Positions 1-32,000 of a stretch of DNA of 32,000 bases are shown here, one piece after another (the first letter of the stretch is position 1; every line of letters starts with the position of its first letter). The notes beneath the pieces were generated by a model. It made no database searches. It had not been told where the DNA came from and worked only from the letters and a program-made list of their open reading frames with translations. This DNA comes from Micrococcus luteus NCTC 2665 (GTDB lineage Bacteria > Actinomycetota > Actinomycetes > Actinomycetales > Micrococcaceae), in the NCBI RefSeq assembly GCF_000023205.1, contig NC_012803.1, forward strand, positions 1,800,001-1,832,000, given 5' to 3'. A program made the position numbers and the translations under genes.

Positions 1-204
1 GTCGGCCTGCGAGCCCAGCAGGGCCTCGTAGGGACGCACGTGCTCCAGGAACGGCACGGCGTTCTCGGTCTGGGTGCGCGGCGGCGGCGCGTTCGTCTCC
101 GCGGACTCGAACTGCCACTTGGACAGCGCCACGAAGACCGCGGCCGCCACGAGGGCCAGCACCAGGGTGGCCAGCCAGACGGGCTTGAGGGCGGTGCGCA
201 GCAC
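1..204 (-). CDS. SURF1-like membrane protein, N-terminal part (continues past the left edge)
   Basis: Not in the ORF track because it has no stop in the window. Reading the reverse complement from GTG (204..202) gives VLRTALKPVWLATLVLALVAAAVFVALSKWQFESAETNAPPPRTQTENAVPFLEHVRPYEALLGSQAD. An in-frame TGA lies two codons upstream of the GTG. The N-terminal TM helix followed by KWQ resembles SURF1/ShyY-type N-termini. A GGAAGAG run lies about 10 nt upstream. Third codon positions are GC-rich. Confidence 0.4.
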   Translation of the reverse strand, partial: MLRTALKPVWLATLVLALVAAAVFVALSKWQFESAETNAPPPRTQTENAVPFLEHVRPYEALLGSQAD

Positions 205-251
205 GCCGTATCAACTCTTCCGGTCGGGGTGCCGCCTCGGGGCGGCGGGGA

Positions 252-1388
252 TCAGACGGTCTGGGTGGGGGTCACGAGGACCTCCACCTTCTGGAAGTCC
301 TTGAGCTCGGTGTAGCCGCAGGTGGCCATGGCGCGCTTCAGGCCGCCCATCAGGTTGGACGTGCCGTCCGCGTGGCGGCCGGGCCCCCACAGGACCTCCT
401 CGAGCGGAGCCACCTGGCCCACGTGGGTGCGGTGCCCGCGCGGCAGCTCCGGGTGGGCGGCCTCGAGGCCCCAGTGCCAGCCGCCGCCGGGGGCGTCGGT
501 GGCGCGGGCCAGGGCGGCGCCCAGGACGACCGCGTCCGCACCCATGGCGATCGCCTTGACGATCTCCCCCGAGGTGGAGACGCCGCCGTCGGCGATCACG
601 TGCACGTAGCGGCCGCCGGACTCGTCCATGTAGTCGCGGCGCGCCTCGGCGATGTCCGAGATGGCCGTGGCCATCGGCACACGGATGCCCATGGCGCGGC
701 GCGTGGTGGTGGACGCGCCGCCGCCGAAACCGACGAGCACACCGGCCGCGCCGGTGCGCATCAGGTGCAGGGCCGGCGTGTAGCCGGCCGCCCCGCCCAC
801 GATCACGGGCACGTCCAGCTCGTAGATGAACTGCTTGAGGTCCAGCGGCTCCTGGGTGGAGGAGACGTGCTCGGCCGAGACGGTGGTGCCGCGGATGACG
901 AACAGGTCCACGCCCGCCGCCACGACGGTGCGGTAGAACTCCTGCGTGTTCTGCGGGGTCAGCGAGCCCGCGACGACGACGCCGGCCTCGCGGATCTGCG
1001 CGAGGCGCTCGGTGATCAGATCGGGGCGGATGGGGGCCGCGTAGGCCTCCTGCAGCTTGCGGGTGGCCTCGGTCCCGGCGGGGCCGGCCTCGAGGGCGGC
1101 GATCTCCTCGAGCAGCGGGCGCGGGTCCTCATGGCGGGTCCACAGGCCCTCGAGGTTGAGGACGCCGAGACCGCCCAGCCGCCCCATCGCGATGGCGGTC
1201 TCCGGGCTCATCACGGAGTCCATGGGCGCACCGATCACGGGCATGTCGAACGTGTAGGCGTCGATGCGCCACGTGAGGCTGACGTCCTGGGGATCCCGGG
1301 TGCGCCGCGCGGGCACCACGGACACGTCGTTGAGGGAGAAGGCCCGGCGGCCGCGCTTGCCGCGGCCGATCTCAATCTGGTTCGTCAC
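252..1388 (-). CDS. guaB3: GuaB3-family IMP dehydrogenase-related protein (no CBS pair)
   Basis: 378-aa ORF with a GTG start. It begins MTNQIEIGRGKRGRRAFSLNDVSVVPARRTRDP...MPVIGAPMDSV and contains IADGG. This is a TIM-barrel IMPDH fold without the CBS insertion, and it lies directly downstream of guaB as in other actinobacteria. Confidence 0.9.
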   Translation of the reverse strand: MTNQIEIGRGKRGRRAFSLNDVSVVPARRTRDPQDVSLTWRIDAYTFDMPVIGAPMDSVMSPETAIAMGRLGGLGVLNLEGLWTRHEDPRPLLEEIAALEAGPAGTEATRKLQEAYAAPIRPDLITERLAQIREAGVVVAGSLTPQNTQEFYRTVVAAGVDLFVIRGTTVSAEHVSSTQEPLDLKQFIYELDVPVIVGGAAGYTPALHLMRTGAAGVLVGFGGGASTTTRRAMGIRVPMATAISDIAEARRDYMDESGGRYVHVIADGGVSTSGEIVKAIAMGADAVVLGAALARATDAPGGGWHWGLEAAHPELPRGHRTHVGQVAPLEEVLWGPGRHADGTSNLMGGLKRAMATCGYTELKDFQKVEVLVTPTQTV

Positions 1389-1481
1389 CGGGCCAGCCTA
1401 GCCCAGGCGCCACGGGGGCGTCGCCGATCGTGTCGTCGGCGCCGCCCCCGGACGGGGGCTCCCCCGGACCCGACGTGCGGG

Positions 1482-4645
<3,164 letters not shown>

Positions 4646-4646
4646 G

Positions 4647-6602
4647 TCACCGAGCGGACGGGCCCGCTCCGGCGGGCCCGTCCGCGCCGTCCCCGTCGTC
4701 CAGATACTCGCCCAGCACGTAGTCGTACTCCACCGGGTTCCCGTCCTCGTCCGTACGGCGGTACCAGTCGGTGATCTCCGCGGCGGTGGAGTCGAACCCC
4801 TCGCCGGCCGCGTACCAGCTGCCCGGCGGGGTGCGCTCCACCGTGAACGCGAAGTCGTCCCCGTACTCCACCAGGCCCCGCACCGTCGCCTTCTCGACGG
4901 CGGCCCGCTGGTACCGGTCACGGATCGCGAAGGGGTCGTTGGCCAGTTCGCGCTGGAGCGCGACCGCCATGAGGACGAGCACCACGGTGAACGGCAGCGC
5001 CGTGATGGTGATGAGGTTCTGCAGGCCGGTGAGCGCGGTGTCGCCGCCGGTCAGCAGCATCACGACGGCGATGCCCGCCATGCACAGCGCCCAGAACACC
5101 GTGATCGTGCGGCGCGGGGCCGGGGCGCCGCGCTGCGAGAGCTGCGAGTTCACGATCGAGGCGGAGTCCGCCGTCGTGATGAAGAAGACCGCCAGCATGA
5201 CGATCACGACCGGGGCCACCAGCCCGCCGCCGGGCAGCTGGTCCAGGACCACCCAGAAGATCTCCGCCGGCGCGGGCAGCGACGCGGCCGTGCCGTCCGG
5301 CGCCACGGAGCCCTGCGTCCGCTGCAGCCAGATGGTGGTGCCGCCGATGATCGTGAACGCGCCGACGATCACCGCGGCCGGGATGAACAGGGCGCCGAGG
5401 ACGTACTGGCGGATGGTCCGGCCCTTCGAGATCTTCGCCATGAACACGCCCACGAACGGGGCCCAGCTGACCCACCACGCCCAGTAGAAGATCGTCCAGC
5501 TGGAGAGGAACTCCTGCATGTCCTCCCCCTCGGCCATCGAGGCGCCGAGGGCGTCCGGGGCGGAGGAGACGTAGTCCATCAGGACGCCGGGCACGATGTT
5601 CAGCAGGAACGCCGTCGGGCCGACGACGAAGAAGAACAGCGCGAGGCCGAGGGCGAGCAGCATGTTGATGTTGGACAGCCACCGGATGCCGCGGGCCACA
5701 CCGGACACCGCCGAGAAGATGGTGCCGATCGTGAGCACCACGATGATCCCCAGCGCCACCGTGTTCCCCGGCGCCGACCAGCCCGAGACGATCTCCACGC
5801 CTCGGCCGATCTGGAGGGCGCCGATGCCCAGCGAGGCCGCCGTGCCGAACAGTGTGGCGATGATCGCGAGCCCGTCGATCAGGCGCGCCCCGACGGAGTC
5901 GCTGCGCTGGGAGTCGCCGAACAGCGGCGCGATGATCGAGCTCATCAGCGGCACCCGGCCCCGGCGGTAGGACACGTAGCCGACCGACAGGCCGACGATC
6001 GCGTAGATCGCCCACGCGTTCACGCCCCAGTGCAGCGCGGCCTGGGCCAGCGCGCCCGTCACCGCCTCCTCGCTCGCCGCCTCGTACGCCCCCGGGCGCG
6101 GGGCCAGGTAGTAGGTCAGCGGCTCGTACGGGCCGAAGAAGATGATGCCGATGCCGATGCCGGCCGCGAAGAGCATGGCTGACCAGCTCGCCGTGGAGTA
6201 CTCCGGCTTCTCCCCGTCCAGGCCCAGCGGGATCTCGCCGTACCGGGAGAACGCCAGGGCCAGCAGGAACACCACCATCCCGATGGCCAGCAGGGCGAAC
6301 AGCCAGCCGGCGTGGACCATCACCCAGTCGAGGGCCGCGCTCGAGACGGCCAGCACGGCGTCCGGCTGCAGCACGCCCCACACCACGAAGCCGACCACCA
6401 GCAGGCCGACGACGGCGAGGATCACCCGGTCCACGCCGTAGCGCACCCGGCGGTCCTCCACGGACACGCCCGGCACGAGGGCCGGGTGGATGCCGTGCGG
6501 ATAGGAGAACTCGCGGACGAAGCGGCGCAGCCGTGGCCGGGGTCCGGGTCGTGTGGGACCCGGTGGGACGGGGCGGCGTGGGTGTGTCCATGGGCACACC
6601 AT
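4647..6602 (-). CDS. BCCT-family (betaine/carnitine/choline) transporter
   Basis: It carries the BCCT signature WTIFYWAWWVSWAPFVGVFMAKISKGRTIRQYV and about 12 TM segments. The track ORF extends to 6656, but that extension overlaps a 17-bp terminator hairpin. I chose ATG 6602..6600 (MVCPWTH...), which still precedes the conserved HPALVPG segment. The start is uncertain because there is no clear SD. Confidence 0.85.
   Translation of the reverse strand: MVCPWTHPRRPVPPGPTRPGPRPRLRRFVREFSYPHGIHPALVPGVSVEDRRVRYGVDRVILAVVGLLVVGFVVWGVLQPDAVLAVSSAALDWVMVHAGWLFALLAIGMVVFLLALAFSRYGEIPLGLDGEKPEYSTASWSAMLFAAGIGIGIIFFGPYEPLTYYLAPRPGAYEAASEEAVTGALAQAALHWGVNAWAIYAIVGLSVGYVSYRRGRVPLMSSIIAPLFGDSQRSDSVGARLIDGLAIIATLFGTAASLGIGALQIGRGVEIVSGWSAPGNTVALGIIVVLTIGTIFSAVSGVARGIRWLSNINMLLALGLALFFFVVGPTAFLLNIVPGVLMDYVSSAPDALGASMAEGEDMQEFLSSWTIFYWAWWVSWAPFVGVFMAKISKGRTIRQYVLGALFIPAAVIVGAFTIIGGTTIWLQRTQGSVAPDGTAASLPAPAEIFWVVLDQLPGGGLVAPVVIVMLAVFFITTADSASIVNSQLSQRGAPAPRRTITVFWALCMAGIAVVMLLTGGDTALTGLQNLITITALPFTVVLVLMAVALQRELANDPFAIRDRYQRAAVEKATVRGLVEYGDDFAFTVERTPPGSWYAAGEGFDSTAAEITDWYRRTDEDGNPVEYDYVLGEYLDDGDGADGPAGAGPSAR
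4654..4685 (+). terminator. perfect 14-bp stem / 4-nt loop hairpin, 9 nt after the DAACS stop
   Basis: GCGGACGGGCCCGC-tccg-GCGGGCCCGTCCGC. It has no U-tract, which is common in actinobacteria. It lies inside the last codons of the convergent BCCT gene. Confidence 0.45.
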
Positions 6603-6637
6603 AGAGGGCACCCCGGACGGCCGGCGTCTCCAGCCCG

Positions 6638-6683
6638 GACGACGACGGCCCCTCACCCGGGCGGGCGAGGGGCCGTCGTCGTC
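6638..6683 (-). terminator. perfect 17-bp stem / 12-nt loop hairpin downstream of groEL
   Basis: GACGACGACGGCCCCTC-acccgggcgggc-GAGGGGCCGTCGTCGTC. It lies 30 nt past the groEL stop on the minus strand. Confidence 0.55.
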
Positions 6684-6712
6684 GGCCGGCCGCGTCAGGG
6701 CCGACGCAGGGG

Positions 6713-8338
<1,626 letters not shown>

Positions 8339-8379
8339 TCAGGGAGTCAGGGGGTGCGGGGACGCGAGGGGCCCGGGGC

Positions 8380-8402
8380 GCGCGCACCGGTGCGGTGCGC
8401 GC
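8380..8402 (-). other. intercistronic groES-groEL stem-loop (10-bp stem, 3-nt loop)
   Basis: GCGCGCACCG-gtg-CGGTGCGCGC, inside the 108-nt groES/groEL spacer. Confidence 0.35.
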
Positions 8403-8428
8403 CGCTCACCGGGCCCGTCGCGGCGGGG

Positions 8429-8725
8429 TCACTTGGTGACGACGGCCAGCACGTCGCGGGCGGAGAGCACCAGGTACTCCTCGCCGCCGACTTTGACCTC
8501 GGTGCCGCCGTACTTGGAGTACAGCACCACGTCACCCTCGGCGACGTCGACCGGCACGCGGTTGCCGTTCTCGGCGACCCGGCCCGGGCCCACGGCCACG
8601 ACCTGGCCCTCCTGCGGCTTCTCCTTGGCGGTGTCCGGGATCACGAGGCCCGACGCGGTGGTCTGCTCGGCCTCCAGGGGGCGGACAACGATGCGATCCT
8701 CGAGGGGCTTGATGGAGACAGACAT
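8429..8725 (-). CDS. groES: co-chaperonin GroES
   Basis: The internal ATG at 8725 gives 98 aa, [49 protein letters not shown]... [10 protein letters not shown] lies upstream. The upstream part of track ORF 8429..9025 is non-coding. Confidence 0.97.
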
Positions 8726-8854
8726 GCTGCACACTCCTTCTTCGTCGACGTGCGGCTCCGGCGGGCTCGCCGGTCCGCTGATGCTGTGGTCTGCGGGTGC
8801 GCCACGGGCGTCAGACCCTCCGTCGTCGCGGTGCCGGACGGTCCACCTCGGGCA

Positions 8855-8881
8855 TTGGCACCCGGTACCCCCGAGTGCCAG
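8855..8881 (-). promoter_or_regulatory. CIRCE (HrcA operator) copy 1, one mismatch
   Basis: The minus strand reads CTGGCACTC-N9-GGGTGCCAA. The CIRCE consensus is TTAGCACTC-N9-GAGTGCTAA. It lies downstream of the predicted -10. Confidence 0.7.
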
Positions 8882-8886
8882 CCCTG

Positions 8887-8916
8887 ACTCTACTCCGGGT
8901 TCTGGCACTCCTTCAA
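8887..8916 (-). promoter_or_regulatory. predicted groES promoter TTGAAG-N18-TAGAGT
   Basis: The -35 sits inside the spacer of CIRCE copy 2, and the -10 sits between the two CIRCE copies. This is the classical HrcA-repressed layout. Confidence 0.5.
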
Positions 8917-8928
8917 CATGAGTGCCAG
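8902..8928 (-). promoter_or_regulatory. CIRCE (HrcA operator) copy 2, perfect inverted repeat
   Basis: CTGGCACTC-cttcaacat-GAGTGCCAG, a perfect 9-N9-9 palindrome. Confidence 0.8.
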
Positions 8929-9058
8929 CCGTGTCCCCGCCGTCCGCCGTGGGCGGAGGCGTGGGGCGCGGTGTGGTGGGATGCCGTGGGGCGGCGGGCG
9001 GGGCGGGTTCCGGGCCCGGGAGCACACGGTGTGGTCACGACTGCGGCCGGGATCCTGT

Positions 9059-9085
9059 CCCTCCCCCACTCCCCCCACTCCCCCC
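9059..9085 (-). repeat. G-quadruplex-type motif (four G tracts, loops of 1-3 nt) on the minus strand; C-rich i-motif on the plus strand
   Basis: The plus strand has CCC-t-CCCCC-act-CCCCCC-act-CCCCCC. It ends 9 nt outside the left inverted arm. Confidence 0.4.
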
Positions 9086-9094
9086 TCGCCACCC

Positions 9095-9190
9095 TCCGTG
9101 GGCAGAAACCGCACCCCCGCCCATCGCGTGGGCAGCATCCGCAGGTTTTGGATCTCCGTGGGCAGAAGCGCCCTCTCTTCTGCCCACGGA
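9095..9190 (+). repeat. left 96-nt inverted arm: three phased copies of TCCGTGGGCAGAA, the innermost forming a 14-bp/8-nt-loop palindrome
   Basis: GTGGGCAG cores start at 9098, 9128 and 9158, exactly 30 nt apart. The palindrome is TCCGTGGGCAGAAG-cgccctct-CTTCTGCCCACGGA at 9155..9190. The arm aligns without gaps to the reverse complement of 10381..10476. Confidence 0.85.
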
Positions 9191-9196
9191 TGTTGC

Positions 9197-9226
9197 GTGG
9201 GCGGAACTCCTCGCAGTTCTGCCCAC
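9197..9226. repeat. extra motif hairpin (12-bp stem with one G-T pair, 6-nt loop), present on the left side only
   Basis: GTGGGCGGAACT-cctcgc-AGTTCTGCCCAC, which is the same core motif as the arms. Confidence 0.75.
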
Positions 9227-9361
9227 CGAGCCATGACGACGTCGTCCCGGCGGGACAACCGGCCGCCGCCGAGTCCTGCACAGCCGGCCCACCCCGCGCC
9301 GGTGTGCACAGACACACGGCCCGCCCGGCCGCCGTCGGACCGACCGCGTCAGGGTCGACCC

Positions 9362-10339
9362 ATGCCCTTCGCCCCCGACCTCCCCCTCGTCCCCGTCTTC
9401 ACCACCCGCGACGTGCTCGAACGCGGTCTGCCGCCCAGCCGGGTGCGGCGGTCCGACGTCCTCCGCCTCGCCCGCGGCATCCACCGTCGCCGTGACATGC
9501 CGCTGCGCACCTGGGAGTCGGCCGGGCTCCCGCCGCCGCACCACGGGGTCGGCCTCGACCTGCTGACCGCCCTCCTGCGGTCCCGTTCCGACGCCGTTCT
9601 CTCCCATGAGACGGCGGCGCACCTCCACGGACTCCCGCTTCCCCCGGGCGGGGCCACGCGACGCGCCGCCGTCGAGATCACGTTGCACCGCGGCACCGCA
9701 CGGGCGCGGATCCCCGGCGTCATGGAGCACCGCAGACCCCTGCCCGCCGGCCACGTCACCTCCGTGCTCGGGCTACGGGTGACGACGCCGGAACGGACCT
9801 GGCTCGATCTGTGCTCGATCGGCCACCCCTGGGACGAGGCATCCCTCGTGTCGGCGGGTGACCACCTGGTCCGTCACCCCTGGTCCCCGAGCGGCCGGCG
9901 GCCTCCCGTCACCACGGTCACCGCGCTGCACGAGGCGATGCGGCCGCTCGGGCGGTTCGTCGGAAGACCGCAGGCGACGGCGGCGCTCGAGCGCGTACGG
10001 GTGGGTGCCGACTCACCGCAGGAGACCCGGCTGAGGCTGGCGCTCGTCGAGGCGGGGCTGGGCGAGCCGACGCTGCAGCACGTGCTCGACCCCGGGCGGC
10101 GGGACGCCCCCGAGGCCGATCTGTGGTTCGAGGACTGCCGGCTCGTCCTCCAGTACGACGGCGAGTTGCACCGGAGTGCCGAGCAACACGCCCGGGACGC
10201 CCGGCGAGACCAGTACTACGCGGAGCGTGGGCAGATGACCCTGCACGTCACAGGCCGGGACGTCGGCGAGGGATACGCGCGGGTGATCGAGGCCGTCCTC
10301 AGACGACGGGCACAGGTCTCGAACGGCTGGGATGCCTGA
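9362..10339 (+). CDS. DUF559 (Vsr-like PD-(D/E)xK fold) protein with an AbiEi-like wHTH N-terminal region
   Basis: Internal ATG 9362 of track ORF 8918..10339 gives 325 aa. The N-terminal region reads FTTRDVLERGLPPSRVRRSDVLRLARGIH...SHETAAHLHGLP...TTPERTWLDL. The C-terminal region reads ADSPQETRLRLALVEAGLGEPTLQHV...ADLWFEDCRLVLQYDGELH...D..RDQYYAERG. This layout is typical of the abundant actinobacterial DUF559 family. Confidence 0.72.
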   Translation: MPFAPDLPLVPVFTTRDVLERGLPPSRVRRSDVLRLARGIHRRRDMPLRTWESAGLPPPHHGVGLDLLTALLRSRSDAVLSHETAAHLHGLPLPPGGATRRAAVEITLHRGTARARIPGVMEHRRPLPAGHVTSVLGLRVTTPERTWLDLCSIGHPWDEASLVSAGDHLVRHPWSPSGRRPPVTTVTALHEAMRPLGRFVGRPQATAALERVRVGADSPQETRLRLALVEAGLGEPTLQHVLDPGRRDAPEADLWFEDCRLVLQYDGELHRSAEQHARDARRDQYYAERGQMTLHVTGRDVGEGYARVIEAVLRRRAQVSNGWDA

Positions 10340-10380
10340 CGTCGCCGTCGCGTATGGCCCTGCCGTCCATGCGCAGGGAT

Positions 10381-10476
10381 TCCGTGGGCAGAAGCGAGGG
10401 TGCTTCTGCCCACGGAACCTGGAAACACGCGGGTCCTGCCCCCGGAAGGCGAGACCCGGCGGGTTCTGCCCACGGA
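10381..10476 (-). repeat. right 96-nt inverted arm (reverse complement of the left arm)
   Basis: CTGCCCAC cores start at 10406, 10436 and 10466, exactly 30 nt apart. The inner palindrome TTCCGTGGGCAGAAGC-gagggt-GCTTCTGCCCACGGAA (10380..10417) has a 16-bp perfect stem. It starts 41 nt after the ORF stop and could also act as a bidirectional terminator. Confidence 0.85.
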
Positions 10477-10555
10477 ACGCTCGCGCCGGCCGGGCACCCG
10501 GCCCCCGCCCGGACCGAGCTGGCCCCCGCCCGGGCCGGCCTCACCGTCGCCCCGC

Positions 10556-11311
10556 TCAGTAGTACACGGCCAGCGGCCCGTGCGGTCCGTCCACCACGCT
10601 GCAGGGGGTCTTGAAGATCCGCTCCAGCACCTCAGGGCGCAGGATCTCGGCCGGGGTGCCGGTCTCCACCACCTGGCCGTCCCCCATGGCCACGATCCGG
10701 TCGGCGTAGTGGGCGGCGAAGTTGATGTCGTGCAGCACGATCACCACGGTCCGGCCCAGCTCGTCGGCGGCCCGACGCAGCTGCTGCATCATCTGCGCCG
10801 AGTGCTGCATGTCCAGGTTGTTCAGCGGCTCGTCCAGCAGCACGTACTCGGTGTTCTGCGCCAGCACCATCGCCACGTACGCGCGCTGCCGCTGGCCGCC
10901 CGAGAGCTGGTCGAGGTAGCGGTTCTCGAACGGGCCGAGGTTGAGGAAGTCGATCGCGTCGGACACGTGCCGCTCATCTTCCAGGGTCAGCCGCCCGCGC
11001 GTGTACGGGTAGCGCCCGAACCCCACGAGCTGTCGCACGGTCAGCCGCGTCACGAAGTGGTTCTCCTGCCGCAGGATGGACAGGGTCTGCGCGATCTTCC
11101 GGGACGGCGTCGTGGTGATGTCGTGCCCGCCCACGGCGATCGTCCCGGCGTCGGCGTCCTGCAGCCGGCCGATCATCGTCAGCAGCGTGGACTTGCCGGC
11201 CCCGTTGGGCCCCACGAGCGCGGTCACTCCCCCGGCCTGGATGTCCAGGTCCACGGGTCCGATGCACACCTCGTCGCTGTGGCGCTTCACCACGCCGCGC
11301 AGCTCGATCAC
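10556..11311 (-). CDS. siderophore/iron-chelate ABC transporter ATP-binding protein (FatE/YclP-like)
   Basis: The GTG start at 11311 overlaps the upstream permease stop (GTGA). The product has Walker A GPNGAGKST, signature LSGGQRQR and Walker B VLLDEP. The track ORF 10556..12202 is extended by out-of-frame upstream sequence. Confidence 0.92.
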   Translation of the reverse strand: MIELRGVVKRHSDEVCIGPVDLDIQAGGVTALVGPNGAGKSTLLTMIGRLQDADAGTIAVGGHDITTTPSRKIAQTLSILRQENHFVTRLTVRQLVGFGRYPYTRGRLTLEDERHVSDAIDFLNLGPFENRYLDQLSGGQRQRAYVAMVLAQNTEYVLLDEPLNNLDMQHSAQMMQQLRRAADELGRTVVIVLHDINFAAHYADRIVAMGDGQVVETGTPAEILRPEVLERIFKTPCSVVDGPHGPLAVYY

Positions 11312-12396
11312 AGACGTCCCTTTCTCATCACGACGATCAGGAAGGTGATGCCGCCGATCAGCTCGATGACCACCGTGACCGCACCCCCCGCGTAGAAGAC
11401 GTGCCGCAGCACGAAGTAGGCGCTCGTGAGCACCGCGTACCCGGCCAGCGCCGCCACCGGGAGGATGAACCGGTGGTCGTGGGTGTCGACGAGGCTGTAC
11501 GCCAGCGTCGCCACGAGGAAGCCGAGGAACGTCATCGGGCCCACGAGCGCGGTGGTCATGGCCATCAGCACGGAGACCAGCAGCAGCGTCACCATGAGCT
11601 CGCGTCGGTGATGCAGGCCCAGGTTGGTCGCGGCGTCGGCGCCGAGCGCCACCGTGTTCAGGCGGCGGGAGCGCAGCCACAGCAGCGCGCACACGACGAC
11701 GGCGATGGGCGCGGCGATCGCCACGTACTCGGTCCGGGCATTGGAGATGTTGCCGAAGAGCCGCGCGCTCAGCAGGTCGAACGAGTTCGGGTCCAGCAGT
11801 CGCTGCATGAACGTGCTCAGCGCGGCCAGCCCGCCGCCCAGCACCACGCCCACGAGCAGCATCAGATGGACGTTGCCGTAGGGCCGGGAGAGCAGCCACG
11901 AGTACAGGGCCGTCGCGAGCGCCACCATGAGTGCGGCCTGGGCGAGGAACGGCCCCACCCCGGTCAGCACCGCGACGCCGGCGGCTCCCAGCACGTACAC
12001 GGCGGCGGTCGACACGGCGGTGTAGAGCGCCTCGAACCCCATGATCGAGGGCGTGATGATGCGGTTGCCCGTCACCGTGTGGAAGCTGACGGTCGCGAAG
12101 GAGTGGCACAGCGCCACGATGCCGATCACGCCCAGGGACTCCACGCGCATCCGCGCGATCATCCAGAACGCGCGCGAACCGGGTTCGGCCTCGTTGCCCC
12201 ACAGCAGGACCCCGGCGGTGGAGAGCACGGCGACGGCGGCCAGCACCGCGACGACGACCGCATACCTCCGGCGGTCGGCGGCGGTGACGAACACGCCGGA
12301 CCGGCGCGGGGCGTCGGCGTCGACGGGCCCGGCCGCGGTGGCGCCGCCGAGCGGGGCGGGGAGGCGACCCGGGGCGGTCGCGAGCGGCTCAGCCAT
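11308..12396 (-). CDS. iron-chelate ABC transporter permease (FecCD family, FatC/YclO-like)
   Basis: 362 aa and polytopic. Its ATG start overlaps the upstream permease stop by 8 nt. Confidence 0.88.
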   Translation of the reverse strand: MAEPLATAPGRLPAPLGGATAAGPVDADAPRRSGVFVTAADRRRYAVVVAVLAAVAVLSTAGVLLWGNEAEPGSRAFWMIARMRVESLGVIGIVALCHSFATVSFHTVTGNRIITPSIMGFEALYTAVSTAAVYVLGAAGVAVLTGVGPFLAQAALMVALATALYSWLLSRPYGNVHLMLLVGVVLGGGLAALSTFMQRLLDPNSFDLLSARLFGNISNARTEYVAIAAPIAVVVCALLWLRSRRLNTVALGADAATNLGLHHRRELMVTLLLVSVLMAMTTALVGPMTFLGFLVATLAYSLVDTHDHRFILPVAALAGYAVLTSAYFVLRHVFYAGGAVTVVIELIGGITFLIVVMRKGRL

Positions 12397-13447
12397 GCTT
12401 GGCCTGCCTCAGCAGCAGGGCGAGGAACACGATCGCGCCCACGAGGCCCAGGATCAGCGAGATGGGCACCTCGAACGGGGCGATCACGGTCCGCCCGATC
12501 AGGTCGCAGACGATCACGATCCACACGCCGACCATGACCACCCAGGGCAGGTTCGTCCGCAGGTTGTCGCCGCGGACCATGGACACGAGGTTGGGGACCA
12601 CGAGCCCCAGGAACGGGAGGGCCCCGATCACCACGGTGACCACCCCGGTGGCCACGGCCACCATGGCCACGCCGGTGAGGATCACGGCGTCGTAGTTGAG
12701 GCCGACGTTCGTGGCGACGTCCTTGCCGAGGCCGGCCACGGTGAAGCGGTCCGCGATGACGAAGACCGCCACGCACACGATCAGCACGAGGAAGAGCAGC
12801 TCGTACCGGCCGCGGACCACGGAGGTGAAGGAGCCGGCGAACCACGCGCCGACCTGCTGGAGCATGTCCGTCTGCAGGGCGAGGAACGTCGAGGCGGCGC
12901 CCACGACGGCGCCGAGCATGATGCCCACGATCGGCACGATGAGGGAGGACTGCAGGCGCACGCGCCGCAGGAAGAGGAAGAACACGAGGGTGCCGATGAA
13001 GGCGAAGAGGATGGCCCCGGCCATCCGGGTCACCAGGCCCGCCCCCGGCACGAGCACCATGGTCACCAGTAAGCCGAGACCGGCCCACTCGGTGGTGCCC
13101 GTGGTGCTGGGCTCCACGAAGCGGTTCTGCGTCATGAGCTGCATGATCAGCCCGCACATCGCCATCGAGGCGCCGGCCAGCACGAGGGCGACGGTGCGCG
13201 GCACGCGCGTGATGGCGAACATCTCGCGTCCGCCCTCCGCGCCGACGTCGTACACGCCCACGAACAGCGAGACCACGATGAGGGCCGCGGTCACCACGAT
13301 GCCGGCCAGCAGCGGCCAGGTGCGCTGCCAGCGGGTGCGCTCGGGCCGCAGGACGGCGGGCGGGACCCAGCACACGCGGTCGCCCCGCCCCGGCTCCTCG
13401 AGCCGGGGCGGGGCGTCGGCGACGTGGTGACGCACGTCGAGAATCAC
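12389..13447 (-). CDS. iron-chelate ABC transporter permease (FecCD family, FatD/YclN-like)
   Basis: 352 aa and polytopic. Its GTG start overlaps the SBP stop (GTGA at 13444-13447). An internal GTG further downstream is possible. Confidence 0.85.
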   Translation of the reverse strand: MILDVRHHVADAPPRLEEPGRGDRVCWVPPAVLRPERTRWQRTWPLLAGIVVTAALIVVSLFVGVYDVGAEGGREMFAITRVPRTVALVLAGASMAMCGLIMQLMTQNRFVEPSTTGTTEWAGLGLLVTMVLVPGAGLVTRMAGAILFAFIGTLVFFLFLRRVRLQSSLIVPIVGIMLGAVVGAASTFLALQTDMLQQVGAWFAGSFTSVVRGRYELLFLVLIVCVAVFVIADRFTVAGLGKDVATNVGLNYDAVILTGVAMVAVATGVVTVVIGALPFLGLVVPNLVSMVRGDNLRTNLPWVVMVGVWIVIVCDLIGRTVIAPFEVPISLILGLVGAIVFLALLLRQAKHG

Positions 13448-14508
13448 TGTGCGCCTTCGAATGCCTTCGCGAGGTCTTCCATGACGGTGGTGTGGTTCTG
13501 GATGTCCTCGGCGACGTAGAAGTCGGTGGGCAGGTACACGATGTTGCCCTCCTTGACCGCGGTCACGTCCTTCAGGGCCTCGGAGCGCTCGATCAGCTCG
13601 GCGGCGGTGGCGTTCTCCTCGCCGATGGCGGCGTCGCGGTCCATGACGATCAGCCAGTCCGGGTTCGACTTCGCGATGGCCTCGACGGAGATGTCGTCGC
13701 CCTGGTGGTTGTCGGTGCCCGACTGCTCGAGGGCCGGGGTCAGGTCCAGCATGTCGAAGAACGGGCCGATGGCGCGACCGGTGCTGGGCGCGACGTACGA
13801 CAGCTCTCCGCCCGAGGCGATGAGGCCCATGACGGTCTGCTCGGGGTCGTAGGCATCCTTGGCGCGCTGGGTGGCGGCGTCGAAGTCGGCGATGAGCTTC
13901 TCGGCATCGGCCTCGTGGCCGGTGGCCTCGCCCAGCAGGGTGGTCAGCTTCTTCAGGCCTTCGTCCATGGGGGTCTGCGTGACGTCGAAGTTCGTGTCCA
14001 CGACGGCGGCGTCGCCGGTCAGCTCGTCGATCTCCGCCTTGCGCTCGTTGAACCGCTGGCCATTGAACACGACGTCCGGCTCAGCCGTGACGAACAGCTC
14101 CATGTCCGGCTCCCGGTGGTTGCCGATGTCGGCGACCGAGTCGTCCTGGAGGTAGGAGGGCCCGCCCTCGCCCTTGTACATGATCTGCTTCGGCGCGGCC
14201 GACAGCTCGACGCCCCAGTCGTCCAGGGTGCGGAAGGTGCGGTTGTCCGTGGCGATGACGGAGTCGACCTCCTCCGGCAGGGTGACCTCGGTGCCGGACA
14301 TGTCGGTGACGGTGACGCCGGCCGCGACGCCGCCCGAGGCGGCCGAGGAGCTGCCCGAGGCGCTCGTGGAGGCCGAGGACTCGCCGGAGGCGGTCGCGGA
14401 GGACGAGCCCGTGGCCGCGCCGCCGGCGGAGCAGCCGACGAGGGCGAGGGCCGCCACCGAGGTCAGGGCGAGACTGGCGAGGCGGGGGGCGCGGACGGAA
14501 CGCGGCAT
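13444..14508 (-). CDS. siderophore ABC transporter substrate-binding lipoprotein (FatB/YclQ-like)
   Basis: 354 aa with a signal peptide, a lipobox (LALVGC) and a Ser/Gly-rich linker, followed by a class III SBP fold. A strong GAAGGAGAA SD lies upstream. Confidence 0.88.
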   Translation of the reverse strand: MPRSVRAPRLASLALTSVAALALVGCSAGGAATGSSSATASGESSASTSASGSSSAASGGVAAGVTVTDMSGTEVTLPEEVDSVIATDNRTFRTLDDWGVELSAAPKQIMYKGEGGPSYLQDDSVADIGNHREPDMELFVTAEPDVVFNGQRFNERKAEIDELTGDAAVVDTNFDVTQTPMDEGLKKLTTLLGEATGHEADAEKLIADFDAATQRAKDAYDPEQTVMGLIASGGELSYVAPSTGRAIGPFFDMLDLTPALEQSGTDNHQGDDISVEAIAKSNPDWLIVMDRDAAIGEENATAAELIERSEALKDVTAVKEGNIVYLPTDFYVAEDIQNHTTVMEDLAKAFEGAQ

Positions 14509-14573
14509 GGTTCTCCTTCTGGGCGGCGGGGCCGCCCCGGGATGAGCAGTCGGGGTGGTGGGCGGGCTCCCGT

Positions 14574-14592
14574 GGAGGTGAGCCTTGCCTCA
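14574..14592. promoter_or_regulatory. candidate IdeR/DtxR iron box
   Basis: The minus strand reads TGAGGCAAGGCTCACCTCC. By hand count it matches 13 of 19 positions of the IdeR consensus TTAGGTTAGGCTAACCTAA. It lies 7 nt downstream of the predicted -10 of the siderophore uptake operon. Confidence 0.4.
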
Positions 14593-14599
14593 GTCGAAT

Positions 14600-14629
14600 A
14601 CCGTACACGAGGGTGCCGTAATCCCTCAA
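14600..14629 (-). promoter_or_regulatory. predicted promoter TTGAGG-N18-TACGGT of the siderophore uptake operon
   Basis: These are the only good sigma-70-like hexamers in the 170-nt region upstream of the SBP gene. Confidence 0.4.
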
Positions 14630-14678
14630 CGGGAGTTCGACGGGTCTCACCGCCCGGGGCCCGCGGCCCCGAGCCCCG

Positions 14679-16010
14679 TCAGTCCAACGGCGTCACCTCG
14701 AGGGCGAACCGCGCCCGACCCACGCGCGCCAGCACGAGGGTGGCGTGCCGTCCGGCCCCGCCACGCCGGCACGGCTTCGCCCCGCCGAGGACGGCCCGAC
14801 GCACCTCCTCGGGCGTCTCGCGGATGCCCCGCTTCTTCACGTCCAGCCGACCCACCCCGGTCTCCTTCGCCCAGCGCCGCAGGGAGGCCAGGTGGAAGCC
14901 GTGCACCGCCTCGATCCGATGGGCGCGGGCCAGGCCGTCCCGCACGGGCTCGGGCGCGACGAGGTAGGCCAGGTGGGGGTCCAGCTGCCGCGTCGGCACG
15001 GGCCAGGACGCGGCCAGGTCCGTCACGAGTCCGGCCCGGATGACGGCGCCGTCCGGCTCGTGCAGGACCGCGCCGACGAGCCCCGCCATGCCCTCCTCCC
15101 CCACGGCCTCGACCTCGGGCGAGTCGCCGAAGTCCGCGCCGGAGACGAGCTGCGCCGTCGTCGTCTCCCCGCCCCGGACGGTCATGACGCGCGCCGCCCG
15201 CCGCACCCCGGGGCGGGCCGCCGCGTTGAACCACAGGGCGGCCTCCACGACGTCGCCGTCGACGCTCACCCACTCGGCCTCGGCGCCCGCCGGCACGGCC
15301 TCGTGCGGGAGCCCCGGGCCGAGCTTGACACCGAGCGGGACGCCCGTCGCGGCGATGTCCGTCACGACGCTCAGGGGCGGGGAGAACGCCTCGGGGTCGA
15401 ACACGCGCGCGGACCCGCCCCCGCCGACCTGACGGCGGGCGGGGTCCAGCCACACCGCGTCCGCCTCGGCGGGCACGTGGGCGCGGGCCCAGGCCACGGC
15501 GTCGCCGTGCACCACGCGCGCTCCGCGGTGGCCGGCGAGGTTCACCTCGGCGGCCGCGGCGACGACGGCGTCCCGCTCCACCGCCACGACGTCCAGGCCC
15601 CGGTCGGCGAAGGCGCGCGCGTCCAGGCCGAGACCACAGCCGAGGTCGGCGACGCACCGGGCCCCCGCGGCCGCCAGCCGGTCCGCATGCAGGCCCGCGA
15701 CCAGCGGGCGGGTGGCCTGCTCCAGGCCGTCGCGCGTGAACAGCATCCGGCGCGCCTCCGGCCCGAGGCGGGCCTCCGCCCGGGACCGCAGCGCGGCCTG
15801 GGTCAGCGCGGCGGCCACGCGCTCCGGAGGATGCCCGGCCGCACGCAGGCGGGAGGAGACCGCGAGCGCGTCGGCCTCGCGGTACCCGGCGAGGGAGTCG
15901 AGCAGCGCGCGGCCCTCCGGCTCGAGGACGGGGGCCAGGGCGGTGGCGTCCGCCTCCGAGGCGGCGGCCGTGGGGCGCGGCGGGCGGGAGGCGGGGCGGG
16001 GGCGGGCCAT
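14679..16010 (-). CDS. class I SAM-dependent methyltransferase with a THUMP-like C-terminal domain
   Basis: Internal ATG 16010 (MARPRPASRPP...) gives 443 aa. It has the SAM motif VADLGCGLGLDA, and its C-terminal part is conserved in actinobacterial homologues. The rest of track ORF 14679..17030 is antisense to the GCS2 gene. Confidence 0.7.
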   Translation of the reverse strand: MARPRPASRPPRPTAAASEADATALAPVLEPEGRALLDSLAGYREADALAVSSRLRAAGHPPERVAAALTQAALRSRAEARLGPEARRMLFTRDGLEQATRPLVAGLHADRLAAAGARCVADLGCGLGLDARAFADRGLDVVAVERDAVVAAAAEVNLAGHRGARVVHGDAVAWARAHVPAEADAVWLDPARRQVGGGGSARVFDPEAFSPPLSVVTDIAATGVPLGVKLGPGLPHEAVPAGAEAEWVSVDGDVVEAALWFNAAARPGVRRAARVMTVRGGETTTAQLVSGADFGDSPEVEAVGEEGMAGLVGAVLHEPDGAVIRAGLVTDLAASWPVPTRQLDPHLAYLVAPEPVRDGLARAHRIEAVHGFHLASLRRWAKETGVGRLDVKKRGIRETPEEVRRAVLGGAKPCRRGGAGRHATLVLARVGRARFALEVTPLD

Positions 16011-16017
16011 GCGCCCC

Positions 16018-16023
16018 ACCCTA
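16018..16023 (-). promoter_or_regulatory. candidate -10 (TAGGGT) 7 nt before the methyltransferase ATG (leaderless)
   Basis: The layout is TANNNT-N7-ATG with no SD. Confidence 0.35.
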
Positions 16024-16066
16024 GGTCCGAAGCGTGGACACCGGGCGCAGGCCCGGCACGGGCTTC

Positions 16067-16072
16067 TAGGAT
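16067..16072 (+). promoter_or_regulatory. candidate -10 (TAGGAT) 7 nt before ATG 16080 (leaderless)
   Basis: The layout is TANNNT-N7-ATG. This supports 16080 rather than 16071 as the start. Confidence 0.35.
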
Positions 16073-16079
16073 GGGCGGC

Positions 16080-17276
16080 ATGACTCTGCCCTTCGCCGAC
16101 TCCGCGCAGTCCACTCTCGGAATCGAGTGGGAGCTCGCGCTCGTGGACGCCGTGTCCGGCGAGCTGCGCTCCGAGGCCCCAGACCTGCTGCGCGCCCTGC
16201 ATGTGGCCGAGGGCCTGGCCGACGACGACGTGAACCCGCACATGACCAGCGAGCTCCTGCAGAACACGGTGGAGCTCGTCACGGGCGTGCACGAGCGCGT
16301 CGACGCCGCGACGGCGGACCTCGGCCGGATCGCCGCGCGCGTGGCCGACGCCGCGGCGGCGCGGGGCATCTCCCTGTTCTGCCAGGGCACGCACCCGTTC
16401 GCGGACGCGATCGCGCAGCCCTCGACACCCAGTGAGCGCTACGACCGCATGCTGGATCTCACCCAGTACTGGGGTCGGCAGCTGCTGATCTTCGGCGTGC
16501 ACGTGCACGTGGGCCTGGACGACGTCTCCAAGGCCATGCCGGTGGTGAACGGCCTGGTCAACCGCGTGCCGCACCTGCTCGCACTCTCGGCCTCCTCCCC
16601 CTTCTGGGCGGGCACGGACACGGGCTACCAGTCCCAGCGCACCCTCCTGTTCCAGCAGCTGCCCACGGCCGGCCTGCCGTTCCAGTTCCAGGAGTGGGAG
16701 GACTTCGAGCGCTGCGTGGCCCAGATGGAGCAGGTGGGCATGATCGCGGACGTCACCGAGTGCCGCTGGGACGTGCGGGCCGTGCCCCGCCTGGGCACGG
16801 TGGAGATGCGCGCGTGTGACGGCCTGGCCACGCTCGAGGAGATCGCCGCCGTGACCGCCTACACGCAGTGCCTCGTGGACGATCTGTCCGCGAGCCTGGA
16901 GCGCGGTGAGACGGTCGAGGTCCTGCCGCCGTGGCACGCGCAGGAGAACAAGTGGCGCGCCGCCCGGTACGGCATGGACGCCACCGTGATCGTGGACGCC
17001 CGGGGCACCCAGGTTCCGCTGGCGGAGCACCTGCCGGCGGAGATCGAGCGACTGACCCCGGTCGCCGAGCGGCTGGGCTGCGAGGCAGAGCTCGCCGGCG
17101 TCCAGGCGATGATCGACGACGGCGGCGCCGCGCGTCAGCGTCGCGTGGAGGCACAGGCCCTGGCCGGCCCGCCGGCCGAGGGCGAGGACGCGGACGACGC
17201 GGTGGCCCCGTTGCGCGCGGTCGTGCTGGACGCCGCCGCCCGCACCCGCGCGTCGCTGGACGGCCGCACCGGCTGA
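16080..17276 (+). CDS. glutamate-cysteine ligase family 2 (YbdK-type carboxylate-amine ligase)
   Basis: 398 aa, MTLPFADSAQSTLGIEWELALVD...LLIFGVHVHVG...SSPFW...VEMRACD. An alternative ATG lies at 16071. The upstream part of track ORF 14745..17276 is antisense to the methyltransferase. Confidence 0.88.
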   Translation: MTLPFADSAQSTLGIEWELALVDAVSGELRSEAPDLLRALHVAEGLADDDVNPHMTSELLQNTVELVTGVHERVDAATADLGRIAARVADAAAARGISLFCQGTHPFADAIAQPSTPSERYDRMLDLTQYWGRQLLIFGVHVHVGLDDVSKAMPVVNGLVNRVPHLLALSASSPFWAGTDTGYQSQRTLLFQQLPTAGLPFQFQEWEDFERCVAQMEQVGMIADVTECRWDVRAVPRLGTVEMRACDGLATLEEIAAVTAYTQCLVDDLSASLERGETVEVLPPWHAQENKWRAARYGMDATVIVDARGTQVPLAEHLPAEIERLTPVAERLGCEAELAGVQAMIDDGGAARQRRVEAQALAGPPAEGEDADDAVAPLRAVVLDAAARTRASLDGRTG

Positions 17277-17346
17277 GCGGCCGTTCCCCCGGCGAGGTGG
17301 CGGCCCCGCCGCCCCTGCAGGCTTCCGCCGCCCCGCCCGGCGCGTC

Positions 17347-17352
17347 TACGGT
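17347..17352 (+). promoter_or_regulatory. candidate -10 (TACGGT) 6 nt before ATG 17359 (leaderless)
   Basis: The layout is TANNNT-N6-ATG with no SD. Confidence 0.35.
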
Positions 17353-17358
17353 CACGCC

Positions 17359-18435
17359 ATGCGAGCACTCACATGGCAGGGAAAGCGCAACGTCGCCGTC
17401 GAGGACGTCCCGGATCCGCGGATCCAGGAGCCGACGGACGCGATCATCGAGGTCACTTCGACCGGCATCTGCGGGTCGGACCTGCATCTGTACGAGGTCC
17501 TGGGGCCGTTCATGGACGCGGGGGACGTGATCGGTCACGAGCCGATGGGCATCGTCCGCGAGGTCGGGTCCGAGGTCACCCAGGTGCGGGAGCAGGGCTC
17601 CGGCGCCGCCCTCTTCGGCTACTCCCGGCTCTACGGCTCCGTCCCCGGCGGGCAGGCCGAGCTGCTGCGCGTGCCCCACGCGGACTACGGCCCCGTGAAG
17701 GTGCCGCACACCGGCCCGGATGAGCAGTGGCTGTTCCTCTCGGACGTCGTCCCCACCGCCTGGCAGGGGGTCCAGTACGCGAACGTCCCCGACGGCGGCA
17801 CGCTCGCGGTGCTCGGCCTCGGCCCCATCGGCCAGCTGGCGGCGCGCATCGGCGTGCACCTGGGGTACCGGGTGATCGGTGTCGACCCGGTCCCCGAGCG
17901 CCGCGCGATGGCGGCCCGGCACGGCATCGAGGTCCTGGACGCCGACGGCGGTGAGGCCGAGGTGCTCCGCGAGCGCACCGGCGGCCGCGGCCCGGACGCG
18001 GTCCTGGACGCGGTCGGCATGGAGGCGCACGCCTCCCCGGTCGGGCACGCGGCCCACACCGCCGTGGGCCTGCTGCCCGACGCGCTCGGCCGGGCGGCCA
18101 TGAAGACCGCCGGCGTCGACCGCCTGAGCGCCCTCCACACCGCGATCGACGCGGTCCGGCGCGGCGGCACGGTGTCGCTCTCCGGGGTCTACGGCGGCAT
18201 GAAGGACCCGATGCCGATGCTCACCCTGTTCGACAAGCAGGTCACCCTGACGATGGGCCAGTGCAACGTCCGTCGCTGGGTGGACGACCTGCTGCCCCTG
18301 CTCGACGACCCGTCCGACCCCCTCGGCGTGCTCGACCTGGCCACGCACACCGCCCCGCTCGAGGACGCGCCCGCGCTCTACGAGACGTTCCAGAAGAAGG
18401 AGGACGGCTGCATCAAGGTGGTCCTGAAGCCGTGA
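17359..18435 (+). CDS. zinc-type alcohol dehydrogenase (MDR, formaldehyde-dehydrogenase-like subgroup) lacking the structural-zinc lobe
   Basis: 358 aa. The catalytic-site motifs GICGSD, GHEPMG and LSDVVPT and the Rossmann motif GLGPIG are present. No CxxCxxC segment lies between SEVT (aa 71-74) and QVREQG. Confidence 0.8.
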   Translation: MRALTWQGKRNVAVEDVPDPRIQEPTDAIIEVTSTGICGSDLHLYEVLGPFMDAGDVIGHEPMGIVREVGSEVTQVREQGSGAALFGYSRLYGSVPGGQAELLRVPHADYGPVKVPHTGPDEQWLFLSDVVPTAWQGVQYANVPDGGTLAVLGLGPIGQLAARIGVHLGYRVIGVDPVPERRAMAARHGIEVLDADGGEAEVLRERTGGRGPDAVLDAVGMEAHASPVGHAAHTAVGLLPDALGRAAMKTAGVDRLSALHTAIDAVRRGGTVSLSGVYGGMKDPMPMLTLFDKQVTLTMGQCNVRRWVDDLLPLLDDPSDPLGVLDLATHTAPLEDAPALYETFQKKEDGCIKVVLKP

Positions 18436-19463
18436 GGATCGTCGTCCTGGGCGCGACGGGCAACGTCGGCACCGCCGTCCTGCACCGCCTCCAGGCCGCG
18501 GCCGAGGCGAGCTCGATCGTGGGCGTGAGCCGGCGCGGCCCGGACCGGGCCGGGGCGCCCTACGACGGCGTCGAGTGGCACCGCCTGGACGTCGCGGAGC
18601 CCACGGCGGCGGGGCGGTTGCGCCAGATCGTCGCCGGCGCCGACGCCGTCGTCGACCTGGTGTGGGTGATCCGCCCCAACCGCGACCGCGACCACCTGCG
18701 CGCCGTCAACGTGGCCGGCAACGAGCGGGTGTTCCGGGCCGTGGCCGAGGCGGGCGTGCCCCACCTGGTCTACGCGTCCTCGGTGGGCGCGTACGGGCCC
18801 GGGCCGAAGGGCCGCGCCGTGTCCGAGTCCCACCCCACCACCGGGGTCCCCACCTCGCACTACGCCGCGCAGAAGGCCGAGGTCGAGTCGATCCTCGACC
18901 GCGTGCAGGCCGAGCACCCCGAGGTGCTCGTGACCCGGCTGCGCCCCGGGCTGATCTTCCAGTCCGCCGCCGGGCCCGAGATCAAGGACTACTTCCTGGG
19001 CGACCTCATCCCCGCCCGGCTGGTCGCCCGCCTGCGCACTCCGGTGCTGCCGTTCCCCCGGGGCCTGCGATTCCAGGCGCTCACGGCCCAGGACGTGGCG
19101 GACGCGTACTGGCGCGTGATCGCCCATCGGGCGGGCGGGGCCTTCAACGTGGCCGCCGAACCCGTGCTGGACGCACACACCATGGGCACCGTCCTCGGGG
19201 CGCGCCGCATCCTGGAGCTGCCCGTGGGCCTGTTCCGAGCGGCCGCGGCGCTGACCTACCGGGCACGGCTGCAGCCCACCGACCCGGGGTGGGTGGACAT
19301 GGCGGCGGCGGTGCCCATCATGGACACCACGGCCCTGCGCGCCGCGACCGGCTGGTCCGAGACCACCGACGCCCGGGAGGCGGTCCGCCTCGTGCTCGAC
19401 CACCTCGACGGCGCCGAAGGCCTCGGCAACGCCGGGCACCGCTCGCACTCGCCCACGGAATGA
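18432..19463 (+). CDS. NAD-dependent epimerase/dehydratase family (extended SDR) protein
   Basis: The GTG start overlaps the ADH stop (GTGA). It has the motifs GATGNVG and YAAQK (YxxxK). 343 aa. Confidence 0.8.
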   Translation: MRIVVLGATGNVGTAVLHRLQAAAEASSIVGVSRRGPDRAGAPYDGVEWHRLDVAEPTAAGRLRQIVAGADAVVDLVWVIRPNRDRDHLRAVNVAGNERVFRAVAEAGVPHLVYASSVGAYGPGPKGRAVSESHPTTGVPTSHYAAQKAEVESILDRVQAEHPEVLVTRLRPGLIFQSAAGPEIKDYFLGDLIPARLVARLRTPVLPFPRGLRFQALTAQDVADAYWRVIAHRAGGAFNVAAEPVLDAHTMGTVLGARRILELPVGLFRAAAALTYRARLQPTDPGWVDMAAAVPIMDTTALRAATGWSETTDAREAVRLVLDHLDGAEGLGNAGHRSHSPTE

Positions 19464-19963
19464 GGACGATGACCATCACCCGCCGGGCCGCCCTGGCGGG
19501 CCTGCTCGGGGGCGCCGCCCTCGGGTTCACCGCCTGCACCTCCTCCGGCTATCCCGCCGACCCGGACGGCACCCTGGACCGCGTCACGGGCGGGGTGCTG
19601 CGCGCCGGCGTCGTGCACCACCCGCCCCACGTGGACGCCTCGGGCGCCGAGCCCGTCGGCCCCGAGCCCGACCTGATCCGCGGCTTCGCCGCGGCGCACG
19701 ACGCACGCGTCGAGTGGACCGTGGCCGGGGAGGAGGCGCTCATGACCGCGCTGGAGAAGGGCGACGTGGACCTGGTGGCCGGCGGCCTGACCTCGGCGTC
19801 CCCGTGGACGTCGCACGCGAGCATGACCCGTGACTACGCCGAGGCGCAGGGCCCGGACGGCGAGCCGGTGAAGCTCGTGATGGCGGTGCCCCTGGGTGAG
19901 AATCAGATGCTCACGGCCCTCGAGACGTACTTCGACCAGCACGGAGCGGAGGCTTCCCGATGA
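19460..19963 (+). CDS. small Tat/lipobox lipoprotein resembling one lobe of a type-2 (amino-acid type) substrate-binding protein
   Basis: The ATG at 19460 overlaps the SDR stop (ATGA), with an alternative ATG at 19469. It has TRRAALAGLLGGAALGFTAC (RR motif plus lipobox) and then LRAGVV...PDLIRGFA...EALMTALEKGDVDLVAGGLT. It is only about 167 aa. Confidence 0.55.
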   Translation: MRTMTITRRAALAGLLGGAALGFTACTSSGYPADPDGTLDRVTGGVLRAGVVHHPPHVDASGAEPVGPEPDLIRGFAAAHDARVEWTVAGEEALMTALEKGDVDLVAGGLTSASPWTSHASMTRDYAEAQGPDGEPVKLVMAVPLGENQMLTALETYFDQHGAEASR

Positions 19964-20991
19964 CGCGGCAGGACACCCGGGAGACGGGGCCGAGCGGGCG
20001 CCGCTTCGGCGCCACGGAGCTGCCCCCGGAGATCGAGCGCGTGGTCCAGCAGGCCAAGCGGCTCGAATGGGTGACGCTGGGGGTGCTCGTGGTCACGATC
20101 GTCCTCGTGGCGATCGTGATGGGCTCCTCGCAGGCCATGCGGGCCGCGTGGATCGAGGACCTGCTCTCCCTGATCCCGCCGATCGCGTTCCTCGTCGCCC
20201 TGCGCGTGGCCCGCATGGCCCCGACGCGGGCCCGGCCCTACGGCTCTCACCGGTCCGTCGGGGTGGGGCACCTCGTGGCCGCCGTCGCCCTGTCCGTGAT
20301 GGGCGTGGTCCTCGTCGGCGACTCCATCCTGGGCCTGGTGACGGCGGAGCACCCGCCCATCGGCACGTTCGACCTGTTCGGGCACACCGTGTGGCAGGGC
20401 TGGTTCATGATGGCGGTAATGGCCCTGTCCGTGCCCGGGCCCATGATCCTCGGCCACAAGAAGCTCAAGCTGGCCGAGCAGCTCCACGACCGCGTGCTGT
20501 ACGCGGACGCGGACATGAACAAGGCGGACTGGCAGACGGGCGTGGCCACCATCGTCGGCGTGGCCGGCATCGGCCTGGGCTGGTGGTGGGCGGACTCCGC
20601 TGCGGCGATCTTCGTGGGCGTGAGCATCGTGCATGACGGCTGGAAGAACCTCAAGGAGGCCGTCACGAACCTGGCAGACCGCCCCGCCGCCACGATCGAC
20701 GGCGCCCGGCCGCACCCGCTCATCGACCGTGCCGAGCGGGTCGCCTGGGCGGAGCCGTGGGTGCGCCATGCGGGCGCCCGCGTCCGGGATGAGGGCCACG
20801 TGTTCCACGTGGAGATGTTCGTGGTGCCGCACGAGGGGGCGGACGTGACGGTGGGCCGCTGCTGCGCGCTGCGGGACGCGATCGCCGCCCTGGACTGGAA
20901 GCTGCAGGACGTCGTCGTCGCCCCGGTGGACGAGCTGCCTGCCGAGGTGCACGGCGGCCGGTCCGGGGAGCATCAGACGGGCGAGGAGTAG
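19960..20991 (+). CDS. cation diffusion facilitator (CDF) family transporter
   Basis: The ATG overlaps the upstream stop (ATGA). 343 aa with about six TM segments and a C-terminal cytoplasmic domain (VRHAGARVRDEGHVFHVEMFVVP). Confidence 0.7.
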   Translation: MTRQDTRETGPSGRRFGATELPPEIERVVQQAKRLEWVTLGVLVVTIVLVAIVMGSSQAMRAAWIEDLLSLIPPIAFLVALRVARMAPTRARPYGSHRSVGVGHLVAAVALSVMGVVLVGDSILGLVTAEHPPIGTFDLFGHTVWQGWFMMAVMALSVPGPMILGHKKLKLAEQLHDRVLYADADMNKADWQTGVATIVGVAGIGLGWWWADSAAAIFVGVSIVHDGWKNLKEAVTNLADRPAATIDGARPHPLIDRAERVAWAEPWVRHAGARVRDEGHVFHVEMFVVPHEGADVTVGRCCALRDAIAALDWKLQDVVVAPVDELPAEVHGGRSGEHQTGEE

Positions 20992-20999
20992 CCCGGGCC

Positions 21000-21530
21000 T
21001 CAGCCGTTGAGGAACTGTCCCTCGAGGGTGGCGGAGGTGATGCGCTGGATCTCGCGCTGCTGGTCGGCGGTCCTCTGGCGCAGAGCGTGCATCTCGGCGG
21101 CGTCGACCGCCGGCAGGTGCGGCGCGAGCTGTTCGAGGACGTGCCACATCGCGGACTTGGCCTGGAGCATGCCCTGCAGCAGGTCCAGTTCGATCTGCGT
21201 CCAGCCGGAGCCGCGCGTGCGCAGCGCGTTCACGGGGTTGAGACGTCCGCCGACCTCGGCCGCCGCGCCGGCGGCCCGGTCCACCAGCGGGGTGCGGAGG
21301 CCCAGTTCGCCGATGAGCGCCTCGAGGCGGTCCTGGTCGTCCTGGACGGCGTCGCCGAGGCGGCGCAGCGCGGCCTCCTGCGGGGTGCCGGCCCAGGTCT
21401 GCTCGGCGGCGCGGAACGCCTTCACACCGGAGCGGGAGCCGAGCAGGTGCTGATTGAGGAAGTCCTCCAGCATCTGCTCGTCCACGGCGGCGGAGGTAGA
21501 CTCGGGGCGGGGGTGCTCATGGCCGGTCAT
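21000..21530 (-). CDS. hypothetical protein (predicted all-helical, no recognised domain)
   Basis: 176 aa with an ATG start and GC-rich third codon positions. It lies 50 nt downstream of tsaD on the same strand and converges on the CDF gene, with 8 nt between the stops. Confidence 0.6.
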   Translation of the reverse strand: MTGHEHPRPESTSAAVDEQMLEDFLNQHLLGSRSGVKAFRAAEQTWAGTPQEAALRRLGDAVQDDQDRLEALIGELGLRTPLVDRAAGAAAEVGGRLNPVNALRTRGSGWTQIELDLLQGMLQAKSAMWHVLEQLAPHLPAVDAAEMHALRQRTADQQREIQRITSATLEGQFLNG

Positions 21531-21580
21531 GGGCCCTGTCTACGGAACGCGTGGGCGTCGCGGCAAGAGACCGGGCGCGC

Positions 21581-22672
21581 TCAGACGCTGACGACCTCGA
21601 CCGGCTGTCCCGGGTCCGCGCCGAACCACGCGTCGGAGGGGGCGACGCCGTCGCGCACCAGGCGCGCGCCGAGCGCGGCGACCATCGCCCCGTTGTCGGT
21701 GCACAGGTTCACGGGCGGGACGGTCAGCTCGATGCCGGCGGAGCGGCACCGGTCGGCGAGCAGGGCGCGCAGTCGCGAGTTCGCCGCGACGCCGCCGCCG
21801 AGCATCAGGTGGGTGAGCCCGTGCTCGCGGCAGGCGCGGACGGCCTTGGCGGTGATCACGTCCGCGACGGCCTCCTGGAAGGAGGCGGCGATGTCCGCGC
21901 GCGGCACCTCGAGGCCGCGTGCCTCGAACTGCTCCACGGCCCGGGAGACGGCGGTCTTCAGCCCGGAGAAAGACCAGTCATGCCGATGCGGGCCGGGCTC
22001 CTCGGCGCTGCCGACGAACTTGCCCGCGGTGAGCCCGCGCGGGAAGCGGAAGGCCCTCGGATCGCCCTCGGCGGCGAGCCGGTCGATCACGGGGCCCCCG
22101 GGGTAGCCCGCCCCGATGAGGCGGGCGACCTTGTCGTACGCCTCGCCGGCCGCGTCGTCGATGGTCGAGCCCAGCAGCTCGACCTCGGAGCTGATCCGGC
22201 CCACGCGCAGGATCTCGGTGTGCCCGCCGGAGACGAGCAGCGCGCCCAGGTCCGCGGGCAGGTCGTCCCACTGCGCGGGCCGCACGCCGTCCAGCATGCC
22301 CACGCCCACGTGCGCCACGAGGTGGTTGATGCCGTAAAGGGGCGTGCCGAGGGCCGTGGCGAGCGCCTTCGCCCCCGCGACCCCCACCATGAGCGCGCCC
22401 GCCAGACCCGGGCCGGAGGTGACGGCGATCGCGTCGAGGTCCGCGAGGGTGACGTCGGCGGTGTCCAGGGCGCGGCGGATCGTGGGCACGAGGGCCTCGA
22501 GGTGGGCGCGGGCGGCGATCTCCGGGATCACGCCGCCGAAGCGCACGTGCTCCTCCACGGAGGAGGCGACCTCGTGGGCCAGCAGGGCGGTGCCGCGGAC
22601 GATGCCGACGCCGGTCTCGTCGCAGGAGGACTCGATGCCGAGGACGAGGGGGGCTGCGGTGGCGGTGGGCAT
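21581..22672 (-). CDS. tsaD: tRNA N6-adenosine threonylcarbamoyltransferase
   Basis: Internal ATG 22672 gives [25 protein letters not shown]...VSGGHTE...NGAMVA, 363 aa. The rest of track ORF 21581..23893 is out-of-frame read-through of rimI/tsaB. Confidence 0.95.
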
Positions 22673-22698
22673 GGGCTCCAGTCTAGTGAGCGGCCCGG

Positions 22699-23286
22699 TC
22701 ACAGGGCCTTGCGCATGATCACGGCGTCCTCGCCGCCCGGGTAGTAGCGGCGACGCACGTGCAGCTCCTCGAATCCGTGGCGCGCGTAGAGTCGCCGGGC
22801 GACGGCGTTGGAGGCCCGGACCTCGAGCATGAGGGCGCTCGCACCGCGCGCCGTGGCCTCCGCGGCCATCCAGCGCAGCTGGGCCGCCCCGATCCCCCGC
22901 CCCTGCGCCGCCGCGACCGTGCCCACGGTCTGCACGTCGGCGACGTCGCCGACCACCATGATCCCGCCGTAGCCGACGATCGCGCCGGGGGCGGGGCCGT
23001 CGTCGTCCGCGGAGCCGGGCGCGGCCGCGTCGCGGACGACCACGCGGTAGTCCCGGGTGGGCGGGCGGCCGTGCGCGTCCCGCCCGCCGGCGGGGCCGGT
23101 CTGGGCGAGCTCCTCCTCGTAGAAGTGCGCGGGCCAGGCGTCGAGCGGGAAGAGCGTGGCCTCGTGGGCGAGCACCTCGGGGACGTCCCACACGGTCATG
23201 GGGCGCAGCAGGTACCCGGGCGGCAGCCCGTGCCCGTCCTCGGCGGGGCGCCCGTCGCCGGCCGGGGCCTGCTCGGCCGGGCTCAC
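22699..23286 (-). CDS. rimI: ribosomal-protein-alanine N-acetyltransferase
   Basis: The GTG at 23286 overlaps the tsaB stop (GTGA). It has the GNAT motif [10 protein letters not shown]...[11 protein letters not shown] Gly/Pro/Asp-rich insertion precedes the core. The start is less certain. Confidence 0.8.
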
Positions 23287-23954
23287 GCGCCCGCCCGCTT
23301 GCGGGGGCCGGGGACCTTGGCGTCGGATTCGCGCAGGTAGAGCGGCTCGGCGGGCACGAGGCCGCGGCCGCGCCGCAGGGCGAGCTCGGCCACCTGCCCC
23401 ACCCCGACGGCGGACGGCGTGGCCGTCTCCCAGTCCGGCACCGCGCGCAGCGCCTCCGGGTAGAGCCCGGCCCCCGCGCCGTAGACGGGCAGCGGGGTGA
23501 CCTCGTCCGCGGGCGAGACGAAGGGACCGTGCAGCAGGGTCGGCTGCCCGCCGACCTGCGCGTAGTGGGCCCAGTACACCTCGCGGCGGCGGGCGTCCGT
23601 GGCGACCACGAACTCCTCGATCCCGTGGCGGAAGGCGTCGACGCCGGCCTCGTGGGCGAGCGCGTCGAGGCTGCGGACCCCGTGCACGGGCACGTCCCAC
23701 GCCAGGCCGAGGGCGGCCGCCGTCGCCAGGCCCGCGCGCAGTCCCGTGAAGGGCCCGGGGCCGACGCCGACCGCGAGCGCGTCCAGCGCGGTGCCGATGA
23801 CGCCGGCCTCGCCGAGCACGGCCTGCACCGCGGGGGCGAGCACCTCGGCGTGGGCGTGGGTGTCGTCCGTGGCCCAGCGCGCGAGCTCCTCACCGTCCCG
23901 CAGGACGGCGACGGAGGCGGCGGCGGAGGAGTCGATCGCGAGGAGCAGGGCCAT
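23283..23954 (-). CDS. tsaB: tRNA threonylcarbamoyladenosine biosynthesis protein TsaB
   Basis: 223 aa, [18 protein letters not shown]...[11 protein letters not shown]. Confidence 0.9.
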
Positions 23955-23964
23955 GGCCGCCAGT

Positions 23965-24588
23965 CTACGGAAGCACGACGCCGGCCCAGCGCGGGCCGCG
24001 GCCGGTCACGACGGCCGAACGCAACTCCTCGGCCTGGCCTCCGTCCTCGTCGGAGAAGTCGGTGACGATGCCGTCCTCCTCCCCCGCCGAGGCCGCGGGG
24101 CCGTCCTCACCCCCGCGGGCCCGGACGATCTCGATGTCCAGCCACGAGGCGTCCGGGTCCTCGGGGAACCCGGCGAGGGACTCGGCCATGCCCCGGCCCC
24201 ACTCGACGACGGTCACGGAGCGGTCCACGCTCGCGTCCAGGTCGAGGTCCGTGAGCTCCCCCGCCGAGCGCAGCCGGTACGCGTCCACGTGCACGAGGTC
24301 CGGGGTGCCCGCCGGGGCGTCGGCCGGGGCGGGGTGGACGCGGGAGAGGACGAACGTCGGCGAGACCACGCCGGAGGCCACGCCGAATCCGCTGGCCAGC
24401 CCCTGGGTGAAGGTCGTCTTGCCCGCGCCGAGGTCGCCCGTGAGGATCAGCACGTCGCCGGCGCGGAGCACCCCGGCGAGGGCGCGGCCGAACGCCCGGG
24501 TGCCGTCGGCGCCCTCGAGCGGGACCGTCGCCGTCAGCACGGGCTCCGGCAGGGTCGGGCCGGGGGCGGGGATCGCGTGGTCGCTCAT
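23965..24588 (-). CDS. tsaE: tRNA threonylcarbamoyladenosine biosynthesis ATPase TsaE
   Basis: The internal ATG at 24588 overlaps the alr stop (ATGA). It has the P-loop [10 protein letters not shown] plus SPTF and VEWG motifs, and an acidic insertion near the C-terminus. Confidence 0.88.
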
Positions 24589-25790
24589 GGGCGGGCCTCC
24601 TGGGTCGGCGTGGGGTCCACGTGCTGCCGGTCCACGCGGCCTCCGATGCGGGTCACCAGCTCGTAGTTGATCGTCCCGGCGGCCGCGGCCCACTCCTCCA
24701 CCGGAATGCCGGAGGCCGGTCCGAACAGCTCGACGGCGTCGCCGGGCGCGTCCGCGGCGTCCGGGCCGAGGTCCACCACGAACTGGTCCATCGCGATGCG
24801 GCCCACCACGGGGACGGTCCGGCCGCCGACGTGGACGCGCGTGCCCTCGACGACGCGCGGGACGCCGTCGGCGTAGCCGACGGGCACGAGCCCGAGGGTG
24901 GTGGGCTCCGCCGTGACGTGGCGGAACCCGTAGGACACGCCCTGCCCGGCGGGGACGGCCTTGACGTTGGCCAGGACGGTGACGAGGGACATGGCCGGGC
25001 GCAGCCCGAGCTCGGCGGCGGTGACCTCCGCGAACGGGGAGAGCCCGTACAGGCCCAGGCCGACGCGCACCATGTCCAGGTGCGTGTCCGGCCGGGCGAG
25101 GGTGGCGGGCGTGTTGGCCAGGTGCCGCAGCAGCGGGTGGCCGAGCGTCTCGGCGGCCTCGGCGGCCATCCGTTCGAACCGCAGCAGCTGCGCCGTGGTC
25201 TCGGCGGCCCGGTCCGGCTCGTCCGCCACGCCGAGGTGGGAGAACACGCCCTCCACCCGCACGAGGCCCGCGGCCTCGAGCTCGGCGGCACGCGCGACGA
25301 ACGCGGGCCACCGCTCGGGCGTGCAGCCGTGGCGGCCCAGGCCGGTGTCCGCCTTCAGGTGCAGGACGGCGCGGGCCTCGGGTCCGGCCCCGCCGCGGGC
25401 CCGCAGCCCGCGGACGGCGTCGGCGGCGGCGTCGAGGTCCCAGCCCGAGACGCCGAGGGTCACCTCCGCCTCCACCGCGGCGGCGAAGTCCGTGGCCCCG
25501 GTGTGCAGCCACGCGAGCACGGGCAGGGGCACCCCCGCCGCGCGCAGGGCCAGGGCCTCGCGCACATGGGCCACCCCGAGCCGGTCCGCGCCGGCGGCCG
25601 CGGCGGCGCGGGCGACGGCCACCGCGCCGTGGCCGTAGGCGTCAGCCTTGACGACGGCGGTCAGCAGCGGCCGGCTGCCGTCGGGGCGCCGGATCCGCTC
25701 CCGCAGCACGCCCACGTTGTGCCGGACGGCCGCCAGGTCGATGCGTACGGCGCGCTCGGTGTCCGCCGGGTTGACGTCGGCGCGGCTCAT
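24585..25790 (-). CDS. alr: alanine racemase
   Basis: The internal ATG at 25790 overlaps the nnr stop (ATGA). It has the PLP-lysine motif VVKADAYGHG and the C-terminal INYELVTRIG. 401 aa. Confidence 0.93.
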   Translation of the reverse strand: MSRADVNPADTERAVRIDLAAVRHNVGVLRERIRRPDGSRPLLTAVVKADAYGHGAVAVARAAAAAGADRLGVAHVREALALRAAGVPLPVLAWLHTGATDFAAAVEAEVTLGVSGWDLDAAADAVRGLRARGGAGPEARAVLHLKADTGLGRHGCTPERWPAFVARAAELEAAGLVRVEGVFSHLGVADEPDRAAETTAQLLRFERMAAEAAETLGHPLLRHLANTPATLARPDTHLDMVRVGLGLYGLSPFAEVTAAELGLRPAMSLVTVLANVKAVPAGQGVSYGFRHVTAEPTTLGLVPVGYADGVPRVVEGTRVHVGGRTVPVVGRIAMDQFVVDLGPDAADAPGDAVELFGPASGIPVEEWAAAAGTINYELVTRIGGRVDRQHVDPTPTQEARP

Positions 25791-27364
25791 TGGACGGCCT
25801 CCGGCTCGGCGTCGTCCGGCCACCACAGGCGCGCGACGCGCGCGCCCAGCGCGGTCGGCAGCGTGGCCGTGGTGATCCGCCCGGCGCGGGCCTGGTCGGC
25901 CCCGGCCTGGGCGTGCAGCCAGGCGGCGGCGGCCGCGAGCCGGGCCGTGGGCGCCGGGCCGGGATCCTCCCCGGCCCGGCGCGCCCGCGAGCGCCGCGCC
26001 ACGTCCGCGGCCAGGACGGCACCGATCGCCCCGGAGAGCACGTCGCCGGTGCCGCCCATCGCGAGGTCGGGCCCGCCGCCGGTCACGACCCACGCCTCGC
26101 CGTCCGGGGCGACCACGAGGGTGCGCGGGCCCTTGAGCAGGACCGTGGCGCCGTGTTCGGCCGTCCACGCGCGGAGGGCGGCGAGCGGGTCGGCGGCGTC
26201 GGCGCCGTCCGCGGGGACGCGCTCGCGCAGCCGGGACCACTCCCCGGCGTGCGGCGTCAGGACCACGGGCGTGCCGGCCGCGCGCAGCGACCGCAGCTCG
26301 GCGGCGGTGAGGAGGGCAAGGGCCGAGGCGTCAGCGAGCAGGGCCGCCTCCGGTCGCTCCTCGAGCGCGGCGAGGACGCCGGCCCAGCGCCGCCGCGCGT
26401 CATGCTCGGTGTCCAGGCCGGGGCCGGCCACCCAGGCGTCCGCGCGCGACGGCTCGGGCCCCTTCGCCGAGACCAGCGCCTCGGGGTGGGCGGTGAGCAC
26501 CAGGTCCCGGGTGGTCTGCGGGCCGGCGTGGTGCACCATGCCCGCGCCCGTGTGCAGCGCGCCCGCGCTCGCGAGCACGGCGGCCCCCGGGTAGCGCTCC
26601 GATCCGGCGACGACGGCCACCACGCCGCGCGTGTACTTGTGGGCCTCGGCTGCGGGGGCCGGGTGGGCGGCTCGTGCGGCGGCCTCGTCCATCACGCCCA
26701 GCCGCACGGCCGGCGACGTCGGCAGGTGCGGTCCCAGCCCGATGTCCACTACGTGCACGGTGCCCGCGCGCGCGGCCCCCTCCCCGAGGACGAGACCGGA
26801 CTTGAGGGCGCCGAACGTCACGGTCGCGTCCGCGCGGAGGGCCTCCCCCCGCACCTCGCCGGTGTCCGCGTCCACGCCGGAGGGCACGTCGCAGGCCAGC
26901 ACGAGCGCGTCCGCCGGCAGCGCGCGCGCCGCGGCGGGCAGCTCGTACTCGCCGGTGAAGCCCGTGCCGAGCACGCCGTCCACCACGAGCGCGGCCTCGG
27001 GCGGCACCGCGTCGGCGCGGCGTCCCCCGGCCGCCTGCAGCGCAGCCCAGCCCTCGGCGTGCCAGCGCGGGGCGCCGTCGTCGTCCCGGCGGACGGGCAC
27101 GGCGACCGCGGCCACGCCCCGGCGGCGCAGGAAGGCGAGGGCGAACAGCGCGTCCCCGCCGTTGTTGCCGGGGCCGACGAGGGCGGCCACGGTCGCCCCG
27201 GCCACGGGGCCGCGCTCACGCAGCAGGGCGGCGGCGTGCTCGGCCAGGGCCCAGGCGGCGGCGCGCATCAGCTCCGGGCCGCGCCCGGCCGCGAGCAGGG
27301 GCTCCTCGGCCGTGCGCACGGCCGAGCCGGTCACGGCGATGCGGGTCAGGTCATCGGCGGTCAT
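25787..27364 (-). CDS. nnr: bifunctional NAD(P)H-hydrate epimerase / ADP-dependent dehydratase
   Basis: 525 aa with a YjeF N-terminal domain (GPGNNGGDA) and a C-terminal carbohydrate-kinase-like domain (GGTGDVLSG). Confidence 0.9.
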
Positions 27365-27741
27365 GCGGACTCCTCCTCGGCCGCGCGGCGTTCGGCGACC
27401 ACGTAGGCGGTGGCGACGTCCCCGTCATGACTGAGGGAGAGGTGCCAGTGGGTGATGCCCAGGGCCTCGGCCTGGGCCTGGACGGTGCCGGTCAGGTGCA
27501 CGGTGGGGCGGCCGTCGCCGTGGTCCGGGCGCGGGATCCAGCAGTGGTGCCACATCATCCCGGGCGGGGCGCCCATGGCCTTGGCGATCGCCTCCTTGGC
27601 GGCGAAGCGCGCGGCCAGCGAGCGCAGCGGCAGGTCCCGCTCGTCCTCGGTGAACAGGCGTGCGCGCAGCGCCGGCGTGCGCTCGAGCTGCGCCCGGAAC
27701 CGCGGGACGTCCACCACGTCCACCCCCACGCCGACGATCAC
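27361..27741 (-). CDS. acpS: holo-[acyl-carrier-protein] synthase
   Basis: The GTG at 27741 overlaps the upstream stop (GTGA). 126 aa, [15 protein letters not shown]...[11 protein letters not shown]...LSLSHDGD. Confidence 0.9.
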
Positions 27742-28465
27742 GCCGCCCCCGCCCGCCGGGCGCCCACGACGACGGCGCCGGCCTCGTCCCCGACGGGCTG
27801 CCCGCGCAGTCGCTTGGCCAGGTCGAGCGGCCACTGCAGCACGCCGGGCAGCTGCTGGTCGCAGCCCGGCGTGAGCATCACCTTCCCGTAGGCCAGCACG
27901 CCGTAGACGCCGTGCTGCAGGCGGCCGAGCCGGTCGAAGCCGGCGTCGAACGCGTACAGGGACACACGGCCCTCCTCGGGGGTGAAGCACCGCTCCGCCA
28001 GCAGCCGCGCGCGCTCCACGTGCTGGTGGAAGGTGAGCACGCCCAGGTGGTGCAGGCCGAGCTCGCGCATGCGGTCGGCCGCATGGATGACCTCGCCCTG
28101 GGTGGTCACCGGATCGGGCGCGAAGCACTCGACGGTGACCCCGGCCAGCCGCGGGTCGCGCTCCTCCGGACCGCCGCACAGCTTCTCGTGCCCGTCCGGC
28201 CCCAGGTACGTGGAGACGAAGAGCCGGTCGGTGACGCCGGACGCGGCGAGCTCGGTCGCGGCGTCATAGACGCGGGGCCGGCTGTAGAGGACGAGGAGGG
28301 CGTCCACGCGCGGTGCGTCGTCCGGGTGCGGGTCCGTCACGGCGTGCGTGGCCCACCCCGCGCCGAAGGCCAGTCCCAGCGCCGCCAGGGTCGCCACGGT
28401 GGCGCAGAGGACCCGCGCCCACCGCGGCAGGCCACGGCGGACGCGCCCCCGGTCGACCTGCGGGC

Positions 28466-28469
<4 letters not shown>
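27738..28469 (-). CDS. DUF218 (YdcF/ElyC-like) membrane-anchored protein
   Basis: The ATG at 28469 overlaps the glgX stop (ATGA). 243 aa with an N-terminal TM helix. It contains LLVLYS...VTTQGEV...[15 protein letters not shown], which resembles the DUF218 core. Confidence 0.6.
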
Positions 28470-30595
<2,126 letters not shown>

Positions 30596-30690
30596 GACTC
30601 TCCGGGGTCTCGTCGTGCGGCCCGCCGGGTGCGGCGGGCCTCCTCGGGGAGTCTACTGGCGCGGGCGGACGCCATCCCCGGACGCGTCGC

Positions 30691-30720
30691 GGGCCCGGCC
30701 GCTGTGTGGCGGCCGGGCCC
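30691..30720 (-). terminator. perfect 12-bp stem / 6-nt loop hairpin downstream of glmS
   Basis: GGGCCCGGCCGC-tgtgtg-GCGGCCGGGCCC, 33 nt past the glmS stop on the minus strand. Confidence 0.5.
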
Positions 30721-30753
30721 GGCAGGAGAGGTCGCGGTGGCCTCAGCGGCGGA

Positions 30754-32000
30754 TCACTCCACCGTGACGGACTTGGCGAGGTTGCGCGGCTGGTCCACGT
30801 CGTAGCCCTTCGCCGTGGCGAGCTCGAGGGCGAAGATCTGCAGCGGGACCGTGGTCAGCAGCGGCATGAGCATCGGCTGGGTCTCGGGGACCTCGAAGAC
30901 GACCTCGGCCTGGCCGCGCACGGCCGCGTCGCCGCGCTCGGCGACGGCGAAGGTGCGGGCGCCGCGGGCACGGACCTCCTGGATGTTCGAGACCACCTTG
31001 GCGTGCAGCGAGTGACGGTCCAGGGGCGAGGGCATGACCACGAAGACCGGCTGGCCGTCGTCGATCAGGGCGATCGGGCCGTGCTTGAGCTCGCCCGCGG
31101 CGAAGCCCTCGGCGTGGATGTACGCGAGCTCCTTGAGCTTGAGCGCGCCCTCCATGGCCACCGGGTAGCCGACGTTGCGGCCGAGGAACAGGACGGAGGT
31201 GGCGTCGGCCATCGAGCGGGCGAGCTCCTTGACCTGGTCCTTGCCGGCGAGGATCTCCTCGATCTTGCCGGGGATCGCCCCGAGGTCCGCCAGGATGTCC
31301 TTGATCTGGCCGCTGAACAGCTTCTTGTTCAGCTGGGCCAGGTACAGGCCCAGCAGGTAGGCGGCGGTGATCTGCGCCAGGAACGCCTTGGTGGAGGCGA
31401 CGGCGATCTCGGGGCCGGCGTGCGTGTAGAGCACGGCGTCCGACTCGCGCGGGATCGTGGAGCCGTTGGTGTTGCAGATGGACACGGTGCGGGCGCCCTG
31501 CTCCTTGGCGTAGCGGACCGCCATGAGGGTGTCCATGGTCTCGCCGGACTGGGAGATGGACACCACGAGGGTGTGCGGGTCGATGATCGGGTCGCGGTAG
31601 CGGAACTCGTGGGAGAGCTCCACCTCCACGGGGATCCGGCACCAGTGCTCGATGGCGTACTTGGCCACCGTGCCCGCGTAGGCGGACGTGCCGCACGCCA
31701 GGACGATGATCTTGTCGACGGCCTTGAGCTCCTCGGGGTCGATCCGCAGCTCGTCCAGCATCAGCGCGCCGGCGGCGTCCGTGCGGCCCAGCAGGGTGTC
31801 CTGCACGGCCTGGGGCTGGTCGTGGATCTCCTTCTCCATGAAGGTCTCGAAGCCGCCCTTCTCCGCGGCCGAGGCGTCCCAGTCCACGGTGAAGCGCTTG
31901 CCCTCGGCGGGGCCGCCCCGGAAGTCCGAGATCTCGACGGCGTCGGCCGTGATCGTCACGACCTGGTCCTGCTCGAGCTCGATGGCCTCGCGGGTGAAGT
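30754..32000 (-). CDS. glmS: glutamine--fructose-6-phosphate aminotransferase (C-terminal SIS domains; the 5-prime part is outside the window)
   Basis: The frame stays open to position 32000 (…FTREAIELEQDQVVTITADAVEI…). The track start at 31959 is only an internal GTG. The protein ends ...YDVDQPRNLAKSVTVE, the canonical GlmS C-terminus. Confidence 0.95.
   Translation of the reverse strand, partial: FTREAIELEQDQVVTITADAVEISDFRGGPAEGKRFTVDWDASAAEKGGFETFMEKEIHDQPQAVQDTLLGRTDAAGALMLDELRIDPEELKAVDKIIVLACGTSAYAGTVAKYAIEHWCRIPVEVELSHEFRYRDPIIDPHTLVVSISQSGETMDTLMAVRYAKEQGARTVSICNTNGSTIPRESDAVLYTHAGPEIAVASTKAFLAQITAAYLLGLYLAQLNKKLFSGQIKDILADLGAIPGKIEEILAGKDQVKELARSMADATSVLFLGRNVGYPVAMEGALKLKELAYIHAEGFAAGELKHGPIALIDDGQPVFVVMPSPLDRHSLHAKVVSNIQEVRARGARTFAVAERGDAAVRGQAEVVFEVPETQPMLMPLLTTVPLQIFALELATAKGYDVDQPRNLAKSVTVE

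What the first reader, a model, noticed from the sequence alone, without database searches (positions are those of the whole stretch)
9095..10476. One wHTH-DUF559 nuclease-like ORF bracketed by gapless 96-nt inverted arms built from a 13-mer at exact 30-nt phase
Seen directly: 9095-9190 and the reverse complement of 10381-10476 align without gaps over 96 nt, with 72 of 96 identical by my hand count. Identity is concentrated in three blocks. The outer block TCCGTGGGCAGAA matches 13/13. The middle block CGTGGGCAGCA vs CGGGGGCAGGA matches 9/11. The inner 36-nt palindromic unit matches 34/36. The GTGGGCAG cores start at 9098/9128/9158 and the CTGCCCAC cores at 10406/10436/10466, so they are spaced exactly 30 nt in both arms while the sequence between them has diverged. 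With the extra hairpin at 9197-9226 there are ten motif copies in 1.4 kb, and I saw no full copy elsewhere in the other 30 kb. The arms enclose a single ORF combining an AbiEi-like wHTH region with a DUF559 (Vsr-like PD-(D/E)xK) domain. Established knowledge offers three parallels. Phased multiple binding sites in inverted ends are typical of Tn7 and Mu ends. REP-associated tyrosine transposase genes are flanked by inverted REP hairpins. AbiEi-type wHTH proteins bind inverted repeats near their own genes. Inference: this may be a REPtron-like or transposon-end-like unit whose nuclease is DUF559 rather than a known transposase, or a self-recognising operator array. DUF559 proteins are very numerous in actinobacteria and functionally uncharacterised, so a cognate DNA site would be informative. 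I found no target-site duplication.
Basis: partly seen in the sequence, partly recalled or inferred. Interest (0 to 1): 0.72.

Follow-up and report, generated by a model that had tools for sequence, protein, structure and literature searches.

The report
Nuclease gene bracketed by its own palindromes
A Micrococcus gene for a DNA-binding nuclease of unknown function sits between mirror-image arrays of a 13-base motif, and relatives across the Actinobacteria each carry their own matching pair of palindromes, in three strains also scattered elsewhere in the genome, which suggests what DNA this large protein family recognises.

Summary
The arms 9095-9190 and 10381-10476 are 96 nt and 75% complementary (z about 20 against shuffles). 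Ten copies of TCCGTGGGCAGAA lie at exact 30-nt steps, and no copy with 2 or fewer mismatches lies elsewhere in the window.

The enclosed 325-aa ORF has an AbiEi-type winged-helix N-terminal part. Its C-terminal domain has a Vsr/DUF559 nuclease fold, and four residues I assign to the EDxHD catalytic set are invariant.

The locus is not a one-off:
- In 39 of 45 non-redundant relatives, the upstream flank and the stop-codon region share a locus-specific palindrome, typically 45-70 nt.
- Positional orthologues at the same groES/ABC-transporter locus in other Micrococcus species carry different motifs. One repeats the whole mirrored 30/31-nt architecture with a diverged 12-mer.
- Palindrome similarity tracks the N-terminal domain best.
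- In two Arthrobacter strains and in Tsukamurella, extra copies of the cognate palindrome lie away from the gene. Those inspected are extragenic.

Best reading: the arms are the protein's own recognition sites, in a vertically inherited unit built like a REPIN-RAYT (REPtron) system but with a different enzyme. Binding and cleavage are inferred. Dispersal in the Micrococcus genome itself could not be tested. I found no description of this in the literature I could search.

The parts
9095..9107 (+). outer left half-site TCCGTGGGCAGAA (exact)
   Evidence: conserved in all luteus-group strains
9125..9137 (+). middle left half-site CGCGTGGGCAGCA (3 mismatches), 30 nt from the first
9155..9190 (.). 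left palindrome: TCCGTGGGCAGAAG, 8-nt centre, CTTCTGCCCACGGA
   Evidence: single-strand DNA fold -17.2 kcal/mol, z = -7.0
9194..9229 (.). second, degenerate left palindrome (TGCGTGGGCGGAAC ... GTTCTGCCCACCGA)
9274..9285 (+). TCCTGCACAGCC, a motif kept between the upstream palindrome and the start codon in all Micrococcus variants of the cassette; a second similar copy lies at 9302-9313
   Evidence: function unknown
9362..10339 (+). ORF of 325 aa: AbiEi-like winged-helix N-terminal part plus a Vsr/DUF559 (EDxHD-type) nuclease domain; E221, D253, H270 and D279 are invariant
10380..10417 (.). right palindrome: TTCCGTGGGCAGAAGC, 6-nt centre, GCTTCTGCCCACGGAA
   Evidence: fold -22.4 kcal/mol, z = -8.6
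10434..10446 (-). middle right half-site (TCCGGGGGCAGGA on the minus strand, 2 mismatches)
   Evidence: this 30-nt unit varies in copy number between strains
10464..10476 (-). outer right half-site TCCGTGGGCAGAA (exact, minus strand)

Best explanation
The two arms are the local recognition sites of the protein encoded between them.

The protein has an AbiEi-type winged-helix N-terminal part and a Vsr-like (EDxHD/DUF559) nuclease domain. By analogy with the homodimeric EDxHD enzyme I-Bth0305I, I infer that a dimer sits on each palindrome. The winged-helix domains would read the 13-bp half-sites and the nuclease domains would lie over the centre. The extra half-sites at 30-bp steps would recruit further subunits on each side.

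The unit is a single-copy, vertically inherited gene bracketed by its cognate palindromes. This is the layout of a REPIN-RAYT (REPtron) system, but with a different enzyme class. In relatives the same palindromes also occur as extragenic solo copies, on which the protein presumably acts in trans. At its own flanks, binding probably also limits its own expression.

Shown: the architecture; its conservation with a co-diverging motif; family-wide gene-palindrome covariation; dispersal in three other strains (two Arthrobacter, one Tsukamurella); an invariant set of four residues that I assign to the EDxHD catalytic motif.

Inferred: binding, dimerisation, cleavage or nicking, any role in copying or homogenising palindromes, and autoregulation.
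For: 1. The arms are far beyond chance and the motif is confined to the gene's flanks.

2. The same groES/ABC locus is occupied in all 10 Micrococcus genomes fetched and in three further lineages.
- The cassette protein is only 50-54% identical to the window's. GroES is 97-100%, the ABC ATPase 86-94% and FecCD 76-86% identical.
- Each lineage has its own flank motif. L222 repeats the mirrored layout (two half-sites and a palindrome, gene, palindrome and two half-sites, steps 31/31/30) with TTsTGGGCGAAC. L135 and L225 use CGGCGnGTCGTGAGC hairpins on both sides.

3. In 39 of 45 non-redundant family loci, upstream-downstream flank similarity exceeds the 99th percentile of 1708 cross-locus controls. 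In 23 it exceeds the control maximum. The anatomy is a palindrome with 23-25-bp stems upstream of the start and another at the stop.

4. In 202 kb of context, 12 of 13 matched hairpin pairs flank the family gene.

5. Palindrome-arm similarity tracks identity of residues 1-100 best: rho 0.69 against 0.44 and 0.46. OLS coefficients are 1.61 against 0.06 and 0.39.

6. PADLOC AbiEi models match residues 13-153 at E = 8e-14. AbiEi and Rv2827c bind inverted repeats in their own promoters (PMC7319586).

7. The AF2 model has pLDDT 93.7. Its C-terminal domain matches the I-Bth0305I catalytic domain 3r3p (probability 1.0, TM 0.73) and DUF559 structure 3hrl (TM 0.74). E221, D253, H270 and D279 are invariant in 40 sequences. 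I-Bth0305I is a homodimer that contacts about 60 bp of a pseudopalindromic target (PMC3239194). That length matches these palindromes.

8. Dispersal in relatives:
- Arthrobacter sp. StoSoilB13 has one family gene on each of two Mb-sized replicons. Its cognate palindromes give at least 20+20 and 6+4 BLAST places. Three solo copies were seen directly in 200 kb with no family gene beside them.
- Tsukamurella tyrosinosolvens has the flanking pair plus copies in 7 other records. The two inspected lie between convergent housekeeping genes.
- Arthrobacter sp. ERGS1:01 gives 7 places.
Against: - There is no binding or cleavage experiment.
- No solo copy of the window-type motif was seen, but only about 60 kb of distinct Micrococcus DNA was available. 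Dispersal in this genome is untested.
- 6 of 45 loci, and a Nonomuraea relative, lack a matched pair.
- Matched palindrome pairs also flank unrelated genes: a GGT-like ORF in Citricoccus and glycosyl-hydrolase and sugar-binding ORFs in Arthrobacter. Pairing is therefore not exclusive to this family.
- The domain-covariation statistic is not corrected for phylogeny.
- The position that is Glu in the common DUF559 'E-x-D-G' motif (my recollection of the family) is Gln in the window protein and in the family consensus.
- Frameshifted and deleted alleles exist with intact arms. The gene is therefore dispensable at least in the short term.
Confidence: 0.58

Rival explanations
1. Purely local operator or insulator sites. 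The protein, or a host factor, binds the flanking arrays only to repress and insulate its own gene, for example through a repression loop like lambda OL/OR around cI. The scattered palindromes of relatives would then be ordinary REP-like or terminator repeats spread by an unrelated process.
For: - AbiEi-family proteins autoregulate through inverted repeats (PMC7319586).
- The upstream palindrome lies just upstream of the likely promoter and the downstream one lies at the stop codon.
- No solo copies were seen in Micrococcus.
- Other palindrome families exist in the same genomes.
Against: - Autoregulation does not need a matching site after the stop codon, nor an invariant nuclease catalytic set.
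- Solo copies in Arthrobacter and Tsukamurella are full-length, 76-88% identical copies of the gene-flanking palindrome with discrete ends.
Confidence: 0.2
2. A mobile cassette. This would be either a transposon whose ends carry multiple binding sites, or a homing-type nuclease gene that inserts at pre-existing palindromes. In the second case the solo palindromes would be empty target sites.
For: - Mirrored ends with phased multiple sites resemble Tn7/Mu ends (established knowledge).
- The nuclease fold is that of an EDxHD homing endonuclease.
- Family genes occupy different housekeeping intergenic sites in different genera.
- The cassette diverges much faster than its neighbours, which could reflect replacement.
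Against: - The same locus is occupied in every Micrococcus genome examined, with no empty site.
- There is no target-site duplication and no inversion.
- No near-identical cassettes were found in different contexts.
- The family is absent from ordinary plasmids and phages.
- Insertion into a palindrome would leave half-palindromes, not two complete ones.
Confidence: 0.12
3. Structural hairpins (T-tract-less terminators) that became similar by local gene conversion, with no link to the protein.
For: - The hairpins are stable.
- They sit at gene ends.
- Long terminator-like palindromes are common in these genomes.
Against: - 12 of 13 matched pairs in 202 kb flank this one gene family.
- Arm sequence tracks the N-terminal domain.
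- The single half-sites at 30-nt steps in the window, and the corresponding half-sites in L222, are not hairpins.
- Stem mismatches show no significant G.T over A.C bias (12:13 upstream, 14:7 downstream), so sense-strand RNA folding is not indicated.
- No canonical terminator was called.
Confidence: 0.05
4. A single-chain AbiE-like toxin-antitoxin or abortive-infection module. The AbiEi part would keep the fused nuclease silent and bind operators, and phage infection would release the nuclease.
For: AbiEi homology. A nuclease is a plausible toxin. Divergence is rapid.
Against: - There is no AbiEii/DUF1814 partner.
- Neighbours are housekeeping genes, not defence islands.
- Only AbiEi models hit in PADLOC.
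- The idea does not explain the downstream site or the solo copies.
Confidence: 0.05

Closest known systems
REPIN-RAYT (REPtron) systems of Proteobacteria
   Same: A single-copy, vertically inherited gene is flanked on both sides by its cognate extragenic palindromes. Different gene variants go with different palindrome families. In relatives, solo copies lie between convergent genes. The REPIN-RAYT features are taken from PMC3116915, PMC5581495 and bioRxiv 10.1101/2021.07.10.451892, as listed.
   Different: The enzyme is not an IS200/IS605-type HUH tyrosine transposase. It is an AbiEi winged-helix protein fused to a Vsr/EDxHD nuclease. Copy numbers seen are low: about 3-4 sites in ERGS1:01, 5 and at least 20 sites for the two StoSoilB13 gene-linked families, and 10 in Tsukamurella, against the hundreds I recall for classical REPs. 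The host phylum is Actinomycetota. Dispersal is unproven for the window's own genome.
AbiEi / Rv2827c antitoxins of type IV AbiE systems
   Same: The N-terminal winged-helix part is homologous. Those proteins bind sets of inverted repeats near their own genes (PMC7319586).
   Different: There is no AbiEii nucleotidyltransferase partner. A nuclease domain is fused instead. Sites lie on both sides of the gene, not only in the promoter.
I-Bth0305I, prototype of EDxHD homing endonucleases
   Same: The catalytic domain has the same fold (3r3p) and the E, D, H, D residues are conserved. The enzyme combines an N-terminal DNA-binding part with a nuclease, is homodimeric and contacts about 60 bp of a pseudopalindromic target (PMC3239194). 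That length is comparable to the 45-70-nt palindromes here.
   Different: It is not in an intron or intein and not phage-borne. No nuclease-free allele was seen. The putative sites flank the gene intact instead of being disrupted by it.
Ends of Tn7/Mu-type transposons and IS200/IS605 subterminal hairpins
   Same: Mirrored ends carry several phased protein-binding sites (Tn7/Mu), or similar hairpins lie at both ends (IS200/IS605). This is from established knowledge.
   Different: There is no transposase of any known class, no target-site duplication, and a fixed chromosomal position across species.
Lambda immunity region (cI between OL and OR)
   Same: A DNA-binding protein's gene is bracketed by mirrored arrays of several similar operator sites that covary with the protein's specificity. 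This is from established knowledge.
   Different: The context here is not a phage. The protein carries a nuclease domain. No outward promoters under its control are evident.

Membership tests
REPIN-RAYT / REPtron | The associated gene encodes an IS200/IS605-like HUH tyrosine (Y1) transposase (RAYT) | tested here: not met
   Pfam, PADLOC and fold searches give AbiEi plus a DUF559/MTES_1575/Vsr-like nuclease. No Y1 transposase signal appears.
REPIN-RAYT / REPtron | The gene is flanked on both sides by its cognate palindromic repeats | tested here: met
   Window arms. 39 of 45 relatives.
REPIN-RAYT / REPtron | The same repeats are dispersed at extragenic sites of the same genome | tested here: inconclusive
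   Met in Arthrobacter sp. StoSoilB13, Arthrobacter sp. ERGS1:01 and Tsukamurella tyrosinosolvens. It could not be tested in a Micrococcus chromosome. None was found in about 60 kb of Micrococcus DNA.
REPIN-RAYT / REPtron | Single copy, vertical inheritance at a conserved locus | tested here: met
   The groES/ABC locus is occupied in 10 genomes and in three diverged lineages. There is one detectable family gene per Arthrobacter replicon.
Type IV AbiE toxin-antitoxin | AbiEi-type winged-helix antitoxin | tested here: met
   PADLOC AbiEi models, E = 8e-14, residues 13-153.
Type IV AbiE toxin-antitoxin | Adjacent AbiEii (DUF1814 nucleotidyltransferase) toxin gene | tested here: not met
   The neighbours are groES and a siderophore-type ABC transporter. 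No DUF1814 domain appears in any locus table.
EDxHD homing endonucleases | Vsr-like fold with conserved E, D, H, D residues | tested here: met
   Foldseek hit to 3r3p, probability 1.0, TM 0.73. E221, D253, H270 and D279 are invariant. The residue-by-residue assignment to the motif is my inference from their order and spacing.
EDxHD homing endonucleases | Gene resides in an intron or intein, or is free-standing with nuclease-free alleles that carry the target | tested here: not met
   The gene is intergenic and chromosomal, and no empty allele was found among the genomes fetched. Only one dubious hit was found in the phage collection.
Transposon / insertion sequence with terminal inverted repeats | Target-site duplication, several copies or variable position, and a recognised transposase | tested here: not met
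   No duplication next to the arms. The position is fixed. No second copy was found. No transposase domain was found.
Pfam DUF559 (PF04480) | Score above the Pfam gathering threshold | tested here: not met
   The window protein scores 16.0 bits against a cut-off of 20.6. In total 7 of 22 relatives hit DUF559 and 8 of 22 hit MTES_1575 at E <= 0.01. The fold agrees with 3hrl. It is a divergent member of the superfamily rather than a clean Pfam member.

The most novel reading that the evidence does not exclude
AbiEi-winged-helix/EDxHD nucleases are a second, independent class of REP-associated enzymes. Each would maintain, homogenise or spread its own family of long extragenic palindromes in Actinobacteria. 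The flanking pair would be the master copies. The N-terminal domain would set a rapidly co-evolving, readable DNA specificity.
Probability: 0.35. Interest if true: 0.88.

Novelty: new variant of a known kind. Interest (0 to 1): 0.78.

Why it matters
The family is large. A profile search finds 3,522 clusters (at 50% identity) at E <= 1e-30 and 22,762 at E <= 1e-10. I found no assigned function or DNA target for it.

The flanking palindromes give a predicted cognate site for each member, readable from the genome sequence alone. The biochemistry (EMSA, footprinting, cleavage) therefore becomes directly testable.

If the REPIN-RAYT analogy holds, three things follow:
- Palindrome-plus-enzyme systems would have arisen more than once, with unrelated enzymes.
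- It would explain some of the long extragenic palindromes of high-G+C Gram-positive genomes.
- It would provide a natural series of matched nuclease and target pairs with diverging specificity.

Tried and rejected
- The genome-contig scan with the 14-mer TCCGTGGGCAGAAG was a mistake. The pattern is too short for 596 Gb and gave 120 chance hits, none from Micrococcus.
- The search for related loci with the 40-sequence alignment failed for lack of a conserved stretch. A 12-sequence alignment worked.
- Rfam gave only sub-threshold microRNA noise on the hairpins, and nothing at gathering score in the window or two Arthrobacter loci.
- The consensus promoter and terminator scans found nothing in 8700-10700.
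- The window arm has no meaningful match in plasmids or viral contigs.
- Test for an invertible cassette: no left-flank to right-flank matches between related loci.
- Test for selection on RNA hairpins: stem mismatches are G.T 12 to A.C 13 upstream and 14 to 7 downstream, with no clear strand bias.
- Apparent allelic replacement between L143 and L150 (68% protein identity with 99% flanks) turned out to be internal deletions in L150.
- A 326-aa ORF without Pfam hits near the Citricoccus gene is not a family member.
- NCBIfam gave nothing. The PDB sequence-profile search gave only weak hits.
- Literature searches for DUF559 with inverted repeats, AbiEi, palindromes or REP in Actinobacteria found no description of this arrangement.
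Full report
**1. The observation**

The window is Micrococcus DNA. The closest proteins and contigs are from M. luteus and M. yunnanensis.

- The repeat finder gives inverted arms 9095-9190 and 10381-10476, 96 nt, 75% complementary and gapless.
- TCCGTGGGCAGAA occurs six times exactly and four times with 1-3 mismatches between 9095 and 10476.
- The copies sit at exact 30-nt steps on each side: 9095/9125/9155 and 10404/10434/10464.
- No copy with 2 or fewer mismatches lies elsewhere in the 32 kb.
- Flank-against-flank alignment scores 48, against 13.9 +/- 1.7 for shuffles.
- The layout is: two half-sites, a palindrome (9155-9190) and a degenerate palindrome (9194-9229); then the gene; then a palindrome (10380-10417) and two half-sites, mirrored.
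- No target-site duplication is visible.

**2. The gene**

The real ORF is most likely 9362-10339, 325 aa. P0001 is 98% identical and also 325 aa.

- The window protein's own Pfam hits are below threshold.
- PADLOC AbiEi models match residues 13-153 at E = 8e-14.
- Relatives carry AbiEi_1, MTES_1575 and DUF559.
- An AlphaFold model built from 40 sequences has pLDDT 93.7.
- Its C-terminal domain matches the I-Bth0305I catalytic domain (3r3p, probability 1.0, TM 0.73), the DUF559 structure 3hrl, and the PvuRts1I and AbaSI nuclease domains.
- E221, R225, D253, G267, H270 and D279 are invariant in 40 sequences. I read E221, D253, H270 and D279 as the EDxHD set of Vsr-like nucleases. This is an inference from their order and spacing. 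The motif is described in PMC3239194.

The family is large: 3,522 clusters at 50% identity at E <= 1e-30. It is chromosomal. It is absent from ordinary plasmids and has one dubious hit in the phage collection.

**3. The same locus in other Micrococcus**

An exact-GroES look-up returned ten genomes. All have the ORF between groES and the ABC ATPase.

Among the nine luteus-group genomes and the related contigs L126-L128:
- The arms are conserved.
- The number of 30-nt units varies: 2-3 single half-sites on the right, and an extra one on the left in one strain. The phase therefore arises by unit duplication.
- Two related contigs (L126, L127) carry a 1-nt deletion that splits the ORF.

Three further lineages occupy the same locus with strongly diverged cassettes:

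| Locus | Cassette | GroES | ABC ATPase | FecCD |
|---|---|---|---|---|
| L222 | 54% | 97% | 91% | 81% |
| L225 | 50% | 99% | 86% | 76% |
| L135 | 50% | 100% | 94% | 86% |

Values are amino-acid identity to the window.

Each lineage has its own flank motif:
- L135 and L225 have CGGCGnGTCGTGAGC hairpins on both sides.
- L222 reproduces the whole mirrored architecture with a diverged 12-mer, TTsTGGGCGAAC. Plus-strand sites lie at 976 and 1007, with a palindrome at 1007/1020. The gene follows. Then come a palindrome at 2405/2418 and minus-strand sites at 2449 and 2479. The steps are 31, 31 and 30.

So the phased arrangement is conserved while the motif changes with the protein.

No empty site was seen. 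The transposon reading is not supported.

**4. A family-wide rule**

A metagenome scan returned 73 loci encoding relatives. I added genome loci to these.

- In 45 non-redundant loci (under 90% protein identity), I aligned the 330 nt upstream of the start against the region from 70 nt before to 200 nt after the stop.
- 39 loci exceed the 99th percentile of 1708 cross-locus controls.
- 23 loci exceed the control maximum.
- The usual anatomy is one palindrome with 23-25-bp stems and an 8-12-nt centre upstream, and a matching one at the stop. The upstream one ends about 60-170 nt before the start.
- In one clade the TGA stop lies inside the palindrome. In Pseudarthrobacter the palindrome lies inside the 3' coding end.
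- Stems match within a locus and differ between loci, even between positional orthologues whose neighbours are 80-99% identical.
- In 202 kb of context holding 54 strong hairpins, 12 of 13 matched pairs flank the family gene.
- Among 95 close pairs, arm similarity tracks identity of residues 1-100 (rho 0.69) better than the middle domain (0.44) or the nuclease domain (0.46). This is not corrected for phylogeny.
- The rule also holds in Citricoccus, Pseudarthrobacter, Arthrobacter sp. ERGS1:01 and Tsukamurella (Mycobacteriales).
- It fails in 6 of 45 loci and in a Nonomuraea relative.

**5. Dispersal**

My first tests found no extra copies near the genes. Large replicons held in the plasmid collection changed the picture.

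Arthrobacter sp. StoSoilB13:
- It has one family gene on each of two Mb-sized replicons.
- The palindrome of one gene gives at least 20 BLAST places in each replicon. That is the reporting cap. Each palindrome counts on both strands, so this means at least about 10 sites per replicon.
- In 200 kb read directly there are three solo copies, 76-85% identical. They have discrete ends (CCCAAsT ... AsTTGGG), unrelated flanks, and no family gene beside them.
- The other gene's palindrome gives 6+4 places.

Tsukamurella tyrosinosolvens:
- It has the flanking pair plus full-length copies (81-88% identical) in seven other records.
- The two copies inspected lie between convergent housekeeping genes.

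Arthrobacter sp. ERGS1:01 gives 7 places.

Other long palindrome families exist in these genomes, and pairs of them can flank unrelated genes.

For Micrococcus itself the chromosome could not be scanned, because the one genome scan was wasted.

**6. Promoter region**

- In the Arthrobacter-like clade, 31 of 45 loci have TGTGGATAA or TGTGGACAA, with at most one mismatch, within 130 nt upstream of the ATG. Most lie at -45 to -48. The same pattern gives 5 hits in 177 kb of background.
- It is followed by a -10-like hexamer 6-7 nt before the ATG, which suggests a leaderless transcript.
- The motif equals a DnaA box read on the other strand. It could instead be a conserved operator of the family.
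- Micrococcus variants keep TCCTGCACAGCC at a similar place (window 9274-9285).
- The function of these motifs is unknown.

**7. Mechanism**

What is shown:
- Gene and palindrome covary.
- The N-terminal AbiEi-like part is the most variable domain and the one that tracks the arms best.
- The four residues I assign to the nuclease catalytic set are invariant.
- In three strains of two genera, cognate palindromes also lie away from the gene. Those inspected are extragenic solo copies.

What is inferred:
- A homodimer binds each palindrome. I-Bth0305I is a precedent: it is homodimeric and contacts about 60 bp, which its authors suggest may correspond to two 30-bp half-sites.
- Extra half-sites recruit more subunits.
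- Binding at the flanks limits expression, as in AbiEi and Rv2827c (PMC7319586).
- The nuclease acts on the palindromes. This could drive the concerted change of all four arms and the occasional spread of copies.

The closest analogue in logic is the REPIN-RAYT system: a single-copy, vertically inherited gene flanked by its repeats. It is not a member of that family, because the enzyme class differs.

Rival readings are a purely local operator loop, a palindrome-targeting mobile cassette, plain terminators, and an Abi-like fused toxin. They are weighed in their own sections.

**8. Verdict**

Its 'cognate site' and 'REPtron-like' ideas are largely borne out at family level. The transposon-end idea is not. 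I found no published description in the library searched.

Main gaps:
- There is no biochemistry.
- Dispersal is untested in Micrococcus.
- The covariation statistics are not phylogenetically controlled.

Noticed in passing
window 8855-8881 and 8902-8928: Two CIRCE-type inverted repeats (TTGGCACCC-N9-GAGTGCCAG and CTGGCACTC-N9-GAGTGCCAG) lie upstream of groES (8432-8725, minus strand). This is the usual HrcA operator of chaperonin operons.
   Followed up: no
window 9274-9285 (and 9302-9313): TCCTGCACAGCC lies between the upstream arm and the start codon. It is kept in all Micrococcus variants of the cassette although their palindromes differ (L003, L135, L143, L222, L225). A similar GTGTGCACAGAC follows 28 nt later.
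   Followed up: partly
relatives, e.g. L182 about 47 nt before the ATG; 31 of 45 loci: A perfect DnaA-box-like CCTGTGGATAAC (variant TGTGGACAA) sits at a fixed distance upstream of a -10-like hexamer that lies 6-7 nt before the ATG. The same pattern gives 5 hits in 177 kb of background. It is either DnaA control or a conserved operator of the family.
   Followed up: partly
window 10404-10476; L126 11489-11591; L138 (reverse strand) extra unit: The 30-nt unit (13-mer plus spacer) varies in copy number between Micrococcus strains: 2-3 single half-sites on the right arm, and one extra on the left in CP043849.
   Followed up: yes
L126/L127 column 694 of alignment A1 (window about 9568): Two related contigs carry a 1-nt deletion that splits the ORF into 288-aa and 205-aa products while the arms stay intact: L126 (NCBI assembly GCA_053628375.1; its 288-aa product P0034 is named Micrococcus yunnanensis) and L127 (an ENA metagenome contig). 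L150 is a deletion-bearing allele of the dapD/gltA-locus paralogue.
   Followed up: yes
window 6638-6683: The palindrome after groEL (GACGACGACGGCCCCTCACCC...) closely resembles terminator-like palindromes in Arthrobacter (L216 5532-5578 and 5758-5797; L219 48717-48766). It may be a hairpin type shared between genera.
   Followed up: no
L212 18679-18745 / 20687-20753; L219 44098-44160 / 47817-47879: Matched long palindromes also bracket unrelated genes: a gamma-glutamyltranspeptidase-like ORF in Citricoccus, and a glycosyl-hydrolase-like ORF plus a sugar-binding ORF in Arthrobacter. The Arthrobacter palindrome family has 18+10 BLAST places in that strain, and a partial copy in metagenome locus L190 at 3657-3681.
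   Followed up: partly
window 8935-9094: The spacer between the groES promoter and the left arm is low-complexity. A G-rich run (GGCGGAGGCGTGGGG...) is followed by C-rich direct repeats (CCCTCCCCCACTCCCCCCACTCCCCCC, 9050-9096). It is diverged between species.
   Followed up: no
L126 6259-7653, L138 7125-8941 versus L129 7135-9090: The BCCT-family transporter gene next to groEL is split into two ORFs in some Micrococcus strains and intact (651 aa) in others.
   Followed up: no
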